Part shown: one piece after another, positions 1 through 43,744 of the stretch
Position numbering within the stretch: position 1 is the first letter of the stretch
Layout of the letters: each line of letters begins with the position of its first letter
DNA from: a virus
Length of the DNA: 43,744 nt
Virus record (IMG/VR): IMGVR_UViG_3300044693_000291
Strand: one strand, 5' to 3'
Made by a program: the position numbers and the translations under genes
The notes under the pieces: model-generated
Database searches by the model: none
The model's input: only the letters and a program-made list of their open reading frames with translations
Told to the model about the DNA's origin: nothing

Positions 1-127
1 TAAATCCTTTGTACCATCGTAATCAGCGATAGCCCTGTCAGTCCATTTTGCAATAGTCTCGGCATCGTTTTTAATGGTTTTAAGGTTTACAGCAGCCTTT
101 ACCAGCGCCTCGGCGTTTACTTTTTTA
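1..127. repeat. Terminal direct repeat, identical to 43618..43744 (circular-assembly overlap or short terminal redundancy)
   Basis: Bases 1-127 (taaatcctttgtaccatcg...cggcgtttactttttta) recur exactly as the last 127 bases of the window. A minus-strand reading frame passes through the junction in frame. Confidence 0.9.
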
Positions 128-975
128 GCAGCCTTTTCAGCAGCTTCTTTTTCGGTTTTCAACGTATTAACCGTAGTGGTTAAATTAGTTTTTTCCGTTT
201 CAAGTGCCGTGATTTGGTTGCGCTGTGCTGTCAACGTGCTTTCCAGCTCGCGGTTGCGATTTTCAATCGCGTTAATGGCTTCGAGTACTGCGTCCTCGTT
301 TGCCTGTGGCACCAGCTTAAGCCGGTTGCATATTCTGGTTAATGAAACTTCGGGCATATTGTGCTCGGTTTTAAAGATGTTGTTAAGTATAAGTGATGCC
401 TCCTTCCAGACCGATTTCGCATCGTTTGAAATGTCGGCTGTCATGCGCTTTTTATTGTATTCGCTGCTGCCTTGTATGCTATCGCACAAACCCATGCGTT
501 TAGCATCCTCTGCCAGCAGGTAAGTTGTGCGGTTCATTATGGCGCTAACTTGTTCCTCGCTCATGCCGCACCGGCTGGCAACCATAGTACACAATGCGCT
601 CTTCATAGCATCAATGGCTTCGCCGCTGGCATCTCCAAATGGGTTGTGATACATAAGCACGCCATAGTCGGCCATTATGCGATTGCGGCCAGCCTGAAAT
701 AATACAGCGGATATGCTGGCAGCAATGCCCATGCAGTAGGTGTCTACCTTTGTTTTAGTACGCAGTATGGCGTTGTATATATCAAAGCCATCCATAACCT
801 TGCCGCCGGGGCTATTAATCCATATTTGGATTCTGCTCTTGCCCATTGTATCCAGCGCTAAAAGCTCACGGGCAAACGCAGGGCCATCTATGCCGTAGCC
901 GTCTTGCTCATCGTACCCGATGTGCCGGTCTATCATCATTATTGGTTCCTCTGCGGTTGCATCGACTGTATACAT
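1..975 (-). CDS. Prohead (head-maturation) protease, ClpP/S14-like, fused to a C-terminal scaffold-like coiled coil. This is the 5' part; the gene continues at 43617..43462, total 376 aa.
   Basis: The minus frame is open from the ATG at 975..973 to the window edge (325 codons). It is absent from the ORF track because it has no stop at this end. Translation shows INSPGGKVMDGFDIYNAI, GIAASISAVL and VLMYHNP (ClpP Ser/His context), then an Ala/Glu/Lys/Thr-rich heptad-like tail (LESTLTAQRNQITALETEKTNL...). It lies directly upstream of the capsid gene on the circular map. Confidence 0.85.
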   Translation of the reverse strand, partial: MYTVDATAEEPIMMIDRHIGYDEQDGYGIDGPAFARELLALDTMGKSRIQIWINSPGGKVMDGFDIYNAILRTKTKVDTYCMGIAASISAVLFQAGRNRIMADYGVLMYHNPFGDASGEAIDAMKSALCTMVASRCGMSEEQVSAIMNRTTYLLAEDAKRMGLCDSIQGSSEYNKKRMTADISNDAKSVWKEASLILNNIFKTEHNMPEVSLTRICNRLKLVPQANEDAVLEAINAIENRNRELESTLTAQRNQITALETEKTNLTTTVNTLKTEKEAAEKAAKKVNAEALVKAAVNLKTIKNDAETIAKWTDRAIADYDGTKDL

Positions 976-1024
976 ATAGCAACATTACCAATGGTTTGTA
1001 ATTATTTTAAAAATTTGGGGCAGA

Positions 1025-1081
1025 AATATTTGCATTGTATTACGCTGCGTATTACATTTGCTATACAAACACACCAAAATG
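1025..1081 (+). promoter_or_regulatory. Promoter-operator-leader module, copy A (Bacteroidota-type TTTG / TAnnTTTG promoter with two GTA(A/T)TAC half-sites)
   Basis: aaatatTTTGcattGTATTACGctgCGTATTACATTTGctatacaaacacaccaaaATG. TTTG at 1029-1032 and TACATTTG at 1053-1060 give a 20-nt spacer. The conserved leader ends at ATG 1079. Confidence 0.6.
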
Positions 1082-1312
1082 ACAATAGCCGAACAAATTG
1101 CCAAAATAGAAGCCGAGATACAAGTTTGCGATAATAATATGCAGCGCATACTAAGGATGGAGGGCTGTGCAATACCGGAACAGCTTACTGGCTCGTATAA
1201 AAAAGAATACGAAACAGAATTCGGCACCAGAGCAGTACTTCAGAATTATATAACGCGCATAGAATGCATATGTAACAGTGCATTGCGTTACGTGGACGTA
1301 AACTTATCATAA
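1079..1312 (+). CDS. Hypothetical protein (77 aa), plus-strand, operator-controlled
   Basis: The ATG at 1079 closes the conserved leader. The track start at 1058 (MLYKHTKM) is just a translation of the conserved leader, and the same peptide appears at 22408. The gene is followed by a hairpin terminator. I recognised no family. Confidence 0.55.
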   Translation: MTIAEQIAKIEAEIQVCDNNMQRILRMEGCAIPEQLTGSYKKEYETEFGTRAVLQNYITRIECICNSALRYVDVNLS

Positions 1313-1357
1313 TCTAAAAGGGACGGTTCGATCAGATCATCACAAGAACCAAATAGA

Positions 1358-1385
1358 AGGCCCGGTATCGCCCCGGGCCTTATTT
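1358..1385 (+). terminator. Rho-independent-type terminator hairpin
   Basis: AGGCCCGG (1358-1365), loop tatcgcc, CCGGGCCT (1373-1380), followed by TATTT. It sits 46 nt after the stop of 1079..1312. Confidence 0.5.
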
Positions 1386-1411
1386 AACTGTTAAAACCAA
1401 ACAATAATATA

Positions 1412-1723
1412 ATGGCTTACGATTTAAAACTTACCGCCAAACAGCGCGTAGACTTTTACATGGAGGCGCTACAGTGTTTTAAGACACGTTCCGAAGGCCC
1501 CTACGTTTGTAATGTATTAAAATGTCTATGCAGGGATATGTATCCTGAATTAATTCGATACCCGGCGTTTGAGGGGTATGCTAACGAATTTTGTGAATTA
1601 AATTTCCCCGAATTTTATGAGCAGCTTAATGGAGAGTACTCATGGCCCGAGACAGAGGCAGGTAACTTAAAGCGAGTGGCCGCATTGGAGGCTGCAATTG
1701 CATTGGCTAATAAGAATGCTTAG
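1412..1723 (+). CDS. Hypothetical protein (103 aa), plus-strand
   Basis: This ORF has a globular, Cys/aromatic-rich composition (no family recognised). It converges on and overlaps the minus-strand RHH gene by 17 nt. Confidence 0.5.
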   Translation: MAYDLKLTAKQRVDFYMEALQCFKTRSEGPYVCNVLKCLCRDMYPELIRYPAFEGYANEFCELNFPEFYEQLNGEYSWPETEAGNLKRVAALEAAIALANKNA

Positions 1724-1901
1724 ACTGAGTTGCCGGCTGCTGCCGCCGCTGGTAGTATTCTTTAAGGGCCTCCGCCACAATACTCGACTGGCTGGCCCCG
1801 GTTGCATCCGCCTGCGATATTACTTTCTCTTTTATCGCGGGCGGTACGGTAACCTTTATTCTGTTATCATAAGAGTATTTTCCTACTGTTTCCTTCGCCA
1901 T
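1707..1901 (-). CDS. Ribbon-helix-helix (CopG/Arc-like) DNA-binding protein, 64 aa
   Basis: The internal ATG at 1901 forms a TAATG overlap with the stop of the fibre gene. RIKVTVPPAIKEKVISQADATGASQSSIVAEALKEYY fits the strand-helix-helix RHH pattern. The 38 extra N-terminal residues of the track ORF overlap the fibre gene and look non-coding. Confidence 0.5.
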   Translation of the reverse strand: MAKETVGKYSYDNRIKVTVPPAIKEKVISQADATGASQSSIVAEALKEYYQRRQQPATQSKHSY

Positions 1902-2767
1902 TAGGGTGCTATTAAAAGGTATTTTATTGCCAAAAATTGTGTATTCCCTGCCGCTGTAGTGCTTATTGCAAAGTAAAAACCGGCATTGTCGTACGCTCCT
2001 ATCTGCAACGTACACATAAAGTTATCATTGAATCCGCCCCAATCGCTGTGCCCGCTGTTACCTATGGTGCCATAAGGCAGCCAGTTGGCATCCGGCAGCG
2101 CGGCCGGGAAGTTGTATCGGTATGCCGATAAACCATTGGTACTACCTGCCAGCAGTATACAGTTAGGGTCTGCCGGCGTAGTGTTAAGGTCACCTATATA
2201 TATGTATCCGCTTTTTACCACTTTATTAACGCTGGCCTGCGTATTAGTGATAGTTAGGTTGGGATAGGTGCCGGTAATGCTGATATTTGTACCGTTGATG
2301 AGGTTTACCTGTGGTATATTGGTATTAACACGCTGGCAATCATTGTAATTTGATATACCGCTACCCCCCAGCGCCGCATTGCACACCACTTTGCGTATCT
2401 GGTGTATGTTGCGTGTAATTCCATCGGTAAACTGAACGCCGTCTGCATTAGTGCCGCTGAAAAACGTGGTGCCAATGGTAAGTACTGCGGTTTGCGTGGC
2501 ACCAGCGGTAAACGTTGCGCCATCAAATAGAAACACCTCGCCGTTATAAAAACAACTACCGGCGCTAATGGCAAAATTTGAACCGCTGCCGCTGTTTACC
2601 ATGCCCTGCAATATGTAAACTACCGCCGGGTTGTAGCCACTGCCTATCCATCCCTTTATAGCTTCCGCAATTGCTTCCGTGTAAGCGTTCTGGATATGGA
2701 TAAGGCTGCCAGATTTAAGCGGCATGCCCACGGCGTTACTTACTGCTGAGACGTCTAATGTACGCAT
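1901..2767 (-). CDS. Tail fibre / receptor-binding protein (288 aa)
   Basis: This is the last structural gene of a J-like, I-like, fibre series. The composition is Gly/Asn/Thr/Ser-rich and beta-type (NISITGTYPNLTITNTQ). Confidence 0.5.
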   Translation of the reverse strand: MRTLDVSAVSNAVGMPLKSGSLIHIQNAYTEAIAEAIKGWIGSGYNPAVVYILQGMVNSGSGSNFAISAGSCFYNGEVFLFDGATFTAGATQTAVLTIGTTFFSGTNADGVQFTDGITRNIHQIRKVVCNAALGGSGISNYNDCQRVNTNIPQVNLINGTNISITGTYPNLTITNTQASVNKVVKSGYIYIGDLNTTPADPNCILLAGSTNGLSAYRYNFPAALPDANWLPYGTIGNSGHSDWGGFNDNFMCTLQIGAYDNAGFYFAISTTAAGNTQFLAIKYLLIAP

Positions 2768-2772
2768 CTGTA

Positions 2773-3447
2773 TTAGTAGGTTTGAACTTGATAAATTATG
2801 CCGGCAACTATATACCGGTCTGCAAAATTGCGAACTATCTTCTCCCTGTTAGCCGCCACAGTATCCAGTGCGTTGTACACTGCCAGCGGAATCCATATAG
2901 TTAGATTGAAATAATCGCTAAAGGTATAGGCATTTATAACAACCTCCGTGCTATTATTGGCATATACCGTACTGCTTTGCGCCTCCGTCCACCCAACTAT
3001 AAAAGGTTTTGCCGGCTTTGCATTGGCCTGTAAGTAAATATCGCTCACGTTAGGCGGCTGCCTGAAAACGGTGCCAAAATACTTATTAAGCGCATACGTC
3101 AAAATTAACACATTGCCGTTATATAACACGCGCTCGAATACGCCGATGAAATTATCCTGCACCCGTACCCAATACGCATCATTTGGCGGTGTATGGCCTA
3201 AATTGCCATCAACTATACTTTCATATACAGATGCCTTATACAATACCCGGTCACCCGAGTTGTACGTGGTACTGATTAAAAACGGTGCCGCAGTACTGCC
3301 GGCCCGGTAGTCACCCAGCCATAGGTCACGCAGGTATTGCAAAGGCTTGAAGAGAGCTGCTACCCATGAACGCATGTACGTTCCCCGTTTATCGGGCGGC
3401 AGTAATTGATTTCCGACGTTGGTATAGTTGATGTCGTATATGCTCAT
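2773..3447 (-). CDS. Baseplate / tail-fibre adaptor protein (P2 gpI-like)
   Basis: The N-terminal QLLPPDKR resembles the LLP(P) motif of the tail protein I family. The position between the J-like gene and the fibre fits. It contains a Y..GD.V.Y....Y...W carbohydrate-binding-like motif (YNSGDRVLYKASVYESIV...AYWVRV). Confidence 0.45.
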   Translation of the reverse strand: MSIYDINYTNVGNQLLPPDKRGTYMRSWVAALFKPLQYLRDLWLGDYRAGSTAAPFLISTTYNSGDRVLYKASVYESIVDGNLGHTPPNDAYWVRVQDNFIGVFERVLYNGNVLILTYALNKYFGTVFRQPPNVSDIYLQANAKPAKPFIVGWTEAQSSTVYANNSTEVVINAYTFSDYFNLTIWIPLAVYNALDTVAANREKIVRNFADRYIVAGIIYQVQTY

Positions 3448-3677
3448 TTCTTACGCCTTTTTTTTGGTGGCGTTAAATTGCTCGGGTACTTACCCTTGCT
3501 GCTTTTGTTTACTTGCCGGCCGCGCATTATCTGCCCAGCCGTTGCATGGTTTTCTGCCAAATCAGGCCCCGGGCGCATTGGCTGCGAATATTTATCGAGC
3601 GCCCTGTTCAGTGTGCCCGCTTCCCCCTCGTATGCCTTTGCCAGTGCTTCCAAGCTGGCCGGTGTTAGTTTGTTCAT
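3444..3677 (-). CDS. Hypothetical small protein (77 aa) with a very basic C-terminus (PPKKRRKK)
   Basis: The stop forms an ATGA overlap with the start of 2773..3447. The N-terminal half is helical in character. Confidence 0.45.
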   Translation of the reverse strand: MNKLTPASLEALAKAYEGEAGTLNRALDKYSQPMRPGPDLAENHATAGQIMRGRQVNKSSKGKYPSNLTPPKKRRKK

Positions 3678-3792
3678 GCGTTATTATGGTTTTAAATTGC
3701 TGGTATGTCTCCCAACTCATGCAATACTTCGGCTGCTGCCGTGTCTTTTGCATCTGCTGGGCCATCCATTTAGAGATTTCGTCTATGGTCAT
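3592..3792 (-). CDS. Hypothetical small protein; the 3' third overlaps 3444..3677 in another frame
   Basis: The start forms a TAATG overlap with the stop of 3792..4637. The first 38 or so residues look protein-like (MTIDEISKWMAQQMQKTRQQPKYCMSWETYQQFKTII). The Gly-rich tail past 3677 looks non-coding. Confidence 0.3.
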   Translation of the reverse strand: MTIDEISKWMAQQMQKTRQQPKYCMSWETYQQFKTIITHEQTNTGQLGSTGKGIRGGSGHTEQGAR

Positions 3793-4637
3793 TACTGTGG
3801 TATGAATGTCAAGCTATCAGCCAGTGTTGCGCCTACCGTATCCTCGCTTATCGCGTAACCGGCCAGCGTAGGCCAGTACCTGCTCGCTAATGTGTTGCCT
3901 GTAACCAATGCCGTACCGCTACCGTATGGCGTAGCTGCTGCACGCGCAACAACGTTATGAAAAACCACGTCCTCTACGCCGGCTACCGCTTTCATAGCCA
4001 GCTCCAAATCGCTTACCTTGATACGCCCATTAAACGGTATGCCGGAAATGTAGGCATTAATAGCCGCAATCACATCTGCCTGTATAACGCTACTGTATAA
4101 ACCCACATAGTATATATCGGCCTGCACATAAAGCCGGTCTGCATCCAATGAGACACAGTTATAAGATACACCAGCTACGGCAGCCACGTTGATATAACTT
4201 TGCAGGGCTGCCAATTCCGGGCCACTCAGGGCCTGCGGCGGGTCACCTTTAGCCACTTTAATGGTTACAATATTGTTAACATCCGTGGTAACGCTGCACC
4301 GCGTAATTATACGCAGTGTTGGGTCTACTATTGGGTATACTACGGCAAAATTTATAAGCTGGGCAACCTGTGGCGTGGTGGCGCTATACTGAAAGTTAAA
4401 TACCTGTGCCTGAATCCATGTCGGCGTACCCGGTGCCGCAATTGCTACCAGCCCTTCTATGATGGCCGTCATTACATCAATTGCCTGCTCCAGCAAGTTA
4501 ACGGCTACAGCAGTAATAAACGTCCATAAGCGCCATATAGCTCGCTTGCTGGTGCTTGTAAGTTTGGTACTCAGCACCGGGTCTGCGGCCACTGCGTCCG
4601 TTATCTGTTTCTGTATCGTTGCTATGCTGCGCGCCAT
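3792..4637 (-). CDS. Baseplate wedge protein (P2 gpJ / Mu gp47-like), putative
   Basis: It is 281 aa and sits upstream of the I-like and fibre genes, matching the J-I-H order of P2-type tails. The call rests on composition and position only. Confidence 0.4.
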   Translation of the reverse strand: MARSIATIQKQITDAVAADPVLSTKLTSTSKRAIWRLWTFITAVAVNLLEQAIDVMTAIIEGLVAIAAPGTPTWIQAQVFNFQYSATTPQVAQLINFAVVYPIVDPTLRIITRCSVTTDVNNIVTIKVAKGDPPQALSGPELAALQSYINVAAVAGVSYNCVSLDADRLYVQADIYYVGLYSSVIQADVIAAINAYISGIPFNGRIKVSDLELAMKAVAGVEDVVFHNVVARAAATPYGSGTALVTGNTLASRYWPTLAGYAISEDTVGATLADSLTFIPQ

Positions 4638-4640
4638 GTA

Positions 4641-5165
4641 TTAAGGTTGCGGTATGATGTAATTTTTTGGATCGCCAAACGTTGCATTTATAACCGGCGT
4701 AGGGTTCGTCGTGCTAATATACTGCTTTGCTCCTTTATCATCTATAAAGTGACTGATAAAATCTATTGTGTACTCGTAGATATTATCATGATCGAAACTT
4801 TGCTGCTCCTGCAACTTCATCATAGCGCTGCATGCAGTGGGTTCAAACAGCATCAGCGCAGCTATAACCTTATCCCGCAAATCAAATATTAACAAATCCT
4901 GTTCAAAGTTGCCGGCCTGATCGTCGTAGAATTCATGCACCAAATGCACGCGGAAGGCCAAATCTGCTGCGCTTACGCCGCCCTCCAGTTGCCCCCACTC
5001 TACATCGTTCAGCACCTCCACGAATGCGGCTGGTTTGGCGTAATTGGGGTATTTGCCCTCAATCTCCATCGTTATCTGATTATTGAACACGCGCACCGTT
5101 TGCAGGTCGGTTATGGTTTTTAACTGCGCGAGTACATCTTGTATAGGTTGTTTAATTCCTGCCAT
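4641..5165 (-). CDS. Hypothetical virion protein (neck / tail-completion candidate), 174 aa
   Basis: It lies in the structural operon between the tail-completion S-like gene and the baseplate J-like gene. I saw no diagnostic motif. Confidence 0.5.
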   Translation of the reverse strand: MAGIKQPIQDVLAQLKTITDLQTVRVFNNQITMEIEGKYPNYAKPAAFVEVLNDVEWGQLEGGVSAADLAFRVHLVHEFYDDQAGNFEQDLLIFDLRDKVIAALMLFEPTACSAMMKLQEQQSFDHDNIYEYTIDFISHFIDDKGAKQYISTTNPTPVINATFGDPKNYIIPQP

Positions 5166-5463
5166 GTGCTGCCAGTATGTTATGAACGTTTTCTACGTAT
5201 TCCAGAACCATTGTATCTATCTGGCCCCGGCCGCCTTTCAATACTTTTACGCCCTCAAAGGTTAAGTTTTCCTGCTCCTCCGGCGTTACTTCCTGATTGC
5301 GCATTACCTCGACGCCCTTAACAAAGGACATAAAAGCGGTTGGCTTAAGGCGTACTGCCGCTAATGGTTTACAGGAGTATTTCTGCGCCCAGCCTACTGC
5401 CTGCGCTACTAAATCTATCGCAACGTTAAACGTGCGGTTATAATTTGAATGATCTGTCGGCAT
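5152..5463 (-). CDS. Hypothetical virion-module protein, 103 aa
   Basis: It is tightly packed in the structural operon and overlaps both neighbours by 14-26 nt. Confidence 0.45.
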   Translation of the reverse strand: MPTDHSNYNRTFNVAIDLVAQAVGWAQKYSCKPLAAVRLKPTAFMSFVKGVEVMRNQEVTPEEQENLTFEGVKVLKGGRGQIDTMVLEYVENVHNILAAHGRN

Positions 5464-5896
5464 ATTTTTTGATGATTTCTATGTTCTTTGCACGCATTGC
5501 GTTGCTTTCGCCCATGTACTGCCGCCGGGGCATTGGCGCACCATTGCGCATCTTAAGGCCCTCGTTATGTATAGCAGCGTATGGCAGGCGTACGCGGAAC
5601 GTTACTTTACTTGGTGTTATAAGTTCGAGTGATGCGTTTACAGCCCGGCGCAATGTGCCTTTGCCTACCAATATGGTGCGTGTGCGCCTGCGCAGGCCCT
5701 TATTCTTTGGGTACTCATACTCCTTTGTACCCTTTATGCGCCGGTTTACCTCGGGCCACTTCTTTCCATCCCATGACTCAGATTTGAACGATTGCAGAAA
5801 ATATTTTTTGTTAGCCATAGCCAGCTCGCGCATTGCCAGCAGGTTGTTGCTTTTAAACTGTTTTGCAATCAGGTCAAATTTAAACTTATTCGGCAC
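5438..5896 (-). CDS. Virion morphogenesis / tail completion protein (Mu gpG / P2 gpS family)
   Basis: SWDGKKWPE...TILVGKGTLRRAV...LPYAAIHNEG...MPRRQYMG follows the W.P...L..sG.L...YA.iH..G...PaR.f pattern of this family. It sits directly after the MuF-like gene. Confidence 0.55.
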   Translation of the reverse strand: MPNKFKFDLIAKQFKSNNLLAMRELAMANKKYFLQSFKSESWDGKKWPEVNRRIKGTKEYEYPKNKGLRRRTRTILVGKGTLRRAVNASLELITPSKVTFRVRLPYAAIHNEGLKMRNGAPMPRRQYMGESNAMRAKNIEIIKKYADRSFKL

Positions 5897-5900
5897 ATGG

Positions 5901-6644
5901 TTATTTTATAGGTAATCCGAAATTCTCTTTGGCAAACTTACGATCTCCCTTTGGTACGTCAAAATATGGGTGATCTTTATTAAACAATTGCTTAGTTATG
6001 CCGGCATTTGTAAGGAATACCGGGGACATTAGTTTCTCGCTGTCTCCTACCACCTGCATAAGCCTGCCCTTCTCTGTTAACTCGGCGCTGCCCTGCGTCT
6101 CCTGCGTTACAATGCAGTAGCAGTTGTAGTGGTTGCACGGGTATATCTTGCGCCATATTGGGCTGTTAACCGGCGCTACAATACCATCCAGCGGCCGGCA
6201 TATCTGGCAGGCATCGCCAATGGTGCTGTATTTCAGCAGCGGGAACAGGTCACTATCCTCTGTTATTATTTGCCACTGCTTTGCCTGCAATGTCTGCTGC
6301 ACAGCCGTATTATCCTCCGCATCAGCCCAACCCTCGTACTTATTATAGATGGCGTTGCCAATGGGTTCGAAGTCCTTGAAATTCTTTACACCCTGTGCAG
6401 CGGTTTGCAAATCTCGAACAAGGTTATAAGTCTTTGCACCAGCAAATGCCTGTGCATTTAGCTTAAGCGACTCGGCCAGATCGGCAAATGCCTTATCTGC
6501 TCCAATGCCTTTATCTACCGCAGCCATAAGATCAGCGCTTACGCCACGGTAGTATGTAACGGGTAGTTTTTTGGTGGTGTATTTACCACGGAAAACACCC
6601 ATAATTAAATCGTTATTTGACGCCATATAGGCCCTCCATAGCAT
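5901..6644 (-). CDS. Minor head protein, Mu F / SPP1 gp7 family
   Basis: CQICRPLDGIVAPVNSPIWRKIYPCNHYNCYCIV matches the C..C..l.G......PP.H.nCRC signature. It is immediately downstream of the portal gene. An alternative start is at 6626. Confidence 0.7.
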   Translation of the reverse strand: MLWRAYMASNNDLIMGVFRGKYTTKKLPVTYYRGVSADLMAAVDKGIGADKAFADLAESLKLNAQAFAGAKTYNLVRDLQTAAQGVKNFKDFEPIGNAIYNKYEGWADAEDNTAVQQTLQAKQWQIITEDSDLFPLLKYSTIGDACQICRPLDGIVAPVNSPIWRKIYPCNHYNCYCIVTQETQGSAELTEKGRLMQVVGDSEKLMSPVFLTNAGITKQLFNKDHPYFDVPKGDRKFAKENFGLPIK

Positions 6645-8007
6645 TTTTTAACTTGGCTGGGTTACCCGGTTCCGGCATAGTTGGTTCCGGCGCGTCCGTG
6701 GTTGGTATGCCTGTACGTTCTTCAAAGTATGCGGCATCCATCTTTAGCCCGGCGTTCTTCATTGTTAATGCAATCTGCGCAGTGGCCTGATTGCTTTCGT
6801 CTTGCCGCCTGCGGAACTCCTCCATTTCATCGTCATTCTTAAGCCGGTAGCTGTAGCCCTCTGGTATGCGGCTTATACCTAAATCACGCACCCGGGGCAG
6901 TATCTCCTTGTTAACTATGGGCGTAATAAATCGGCCGTCCTTGCTTTGCTTATCCCGTAGGGCCTGCGCCGTTGGGTTGTCCTCGCCGCTGCCGGCACCT
7001 AATTTCCCCGGAACGCTGTCCATTGCATCCGCGTGTCCGAGTACAATTTTAGAAACTGTTTTCTGGCATCGTTGCTCAAGGTTGTCATAACCTTGCCATC
7101 CTGTACCCCCGAGGGCAGTTTCCAAGAACTCAATTTCGTCCAGTGGATCAATAATCGCATACCCCGAAGACCCCATGTTACGCACTGCTGCCTCGAGCTC
7201 GGCGCGTTCCGATTCGGTTGTTTTAGTTGTCTTACCAACACGGTACGGCTGCGAGTAAAGTTCAACGAAATCACCATTATAGCCCAATACATTGCGTAGG
7301 AAAATCTCATATAGCGCTATTTTATAAAACAGCCCGTAGCCGCATTTGCTGGTGCCGTTCTCTGATTTAGTTTTAACGTAAATATGCCACGGCTTTGTAT
7401 CCGGGTCGTCCCAGCGTTTGCCGGTAAGCGAGTATATCAGGGTGCTCACTAATTCCCTGTCCGGGCTAACGTTCCACCTGCGCACCAGCTCCACATCCTT
7501 TAACTGGCCGCCCTCTACATCGCCCAAACTTATAAGGCTGTAGCCGAAGAATATGGCATCAAGGGCGTACTCTATGGCATCCATAAACCATGCGTACTCC
7601 TCGAATTCAGCGGTAAGGTCTTCGCTGGGCACCCATTTACTTCCCTGTTTTTTACCTATCTCGAAACCGCGCAGCAGGGTTAAGTCCTTCCTTCTTTCCA
7701 TCACACTGTACACATGGCCGTTAAGTATTGTATCAATATACATGCGCTGCATACGTACCCGGTGCGGGTAGTATGCAAACTCGGCCTCGGTAATTGCTCT
7801 GCGCCATTCACCTATATCCACCTTTATGCGGTCAAGCTGAACGGGCGTAAGGTAATTACTCAGATTGCGTTTAATGCCATCGGTCGATTTATCCTGCCCG
7901 GTGGCTAAACTTACCTTCCCATCCGGATTTCGGTCGGTTGCAACTGATTTGATGTCAGATTGAGTTGCAAAGAAGTAGGAACGTATTGCTGATAACCCGG
8001 TTTTCAT
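6613..8007 (-). CDS. Portal protein (464 aa)
   Basis: The size fits, and the gene lies between the terminase/adaptor genes and the MuF-like gene. The C-terminus is acidic and flexible. Confidence 0.7.
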   Translation of the reverse strand: MKTGLSAIRSYFFATQSDIKSVATDRNPDGKVSLATGQDKSTDGIKRNLSNYLTPVQLDRIKVDIGEWRRAITEAEFAYYPHRVRMQRMYIDTILNGHVYSVMERRKDLTLLRGFEIGKKQGSKWVPSEDLTAEFEEYAWFMDAIEYALDAIFFGYSLISLGDVEGGQLKDVELVRRWNVSPDRELVSTLIYSLTGKRWDDPDTKPWHIYVKTKSENGTSKCGYGLFYKIALYEIFLRNVLGYNGDFVELYSQPYRVGKTTKTTESERAELEAAVRNMGSSGYAIIDPLDEIEFLETALGGTGWQGYDNLEQRCQKTVSKIVLGHADAMDSVPGKLGAGSGEDNPTAQALRDKQSKDGRFITPIVNKEILPRVRDLGISRIPEGYSYRLKNDDEMEEFRRRQDESNQATAQIALTMKNAGLKMDAAYFEERTGIPTTDAPEPTMPEPGNPAKLKNAMEGLYGVK

Positions 8008-8015
8008 ATTATCTT

Positions 8016-8924
8016 TTAGTATGTGTTGTTATTTTTAACATTACCGCCATAGCGTACCCGGCCACCAGTACGCGGCTGTATTGGCACCAAGTTTATGGCA
8101 GTAGCCTCGCCGCCCGCAAAGTCTTTGCGCAGCATTACTATGGCATCATCATAATCCTTAACGCGCAGCTCCGGTATATTACGCGGCGCTATGCGGCTGT
8201 GTACATAGTATAGGGTAAAAGATACTACAGCCCATACAACCAATTGGCTACGGTTATCGCCGGCATTCCAGTAAGTTGTATCGGTTATATCCGTGGTAGG
8301 CGGCACAGTATAGGTAACACCAGCACCCCAATACTGCATGCCGTTTATAGGATCATCGGGAAAAATATTCCCGAAGGGCACCTGCGCGTATGTGTAGTAT
8401 TGTATGGCAAATTCCTGCGATATATTAATAGATGCAATGTTGCAGGTGTAGACTTTGTTGTTCCAAAATACTTTATCACCAACTTTGTACATGGCTTTGT
8501 AGTCGAACTCCGCCTGTGGCGCTGGTGCTGAGTATATTGCATACTGGTAGCCTATTAATTGCCATTCGGCCGGCGTGAAGGTGCCGGTCGTGGTATTGTT
8601 AACAATGGATTTGTATACGTTAGGCGTTTTGGCACCAGCAGGCGTATAGGTTACGTAAATGCCAAGTGCGTAGCTCGTAGCGCTTACCCATGCATCTGCA
8701 TCAATGTACACCCGGGTAAATGCGTTATACGTTTTAGTCTTATCCCACTTGTTTGTAGGCGCAAACTCCCGGTTAATAACATACTTCTGCACCAGCAGCG
8801 TACTGGCCTTTTCTACCGCCCTCTGCTCTGCGGTTTGCAGTATTGTTGGGTCGCTGCCTATAACTTGGTTCAAGTTGTCGGCTTGTATGGAGACTTTATA
8901 ATCGGCTGGAGTAAGATATCCCAT
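8016..8924 (-). CDS. DUF1320 (Mu gp36)-like head-tail adaptor with a central insertion of about 170 aa
   Basis: The N-terminus (MGYLTPADYKVSI...AEQRAVEKASTLLVQKY) and C-terminus (YYVHSRIAPRNIPELRVKDYDDAIVMLRKDFAGGEA) follow the DUF1320 pattern. The middle carries Y..GD.V.W...VY.C carbohydrate-binding-like repeats. Confidence 0.5.
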   Translation of the reverse strand: MGYLTPADYKVSIQADNLNQVIGSDPTILQTAEQRAVEKASTLLVQKYVINREFAPTNKWDKTKTYNAFTRVYIDADAWVSATSYALGIYVTYTPAGAKTPNVYKSIVNNTTTGTFTPAEWQLIGYQYAIYSAPAPQAEFDYKAMYKVGDKVFWNNKVYTCNIASINISQEFAIQYYTYAQVPFGNIFPDDPINGMQYWGAGVTYTVPPTTDITDTTYWNAGDNRSQLVVWAVVSFTLYYVHSRIAPRNIPELRVKDYDDAIVMLRKDFAGGEATAINLVPIQPRTGGRVRYGGNVKNNNTY

Positions 8925-8974
8925 CGTTACAAATCAGTTTAGGTAAAAGTAGCGGTTTATAAAAAAATATCTAA

Positions 8975-9031
8975 AAATATTTTGCGCGTAATACGAAACG
9001 TATTACATTTACATAGTAAAACAATGCTATG
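8975..9031 (+). promoter_or_regulatory. Promoter-operator module, copy B
   Basis: aaatatTTTGcgCGTAATACGaaaCGTATTACATTTAcatagtaaaacaatgctATG. TTTG at 8981-8984 and TACATTTA at 9004-9011 give a 19-nt spacer. The inverted repeat is GTAATACG / CGTATTAC. Confidence 0.55.
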
Positions 9032-9271
9032 ATAAACTTTAACATCAATGATTTTAAGCCAGTTCTTATATACGCATCCCTTAAAATGTATGGCGGCAAT
9101 AAGGTGGCAATATTAAGGGATTATACGAACGATATATTTATGCCTAAGTACTTCCCATATTACTCCATAAACGAATATCCTCGGGTACTTGCCATTCTCG
9201 GCCCTAAGTACATGGTTTTAAACATGCGCAGGGTATTCGAACTTCATCCGGGCATAGCGCAGTACAATTAA
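9029..9271 (+). CDS. Hypothetical protein (80 aa), plus-strand, operator-controlled, embedded antisense in the packaging/head operon
   Basis: The ORF starts just after module copy B. Its 3' end overlaps the terL stop by 4 nt (convergent). I recognised no family. Confidence 0.5.
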   Translation: MINFNINDFKPVLIYASLKMYGGNKVAILRDYTNDIFMPKYFPYYSINEYPRVLAILGPKYMVLNMRRVFELHPGIAQYN

Positions 9272-10851
9272 TGGCTATGCTTATGCACGTTTTTACCTAC
9301 GATTGGTTTAGTAACCTTGCCACCGCGCAAGTACAGCATGTACTCATCATGCAGGTTGGTAGTAATAACATACCGCTTTGCATCGCTCGGGTGCCCGTAC
9401 TTCTCGTAGGTTATGCCAGTAACCGGGTTTTTAACCTTCAACTTCTTAAGCGTTCCATCACTATCCTCTGGCGCGTATTGGTAGTCGCTTATGCTCTTTT
9501 CGCACCTTCGGTTTATAAGTATGGCAACGTTTGTGCGCCGGGCATAGGACTCGTTAATAAAGCCAGCCGATTGCACTACGCTGGGGTTCTTGCTTTGCAG
9601 CCTCATGCGTGGGTTGTATGCCGCCAAATACTCCGCAATCTTGGTGTAAAAGTTTTCTCCCTTCTCTAGCTTTGTATCCTCTTTTAAGCTGGTTCTGTCA
9701 CCGCACACAAACAAACCGCCTACCTTATGCACCGGGTAGCGCTTTATAAACTCGCTGCATACATCCCGCACCCGGTTACGCGGGTCTTCTAAGCAGATCT
9801 CATCTATCTGCACAGCTAAATAGTTTTTAGTTAGCACCCAATGCTCATCTGGCCGCAACCGCTCTGCTATTAGCTGCATGCGTGGCGCGCTGTATAGCTG
9901 CCATACAAGGCAGGTAAGGTATGGGTTAACGTTTTCGTCCCACGATAAGAATATTGGCTGCTGCTCGCACCAGTACAGGTCTGTAGTGCAGGTGGCACGC
10001 TTAAAATCCTTCCAAAACTCGCCGCCTGTGCGTATTTTGCCCCAATTCCCCAGCCCATATACATCATAGTATTCCGGGTCGTTTATACGATCCCATTCGA
10101 AATCATCTATGGTTGCCTGATCTTTGAAGTGTGGCCCTACGATGAATGGGTTGTCGAGGTAATTGGTTTTAATAACCAGCATGTTGCCGGTATCGTTTAC
10201 CTGCAACCCTGCCACGGTTAAGTCTATAAGCCGGCCCTTACTATCTACCCACATGGCAGCGCTGGTATCTACTGGCCGTAGGTTGGATTTATCAAATAGC
10301 TTAACCTTAATCCAATGGTCTTCGCTGATTGGGTTAAATATGCCAATAATCTGCTGCCCGGGTTTACCACGCAAGCGCTTACGTATCTGCTTAAGATCAG
10401 TTTCATCGAACTGGCTTATTTCCTCCAGTATTATGCGCTTAAAACCGCTGATACCTTTAATCTTTTCCGAGTCGTCCAGCCCACGGAAGCGTATGTACGC
10501 GCCTGTGTCCTTGCACTCTATGTAATGCTTTTGCAGCTTAAAACGGTCTGTTAGCTTCCACTTTGTAATGACTTCCCTGAAGTCGCTGTATATGCTATCC
10601 TCGATGTCTACGCTGTACTTTCGCAGAACCATTGCCGTCTCATCGCCACTACGCAGCATGTTGTAAACCAGCAATTGTACCACGCTGTATGTCTTACTGG
10701 CCGAGCTGCCGCCATATACAAAAATAAAACGTAAGGCAGTATTCTGAAACGCTGCCTTAAGTATAAAAAAAACTTTAGTGAATACGCGCCGCCGGAACTT
10801 AATATGCACCTTTGGCACCGGGGGTTTAGTCGTCGACGAATTCATCATCAT
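9268..10851 (-). CDS. terL: Terminase large subunit
   Basis: It is 527 aa with a Walker A-like VYGGSSASKTYS and a Walker B-like RIILEEIS. It is directly downstream of, and overlaps, the small-subunit gene. Confidence 0.85.
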   Translation of the reverse strand: MMMNSSTTKPPVPKVHIKFRRRVFTKVFFILKAAFQNTALRFIFVYGGSSASKTYSVVQLLVYNMLRSGDETAMVLRKYSVDIEDSIYSDFREVITKWKLTDRFKLQKHYIECKDTGAYIRFRGLDDSEKIKGISGFKRIILEEISQFDETDLKQIRKRLRGKPGQQIIGIFNPISEDHWIKVKLFDKSNLRPVDTSAAMWVDSKGRLIDLTVAGLQVNDTGNMLVIKTNYLDNPFIVGPHFKDQATIDDFEWDRINDPEYYDVYGLGNWGKIRTGGEFWKDFKRATCTTDLYWCEQQPIFLSWDENVNPYLTCLVWQLYSAPRMQLIAERLRPDEHWVLTKNYLAVQIDEICLEDPRNRVRDVCSEFIKRYPVHKVGGLFVCGDRTSLKEDTKLEKGENFYTKIAEYLAAYNPRMRLQSKNPSVVQSAGFINESYARRTNVAILINRRCEKSISDYQYAPEDSDGTLKKLKVKNPVTGITYEKYGHPSDAKRYVITTNLHDEYMLYLRGGKVTKPIVGKNVHKHSH

Positions 10852-11398
10852 CTTCTATTTCGGGTTGTGCCTGCTGGTCTGGCTGGGTAAGCGGTTCATC
10901 ATCATCCACTATATCTACAATTAGCTGCACAGTGGTAGCCTTCTGTTTATTATCCACCTCGTAGCCACCCAAATGACGCATTAACATATCAAGCGCCTTG
11001 TTCTTGTCGTTTAGCTTGATCTTTTTAATGGTGCCAATGGTTTCGCCGCCAACGTTTATCTCGCTTATATCTATCCCCATAAGCGCTGCACGCATGTTGG
11101 CCGTCATCTGTTTAGGGTTTTTAAGTTCCCCGTTCTCGCCGTACAGTTCACCCGGGTCGGCAAAGGCAATTTTACTCAACTCTGCCAGCACCCGGCTTAA
11201 CTGTACCTGCCCAGCAAACTCTCCCGCCTCGGCGCGCAGGCGATTTATTTCGGCTTGAATTTTTGGCATTGCCATCCACCTGCTGGCAGTTACGTGTGCC
11301 CCCAATGGTTTACACCCGGCGCGTATGGCAGCAGCGGTGCCATTACCGTCCCGCAGCCACTCGACGCAAAATTTCTGCTGTTTGATCGTCAGACCCAT
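10826..11398 (-). CDS. terS: Terminase small subunit (Terminase_2 / P27-like)
   Basis: LTIKQQKFCVEWLRDGNGTAAAIRAGC matches the LT.kq..F..eY...gN...Aa..AGY helix-turn-helix signature. The tail is acidic. Confidence 0.8.
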   Translation of the reverse strand: MGLTIKQQKFCVEWLRDGNGTAAAIRAGCKPLGAHVTASRWMAMPKIQAEINRLRAEAGEFAGQVQLSRVLAELSKIAFADPGELYGENGELKNPKQMTANMRAALMGIDISEINVGGETIGTIKKIKLNDKNKALDMLMRHLGGYEVDNKQKATTVQLIVDIVDDDEPLTQPDQQAQPEIEDDDEFVDD

Positions 11399-11759
11399 AA
11401 TGTCGCTTTATTATTGGCAACAATATTAACTGAAATTGCTCAAATGACCTAAACTCAAACCCGTCTCCGCCGCAACGGCGCAGGATTTCAATGAAATCAA
11501 GTTGATTATCGCTCAAAGAATCGTTACCAACTTTAGCATCAAACCCATATGGTGCCCCGGGGCATACCAAAAACAAATCCAGCGCACCACTACGCAAACC
11601 AATGCTTTTATAGTGGCTTATCCGTTTTATGTGGCCGACCTTACTTTCCCCCGGGTGTGGTGGCACTTCATTCTGTACCGCGAACAAGCTGCCCCGTATT
11701 ATTGGGAATGTGTTGTGTGCCCACTGGAAGGCTTTGGCCTGTAGCTGATCGTGCGTCAT
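11343..11759 (-). CDS. VRR-NUC domain nuclease
   Basis: GLRSGALDLFLVCPGAPYGFDAKVGNDSLSDNQLDFIEILRRCGGDGFEFRSFEQF fits G.PDl.l.....ffiE.K....ls..Q..w...l...G....v.rs. Confidence 0.6.
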   Translation of the reverse strand: MTHDQLQAKAFQWAHNTFPIIRGSLFAVQNEVPPHPGESKVGHIKRISHYKSIGLRSGALDLFLVCPGAPYGFDAKVGNDSLSDNQLDFIEILRRCGGDGFEFRSFEQFQLILLPIIKRHYGSDDQTAEILRRVAAGR

Positions 11760-11977
11760 TGGTGTATAGTTAAAATTGTTGCTGCCCGTGCTATAAGGTC
11801 GTGCTCTGTGCCCGGGTTGTTGTATGTTTTCTTTACCAGTTCCTTTGCGCTATCGTCGTTATCTGCCAGCACTGCCACGTTAATGGGTACAGCATTAGGG
11901 GCGGTAACGATAAAGGTATAACAGTAGCGGGAGCGGAGGAAAATTGCCAATTCTTCGGCACTCGTTTTTCTTGCCAT
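11756..11977 (-). CDS. Hypothetical protein (73 aa)
   Basis: The stop forms an ATGA-type overlap with the downstream VRR-NUC start. This is the first gene after the iteron region. Confidence 0.5.
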   Translation of the reverse strand: MARKTSAEELAIFLRSRYCYTFIVTAPNAVPINVAVLADNDDSAKELVKKTYNNPGTEHDLIARAATILTIHQ

Positions 11978-12222
11978 AGTGGTGTAACTTTTTGTTTGTT
12001 ATTGAATGTTAATGTCTTATACGGTTACAGTTACACCAAAAAAAATACTGTAAACTTCTCAGCTTTTTTACTGCACGATAATTAATTTAATTATGTAGCA
12101 CAGTTTTTTTATATAGTATATAAACTCTAGTGTAACTAGTGTAACTAATAAGATAAAGAGCTGTAAATCAACGGTTACACTTATTTTTTAATTTGTGTAA
12201 CCGTTCTGTAACGGCCTGTAAC
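11978..12222. repeat. AT-rich intergenic region with about 10 TGTAAC/GTTACA iterons; candidate replication origin
   Basis: GTGTAAC at 11982, 12130, 12139 and 12195. GTTACAC at 12030 and 12174. GTTAC at 12024. TGTAAC at 12207 and 12217. Variants TGTAAAC at 12048 and TGTAAAT at 12162. Tandem TAGTGTAAC x2 at 12128-12145. An 11-bp inverted repeat AACGGTTACAC (12170-12180) / GTGTAACCGTT (12195-12205) flanks ttattttttaattt. An AT-rich stretch spans 12061-12125. Confidence 0.5.
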
Positions 12223-12482
12223 TATTTGGGCCACCCCGGGCGTTTTGCCAGCATGCGCCCCAACTCCATCATAGTTATCTCCTTTGCGCCGGCGGCTACA
12301 GCTTTGGCGCGTTTAGTTTTGCAAATATCAAAATGCTCATGGCTGGTGCCCGGGTACTGTATCCATTTTCGCGCCACGCCAATAGTATCTGCCATTTGCA
12401 ACAATTCCTCCGTGGTATCTGCTACCATATGGCACATAATTAACCTACCAAAGGGTGCCTCCATGTTGTCAACGTATACCAT
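12222..12482 (-). CDS. DUF4031 family protein
   Basis: MVYVDN...GRLIMCHMVADTTEELLQMADTIGVARKWIQ...HEHFDI...RAKAVAAGA follows the DUF4031 pattern (vYVD...w.HL.AD..eEL..fA..iG....f....HYD). Confidence 0.6.
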   Translation of the reverse strand: MVYVDNMEAPFGRLIMCHMVADTTEELLQMADTIGVARKWIQYPGTSHEHFDICKTKRAKAVAAGAKEITMMELGRMLAKRPGWPK

Positions 12483-12492
12483 AAACTTTGTT

Positions 12493-14718
12493 TTAAAATG
12501 GTTCTAAATCAGGAAATGCCGGCGGTGGTGCAGCCTGTATGCCGGCCGCTGGGTTTTTCTTTTCGTGTACGTAGTATACCCGGCTGGTTTTGCCCTCCAC
12601 CTTCTTTATGTGCTGCCGGTAGCCCAGCCGTTTAAGTTCCTGCCCTACTTTGTTTAAGTTGGTTTTCTGGTTACTGTATTTATCGAGCTGCTCCTTTATT
12701 TTGCCAGCGGTAAGCTCTGATACCCCAATACCGGGGCCTTTAGCGGCTTCAAAGTATTCGTTAATAAGGTCATACTCAAGGGAATAGTCAATGAACTTAT
12801 CATTGCGTTCGCCCAGCGTTTCAATGTCTTTGCCCAATATCTCCCACTCGTACCCAGCGTGGTACATGCGGAAAAGTTCAGCCCACATGGCATCCCGGTC
12901 TATTGTATTCATCTTGGCATAATCTACGTAATCAACATGCACCGGGATAATACGCCGGTTACCCGTTGGGTCGTTCAATATATCCAACTCGTTGCATGTT
13001 CCGCCCAGCGAGGCCAACCGTTTAAGTTCTTGGCTACTGCGCCCATATGGCAACCGTATGGTAAACGTGTCTTTATCCGTCAGGGCCTTCAATCGCTTTT
13101 GCTCTTTCTTGTTCTTGCCATCGAACTCATCGTCCATTATAAGCACCTTATTACACATAAGTATATCGTCGTCTTTTCCGCCATCCAATTTACTTTCCGT
13201 ATAATAATCTGCCGGGCTGCGCCATGCCCCGGGCAGCAGCCTGCGGAACACCCGGGTTTTGCCCGTACCGTGGCGCTCTCCTGCCAGCACCAGCACCAGC
13301 GGAGAGGGGCTGCCGTATATGCTGCTAACAATGCCTACTAACCACTTTGTGCCAAAATATACCATGCGTTCATAATCCTGCGCATCGCCCTGTAGGTGTA
13401 TGCAGGACCAAAACTGGTCTATTTCGCCACTGTAGCTACGGTCTTTGTTATCCTGCCACCAGTCCAGAAAAGGGTTATACTCCGGTATGTTATTGCTAAA
13501 AATACACCGGCTAAACATATCGAAATTTAAGTCATCGAAAACCTTCTTGGCCTGTAAAAAGATGGAGTTAAGATCTCGGTCTGTCAACGATTTGCCGCTG
13601 TTTTCCAGCCGCAGCGTTACAAGGTTGTGGCGAAGGTTATAATTACTGCGCAGCCACGTTAACAGTGCATCAATGTCGTTATCATCTGGCTGTATATCAT
13701 TGTCGTACGCCTGTTTAACAATGTGCTCGCTATCTGCTGCGCTAATGCCGGCAAATTGCTCGAGGTTCTTCATGATCGTGGGTATGTCCTGCCCGCCTTT
13801 CTTTAGGCTGGCAGTAACACCCATAACCTTTTTCGTTGTAGGGCTGGCAATGCTTATACCGGCTTGCTTCGCGTAGTAGTAGATTGTGCTTAGTGTGGCC
13901 TTCTGCCCGTGCCACTCCTTATCATGTTTAAGCGCCACCGTATACTGTTTATCGCAAACGTCAGGCGTATATTTTGCGGATATGGCGCTAAGGGCATGAA
14001 AGTACTGACGGCCAGATTCGCCAAACTTATGGCACAATGCAAAGCATACACGCAACCAATCCCGGTAATCCTCGCAGCAGCTTACGCCACGTTCCACCAT
14101 TTGGCGTACGATGTCGTCGAACTCATTTTGCACAAACACAACCGGAGGCGGCGCTGCCTTCTTTTCTTTGGGAAGGTACTTCTTCCACTGCTTTGCGTTT
14201 TCGTTAACGTGCAGGTAGGGGTCGTACGACACAAACCGAGGGCGGCTTACGTTTATACCCGTGGGGTCTACCGGCTGCTTATACTTCTTCAGGTAGTAAT
14301 CGGCAATTGCCAAATACGCATCTCGGTGCCTATCCGGCTCAATGCGTATAATTACGCACAGGCCATAACCGCTGCAACTTACAAAGACGGCATAAGTGAA
14401 CTCGTCTTTTATTAGCATCTCTTTAACGGCGTTAACCTGTGTGCCTAAATCGTCAATGTCTATGCCAATATAACCGCTGTGCAGCACCAGCCTATCGTCG
14501 TACCTTGTATCAAACGTACCGCTAAGGGTAACGCTGGGCAGCTTGTCTTTTAACTTATCACGCTCTTTTTTGTCACGCTGCGCCCGTATAGGGATTATCA
14601 GGTCTTGCCATGTACCCGTTTTTACGTTTTCAAGGAATATATCGAACGGAATAACGGATCGGCTGTCTATATTCCAGATGTTGGGATACAGACCCAAGTT
14701 CGGTGAAGTCATAGGCAA
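12493..14718 (-). CDS. DNA primase-helicase, VirE / BT4734-N-terminal type (741 aa)
   Basis: The N-terminal domain resembles Bacteroidota VirE_N/BT4734 primase-like regions. The C-terminal P-loop is VLAGERHGTGKTRVF, with a downstream hydrophobic run plus DDE (VLIMDDEFDG). It is the largest replication-module gene. Confidence 0.7.
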   Translation of the reverse strand: MPMTSPNLGLYPNIWNIDSRSVIPFDIFLENVKTGTWQDLIIPIRAQRDKKERDKLKDKLPSVTLSGTFDTRYDDRLVLHSGYIGIDIDDLGTQVNAVKEMLIKDEFTYAVFVSCSGYGLCVIIRIEPDRHRDAYLAIADYYLKKYKQPVDPTGINVSRPRFVSYDPYLHVNENAKQWKKYLPKEKKAAPPPVVFVQNEFDDIVRQMVERGVSCCEDYRDWLRVCFALCHKFGESGRQYFHALSAISAKYTPDVCDKQYTVALKHDKEWHGQKATLSTIYYYAKQAGISIASPTTKKVMGVTASLKKGGQDIPTIMKNLEQFAGISAADSEHIVKQAYDNDIQPDDNDIDALLTWLRSNYNLRHNLVTLRLENSGKSLTDRDLNSIFLQAKKVFDDLNFDMFSRCIFSNNIPEYNPFLDWWQDNKDRSYSGEIDQFWSCIHLQGDAQDYERMVYFGTKWLVGIVSSIYGSPSPLVLVLAGERHGTGKTRVFRRLLPGAWRSPADYYTESKLDGGKDDDILMCNKVLIMDDEFDGKNKKEQKRLKALTDKDTFTIRLPYGRSSQELKRLASLGGTCNELDILNDPTGNRRIIPVHVDYVDYAKMNTIDRDAMWAELFRMYHAGYEWEILGKDIETLGERNDKFIDYSLEYDLINEYFEAAKGPGIGVSELTAGKIKEQLDKYSNQKTNLNKVGQELKRLGYRQHIKKVEGKTSRVYYVHEKKNPAAGIQAAPPPAFPDLEPF

Positions 14719-14723
14719 CTAAA

Positions 14724-15194
14724 TTAATCGATGTAGTCAATAGTAACAAAATTGATTTTGTCGGGATTGTTGCCCTGCCGTAAATAATTAATACCCAACG
14801 GCACCAGCCAGTTAAGGTTCGTAATTATATTCGGCGGCAGTGCTGCGCACGGCACCCACTGTACTAACTCATCGGTTAACGATTTTGCCTCACCATGTTG
14901 TTTTTCGTCGTAAATGCCAGCGAATATAAGCACCCGGTAATTGCTATCACCGTTGTATATGGTGCCAACGCTGCTCCAGACAAAGGTTGGAATTTTTAAG
15001 CCGGTTTCTTCCTTGAACTCGCGGCTTACGCTAATGCGCGGCGGTTCTCCCGGTTCTATTTTGCCACCGGGGAAATTATAGTAACCAGCTTGCCATTTTG
15101 GGCGTGTCTTTTTAAGTAGTAGTACGCTACGAAAGTCTTCGCTATAAAGCATACCTATGGTATACTCAAGGAAATCAGGCTTCTCGGTATTCAT
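14724..15194 (-). CDS. Nudix hydrolase
   Basis: It carries a complete Nudix box: GGKIEPGEPPRISVSREFKEETGL (GX5EX7REUXEEXGU). Confidence 0.85.
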   Translation of the reverse strand: MNTEKPDFLEYTIGMLYSEDFRSVLLLKKTRPKWQAGYYNFPGGKIEPGEPPRISVSREFKEETGLKIPTFVWSSVGTIYNGDSNYRVLIFAGIYDEKQHGEAKSLTDELVQWVPCAALPPNIITNLNWLVPLGINYLRQGNNPDKINFVTIDYID

Positions 15195-15195
15195 C

Positions 15196-16740
15196 TCAGT
15201 TTGGGTTTACATTGTTTTGCCAGTCCGGGAAATGCTCCCGTAGTTTACGGAATAAGTGTTCCTGTGCGCGGTCCCGGTGCCATTGGTTGTACTTTTTACC
15301 AACCTCCGTACACCACTCTGCCGCTTTCACATGGTACTGCTGCAATATAAATGCAGCGTTTTCATCTGTCATCTTTGGCACCACCTGTTTTGCATTTTTT
15401 GCCAGTGTGTCGCCAATTTGAAAAAACGGGTAATACTCCTTCCGGTGTTTGTTATTGGCTATTACAGCCTTAACGTCAATGCCTTTGGTTATTACCACAA
15501 ATTCGGCCAGTTCCTTTTCTGCATCCTCTGGTTTACGGGGGAATTCGTATCCACAGTGGGGGCATACCCGTACCTGCGCTGCCACAATTGCATCGCATTG
15601 CGGGCAATCTTTTACCGGGGCATTACCCTTGTTATCGCCGGGCCGTGGGGGATTGAAGAATATGTTTTCCCAGTCCCGGGGATCGCACCAATCACCATGC
15701 ACCAGCGCATTGCCGCCCATGTCTATTATGAAAAACGCATTCTTTGCCAGTGTTGGCCTGCCGCCACGGCCACACATTTGCAGCCATAGGGGCAGCGACA
15801 TGGTGCTGCGGTTTATTATAACTGCCTCTATCGTTGGTTCATCAAACCCGGTGGTAGCAATACCCACGTTACACAATATTGCCCCGGGGGTGTGCTTAAA
15901 CCACTGGAAGATAGCATCGCGCTCTGCCTGCGGCGTTGTGCCATCTACATGCCGGCAATCATATCCCTTTTCACGGAAGGCAGCGGTTACCTTTAACGAG
16001 TGATCGATATTGCAGTTAAAGATAATGGCTTTGGTGCCCGGTGCGTACTTTTCGTATGCCGTAACGGTATTCTGTATGTGCTTTGGTTTGCTGAAACTCA
16101 AGGCCATTAGGCCCTCGTCGAATTCACCGTTCTTTATCTTAAGTTCGCCCCGGTCTACCGTATCCTTCGGGTTAAAGGTTACGTTTTGGCACAGCCCGCG
16201 CTCTGGCTTGGTTTTGTTTAGATTTATCAGCTCCGGTATATCCACCCCGCATACTATGTCCTGATAGTAGTTTTTGAGCGGGTCTTTTTTACTGGCAGCC
16301 AGTGGCGTGGCTGTAAACCCAACCACAAAGGCAGTCGGGAAGTGTTTATGTATTTTGTTAAAGTTTGCAATATGGCACTCATCTATTATCACTAAACCTA
16401 CCTTATCCATTATGCGGTCGATACGCCGGTTAACGCTCTCCACCATGCCCACGTATACCGGCGCATCCGGCACCGTACGCATGCCTGCAATAATCGGCTG
16501 GCTTACTATACCAAAACCGTTATATAGCGTGCGCCGGGTTTGCAGCAGCAACTCCTTCCGGTGAACCAGTATTAGCACACTCTTTTTTGCCTTAACGGTG
16601 TACCGCTGGCATATGGCGCTAAATACCACCGTTTTGCCGCCACCAGTAGCCAGTTGGAATATTACATTCTTTTGGCCGCTGGCGAGTTTTTGCCCAACCC
16701 GATAAACGCCTGATTCCTGATATGGTTCCAGCGTTATCAT
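15196..16740 (-). CDS. Superfamily 2 DEAD/DEAH-type helicase with a C-terminal zinc ribbon
   Basis: Motif I is LATGGGKT, motif II IIDECH, motif III GFTATP and motif VI QMCGRGGR. The zinc ribbon is CPQCDAIV...VCPHCGYEF. Confidence 0.8.
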   Translation of the reverse strand: MITLEPYQESGVYRVGQKLASGQKNVIFQLATGGGKTVVFSAICQRYTVKAKKSVLILVHRKELLLQTRRTLYNGFGIVSQPIIAGMRTVPDAPVYVGMVESVNRRIDRIMDKVGLVIIDECHIANFNKIHKHFPTAFVVGFTATPLAASKKDPLKNYYQDIVCGVDIPELINLNKTKPERGLCQNVTFNPKDTVDRGELKIKNGEFDEGLMALSFSKPKHIQNTVTAYEKYAPGTKAIIFNCNIDHSLKVTAAFREKGYDCRHVDGTTPQAERDAIFQWFKHTPGAILCNVGIATTGFDEPTIEAVIINRSTMSLPLWLQMCGRGGRPTLAKNAFFIIDMGGNALVHGDWCDPRDWENIFFNPPRPGDNKGNAPVKDCPQCDAIVAAQVRVCPHCGYEFPRKPEDAEKELAEFVVITKGIDVKAVIANNKHRKEYYPFFQIGDTLAKNAKQVVPKMTDENAAFILQQYHVKAAEWCTEVGKKYNQWHRDRAQEHLFRKLREHFPDWQNNVNPN

Positions 16741-17066
16741 TGGACGCCTTTTAATTGTTGTATACGTCTGTTAAGATACCACGCTGCTTTCTCTAAATCC
16801 TCTATCTCTTTTTTTGGGTCTTTTTTGCCAGCCCGGCTAATGTATTTTATGGCATTACCCAAACAAAAGTCCAGCCGCCACGCCTCTATAACTTTTATGG
16901 CCTCGTACGTATATAAGCTGCCGCCATAATGTTCCGGGTGGTTTACCTGATCATATGCAGCAGGCTTTAGATGGTTCATCTTTTGCCATGTTTTGCATTG
17001 CAAATCGCAATAAGGTTTACGGTCTTCGCATATACAGGAAGGATAATTGCCTTTGCTAATATCCAT
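16737..17066 (-). CDS. DUF3310 family phage protein
   Basis: VNHPEHYGG...YEAIKVIEAW...FCLGNAIKYISRAGKK...EDLEKAAWYL matches the DUF3310 signature. Confidence 0.65.
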   Translation of the reverse strand: MDISKGNYPSCICEDRKPYCDLQCKTWQKMNHLKPAAYDQVNHPEHYGGSLYTYEAIKVIEAWRLDFCLGNAIKYISRAGKKDPKKEIEDLEKAAWYLNRRIQQLKGVQ

Positions 17067-17067
17067 G

Positions 17068-17445
17068 CTAAAGTTTTTTAATTGGTAATAGATACATTTT
17101 TGCAGTAATTCGCACCGGGTATCGGGAGTATGGCGGCTGGGTAGATATCAGTTCCATTAGTTCGGTGTCCTTACGCATCAATTCGGCAAAAATATGATTG
17201 CTAAAGCTGGTGGCTATCTCGCGCCTACGCTGCCAATCGGCTTCATCCGGGTGTAGGTTGCGCCACTCGGCCTCCATTGGGTCGAATTCGTGTTCGAATT
17301 TTAACTCAACCGGGGTAATTTGCCCGGTTACCCGGATAATGCTTTTAACTGGCCGGTGCTGCATTTTGGCGTGCATAATAACTATTACGCCAATAAGGGC
17401 CAGTATAACGGCCAGCAGGATGCAAATTATTTGTGTGTCTGTCAT
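17068..17445 (-). CDS. Membrane-anchored hypothetical protein (125 aa)
   Basis: There is one N-terminal transmembrane helix (IICILLAVILALIGVIVIM). The gene overlaps the upstream methyltransferase gene by 4 nt. Confidence 0.55.
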   Translation of the reverse strand: MTDTQIICILLAVILALIGVIVIMHAKMQHRPVKSIIRVTGQITPVELKFEHEFDPMEAEWRNLHPDEADWQRRREIATSFSNHIFAELMRKDTELMELISTQPPYSRYPVRITAKMYLLPIKKL

Positions 17446-18326
17446 GGTTTTATAAAGATTAATACGTTTTCGTGGATTTTTACAAGTTTCTTATTACCGC
17501 GCAGAAAAGTGTTGTTAACACGCAACTGCGCAGTGCCAATGGGTTGCAGCAGTATGGCCTCATTATACAACTTTGTACCTGCATCTATAAACGCCTGCTT
17601 TGTATGGCTTACAAAATCCCTGTAATATCCTTTCTCGTCACGCATATCCCCAACCACAAAAATGGCAAAGCCGCCCGGCTTAAGTAGATATACGCATTTC
17701 TGTATTATGCTGCGGTAGGCTGCCATAAACTCCCGGTAGTCCATATTGCTAATATCACCGGGCAAATCACTGTACACCTCCAAATCAGCGTAAGGCGGGC
17801 AGCTAAATACAACATCATACTCGCAGCCCAGTGCAGCAAGGCAGTCAAGGAATACGTTACTATCCCCCACATGCCACTCCGGCTGCGGCTTATCTGCCGG
17901 CAATATCTCCTGCGCCTGCCGCCGGTTGCTTAATACCTGTTCTTCGCGGATGTCTATTCCCGTGTATCTATACCCCAGATAATTAGCAACCAAACCACGA
18001 ACGCTGCCTCCAGCAAAGGGGTCAATAATCTGGCCGCCCTCGGGGCAGTACCAACGGTACAGCAACTCGCACAGCGCTGGGTCGAAGATTGATACCTCGG
18101 ACATTGCTTCCTCTGCCGTCCTGCCATACTTTTCGCTGAAAAAAGATGAACCATATGTTTTAACCTCCTCCCTGCTTTCTTCGCTTTTTATTCCTTTAGC
18201 CTTCCATGCTTTTTTTCTTTTTACCCAGCTACCTGAACGGGCGTCCAGCACAGAAAACGGGGGTTCTATGAATTTATCACGGAGTAGCGGGTCGCTGCTA
18301 ATCTCCTCGCCAAACAAATCAGTCAT
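17442..18326 (-). CDS. SAM-dependent DNA methyltransferase (N6-adenine / N4-cytosine type)
   Basis: The SAM-binding motif is IIDPFAGGSVRG and the catalytic (S/C)PPY-type motif is FSCPPYADL. An N-terminal EPPFSVLD segment is typical of phage N6_N4 methylases. Confidence 0.7.
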   Translation of the reverse strand: MTDLFGEEISSDPLLRDKFIEPPFSVLDARSGSWVKRKKAWKAKGIKSEESREEVKTYGSSFFSEKYGRTAEEAMSEVSIFDPALCELLYRWYCPEGGQIIDPFAGGSVRGLVANYLGYRYTGIDIREEQVLSNRRQAQEILPADKPQPEWHVGDSNVFLDCLAALGCEYDVVFSCPPYADLEVYSDLPGDISNMDYREFMAAYRSIIQKCVYLLKPGGFAIFVVGDMRDEKGYYRDFVSHTKQAFIDAGTKLYNEAILLQPIGTAQLRVNNTFLRGNKKLVKIHENVLIFIKP

Positions 18327-18333
18327 ATAATAA

Positions 18334-19092
18334 TCAGGGTTTTAAGTAGGATTGTCTAATACCAACGCACCACATAAGGTCGCCTGCTTGCAAAAACTCT
18401 TGGCATTTTGCCTCATAAACCGGGTCAAGCGTAAAAGGTATATCTAAGTATGTAGGTACATAATCATCGTAGGCTTCCCGTGGCGCTACTAAGGTACACA
18501 TAAATTGCCAGCCCATTGGTGCCCATCGTGTTAAACGCTTACGCGGGTCTGCGCCAACCATAACGCCAATTACGTGAAGGTTGGGGCGAAACAATTTAAC
18601 ACCATGCAGCACACCGGCCAAACTCATACCGCCGCCCACTGGCATAACTATCCGCTTTACCTCCCGGGGTACATTCCGCACCTGCGCCATAGTTTCTACC
18701 ACTGCAAAGTCGTGCTCCATTCCAAACGGTATATCTGTATATCCGGTCTGGAAAGCATACTCTTTGCTGCGGCTGGTAATTACATTGTTATACCCAGCCT
18801 TGTGCTGTATTATAAAGCACCCAGCCTCGCGTGCCAATTCAAGTTCTTTGTTAAGCGCCCCCGTTGGTGTATGTGCAACACATGGCAGCCCTAAATGCTT
18901 TGCTATGTTTGCCACAATATTAACCTGTGGGCTGCTACGGCTGCCTGCGGTAGTTAAACCAACTTTGGCATCCTTTGCCAGTGCGTAGCAGGTGCGCACC
19001 TTGCCACCCCTTACGCCGGCTATTTCGAAGAGATCGTCGCGCTTAAACCAGTAAGCGCCATGTTTTTCAACGGGGGTTAATTCAGTAGCCAT
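18334..19092 (-). CDS. PLP-dependent fold-type II enzyme, ACC deaminase / D-cysteine desulfhydrase-like (252 aa)
   Basis: WFKRDDLFEIAGVRGGKVRTCYAL parallels KRDDl...GGNK.RKLE, which holds the PLP lysine. AGSRSSPQVNIVANIAKHLGLPC parallels G..QSNH.r..A..Aa.lGl.c. There is also a Gly-rich loop, MPVGGGMSLAG. Confidence 0.6.
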   Translation of the reverse strand: MATELTPVEKHGAYWFKRDDLFEIAGVRGGKVRTCYALAKDAKVGLTTAGSRSSPQVNIVANIAKHLGLPCVAHTPTGALNKELELAREAGCFIIQHKAGYNNVITSRSKEYAFQTGYTDIPFGMEHDFAVVETMAQVRNVPREVKRIVMPVGGGMSLAGVLHGVKLFRPNLHVIGVMVGADPRKRLTRWAPMGWQFMCTLVAPREAYDDYVPTYLDIPFTLDPVYEAKCQEFLQAGDLMWCVGIRQSYLKP

Positions 19093-19106
19093 TGTCTTGG
19101 TAATTT

Positions 19107-19148
19107 ATATGCCGGGTAACGGGTTTGCTACCCGGCATATTTGTTTTT
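19107..19148 (+). terminator. Perfect 12-bp hairpin with the T-tract on the plus strand only (antisense-oriented terminator or structural element)
   Basis: ATATGCCGGGTA (19107-19118), loop acgggtttgc, TACCCGGCATAT (19129-19140), then ttgttttt. On the minus strand the hairpin is followed by aaattacc, so there is no U-tract. Confidence 0.4.
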
Positions 19149-19512
19149 AGAATGGTAGATCGTCGTTTGCCTGTGGCGGTGTAAACGTACCACCAGCAGC
19201 GGCGTCATTGGGTGCAGCCCCGGGCAAATCAAACTCACCGGCCTTCGCAGGTTCATTCTTACTTTTTTGCACCCTGCCATTACCTATGTACACATCCTTT
19301 CCGCCGTTCATTGCCTTATCCTTCTCTCTGCCATCCTTGCTGCTGTTAAGCTGTACGCTTACCTGCTTCCAGTCCGGGTCTTTCTCCGGGTCTACCCATA
19401 TGGTTACGTTGGCATAATAATGCTGGTTTTTGTCGCTACGGGAGCAACTGGTGTGCCCCTTCTTTAGCTGTTCTACCAGCGTGGTTACGTCAATACTTGC
19501 GTTAAGTATCAT
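19147..19512 (-). CDS. SSB-like single-stranded DNA-binding protein candidate (121 aa) with a canonical acidic C-terminal tip
   Basis: The C-terminus ...PPQANDDLPF mimics the bacterial SSB tip DDDIPF, preceded by a Gly/Ala/Pro-rich linker. The N-terminal domain does not look like a classical OB-fold SSB. It sits in the replication module. Confidence 0.5.
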   Translation of the reverse strand: MILNASIDVTTLVEQLKKGHTSCSRSDKNQHYYANVTIWVDPEKDPDWKQVSVQLNSSKDGREKDKAMNGGKDVYIGNGRVQKSKNEPAKAGEFDLPGAAPNDAAAGGTFTPPQANDDLPF

Positions 19513-19910
19513 TATTTTACCTCCTCTTTTGTTTCTTCGGTTATGGGTGAAAGGTCGGCCAAATCAAGGTCGGCAGGAGGCGCGCTGTCTATTACATTGG
19601 CGCGGTCAACGCCTGCATTAATCTGCGCATCAGCAGGGATAACAGTTGTGGTAACTGCATGCTCCTTATCGCCTTTTACCTTGAAATGCACCAATGCAAA
19701 GCCCGGGTTTAGGCCCTTTACCTTGTGCTGGGCGCTGGTAATTGTAAGCTCCAGTTCCTTGCCGGTAAACGCTTTTTTATCATCGCGTTCCTGCAAAATA
19801 AGGCGGTCGCCCGTTACAACCGGCGTACGCACTTTTCTGATCTCGCTGGTAATATCGCCATTAAGTACGGCGCTGAAATAATCGGTAGTTACTACATCCG
19901 TGTGTGTCAT
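19512..19910 (-). CDS. ASCH / DUF3850-like (PUA-fold) protein with an acidic tail
   Basis: DYFSAVLNGDITSEIRKVRTPVVTGDRLILQERDDKKAFTGKELELTIT resembles the DUF3850 pattern (F..i..G.KtfEiR.ndR.f.vGD.l.L.E.....yTGr.l). Confidence 0.4.
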   Translation of the reverse strand: MTHTDVVTTDYFSAVLNGDITSEIRKVRTPVVTGDRLILQERDDKKAFTGKELELTITSAQHKVKGLNPGFALVHFKVKGDKEHAVTTTVIPADAQINAGVDRANVIDSAPPADLDLADLSPITEETKEEVK

Positions 19911-19956
19911 GTCTGTTTGATTTTAGTGATAGTTTGTTATGAAATGGGTGAACAAT

Positions 19957-20220
19957 TTAGTGTTTTTTGTTACAAATAGGGCAGAAACGGCGCGAATTCT
20001 TTTGTCTCTTTAACTCCCGCTCCTGTGTCCTTGTGTACCCGGGCCAAACGTGCGCAATAAAATACCCAATGCCAGCAACATTAACAGCCCGTAAAAATTT
20101 GCTGCCACAACCGGCCTGATATTTAGCCAGCCGCTCCAGCGCCTTCTCATCTCCGTCCACGAAACCAATGTAGTGCTGGGCGTGCTTATATGGCTGTTCA
20201 AGGGGGATAAGGTAAACCAT
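19957..20220 (-). CDS. GIY-YIG-like small protein with a C-terminal CxxC
   Basis: VYLIPLEQPYKHAQHYIGFVDG...RLAKYQAGCGSKFLRAV...WPGYTRTQERELKRQKNSRRFCPIC matches a recurrent phage family related to the GIY-YIG fold. Confidence 0.35.
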   Translation of the reverse strand: MVYLIPLEQPYKHAQHYIGFVDGDEKALERLAKYQAGCGSKFLRAVNVAGIGYFIAHVWPGYTRTQERELKRQKNSRRFCPICNKKH

Positions 20221-20223
20221 GTG

Positions 20224-21426
20224 TTATATTATTATGCGCAGGCCCTTCGGGCTCCGTGCGCGGCTTAATGCTACATATGTCTGCCCACGCTGAAAGGTTG
20301 GGCGGCGTAAATCAACCGTAACCTCGTCAAATGTAAGGCCCTGCGCCTTGTGTATTGTTAAGGCGTATGCCAGCTTAATAGGGTATTGTACCACCTTACC
20401 AATCTCCTCCAACACCAGTTTATCCAGTTTACTATCGTAAACGTATTGCTTTTTAGTAACCTCCGCAGGTCCCAACGGCCACTCAACGCCATTAACCTGT
20501 ATAAAGTGGTTCCCATCCCGGTGCCTAAATACACCTATGGTGCCATTACGCAGCGGCGCATCCCGGCTATTAATAAGGTACATTATCTTACAACCATCTT
20601 TAACCCGCACGGTTTTCTCGAAGGGCAAGTCCTCTATTTTCATCTTGCCTTCTATTTCTGCCTCAAACACAAACTCCTCGCCCGGCTGCGCTTTTAACCC
20701 AGCAGTATTATACTCTGCCACAGTATTATTGTGTGGTGCAAGTATTATGCCCGCTGCCTCTTTGGTTACAAACTGCTTAAAATACTCGGCCTTACCGCCC
20801 TCGCGCACGATGTTAAGGGCTGCAATGAAATCGGGGTCGCTTTGGCGCATTATTTCATCGAGTTCAATATGGCGCAGGTTGATTTTTTTAAGGATTTTGG
20901 CAAATAGAAAGGTATCGCCGGTATAAGTTTGATACAGCACGGATTTTGTGTTGTCGTCGTATATAGGTGGCAACTGTTTGAGATCGCCAACAAAAACTAA
21001 TTGGCGTTTATCCAGCCCGGCCAAACCGTTTTTAATTAATGTATAGTGCATGGCATCCAGTACATCCGGGCGCAGCATACTCACCTCATCTATAATACAC
21101 ACATCTATTTTGCCCAGCACCATGCGCGTGTTCATCTTGACGTAATGGCATGCCTCAAAGTCCAGCACACCATACGGGCTAAGTTTGAACATACTATGAA
21201 TGGTCTGCCCGTTGATGTTATTGGCGGCTATGCCTGTGGGCGCTATCGCCACAACATTGCGCCCCAATTGGGTAAGTTCTTTTATAATCTCGTTTACTAT
21301 AAAACTCTTGCCAGTACCTGCCTTACCAGTAAGGTAAACGCTTTCGCCGCTGAGTACTGCTACCCTGAATTCTTGTTGTTTCTCTGTTAACATGGTTTGC
21401 CGTATTGTTTTACCACCTGCCGCCAA
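20224..21426 (-). CDS. Pif1/RecD-like SF1 DNA helicase
   Basis: Walker A is LTGKAGTGKS and Walker B is CIIDEVSM. The C-terminal AYALTIHKAQGLTFDEV and YVALSRARSPKGL are hallmarks of the Pif1/RecD family. A more likely start is MLTEKQ at 21393. Confidence 0.8.
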   Translation of the reverse strand: MAAGGKTIRQTMLTEKQQEFRVAVLSGESVYLTGKAGTGKSFIVNEIIKELTQLGRNVVAIAPTGIAANNINGQTIHSMFKLSPYGVLDFEACHYVKMNTRMVLGKIDVCIIDEVSMLRPDVLDAMHYTLIKNGLAGLDKRQLVFVGDLKQLPPIYDDNTKSVLYQTYTGDTFLFAKILKKINLRHIELDEIMRQSDPDFIAALNIVREGGKAEYFKQFVTKEAAGIILAPHNNTVAEYNTAGLKAQPGEEFVFEAEIEGKMKIEDLPFEKTVRVKDGCKIMYLINSRDAPLRNGTIGVFRHRDGNHFIQVNGVEWPLGPAEVTKKQYVYDSKLDKLVLEEIGKVVQYPIKLAYALTIHKAQGLTFDEVTVDLRRPTFQRGQTYVALSRARSPKGLRIII

Positions 21427-21956
21427 TATATCAAACTGTTAGGTATTGGCATCATTTGCGGTTTATATGGTGGCTTTGGTGAAATGCTGAATATAATGCT
21501 CGTTTTAGCCTGCAACGGTATGGCGTAGCCATTTACCTGATGATTGTAGCCGAAGTGCTTTATAGCTGCCAGCAGCGGCATATCGCTTACCTTAAAATCA
21601 AGTACAACCGGGTGCTGGCTACATATTGTCATATCTACCCTGCCCTTATATTTAAGGTACAACCCCTCGCATATCATCGTGCAGCTTACCACCAGTTGCC
21701 GGCGCGCATGGCGTAGGGCCTGCCCCAATTGCTGCACTGCCGCCTGTGCTACCGGGCGCACAAGTTCGTATTGCTCGCCGTTATACTTGGCCGGCTCGAA
21801 CAGGTACGTATCCACAAGGCTACCAAACCGCATTTTATCGGTTGGGTCTACCCTGCCCCGGGTAGCAGCTTTAACGCTGCTGTAGCTAATACCGGGCATT
21901 TTAAGGTAGTCCTCAAATGGTACGCCGTCAAGTAGTTGTATATCGGTAATCTGCAT
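21387..21956 (-). CDS. PD-(D/E)XK-type nuclease (recombination exonuclease candidate)
   Basis: GRVDM...VVLDFKVS fits the D...(D/E)xK core. The gene belongs to the recombination/replication module. Confidence 0.4.
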   Translation of the reverse strand: MQITDIQLLDGVPFEDYLKMPGISYSSVKAATRGRVDPTDKMRFGSLVDTYLFEPAKYNGEQYELVRPVAQAAVQQLGQALRHARRQLVVSCTMICEGLYLKYKGRVDMTICSQHPVVLDFKVSDMPLLAAIKHFGYNHQVNGYAIPLQAKTSIIFSISPKPPYKPQMMPIPNSLIYWRQVVKQYGKPC

Positions 21957-21969
21957 AGCGTAGGGTGTT

Positions 21970-22005
21970 TTAAAAACCGGCGGCCGTTGAAACGGGCCGG
22001 CCGGT
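21970..22005 (-). terminator. Rho-independent-type terminator after 22031..22387
   Basis: The minus strand reads ACCGGCCGGCCCG-tttcaa-CGGCCGCCGGT followed by TTTTTAAAA. Confidence 0.6.
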
Positions 22006-22030
22006 GGTTAATCTGTACCTAATAAATATT

Positions 22031-22387
22031 TTAAAGATTGATCGATTTCAGATACTTGTGCTGGTCTTTAATCTGGCCCGATGCATAGCTGGTACGAGTA
22101 ACCAGCGTACCATTACGCAGTTCAATGGATTCGGTGTGCATTGTGGTGCCATACCGGCCATGCTGCCAGATGCCTTTAGCGATGGTGCCGTCAGCATTAT
22201 ACAGAGATTGTCTCTCTTTGCCTAAATCTTTACCGCGTACATAAAATACTTTGGTTACATCGTGTGTTACTTCAACCGGGTGCAGCGTATCAACAACCTC
22301 TACAGTATCAAACCCCCATTTTACTCCGCCGCGCTTGCCAATAATCTTCTTGGATTCGTAATCGGTGAATTTAGCTGTTAATATCAT
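22031..22387 (-). CDS. Hypothetical protein (118 aa) forming a stand-alone promoter-gene-terminator unit
   Basis: The ATG at 22387 closes the conserved leader of module copy C. The track start at 22408 (MLYKHTKM) is the leader translated. I recognised no family. Confidence 0.55.
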   Translation of the reverse strand: MILTAKFTDYESKKIIGKRGGVKWGFDTVEVVDTLHPVEVTHDVTKVFYVRGKDLGKERQSLYNADGTIAKGIWQHGRYGTTMHTESIELRNGTLVTRTSYASGQIKDQHKYLKSINL

Positions 22388-22440
22388 TTTGGTGTGTTTG
22401 TATAACAAATGTAATACGTTTCGTATTACGCGCCAAATTT
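22385..22440 (-). promoter_or_regulatory. Promoter-operator-leader module, copy C
   Basis: In gene orientation: aaaTTTGgcgCGTAATACGaaaCGTATTACATTTGttatacaaacacaccaaaATG. Confidence 0.6.
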
Positions 22441-22636
22441 ATTCAGAACTTTTTTCAGAAGTTTTTTGAGCAGCTATAGCCTGATTGTTTTTGGTAATTA
22501 TGATAGCAATAAACTGCCCAATCATAAACGGCATAACCAATGGTGCCAAAACTATATCATACCAGCGGATGCCTGCGCCCGGAGTAACAGTAGCCCCGAG
22601 CACAAACATCATGGAGAATAAACAGTAATATATCAT
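22439..22636 (-). CDS. Small membrane protein (65 aa, two TM helices)
   Basis: The hydrophobic segments are IYYCLFSMMFVLGATV and VLAPLVMPFMIGQFIAIII. The start overlaps the upstream stop by 4 nt. Confidence 0.5.
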   Translation of the reverse strand: MIYYCLFSMMFVLGATVTPGAGIRWYDIVLAPLVMPFMIGQFIAIIITKNNQAIAAQKTSEKSSE

Positions 22637-23733
22637 TTCTGTAAGGTTTGATATTTAACGCCCTCTACTTTAACATTGGCGGCATCCAGCGCGGCAGCCA
22701 TCTGCGCAACCGTCATCTGGCTGTATTTTTTGTTCTTTACCTTCCCGCTGCATGCCTGAAAGTTGCCCATAAATGCTGCCATAATTTTAGCCACCCATTC
22801 CCACGAGTAATCCTCGATAAGAATTTCGGTTGTCTCGACTATTGGCTTCATGCCTGCCGGCGCTGCAACGGCCATAGCAGTGGCATTGTTTACCAGCGTT
22901 ACAGCAGCCTTATCGGCCTCTGTTTGTCGCTTCTCCTGTGACGTTGTCTGCTCAAATAACTGTGTTTGCTGGGCAACCGCTGCCGTAGGGTTGGCAAGAT
23001 CGTGGGCATACATGGAGAACTTTTCTTGCAATTCCTTAATCATCTCCGTGTATATGTCTGCAAACTTTGGCCGGGGTATTTTGGCAAACAACGCAGCCGC
23101 ATCCTCTTTTGCAAGGTGTACGCTGTTAAACTTGTTCATCTTCCGGGGCTGCACTGTTTGCATGGCAGCAACGCACGTATTAACGGCTTCCTGCACCTTA
23201 TCCGGTGGCGTCTTTGCACTTAGGCACGCCGTATAAGTTTGGTGTATAAAAGCACGCAATTGCGCCCGGTAATCCGCTGCAATATCAAGATATTCGTTCT
23301 CTACAAAGGTTTTGAATTCTGCTTCCTCGTTTGCTTTATCCTGCGCCGCAGTGGCTGCCTTTGTGGCCGCCTGCCGCAATTCCAGCTCCCGGGCCTTTGC
23401 CTTTATGAAAGGCTCATAAGTTGCCGGGTTGTATTCCTTTTCTACCTTCATGCACTGCTCTTTAGCAGCATCAAGGTATTTAGTAAAATCTTTGCGCGTA
23501 TCAACCAGTACAGTATAGCCAGAGTTATAGGCTTTGATTGCGGCATCGAGCGCCGGTTGGTCTTTAGTTTCCCAGCCCATTAGGTGCTGCTGCAAGGCAA
23601 GTGACTGGGTGGTAAGTTTTTTATCCATCGTGGCTTTACCACGGCCAATAAGATTCCAAACGTTTTGCTTTACGGCTTCTATGCTGGGTGTCTCCCTAAC
23701 ATACATAGCCAGTTCGCCCATGTTTAAGCTCAT
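22633..23733 (-). CDS. Hypothetical alpha-helical protein (366 aa from the ATG at 23733)
   Basis: This is a long ORF with an Ala/Lys/Glu/Gln-rich helical composition. The start MSLNMGELAM forms an ATGA overlap with the upstream micro-ORF. The track start at 23784 adds an Arg/His-rich peptide that is probably non-coding. Confidence 0.6.
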   Translation of the reverse strand: MSLNMGELAMYVRETPSIEAVKQNVWNLIGRGKATMDKKLTTQSLALQQHLMGWETKDQPALDAAIKAYNSGYTVLVDTRKDFTKYLDAAKEQCMKVEKEYNPATYEPFIKAKARELELRQAATKAATAAQDKANEEAEFKTFVENEYLDIAADYRAQLRAFIHQTYTACLSAKTPPDKVQEAVNTCVAAMQTVQPRKMNKFNSVHLAKEDAAALFAKIPRPKFADIYTEMIKELQEKFSMYAHDLANPTAAVAQQTQLFEQTTSQEKRQTEADKAAVTLVNNATAMAVAAPAGMKPIVETTEILIEDYSWEWVAKIMAAFMGNFQACSGKVKNKKYSQMTVAQMAAALDAANVKVEGVKYQTLQK

Positions 23734-23873
23734 TTTAGTTGCATTTTTTGGGTTATGCCCCGGGTGGCACCTTCTACGTAGCAAGTTTGGGCGTACTCGA
23801 AATCTTCTTCCTCGATTGCGCGGTTATAATGGTGTAGCAATTGCTCATCATCCAAATCATCTACCACCGGCAT
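23730..23873 (-). CDS. Micro-ORF (47 aa), acidic, with a UVR-like helix
   Basis: MPVVDDLDDEQLLHHYNRAIEEEDFEYAQTCYVEGATRGITQKMQLK. The stop TGA overlaps the next start (ATGA). It falls below the 60-aa track threshold. Confidence 0.4.
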   Translation of the reverse strand: MPVVDDLDDEQLLHHYNRAIEEEDFEYAQTCYVEGATRGITQKMQLK

Positions 23874-23951
23874 AAATACGGTATCATCGCCTACTTTAAC
23901 CTGTTTGTATACTTTGCTCTCCAGTGTTTGCGGGGCTGCATAAAATTTAAT

Positions 23952-24668
23952 TTAAAAGTCAATAGGTGCATCCAAATCTACCGGCGGCGCAGTGTCGCCT
24001 TCAACGGGTGCAAAGAAATCGGCCTCAAACTTCGGCGCAGCAGCATCCACCTTTATTTCAGGTGTTACCACTACCGGGGCCGGCGGCGGCGTTACAACGG
24101 TTGGCGCTGGTGCCGGTGCCGGTATTTTAGGCGTATCTATAACCTCCGGCTTTTCACCCTTATATGGGTCTTCCTTGAACGCCGGGTTAAACTCGAGCGC
24201 CTCTTTACGGCTAACGTTACGGCCAAACAATGCGCCAATATGCTCGGCGGCATCCTTAATTGCGTAGCTTACAGCAGCAGGCGCAGCCAGTTGTATGGCA
24301 TTATTTTTAATGGCCGCCAAATCACTGGCAGCCTTGCCGGCATCTGTTTGCACAGGCATTGCGCCGGTGCCATCGTGAAAGTCCCACTCGTTAGTTGCTG
24401 GGTTGTAATAATGCAGGCGTATAACCGCAACAACGCTGTTAAATAGTGGCGCTATGGTTTTAATATCTACGCGCCATTGGCCGCATATGCGGTCGAGCAG
24501 GTACTCGATCTTCTCAATGGGCAAATACTGCACCGGGGCCATTGGGTGTTTCTTTAACCACGATGCCGGTGGCGGCTGGTTTACCAGCGTTTTAAACCTG
24601 TCTTGCTTCCATGCATCCGGGTTTTCGTTATGCAGCTCGGAAAGTGTAGGCAGTTGTCTTTGTTCCAT
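23952..24668 (-). CDS. Rad52-superfamily single-strand annealing protein (Sak/DUF1071-like)
   Basis: VQYLPIEKIEYLLDRICGQWRVDI resembles the yl....v...LD..fG..W motif of phage Rad52-like annealases. The tail is Pro/Ala/Val-rich. Confidence 0.5.
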   Translation of the reverse strand: MEQRQLPTLSELHNENPDAWKQDRFKTLVNQPPPASWLKKHPMAPVQYLPIEKIEYLLDRICGQWRVDIKTIAPLFNSVVAVIRLHYYNPATNEWDFHDGTGAMPVQTDAGKAASDLAAIKNNAIQLAAPAAVSYAIKDAAEHIGALFGRNVSRKEALEFNPAFKEDPYKGEKPEVIDTPKIPAPAPAPTVVTPPPAPVVVTPEIKVDAAAPKFEADFFAPVEGDTAPPVDLDAPIDF

Positions 24669-24743
24669 GTGTGTATGTATTTGAAAAAGTTATGGCGGCA
24701 GGTTCCGCTACCCAAATATTTTTCATTCCTGCCGCCAAAGAGT

Positions 24744-30358: not shown

Positions 30359-33300
30359 TTAAATTTCCTCGAGTATTAATATGTAGGCATAGCAGGAGTT
30401 GCCGCTGCTGCTATCGGTTAAGGTTACAGTGACATCCACGGCATTGGATACGGTTGTGTCAATGGTGGTAGTGGCAAAACCATTGGTCATGTTTTTGGCA
30501 CCCGGGCCATCCTCGGTAAAAAACATGCCCTGTGCCATAACGGTGCCGGTGCTGCCAGTTGTGCGGCAAGTAAAATCACAATGCACCTCATACCCTTTAT
30601 CAACCTTATTGGTGCCCAGCCCGGCGTTACCGCTGGCAGCTATTACAGTTCCGCCCAGCTTAACCTTCCAGTTCATTTGCGCCGGGTTGGTGGCATCGGT
30701 GTTATACTTTCCGCGCACGGTTACACGGTATGATTTGCCAGCGGTAAGGTAATTGGCAGGTATAGTAAGGGTGCCAACGCCACTGCCTACAAGCGTTGTC
30801 TCAGTATTGGTTCCATTTACCACTGCATCGGCGGTTTGGGTAAATTTTTGCTTTAATGGCTGCCGCTGTATTAAACCAGTAGCGGTATCTATTAACGCCT
30901 GATATTGTGTTGTTGGCGTGGATATAATCTGTGCACTATCTTTATTTATTGTCACTGCGCCATTAACTTGTAATACATGGCCATTATTTGTTGTTGTTTT
31001 GAGTAAAAAATTACCGTCTGGCGTAATTCTCATCCTCTCTGAATTGCCGCCTGTTGAAAAATTTATAAAACCAGTTGCGTTATCTGCCATAAATCCAAGA
31101 TTAGCAGGACTATTTGAGTATGCGCCAATAGCTGAATTGTTTCCAAAAATACCATAAGGTGTATACCCGCTTGATTTTATACCAAATCCGGAAATATAAC
31201 CAGAATTATTGACTGCTTTATATTCAGCAGAAGCACCATTACCAGAATTATTATTAGTTATAATATATCTTGCTAATGCATTTATGTTTTCCAACAAATC
31301 TATCTGTCCCGCTGGATCAGTCCCGACACCGACACCGCCATCGCTTCTAAATATATTCCCATTTAAAACCTTTACAGCAGTTGGATCGATAGATAACCTT
31401 TGAGTTAAAGTAGCACTTGATCCTGCCGCACCAGTTGGTGCCGTATATGCATATATTGTACTTCCGTTAAACTGCAAAATGGATAAATCACTGGCTACTC
31501 TACGAACCCAACTACTACCACTGCTATTAAAGTATCCATTGTTTGAAAGAAAACCATTTCCATCAGCACTAGATTGCACTTCGAATGTACCAGCTTTTAA
31601 AGTACTATTATTTGAAGTGTTACCTGCAATCTCGAATTGATTGACTGGTGAAGTAGTATTAAATCCTATTGAACCGTTATCGTAAAGAGAGCTATTGCCT
31701 ACCGTATTGGGGCCTGTAAATTTTGAAATGCGATTTGTTGTGCCAGAAATTCCCGTAAAGGCTGCCGCTGCCGATGCAGTGTTTGAAATATGTGTGGCTA
31801 AAAAATTTCCGTCTATTACCCTTCCTGAAGAACAATAAGGTATACCAAACTGTACAATTTTTTCCACGGTAGCATCTACACCTGCCTGATTAAGATGAAT
31901 TCCATCGCCAACACTGAAGGAAGATTTTAATACATTGTTACCCGACTGAAGAGTATCCCACACGCCTGATATGTAATAAGAACCATATTTTGCAGCTATA
32001 TAATTTTTAAGGGCAGTCATGCCTACTGAAGTACTTGTATTTGTAACGGTGTCTTCAGGCATTACTATGTGATAAACTAACGCGCCTGTAGCTTGTTCCA
32101 GTGCTGTTAAGCTATCATATGCCGATACAACCTGAGCAAAGGTTTTTCCGTGCCGAAAACTATTCGAACAGGTGTTGTTAACTATAACACGCGCACCTAT
32201 CTTTCTTATCTCATCAATACCGGCTAAACTATAAGCAACTTCATCGCCTTCACCTGCATGTGTAACAACGGAAGGGTATGTAGCATTTAATTCAGACCCT
32301 AACCTTGTCGTGAAATAATTTGCAAAACCGAGCTGTGTCTTACTATCCCCTTCAATTAATATAGAAGGGAATTGTGTTTCGGCTGATTCTATTTTTAAAT
32401 ATTGTAGTTGTTGCGTTCCACTCGTGGCATAGATTGCAAAATAACAACGCGCTGGTGCCTTCCCTGCGCCTCCGGCAGGATTTGGGATTGTATAAGTAAC
32501 TGTTACCGGGCTCCCGCCTGTTGTAACATTGTTAGCTGTAACTATAAATGCACTGTCTTTAAATTCAACAACTATATTGATTAAGTGATTTGTGTTGAAG
32601 GCAATATTACTACCACTTGTCTGCAAAACACTCCCTGTAGATTGTGCAATATATATAGGAGTTGACAGTGAGTTATTAAATCCAAAACTTCCAACTAAAT
32701 CATAAGGGACTGTTGAACTGTAATATTTTAATCCAAATGCCATACCGCTACTCGCTGTAAGCGCACCAGTCAATTTAACACCAACTGTCATCTTCCATTT
32801 GGACAAAGCTGTCGGCCCCAGTATTGTAAAATAATCTGCTCCAAACGTTCCGCTACCTCCAGAAATGTCAATGTATTGGCCGTTCATGTTCATTACAGCA
32901 GAACCAGTCGGAACAAAGTCGTTAGTATTTACCCAAGAGCTTTTATTATATAAAACACCTAATGTTCGTTCTGTTGGCCATTGACATACATTTCTTAGGT
33001 CACTAATAGCCGTATCCCTTCGATAATTGGTAGAAAATATTGTTGAATCGGCTGTAAACGCAGAATTGCTGGCAAATTTATATACCATTTTATCAGGCCC
33101 CAATGCCAACAACTTATAAGTGGTATCCGGTGCAGTTGGCACGTTTACTAACTTGAATTTTAACGGTAAGGATACGCCATTGCTATCCAGCCGGGCCACC
33201 AGAGAATCGGTATATATATCGAAAGTGTTTTGCTTGCTTACCCTTATTGCTTGCTGCTGTATTAAGCCATTTTGAACAAAAAACGCAGCCGTGTTCAGAA

Positions 33301-34285
33301 AACCGCTCGCCGGCTGCACCGTGAAATACTCGGGGCGCGCCTGTACAACCATACTGAGCGAATCGCTCGTATTGGCAACATTCCTTAAGTCGTCATACCA
33401 CAAGTGCCCGGTATTGGTAGAGAATTGGTAATACCCCAACCGCTTCATTCCGGCATAACCTCCAGTGCCATCTGTGTAATATTTGAATTGCCAACCCTTA
33501 AGGGTATCGATGAAAAGATTGTGATTTGCCCAATTGTGCGTATAGTCCCCGGTAGCCGTCAGGGCCGCCGTGGCTAAATTTTTGCCGGTTAACCCGGCTA
33601 CAGGCACCTTATATAGTACATTGGTTTTACCGCTGTTCTGTAGCGGCCCTACCGCAAACACGCTATCGGCAGCAGACTTTGCCACCGCCTTACCTATATA
33701 TATACTATCTGCTGCATTTATGGTAACCGTTTGCCCAGCCGCATTATCGCCCAGCGTTATGGTGCTGGTTTTGCCGCTGGCTGTAACGCTCTCCGCTATG
33801 CCGCCTGCGCTGTATACAATGGAGCGCGTGGCGCTATCGCTTGTATTGGCGGCATTCCTTATTGTATGTGCTATGGTAAGGGCCTGCGTAAATGAATTGG
33901 GAACGAAATTAAACTGCACACGCTGCGGGCCGCCAAAATAACTACCATACCCGGTAAGTCCCAAAAAACCTACTGAGTCGAAGTTCAGGTTCTTGTTATT
34001 CCAGTGCTGCGTATAGTTACCGGTAGCTGTAAGGCTGCTGGTGGCAATGTTAACAGATAAGCCAACCAATGATACCCATACGCCGGATGAGTTTTTGAAA
34101 TACACCACATCGTTTTTAACTGCAATGCTGCCTATGGGTGCAATTAATAAGGTATCCTGTGGCGGCGTAAAGGTGCTATCTGATTTAAGGAACTGGTATT
34201 GCCAGCGCCCGTTAACTTTCTGCCATGTCTGTGCATGTGCAGCCAGTGTACAAAAAAAAGCGAGTAGAAAAGCTATGCGCTTCAT
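30359..34285 (-). CDS. Giant multidomain protein (1308 aa) at the tail-fibre position, with an N-terminal Sec-type signal peptide, tandem domain repeats, an SGNH/GDSL esterase domain and a C-terminal beta-rich domain
   Basis: The N-terminus MKRIAFLLAFFCTLAAHA/QT is signal-peptide-like. Two units of about 159 aa each start with LTATG(N/D)YT(Q/H)(H/N)W (near 34030 and 33560). SGNH blocks are ILIEGDSKT (GDS at 32342-32350), HAGEGDE, and VGDGIHLN (DxxH at 31895-31906). Confidence 0.65.
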   Translation of the reverse strand: MKRIAFLLAFFCTLAAHAQTWQKVNGRWQYQFLKSDSTFTPPQDTLLIAPIGSIAVKNDVVYFKNSSGVWVSLVGLSVNIATSSLTATGNYTQHWNNKNLNFDSVGFLGLTGYGSYFGGPQRVQFNFVPNSFTQALTIAHTIRNAANTSDSATRSIVYSAGGIAESVTASGKTSTITLGDNAAGQTVTINAADSIYIGKAVAKSAADSVFAVGPLQNSGKTNVLYKVPVAGLTGKNLATAALTATGDYTHNWANHNLFIDTLKGWQFKYYTDGTGGYAGMKRLGYYQFSTNTGHLWYDDLRNVANTSDSLSMVVQARPEYFTVQPASGFLNTAAFFVQNGLIQQQAIRVSKQNTFDIYTDSLVARLDSNGVSLPLKFKLVNVPTAPDTTYKLLALGPDKMVYKFASNSAFTADSTIFSTNYRRDTAISDLRNVCQWPTERTLGVLYNKSSWVNTNDFVPTGSAVMNMNGQYIDISGGSGTFGADYFTILGPTALSKWKMTVGVKLTGALTASSGMAFGLKYYSSTVPYDLVGSFGFNNSLSTPIYIAQSTGSVLQTSGSNIAFNTNHLINIVVEFKDSAFIVTANNVTTGGSPVTVTYTIPNPAGGAGKAPARCYFAIYATSGTQQLQYLKIESAETQFPSILIEGDSKTQLGFANYFTTRLGSELNATYPSVVTHAGEGDEVAYSLAGIDEIRKIGARVIVNNTCSNSFRHGKTFAQVVSAYDSLTALEQATGALVYHIVMPEDTVTNTSTSVGMTALKNYIAAKYGSYYISGVWDTLQSGNNVLKSSFSVGDGIHLNQAGVDATVEKIVQFGIPYCSSGRVIDGNFLATHISNTASAAAAFTGISGTTNRISKFTGPNTVGNSSLYDNGSIGFNTTSPVNQFEIAGNTSNNSTLKAGTFEVQSSADGNGFLSNNGYFNSSGSSWVRRVASDLSILQFNGSTIYAYTAPTGAAGSSATLTQRLSIDPTAVKVLNGNIFRSDGGVGVGTDPAGQIDLLENINALARYIITNNNSGNGASAEYKAVNNSGYISGFGIKSSGYTPYGIFGNNSAIGAYSNSPANLGFMADNATGFINFSTGGNSERMRITPDGNFLLKTTTNNGHVLQVNGAVTINKDSAQIISTPTTQYQALIDTATGLIQRQPLKQKFTQTADAVVNGTNTETTLVGSGVGTLTIPANYLTAGKSYRVTVRGKYNTDATNPAQMNWKVKLGGTVIAASGNAGLGTNKVDKGYEVHCDFTCRTTGSTGTVMAQGMFFTEDGPGAKNMTNGFATTTIDTTVSNAVDVTVTLTDSSSGNSCYAYILILEEI

Positions 34286-34878
34286 GCGGTTATGGTTTTC
34301 GTATAAATATAAAAAAGTTCTTGAGCATTGTCTAAAGTTTCTCCATTCGTTAACGTAAGTATACCAGTTACCTTATTCCATACCCAATCCTGCCGGCGTA
34401 TTGGGCGTATCTCCCGCTCAATGTACACGAGGTCGTAACCAATAAGGCTACCGCCATTTTTATCCTGTGGCGTTATTACTGTGGTGCCATCTGCGCCACT
34501 TACGAAACTTGCGCTATCTACCAGTGTCTGCATATTGCTACCGGGTGTTATTGGTGGTGTGGTTGGCGGTGGTACACCTGCCCCGGGGCTGGGTGGCCGC
34601 TGGCTAACAATATACATGCTGCTGCCATTGCCGCCGTAATAAGTTGAGTAAAGAATACCGGATAAGGTGTATGCCTGATTTATCTGCTGATCTGCAACCA
34701 ATGCATCATCGTATACATATGCCTGCCCGCTTGCCGGCACATCATCCACGCCTTGCGCCGTACCGCTACTATCCTGTAACAGCTTGAACAGATTATCTAA
34801 GCTGCCGTATGTATTAAGGCATACATCGTATATACTTTGGCCCTGTATTGCTTTAAAGTTTTTGAGCATTTGGTTCAA
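34282..34878 (-). CDS. Baseplate / tail protein with an N-terminal LysM-like segment and a Pro-rich linker (198 aa)
   Basis: QGQSIYDVCLNTYGSLDNLFKLLQDS is LysM-like and PPSPGAGVPPPTTPPITP forms a linker. There is an ATGA overlap with the giant gene. Confidence 0.4.
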   Translation of the reverse strand: MNQMLKNFKAIQGQSIYDVCLNTYGSLDNLFKLLQDSSGTAQGVDDVPASGQAYVYDDALVADQQINQAYTLSGILYSTYYGGNGSSMYIVSQRPPSPGAGVPPPTTPPITPGSNMQTLVDSASFVSGADGTTVITPQDKNGGSLIGYDLVYIEREIRPIRRQDWVWNKVTGILTLTNGETLDNAQELFYIYTKTITA

Positions 34879-35164
34879 CGGTTAAATTACCACGGTTATC
34901 AATTGCTGTTTTTACGGCATCGCTCTTATACCCATCGCTCATAAGGTTTAGCTTAAGCGCCCGTTCGAGCACCTGCTGCTGGCCGGCGCTATTAAGGTAC
35001 TGGAAAATACCAACGCCATCGGCCGGATTCTCCTTCCACCAGCCCGGAAATGCCGCAATGGTATCCATTACGTGCTGTATATCACTTTCCTGTATGGCAA
35101 AATCACCATCATCGGTAAAATATAAGTCGTTTTTATACAGTCCTATATCCTGATTGTTAGCCAT
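34853..35164 (-). CDS. Small baseplate protein (gpW / XkdS-like position), 103 aa
   Basis: The call rests on its position after the spike-like gene and on its size. No strong motif is present. Confidence 0.35.
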   Translation of the reverse strand: MANNQDIGLYKNDLYFTDDGDFAIQESDIQHVMDTIAAFPGWWKENPADGVGIFQYLNSAGQQQVLERALKLNLMSDGYKSDAVKTAIDNRGNLTVEPNAQKL

Positions 35165-35648
35165 GTGTAACGTTTAAGTTCTCGATATCTGTTCGCTGTG
35201 TTAACGGCAGATTGGGTATAACCGGCGTAGGTGCCAACCCGTTTACCTTGCTGTTAAGTGCGTTAAAAGCGTTCTGTATAGCATTAAGCGCTTCCAGTAG
35301 CCCGGCTACAACGGGTATGCCGCCCAAATTTCCATCCTTCAGCGTAATAACGCCATTAACCCATAATGTAGCCGAGTCTAACTCGCTAAACATTACAACA
35401 CAGGGCTGCACATCTTTGCCATACGCTACCAGTATGGTGCTGCCAACCGTAGGCACCAGTAGCAGGCCATCATCATTAACCGGCATCAGGAGAACTTCGC
35501 TTAAGTCTGCGGTAGTCTTACCGCTTATGGCCTGTGCCGAGCATATGCGGGCATCGGCATCCACCGTAACCACCTCAGCTAAAACCAAACCGGGTATGTC
35601 AAGAAACTTTGTTCCGGCCAGTTGTTGTATTGCTTCAGCTAATAGCAT
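35157..35648 (-). CDS. Baseplate spike / gpV-like protein (163 aa)
   Basis: It follows the hub (gpD-like) gene. The N-terminal half is beta-rich and the C-terminal half is helical (LLEALNAIQNAFNALNSKVN). Confidence 0.4.
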   Translation of the reverse strand: MLLAEAIQQLAGTKFLDIPGLVLAEVVTVDADARICSAQAISGKTTADLSEVLLMPVNDDGLLLVPTVGSTILVAYGKDVQPCVVMFSELDSATLWVNGVITLKDGNLGGIPVVAGLLEALNAIQNAFNALNSKVNGLAPTPVIPNLPLTQRTDIENLNVTHG

Positions 35649-36870
35649 TGCCCTGTGCGTCGATTTTTGTTATAAGATAATCTACCTCAATCTCCTGTCT
35701 TAACCCGGTTATGCCGCCGCTATACCTTACGCTCCTTACCTTGTACCGTCCGTTTCGCTCTGGCAGTATCGGGTCTAAGATATTAATATTATCACCTTGC
35801 TGTACAAAAGGTATCCCGAAAGTAATGAATTTGCCACGCATACCACTATAGTAGTATTTCTTTAGTTCTGCTGCGGCCAATTGCACCAGCTTATCGGTTG
35901 TTTCTACGTTCCAGAAGTGCAGCGTACGGCGCTCGCCTACTACATTGGGCGCATAGTGTGCATGGCTGCCCTCTGGCTTTGTAATGCTTATTATCTTGCC
36001 CTTACGCAACGTAACCAATACTTCCAGCCTCCGGTGCCTTGTCTTTGCCTTGCCCTGCTTATTTGTTGTTGCGAGTTCTACTTTGTTTATGCTGTACGCC
36101 ACGGCAGAAAGCTCCACATCGTCGGCGCGGTTGTACTCCAGATCATCGCTTATAATATTCTGCTGAAAGCGGAAGGTTTTAACACCGGAATCAATCGCGT
36201 CTTGTTCCAGATATACAAGGCTCCCCACGCGTAATTCGGTGCCCCCGCGAAAGGTTGAGTAAAAATGATAATCTTTGCGCAGCCGGGCCAGCACCTCGGC
36301 CACCGTTTCATTCTCTACCGTAAACTGCCCGAGGGATGTATTAGTGGTAACATTAACAGTATATGGCGTTCCGGCGAGCATATCCTTTAATATATCCTCC
36401 ATCGACATGCTGGCCGGGTATGTTTTATTCTTGCACTGTAATTGCTGCAATGCCCATGTATTATCCATACATTCCAGCTCAATCGGTTTTCGACTGCCTA
36501 CTTTGGTAATGAAACCGCTGAATATTACACTAGTTTGTAGCCTCTCGTTATTTTGGGCATCGAAAAACCTGTACCCGACTTCCAGCTTAACCATATCACC
36601 GCGTAAAAAAAGCGGCTCGTTATTACTAAAACCACCAATATTAACGGTAGTGCCGCCCAGCGGTATAAGTTTACCGTTTGCATCCCTTACGTATACATTT
36701 TTGGGCAGGGTAATGCGCGCCGTATTAGATATCTCCTGCCAGCTACTTGATGCCTCGAACTGGGTGATAAAGTTGTAAATAAGCGTACGGTTGCGGTTTG
36801 GAAAATCCGCAGTTGGCTGCTGCACAAATACCGTGCGCGTAAATACCCTATACATCCCGCGATTGCTCAT
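35635..36870 (-). CDS. Baseplate hub protein (P2 gpD / Mu gp44-like), 411 aa
   Basis: The size fits, and it is two genes downstream of the tape measure, as in P2 (T-U-D) and Mu (Y-N-P). Confidence 0.5.
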   Translation of the reverse strand: MSNRGMYRVFTRTVFVQQPTADFPNRNRTLIYNFITQFEASSSWQEISNTARITLPKNVYVRDANGKLIPLGGTTVNIGGFSNNEPLFLRGDMVKLEVGYRFFDAQNNERLQTSVIFSGFITKVGSRKPIELECMDNTWALQQLQCKNKTYPASMSMEDILKDMLAGTPYTVNVTTNTSLGQFTVENETVAEVLARLRKDYHFYSTFRGGTELRVGSLVYLEQDAIDSGVKTFRFQQNIISDDLEYNRADDVELSAVAYSINKVELATTNKQGKAKTRHRRLEVLVTLRKGKIISITKPEGSHAHYAPNVVGERRTLHFWNVETTDKLVQLAAAELKKYYYSGMRGKFITFGIPFVQQGDNINILDPILPERNGRYKVRSVRYSGGITGLRQEIEVDYLITKIDAQGNAIS

Positions 36871-37517
36871 TGTATCTGTAATTCGACTGGCAGGTCGCTT
36901 ATTGCGTTAATTGTGAAATTTTGTTTACTAAAGCCGCCCGGCTCTTGGTCAAGCGTGTAATCTTGCACCACTATATTGAATATCTCCATCATTTGCAGGT
37001 AGCGGCTTACCACTGGCAGCGTTATTGGGGCCTTAAGTATGTCGCGCAGATCGCTCATATCTTCCACCGGGTAAATGCCGTTAGGCCCCGTAAGAATGCC
37101 ATTTATGGTAATCTGCCAATCATCCATACCTATGTATTCCTTCACTGTACCATTCCTGCCCTGTATTTCTGTTTTTACAATTCGCTTCGGCTGGCTTACT
37201 GTAATGAGAACGGTTGCCAGTGTAAGGGTCGGGAAGGTAACGGTACGCCCGTTTTCATCCGTATAACTACCCCCCACAAAGGTAATATCTGCAACAACCG
37301 GCGTGCCCAGCGGTGAAAGGTACAGCGGCTGCTCATTTGCCGGCCCCTGCGGTATTTTATTATCGTACGGGTTGTCATCCTTTACCACCGGGGGACGATT
37401 TGCAAGTTGATACCGCAACGATAGTTCCCGTATGGTTTGCGCCACAGGTATTATATTATAAGGCTGCGTACGTGCGCGGTCGACTTGGCTTTGTAATATA
37501 TTATAATTTTGTGGCAT
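36867..37517 (-). CDS. Tail/baseplate protein (Mu gpN DNA-circularisation-N-like), 216 aa
   Basis: TEIQGRNGTVKEYIGMDDWQITINGILTG resembles the gRr...hEyp..d....eDlG.....f.i.g.l.G pattern. It is directly after the tape measure. Confidence 0.4.
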   Translation of the reverse strand: MPQNYNILQSQVDRARTQPYNIIPVAQTIRELSLRYQLANRPPVVKDDNPYDNKIPQGPANEQPLYLSPLGTPVVADITFVGGSYTDENGRTVTFPTLTLATVLITVSQPKRIVKTEIQGRNGTVKEYIGMDDWQITINGILTGPNGIYPVEDMSDLRDILKAPITLPVVSRYLQMMEIFNIVVQDYTLDQEPGGFSKQNFTINAISDLPVELQIQ

Positions 37518-37518
37518 A

Positions 37519-39189
37519 TTATTGTCCTGCTACCACTTGCGAATCGTTTACAGCCGATAGCAGCGCCTGCGTTACTATCTCCTTTGCCTTTTCTGGCGAT
37601 TCGTTAAAGTGTACCGTTTTCACGGTAAATTCTTTTACCAGATTATTTATATGGATATTTATGGTAGTAACCCGGTTGCCAGTAACCTTACTGGTCTCAT
37701 GGGTTTTTATTTCTGGTTTGGGCACCATATCGCTGCCGGCCTCATCCAGCTTTTTAGGCCCTTTGGCCAGTACAGATCGGTACTGCTTCAGTTTATTAAT
37801 CTGTGCCATTTCTACGAATCCTAAATTCGCCATGCCGTTAACCTTTTCTGTATTATCTACGATCATGTTTATCTGATCGTTTATGTCTTTGGCAATAAGC
37901 GCGTTTTGTTCCTTAACCGAGTACCGTATGGCGTTGCCACTTTTATCAAATGCTTTTATGCCATATTTATACTTATCAGCTATCTGGAATATAAGGTCTT
38001 CCGTCTTATCGGATGCTATCTTTACCGTATCCTGCAACGATAGGTTTAACTTATCGTTCTCCCGCTTCGCATCCTTAGCCGCACCGCTAAATGCAAAGTA
38101 TGCGGTAGTCAGCGCCGCAATAGCTGTCAGTGCTAATCCGAATGGGTTACTCAAAACAGATTCTTTTAATAGTTGAAAGCTGCCTGCCAGCAATTTGGTT
38201 GCGGCATTAGCCGTTAAAAAACCTTCCCCCAGTAGGGTAATGCTGGCATATTCTATCTTCTGCCACAATACCGCGCTTTGCAAAGCCAGTTTATACAGCT
38301 TAAAGGCACCAACTCCTAAAAGCACACCCTTAGCCAACCCCAATAACATCTCCCTGTTCCGTTTAACCCACTCGTAGGCATCCCCCAGCCATTTTATCAT
38401 ATCCATGCCAGTGGCGATAAGATCAGATACAGCCGGCTTTGCATCGTTGAATATACGCACCTTTAATTGAAAAAGTGCATCGCCTAAGTTACTAATACCA
38501 ACACTGGTGCTGTTAGCCATCTTCTCCAACCCCTGTGCGTACGCGCCACCCTGCTCATGTGCCTTTGCCAGTGCATAACGCAGCATGTCGTACGATACAT
38601 CTAAATCCTTCACCTTGCTGATAGGTAGGTTGGTGGCATCGGCCAGTATCTTATATATGTTTATGCCGGCATAAGCGAATTGCTTTATATCCAGCGCCGT
38701 GGCCTTGCCCGTGTTCTTGATCTGCTGAAGGTTAACAACCATGCGCTGCAACTCCACATCGCCGCCGCCCGTTGCGCTTATGGCATTGGCTAAATCCAAC
38801 ACTGTGCGCCGGGCCTCCTTTGCACTGCTGCCGGCGCTAATAAGCGCCTTGTTAGCCTGTAGCAACCCCTCAAACGCAAACGGCGTTTTAGTGGCATCAT
38901 TCATGGTGTCCTGAATAACCTTTGCTGCTTCCTCGTTGTTTTTAAGTAACGTGCCTAAACCTATTTGAGCATTTTCTACCTGCGAACCGGCCTCAATCAC
39001 ACTTCCTACAAACTGTTTTACGGCCTGAATGCCAAATGCCACCCCAACGGCTGCGCCGACACGGTTTAAAGTTCCCTGTAGCCCGTTCATGGTGGTCTCG
39101 AATCTATTGGCCTGTGCATCCGCCTGCTGCAACCGCTGTGTAAGTAAATCGTTGAGCGATAGCGTGTATTTAACCTGTGTATCTCCCAT
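37519..39189 (-). CDS. Tail tape measure protein (556 aa)
   Basis: It is a long helical protein with central hydrophobic segments, immediately downstream of the frameshifted chaperone pair. Its ATG overlaps the stop of the -1 frame extension (TAATG). Confidence 0.8.
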   Translation of the reverse strand: MGDTQVKYTLSLNDLLTQRLQQADAQANRFETTMNGLQGTLNRVGAAVGVAFGIQAVKQFVGSVIEAGSQVENAQIGLGTLLKNNEEAAKVIQDTMNDATKTPFAFEGLLQANKALISAGSSAKEARRTVLDLANAISATGGGDVELQRMVVNLQQIKNTGKATALDIKQFAYAGINIYKILADATNLPISKVKDLDVSYDMLRYALAKAHEQGGAYAQGLEKMANSTSVGISNLGDALFQLKVRIFNDAKPAVSDLIATGMDMIKWLGDAYEWVKRNREMLLGLAKGVLLGVGAFKLYKLALQSAVLWQKIEYASITLLGEGFLTANAATKLLAGSFQLLKESVLSNPFGLALTAIAALTTAYFAFSGAAKDAKRENDKLNLSLQDTVKIASDKTEDLIFQIADKYKYGIKAFDKSGNAIRYSVKEQNALIAKDINDQINMIVDNTEKVNGMANLGFVEMAQINKLKQYRSVLAKGPKKLDEAGSDMVPKPEIKTHETSKVTGNRVTTINIHINNLVKEFTVKTVHFNESPEKAKEIVTQALLSAVNDSQVVAGQ

Positions 39190-39364
39190 TATTTATCCAT
39201 TTGGCCGGTTTGCTGTAGTGCATACTTTAATTGGCACCACGCTTTAATGTGTTGATCTTCGTCCAGCGTGTCCGGGTCTACCCCGAAATAAAAACGGATG
39301 AGAGCGCCTTGCTTAATAAACTCAGCGCTTTCATCCGTTATAGAATATTCTTCTATTTTTTTTT
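39189..39364 (-). CDS. -1 frameshift extension of the tail assembly chaperone (55 codons, no ATG of its own)
   Basis: The slippery A9 run (39356-39364 on the minus strand) lies immediately before the 0-frame TAG. The -1 frame then reads IEEYSITDESAEFIKQGALIRFYFGVDPDTLDEDQHIKAWCQLKYALQQTGQMDK without stops, ending in a TAA that overlaps the tape-measure ATG. Confidence 0.65.
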
Positions 39365-39760
39365 AATCTGATTGATAGCCACACGGATGATTTGCACGCT
39401 GGCCGCCAAACATGCGCCCATGTAAATCTCATCGTACTGCTGGTCGGCGCTGCTTATGCGGTAATCGCTCTCTTCTTTTAAGAGTGCAATATCCAGCAAC
39501 TCGGCCGCTACCTCCATTTCACCGCGCTTGCTGCCTTCATCGATTATACGCAATTTAGTTAACCGGGGCGGTTCCTTTAAATAACCTACAATCGGGTCGG
39601 CTTGTGTAATCATATCGGCCTCCCGGTAAAATAATATCGGGTAAACCTTTACGCCGTACTTTGCTGCAAGTTCAACGGCTCTGGCCTCTGCGCCTGCTAG
39701 CGTGATTTCGTGTGCTGGGGGTTGTGTTATATTTTCCATGTTATCTGTCGATTTTACCAA
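39353..39760 (-). CDS. Tail assembly chaperone (0-frame product, 135 aa)
   Basis: It lies between the tube and tape measure genes and ends in ...QIKKK on a poly-A slippery run. Confidence 0.65.
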   Translation of the reverse strand: MVKSTDNMENITQPPAHEITLAGAEARAVELAAKYGVKVYPILFYREADMITQADPIVGYLKEPPRLTKLRIIDEGSKRGEMEVAAELLDIALLKEESDYRISSADQQYDEIYMGACLAASVQIIRVAINQIKKK

Positions 39761-40154
39761 TTATTAAAGGTACTGTTACCAGTAGTTTGGTATCGCCCTG
39801 ATTGGCATCTAGTGCATCTTCTGTGAATTCGCATGCACGCAATATATCCCGGTCCGGCTGCAACCTTGTGCCGCCAAAAACTACAGGTATATCAAACCAC
39901 GGTATTTTAGTTGGATCGCGGTCGGGGCTGGCGGCTATAATACGTTTCCATTCATCCGTATATAGTTCAATGCTGCCCTCATACTCGCGGTTACCATAAC
40001 CCCGGCTAATAGGCTCCTGCCCCCAGCCGTAGTTATTTTCCTTTTTCTGTGTGCGCTTATAGTTGATCTTGGTTATACCAACCACCGGCACCCCGAAAAG
40101 AACAAGGGTAACGCTACCCCAGCTCCAGTTAACGCCGTTTATAAGTACTGCCAT
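39741..40154 (-). CDS. Tail tube protein (137 aa)
   Basis: The size fits, and it is directly after the sheath-sized gene and before the chaperone pair. Confidence 0.55.
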   Translation of the reverse strand: MAVLINGVNWSWGSVTLVLFGVPVVGITKINYKRTQKKENNYGWGQEPISRGYGNREYEGSIELYTDEWKRIIAASPDRDPTKIPWFDIPVVFGGTRLQPDRDILRACEFTEDALDANQGDTKLLVTVPLIIGKIDR

Positions 40155-40159
40155 TGTGA

Positions 40160-43744: not shown

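What the first reader, a model, noticed from the sequence alone, without database searches (positions are those of the whole stretch)
17442..19092. ACC-deaminase / D-cysteine-desulfhydrase-like PLP enzyme adjacent to a DNA methyltransferase in the replication module
ORF 18334..19092 carries the fold-type II PLP signatures of the ACC deaminase family: KRDDL, a GG(N)K.R lysine motif, an S..S/N.. segment and a Gly loop. At 252 aa it looks shorter than the cellular enzymes as I recall them, although I could not compare lengths here. It lies immediately upstream of a SAM-dependent DNA methyltransferase and a small membrane protein, and next to an SSB-like gene. PLP enzymes are known components of phage thymidine hypermodification pathways. 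Alternatively it could degrade a SAM-derived or sulfur amino-acid metabolite, either as an anti-restriction function or as an auxiliary metabolic function. I see no hydroxymethylase or 5-hmdU kinase, so if it acts on DNA the chemistry would not follow the described routes.
Basis: partly seen in the sequence, partly recalled or inferred. Interest (0 to 1): 0.65.

Follow-up and report, generated by a model that had tools for sequence, protein, structure and literature searches.

The report
PLP enzyme wedded to phage methyltransferase
A small vitamin-B6 enzyme in this phage is related to enzymes that trim amino acids attached to phage DNA, and in most related phages it is built into the neighbouring DNA methyltransferase, which suggests an undescribed two-part DNA-modification module.

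Summary
ORF 18334..19092 (-) is an intact 252-aa fold-type II PLP enzyme (Pfam PALP, AF2 pLDDT 95). Its nearest solved folds are D-Cys desulfhydrase and ACC-deaminase homologues, and it lies 7 nt upstream of an N6/N4-type DNA methyltransferase (17442..18326).

Two results change the picture.

1. The closest characterised relatives are not metabolic deaminases. They are the phage PLP decarboxylases that act on amino-acid:thymine conjugates in DNA:
- Salmonella phage ViI gp226 (phrog_3650): hhalign 98%, E 4e-14, with our K31 aligned to its PLP lysine K92.
- Pseudomonas phage M6 gp52, more distantly.

2. The link to the methyltransferase is a gene fusion.
- In 60 of 80 viral loci, and in 110 of the 150 best family representatives, the PLP domain is fused to this methyltransferase family.
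- It usually sits in one conserved loop of the methyltransferase. A further 14 loci have the methyltransferase within 4.3 kb.
- Cultured examples are Pam4 gp70, Erythrobacter phages R6L and ZS04, and mycobacteriophages Vincenzo and AlanGrant (genes 1-2).

The canonical 5-hmdU partners (kinase, aGPT-Pplase, hydroxymethylase) are absent.

Best reading (about 0.45): a two-enzyme DNA-modification module in which the PLP enzyme tailors, probably decarboxylates, an amino-acid moiety on DNA, possibly the SAM-derived aminocarboxypropyl group. Main rival: it acts on SAH or SAM. I found no paper describing it.

The parts
18334..19092 (-). 252-aa fold-type II PLP enzyme (the 'PALP' gene), a stand-alone form of a domain that is usually fused to the methyltransferase
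   Evidence: Pfam PALP 3.6e-12; phrog_3650 8.8e-28; AF2 pLDDT 95.4; hhalign to ViI gp226 98.2%, E 3.9e-14.
19000..19002 (-). Codon of K31, the predicted PLP (Schiff-base) lysine in GGK31VR
   Evidence: Aligns to DcyD Lys51, ViI gp226 K92 and M6 gp52 K36. Present in 149 of 149 aligned representatives. Coordinates checked.
18925..18933 (-). S54-P55-Q56 motif, at the place of the Q-S-N-H/Q substrate loop of DcyD and ACCD
   Evidence: S54 aligns to DcyD Ser78. The SPQ motif is shared with ViI gp226 and Det7 gp191. S54 and Q56 are present in 151 of 151 sequences.
18622..18639 (-). Gly-rich phosphate-binding loop VGGGMS (residues 152-157)
   Evidence: Aligned to the DcyD Gly loop. G153 is present in 151 of 151 sequences.
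18412..18417 (-). Y226-E227 of LDPVYEAK: the catalytic Tyr plus a Glu at the position that hydrogen-bonds the PLP pyridine N in true ACC deaminases
   Evidence: Aligns to DcyD Y287-T288 and to ViI gp226 RYEGK. Both residues are present in 150 of 150 aligned sequences. The role of Glu295 in ACCD is from PMC3344862.
17442..18326 (-). 294-aa SAM-dependent N6/N4-type DNA methyltransferase-fold enzyme, the partner into which the PALP domain is inserted in most relatives
   Evidence: PF01555 5.8e-12; phrog_12517 1.6e-90; class I MTase fold with unpermuted motif order.
18003..18023 (-). Methyltransferase motif I, DPFAGGS (SAM binding)
   Evidence: for coordinates. The motif is invariant in both PALP-fused and stand-alone family members.
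17880..17903 (-). Loop LPADKPQP (residues 142-149) between helix B and strand 3 of the methyltransferase. This is the site where the PALP domain is inserted in the fused forms.
   Evidence: The MTase N-half HMM ends at positions 141-148 and the C-half starts at 2-4 in 72 of the 78 insertion fusions (2-26 in all). Median linkers are 10 and 8 aa.
17790..17801 (-). Methyltransferase motif IV with an unusual Cys: C176-P-P-Y, in place of (D/N/S)PP(Y/F)
   Evidence: Aligns to SPPY of 2zie. CPPY is present in all 120 closest homologues.
17068..17445 (-). 125-aa small protein with an N-terminal membrane helix. It overlaps the methyltransferase stop (ATGA), so it is in the same operon. Its relevance is unknown.
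   Evidence: No family match. Homologous only in the closest relative, L001.

Best explanation
The 252-aa ORF is an active PLP enzyme. It belongs to the phage branch of the ACC-deaminase / D-Cys-desulfhydrase clade, and this branch contains the DNA-acting decarboxylases ViI gp226 and M6 gp52. It is the functional partner of the adjacent SAM-dependent DNA methyltransferase-fold enzyme, and the two form a two-component DNA-modification module that most relatives encode as a single polypeptide.

Shown:
- The fold, the conserved PLP lysine and the catalytic Tyr-Glu pair.
- Homology to gp226 and gp52.
- Pervasive fusion or adjacency to this one methyltransferase family.
- Absence of the 5-hmdU pathway enzymes.

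Inferred:
- Like its characterised relatives, the enzyme works on an alpha-amino-acid moiety tethered to a base in phage DNA, most likely decarboxylating it to leave a primary amine.
- The most economical source of such a moiety, given a SAM-binding transferase as the only constant partner, is the 3-amino-3-carboxypropyl (acp) part of SAM. Decarboxylation would then yield a 3-aminopropyl base.
- The GNAT domains or FemAB-like genes attached in some phages would then acylate that amine.
- The biological purpose would be protection of phage DNA from host nucleases.
For: Homology to the DNA-acting decarboxylases:
- The best PHROG is phrog_3650 (8.8e-28), then phrog_7093 (3e-11).
- Det7 gp191, which matches ViI gp226 apart from the latter's 27 extra N-terminal residues, is a full-length member of phrog_3650. 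M6 gp52 is phrog_7093.
- hhalign of the family profile gives score 101 (E 3.9e-14, 233 columns) against ViI gp226, 73 (E 3.7e-10) against E. coli DcyD and 42 against M6 gp52.
- K31 aligns to the lysines that the authors named as PLP-binding, K92 and K36.
- The motifs SPQ, GYNS.I, QVANIP, YE.K and WIVG are shared with gp226.
- gp226 and gp52 were shown biochemically to decarboxylate O-SerT and C-alpha-GlyT in DNA (PMC8989533).

Coupling to the methyltransferase:
- Of 80 viral loci, 53 have MTase N-half / PALP / MTase C-half in one frame, 4 have MTase then PALP, 1 has PALP then MTase, 2 are truncated fusions, 14 have the methyltransferase 15-4277 nt away, and 6 have none within about 6 kb.
- Of the 150 best representatives at 50% identity, 110 are fused.
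- Pfam confirms the split methyltransferase profile on either side of PALP.
- The arrangement is also seen in cultured phages.
- By contrast, this methyltransferase family occurs in only 27 of 50,697 phage records.

Other support:
- The catalytic residues are near-invariant in the fused forms.
- The only other conserved neighbours are terminase, portal and helicase genes.
- Context points to further tailoring of an amine on DNA. One contig type has a PALP-GNAT fusion beside the same methyltransferase, a second methyltransferase and Mom. Another has FemAB-like genes and a class I methyltransferase beside PALP.
- The known pathway offers a precedent for fusing a PLP decarboxylase to the enzymes that install its substrate: 5-HMUDK / PLP / aGPT-Pplase fusions.
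- The family is basic, with median pI 8.65.
Against: - The methyltransferase moiety looks like an ordinary methyltransferase. The window enzyme is 69% identical to stand-alone homologues whose contigs show no PALP within 6 kb. All SAM and catalytic motifs are identical in 75 PALP-fused and 115 stand-alone members, with only conservative differences. If it merely methylates, there is no amino acid on DNA for the PLP enzyme to act on, unless the whole family transfers something other than methyl.
- The PALP insertion loop lies on the face of the Rossmann sheet opposite the SAM site, so the fusion gives no geometric argument for a shared substrate.
- Foldseek places the methyltransferase among generic class I methyltransferases (aTrm11, TrmN, RlmI, PrmA), not acp or aminopropyl transferases.
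- gp226 is only about 26% identical, so function may have drifted.
- None of the canonical partners of gp226 and gp52 is present.
- No chemistry was measured.
Confidence: 0.45

Rival explanations
1. Cofactor-level role. The PLP enzyme acts on the amino-acid part of the methyltransferase's own small-molecule ligands. It might destroy the inhibitory product SAH by gamma-elimination or deamination, so that methylation of many genome copies is not product-inhibited. Or it might convert SAM, for example by decarboxylation to dcSAM or by lyase action, possibly as anti-restriction.
For: - The methyltransferase is indistinguishable in its motifs from PALP-less relatives. In a plain methyl transfer, SAM and SAH are the only alpha-amino acids present.
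- PALP also sits next to unrelated SAM methyltransferases: a Methyltransf_25-type enzyme in L059 and a divergent N6_N4 methyltransferase in Staphylococcus phage Alsa_1.
- One PALP copy accompanies three tandem methyltransferases in L025, and one fused plus one free methyltransferase in L048, as expected for a trans-acting helper.
- The Glu on the PLP pyridine N suits carbanion or gamma chemistry on a four-carbon amino acid.
- Phage SAM-cleaving enzymes are an established counter-defence.
Against: - The nearest characterised relatives act on DNA-tethered amino acids, not free metabolites.
- I found no PLP-dependent SAH- or SAM-cleaving enzyme in the literature searched.
- The ACCD/DcyD clade prefers D- or achiral substrates, whereas SAM and SAH are L.
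- Destroying SAM next to a SAM-requiring enzyme is self-defeating.
- The GNAT, Mom and FemAB-like contexts are not explained.
Confidence: 0.25
2. The PLP enzyme tailors an amino acid on DNA, but a different enzyme puts that amino acid there (host or phage, for example an aminoacyl-tRNA-dependent transferase). The methyltransferase is fused only because DNA-modifying enzymes are co-localised on phage DNA, often through the N-terminal ParB domain.
For: - ParB domains head many of the fusions. One representative is ParB + PALP without a recognisable methyltransferase.
- Mom is now known to use glycyl-tRNA to modify adenine, and it lies in the same island as a PALP-GNAT gene.
- Six of 80 loci have PALP without this methyltransferase. 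Their neighbours include a ThyX-like gene plus NUDIX, and FemAB-like genes.
Against: - No other gene is conserved next to the fusion.
- The window and its relatives have no candidate transferase.
- An insertion into one precise loop of one methyltransferase family, kept across 495 or more clusters, argues for a specific partnership.
Confidence: 0.1
3. An ordinary auxiliary metabolic enzyme (ACC deaminase, D-cysteine desulfhydrase, or Ser/Thr dehydratase) that reshapes host amino-acid or sulfur metabolism and is unrelated to DNA.
For: - The solved structures most similar in fold are DcyD, ACCD homologues and IlvA.
- Database names such as 'ACC deaminase/D-cysteine desulfhydrase-like' and 'carboxylate deaminase' point this way.
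Against: - It fails every curated NCBIfam cut-off by more than 10-fold, for example ACC_deam 15.9 against 392 and DcyD 25 against 429.
- It is about 75 aa shorter than DcyD.
- It is essentially confined to viral contigs: only 10 hits among 185,579 species genomes, nearly all of them MAG contigs.
- It is fused into a DNA methyltransferase.
Confidence: 0.03
4. A member of the canonical thymidine hypermodification pathway: 5-hmdU made pre-replicatively, then 5-HMUDK, then aGPT-Pplase, then the PLP decarboxylase.
For: Homology to ViI gp226 and M6 gp52.
Against: - phmmer with M6 gp51, gp53, gp54 and gp58 and ViI gp243 and gp247 finds nothing in the window or in about 100 related loci.
- Pfam and PHROG scans of the replication module show no thymidylate-synthase-like or P-loop kinase gene.
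- The DUF3310 protein matches only the non-kinase end of the 'nucleotide kinase' PHROGs.
Confidence: 0.02
5. A non-catalytic or selfish insertion. Phage methylases are known targets of inteins and homing-endonuclease-like inserts.
For: Insertion elements in actinophage methylases are documented (PMC9957025).
Against: - The PLP lysine, Ser, Tyr, Glu and Gly loop are conserved in at least 99% of 150 divergent representatives.
- The domain also exists as a free gene, and as N- and C-terminal fusions.
- There are no intein or endonuclease motifs.
Confidence: 0.02

Closest known systems
Salmonella phage ViI gp226 (YP_004327553; phrog_3650), the PLP-dependent decarboxylase that converts O-serinyl-thymidine in DNA to 5-(2-aminoethoxy)methyl-dU
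   Same: - Same fold-type II ACCD-like clade.
- hhalign 98.2%, E 3.9e-14 over 233 columns, with K31 aligned to K92.
- Shared SPQ, GYNS.I, QVANIP, YE.K and WIVG motifs.
- Mycobacteriophage Vincenzo gp2, which sits beside the same methyltransferase family, is itself a phrog_3650 member (2.7e-106).
   Different: - Only about 26% identity, and 424 aa against 252 aa.
- gp226 works with 5-hmdU kinases and an aGPT-Pplase on thymidine. None of these is present here.
- gp226 is not linked to a methyltransferase.
Pseudomonas phage M6 gp52 (YP_001294560; phrog_7093), the PLP-dependent decarboxylase that converts C-alpha-glycinyl-thymidine in DNA to 5-(2-aminoethyl)-dU
   Same: - Similar short length (278 aa).
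- Alignable end to end (5-238 to 2-258), with K31 aligned to K36 and an acidic residue after the catalytic Tyr.
- The window protein hits phrog_7093 at 3e-11.
   Different: - More distant than DcyD by hhalign (score 42 against 73).
- It is embedded in the aGPT-Pplase / radical-SAM / kinase cluster.
D-cysteine desulfhydrase (StDCyD 4d8t; E. coli DcyD) and ACC deaminases (1tzk, 1f2d, 1j0a)
   Same: - Best solved-structure matches, with TM 0.7-0.77.
- The PLP Lys, Ser78 and Tyr287/294 equivalents are present.
- Like true ACC deaminases, it has Gln at the His80/Gln80 position and Glu after the Tyr, with no Thr at the Thr315 position.
   Different: - About 21% identity and about 75 residues shorter.
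- Gly, not Asn, precedes the lysine.
- SPQ replaces SN(H/Q).
- It fails all curated family cut-offs.
- It is viral and fused to a DNA methyltransferase.
SAM-dependent aminocarboxypropyl transferases on nucleic acids (Tyw2, Tsr3, TapT) and the SpeD / spermidine-synthase pair. This is a comparison of mechanism only, based on my own knowledge.
   Same: They show that SAM-binding enzymes, some with the methyltransferase fold, can donate the acp or aminopropyl part of SAM rather than the methyl group. That is the step the hypothesis needs.
   Different: - No sequence or structural affinity of the window methyltransferase to these enzymes was found.
- No acp or aminopropyl base is known in DNA.
Fusions of 5-HMUDK, PLP decarboxylase and aGPT-Pplase seen in viral metagenomes (PMC8989533)
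   Same: A PLP decarboxylase of this clade is fused to the enzymes that prepare its DNA-bound substrate.
   Different: The partners there are a kinase and a glycosylase-fold transferase. Here the partner is a class I SAM methyltransferase, with the PLP domain inserted inside it.

Membership tests
Fold-type II PLP enzymes (Pfam PALP, PF00291) | Profile match above the curated gathering score | tested here: met
   46.7 bits against 35.
Fold-type II PLP enzymes (Pfam PALP, PF00291) | Schiff-base lysine and Gly-rich phosphate loop | tested here: met
   K31 aligns to DcyD Lys51, and VGGGMS aligns to the DcyD Gly loop. Both are conserved across the family.
ACC deaminase (AcdS; TIGR01274 / NF010646) | Curated equivalog score | tested here: not met
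   15.9 bits against 392, and 21 against 550.
ACC deaminase (AcdS) | Key residues Lys51, Ser78, Tyr295, Glu296 and Leu322 (PMC4048297) | tested here: inconclusive
   The K31, S54, Y226 and E227 equivalents are present. The Leu322 / Thr315 position aligns to G244 (or V243) by my ungapped reading of the C-terminal strand. It is not Leu and not Thr, and the alignment there is uncertain.
D-cysteine desulfhydrase (DcyD; NF003030 and related models) | Curated equivalog score, plus Thr288 / Thr315 / His80 | tested here: not met
   25 bits against 429. The positions carry E227, G244 and Q56 instead.
Phage amino-acid:nucleobase PLP decarboxylases (ViI gp226 / phrog_3650; M6 gp52 / phrog_7093) | Sequence homology, including the equivalent PLP lysine | tested here: met
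   phrog_3650 8.8e-28 and phrog_7093 3e-11. hhalign 98.2% to gp226 with K31 aligned to K92. PHROG membership of the reference proteins was checked.
Phage amino-acid:nucleobase PLP decarboxylases | Co-occurrence with 5-hmdU DNA kinase, aGPT-Pplase (amino acid:DNA transferase) and dUMP hydroxymethylase | tested here: not met
   No phmmer hits in the window or in about 100 loci. No such Pfam or PHROG families were found in the scanned ORFs of the replication/early module.
Phage amino-acid:nucleobase PLP decarboxylases | Decarboxylation of an amino acid tethered to a base in polymeric DNA | not testable with these tools
   This needs enzyme assays or nucleoside LC-MS.
N6-adenine / N4-cytosine DNA methyltransferases (PF01555), for the partner gene | Profile match above the gathering score, plus SAM motif I | tested here: met
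   46.5 bits against 26.7. DPFAGGS is present. The model has a class I fold.
N6-adenine / N4-cytosine DNA methyltransferases (PF01555), for the partner gene | Catalytic motif IV, (D/N/S)PP(Y/F) | tested here: not met
   The motif is CPPY. The Cys aligns to the Ser of SPPY in 2zie. CPPY is present in 120 of the 120 closest homologues. I found no characterised member of this CPPY family.
N6-adenine / N4-cytosine DNA methyltransferases, for the partner gene | Transfer of the methyl group of SAM to DNA | not testable with these tools
   No experimental data were found for any family member.

The most novel reading that the evidence does not exclude
The CPPY 'methyltransferase' does not only methylate. 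It transfers the 3-amino-3-carboxypropyl part of SAM to an exocyclic amine of a DNA base. Alternatively, it transfers aminopropyl from dcSAM made by the PLP enzyme. With the fused PLP decarboxylase, the product would be a 3-aminopropyl base. That would be a new, SAM-derived, two-enzyme DNA hypermodification, independent of 5-hmdU and widespread in uncultured phages. PALP-less family members would then leave the acp base untrimmed.
Probability: 0.2. Interest if true: 0.9.

Novelty: new variant of a known kind. Interest (0 to 1): 0.72.

Why it matters
All described phage pathways that use a PLP enzyme on DNA start from 5-hydroxymethyl-dU and need a kinase and a glycosylase-fold transferase. Here the same kind of PLP enzyme is built into a SAM-dependent DNA methyltransferase, with none of those partners. 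This arrangement is found in at least several hundred sequence clusters of mostly uncultured phages.

If the pair acts on DNA, it defines a new and very compact route to a hypermodified base. It could be reconstituted from two genes and used as a tool, and it would matter for phage resistance to restriction and for sequencing artefacts.

If instead the enzyme clears SAH or reshapes SAM, it would be the first PLP-dependent enzyme of that kind and a new way for phages to boost or protect their own methylation.

Either way, a family of more than 7,800 'DNA methylases' with an atypical CPPY catalytic motif has, as far as I could find, no characterised member. Cultured phages that carry the pair (mycobacteriophages Vincenzo and AlanGrant, Pam4, Erythrobacter R6L and ZS04) make the question directly testable.

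Tried and rejected
- Megablast of the locus against 50,697 phage records gave no match. The phage is not close to any isolate.
- My first working idea was an SAH scavenger. I demoted it after finding that the thymidine-hypermodification decarboxylases belong to the same clade. It is kept as the main rival.
- I at first counted mycobacteriophages AlanGrant and Vincenzo as 'methyltransferase without PALP', because tblastn at E<1e-10 missed their gene 2. A looser search corrected this. The Erythrobacter phage PALP domains were also missed at that threshold and were found through the methyltransferase search. 'PALP-less' calls for other isolates therefore rest on tblastn at E<0.05 only.
- I searched for positions that separate PALP-linked from unlinked methyltransferases. 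Only conservative changes turned up, plus one F/Y position, so there is no evidence for altered chemistry.
- Foldseek of the methyltransferase model did not point to acp or aminopropyl transferases. The model is only moderately confident (pLDDT 77).
- Clustering of neighbours for a third conserved partner found only terminase, portal and helicase genes.
- The GNAT domain fused to PALP is not similar to the Mom protein encoded nearby.
- The ~320-aa genes next to stand-alone PALP genes are not one family. One of them (L110) is a divergent member of the same methyltransferase family.
- The ParB-associated methyltransferases M.EcoGIX and M.BceJIII are beta-class DPPY enzymes, not this family.
- Ten literature searches found no description of a PLP-methyltransferase fusion. 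Iyer et al. 2013 (NAR 41:7635) could not be read and might mention it.
- The geometry between the PLP and SAM sites could not be measured, because the tools return no coordinates.


Full report
**1. The observation**

The window is a 43.7-kb phage-like contig with almost all genes on the minus strand. It has no close relative among 50,697 phage records.

I verified their coordinates.
- It passes Pfam's PALP threshold, 46.7 bits against 35.
- It has 937 detectable homologues.
- It folds with mean pLDDT 95.4.
- Its best solved-structure matches are Salmonella D-Cys desulfhydrase (E 6e-15, TM 0.75) and the P. horikoshii ACC-deaminase homologue 1j0a (TM 0.77), followed by threonine deaminases and true ACC deaminases.
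- It is about 75 residues shorter than E. coli DcyD, which has 328 aa.

The gene 7 nt downstream (17442..18326) is an N6/N4-type methyltransferase (PF01555; phrog_12517 at 1.6e-90). It is followed, with a 4-nt overlap, by a small protein with an N-terminal membrane helix.

**2. Which PLP enzyme it is**

It does not meet the curated definitions of ACC deaminase, D-Cys desulfhydrase or any dehydratase. All NCBIfam hits are more than ten-fold below their cut-offs.

Its best viral families are phrog_3650 (8.8e-28, 'unknown function') and phrog_7093 (3e-11). The paper on thymidine hypermodification (PMC8989533) reports two points that bear on this:
- The PLP-dependent decarboxylases ViI gp226 and M6 gp52 remove CO2 from serine or glycine already attached to thymine in polymeric DNA.
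- gp226 was modelled on pdb 1j0a, and the predicted PLP lysines are K92 in gp226 and K36 in gp52.

I fetched these genes.
- Det7 gp191, which matches ViI gp226 apart from the latter's 27 extra N-terminal residues, is a full-length member of phrog_3650 (3e-241). M6 gp52 is phrog_7093 (2e-159).
- Profile-to-sequence comparison of the window family gives these results:

| Target | Score | E-value | Aligned columns |
|---|---|---|---|
| ViI gp226 | 101 | 3.9e-14 | 233 |
| E. coli DcyD | 73 | 3.7e-10 | 217 |
| M6 gp52 | 42 | 1.6e-5 | 229 |

- Our K31 falls on K92 of gp226 and on K36 of gp52.
- The family shares with gp226 several motifs that DcyD and ACCD lack: S-P-Q in the substrate loop, GYNS.I, QVANIP and WIVG. 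It also shares a Tyr-Glu pair (LDPVYEAK against LHPRYEGK).
- In true ACC deaminases, the Glu after the catalytic Tyr hydrogen-bonds the PLP pyridine nitrogen and strengthens the electron sink. In DcyD a Thr does this job (PMC3344862). An invariant Glu here (150 of 150) fits chemistry that needs a stabilised carbanion, such as decarboxylation.
- A loose tblastn search recovers 342 phage records, mostly ViI-like Ackermannviridae.

The nearest characterised relatives are therefore DNA-acting decarboxylases.

**3. The link to the methyltransferase**

I fetched 80 viral loci with the family profile. I then scanned their six-frame translations with HMMs of the PALP domain and of the N- and C-halves of the window methyltransferase.

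| Arrangement | Loci (of 80) |
|---|---|
| MTase N-half / PALP / MTase C-half in one open frame | 53 |
| MTase then PALP | 4 |
| PALP then MTase | 1 |
| Fusion truncated by a contig end | 2 |
| Separate methyltransferase gene of the same family, 15-4277 nt away | 14 |
| No methyltransferase within about 6 kb (three of these loci are near-identical) | 6 |

Further points:
- Pfam sees the C-terminal part of the N6_N4_Mtase profile (motif I) before PALP and the N-terminal part (motif IV side) after it.
- An exhaustive profile search of 1.84 billion representatives found 495 clusters at E<1e-30. Of the best 150, 78 are insertions, 19 and 5 are C- or N-terminal fusions, 8 are partial and 40 are PALP-only. 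A few of the PALP-only proteins carry a GNAT or ParB domain.
- The insertion point is essentially constant: methyltransferase HMM positions 141-148 | 2-4 in 72 of the 78 insertion fusions, with median linkers of 10 and 8 residues. In the AF2 model of the window methyltransferase it maps to the loop between helix B and strand 3, residues 142-149.
- The catalytic residues of the PALP domain are kept in at least 99% of these divergent, mostly fused, proteins.
- The arrangement exists in cultured phages. Pseudanabaena phage Pam4 gp70 has 829 aa. Erythrobacter phages ZS04 gp7 and vB_EliS-R6L ORF1 also carry it, although the R6L paper describes ORF1 only as a CcrM-like methylase. In mycobacteriophages Vincenzo and AlanGrant, gene 1 is a ParB-methyltransferase, gene 2 is a 'carboxylate deaminase' (phrog_3650, 2.7e-106), and the terminase genes follow.
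- This methyltransferase family occurs in only 27 of 50,697 phage records, so the association is far beyond chance.
- The family is essentially viral: only 10 hits in 185,579 species genomes, nearly all MAG contigs.
- Apart from the methyltransferase, the conserved neighbours are terminase, portal and helicase genes.
- Single-sequence searches with the known pathway partners find nothing in the window or in any locus. The queries were M6 gp51, gp53, gp54 and gp58 and ViI gp243 and gp247. The scanned ORFs of the window's replication/early module show no thymidylate-synthase-like or kinase gene.

**4. What the partner is**

The methyltransferase has the unpermuted class I order: motif I is DPFAGGS, and motif IV comes after strand 4. 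Motif IV reads CPPY rather than (D/N/S)PP(Y/F).
- CPPY is present in all 120 closest homologues.
- The family is large, with more than 7,800 clusters, and most members are stand-alone.
- Three stand-alone members 64-69% identical to the window enzyme show no PALP within 6 kb.
- Comparing 75 fused with 115 stand-alone sequences shows identical SAM and catalytic motifs and only conservative differences.
- Foldseek places the model among generic class I methyltransferases, including exocyclic-amine (m2G) RNA methyltransferases.
- I found no characterised member. The ParB-associated M.EcoGIX and M.BceJIII are beta-class DPPY enzymes.

**5. Mechanism**

Firmly supported: the ORF is an active PLP enzyme, and it works together with this methyltransferase-fold enzyme. 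The rest is inference.

A PLP enzyme needs a free alpha-amino acid. Its nearest characterised relatives take one that is tethered to a DNA base and decarboxylate it. Such enzymes are known to be fused to the enzymes that install their substrate.

Context in some phages fits an amine on DNA that is tailored further:
- One contig type has a PALP-GNAT fusion next to the same methyltransferase, a second methyltransferase, Mom, ThyA and a dCTP deaminase.
- A jumbo-phage contig has a nucleotidyltransferase, PALP, two FemAB-like genes and a class I methyltransferase.

I therefore favour a two-enzyme DNA-modification module (confidence about 0.45). With a SAM-binding transferase as the only constant partner, the most economical amino-acid donor is the aminocarboxypropyl part of SAM. 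Decarboxylation would then give an aminopropyl base (about 0.2 for this specific chemistry).

The chief objection is that the methyltransferase looks unchanged from its PALP-less relatives. Either the whole CPPY family transfers something unexpected, or it simply methylates and the PLP enzyme acts elsewhere.

That leads to the main rival (about 0.25): the enzyme acts on SAH or SAM. This reading is consistent with the following:
- PALP also lies beside unrelated SAM methyltransferases.
- One PALP copy serves several tandem methyltransferases.
- The insertion site lies on the face of the sheet away from the SAM pocket.

The minor rivals are poorly supported. They are an amino acid installed by another enzyme, an ordinary metabolic deaminase, the canonical 5-hmdU pathway, and a selfish or inactive insert.

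**6. Novelty**

The enzyme belongs to a known kind, the phage ACCD-like PLP enzymes of DNA hypermodification. Its setting is new: it is inserted in a SAM methyltransferase and the 5-hmdU machinery is absent. Ten full-text searches found no description of this. One possibly relevant paper could not be read. Because cultured phages carry the pair, the question is directly testable by nucleoside mass spectrometry.

Noticed in passing
window 17790-17801 (and all homologues P0121-P0240): The partner methyltransferase family has an invariant CPPY in place of the canonical (D/N/S)PP(Y/F) motif IV, plus a conserved N-terminal EPPFSVLDxxxGxWxxRK segment. The family has more than 7,800 clusters, is mostly annotated 'DNA modification methylase', and I found no characterised member.
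   Followed up: partly
window 19147-19512 (-): A 121-aa ORF with no Pfam or PDB match ends in NDDLPF, which resembles the acidic C-terminal tip of bacterial SSB. Only the tail supports that label.
   Followed up: partly
window 19512-19910 (-): A DUF3850 / ASCH-like (PUA-fold) protein lies two genes upstream of the PLP gene and is conserved in the closest relative, L001. Such domains are often discussed as readers of modified bases. It is not conserved in more distant loci.
   Followed up: partly
window 16737-17066 (-): A DUF3310 protein matches only the C-terminal, non-kinase part of several PHROGs labelled 'nucleotide kinase'. It has no P-loop, so it is not a 5-hmdU kinase.
   Followed up: partly
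L101 / L102 6156-14478: Large-phage contigs (90 and 178 kb) carry a DNA-modification island: a methyltransferase of the same family, a PALP-GNAT fusion 4 nt downstream, a second N6_N4 methyltransferase, a Mom homologue, a thymidylate synthase, and further on a dCTP deaminase/dUTPase-like gene (16593-17198). The GNAT domain is not similar to Mom.
   Followed up: partly
L059 4858-9460: A jumbo-phage contig (257 kb) has a nucleotidyltransferase, PALP, a FemAB / LPG_synthase_C-like gene, a class I SAM methyltransferase and a second FemAB-like gene in a row, without the CPPY methyltransferase. This may be a different hypermodification cluster that uses the same PLP enzyme.
   Followed up: no
L029-L031 4588-6753: A weak ThyX-like gene (326 aa), a NUDIX hydrolase and PALP lie in a row, with no methyltransferase within 6 kb. 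A NUDIX gene also lies in the window (14724-15194) and in L001.
   Followed up: no
L025 3914-8725; L048 5473-8101: L025 has three paralogous methyltransferases of the family in tandem, and only the middle one carries the PALP insert. L048 has one fused methyltransferase directly followed by one free methyltransferase.
   Followed up: no
L022 3614-7009; protein P0268: Some fusions carry a second insert after the PALP domain: a Cys-rich segment of about 190 aa with a weak DUF3109-like match.
   Followed up: no
L090 2068-4506 (Erythrobacter phage ZS04 gp7); KY006853 ORF1; L105 1406-2275: Database annotations hide the feature. R6L ORF1 and ZS04 gp7 are called only 'DNA methyltransferase', with the PLP domain unnoticed in the R6L paper. 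Vincenzo and AlanGrant gene 2 is called 'carboxylate deaminase' or 'nucleoside deaminase'. M6 gp52 is still called 'threonine dehydratase' in RefSeq.
   Followed up: yes
window 23952-24668 (-), 20224-21426 (-), 12493-14718 (-): The replication module includes a Rad52-like annealase (weak Pfam hit), a Dda/PIF1-like helicase and a primase-helicase. Several ORFs of 125-383 aa between 21.4 and 29.3 kb have no family match at all.
   Followed up: no
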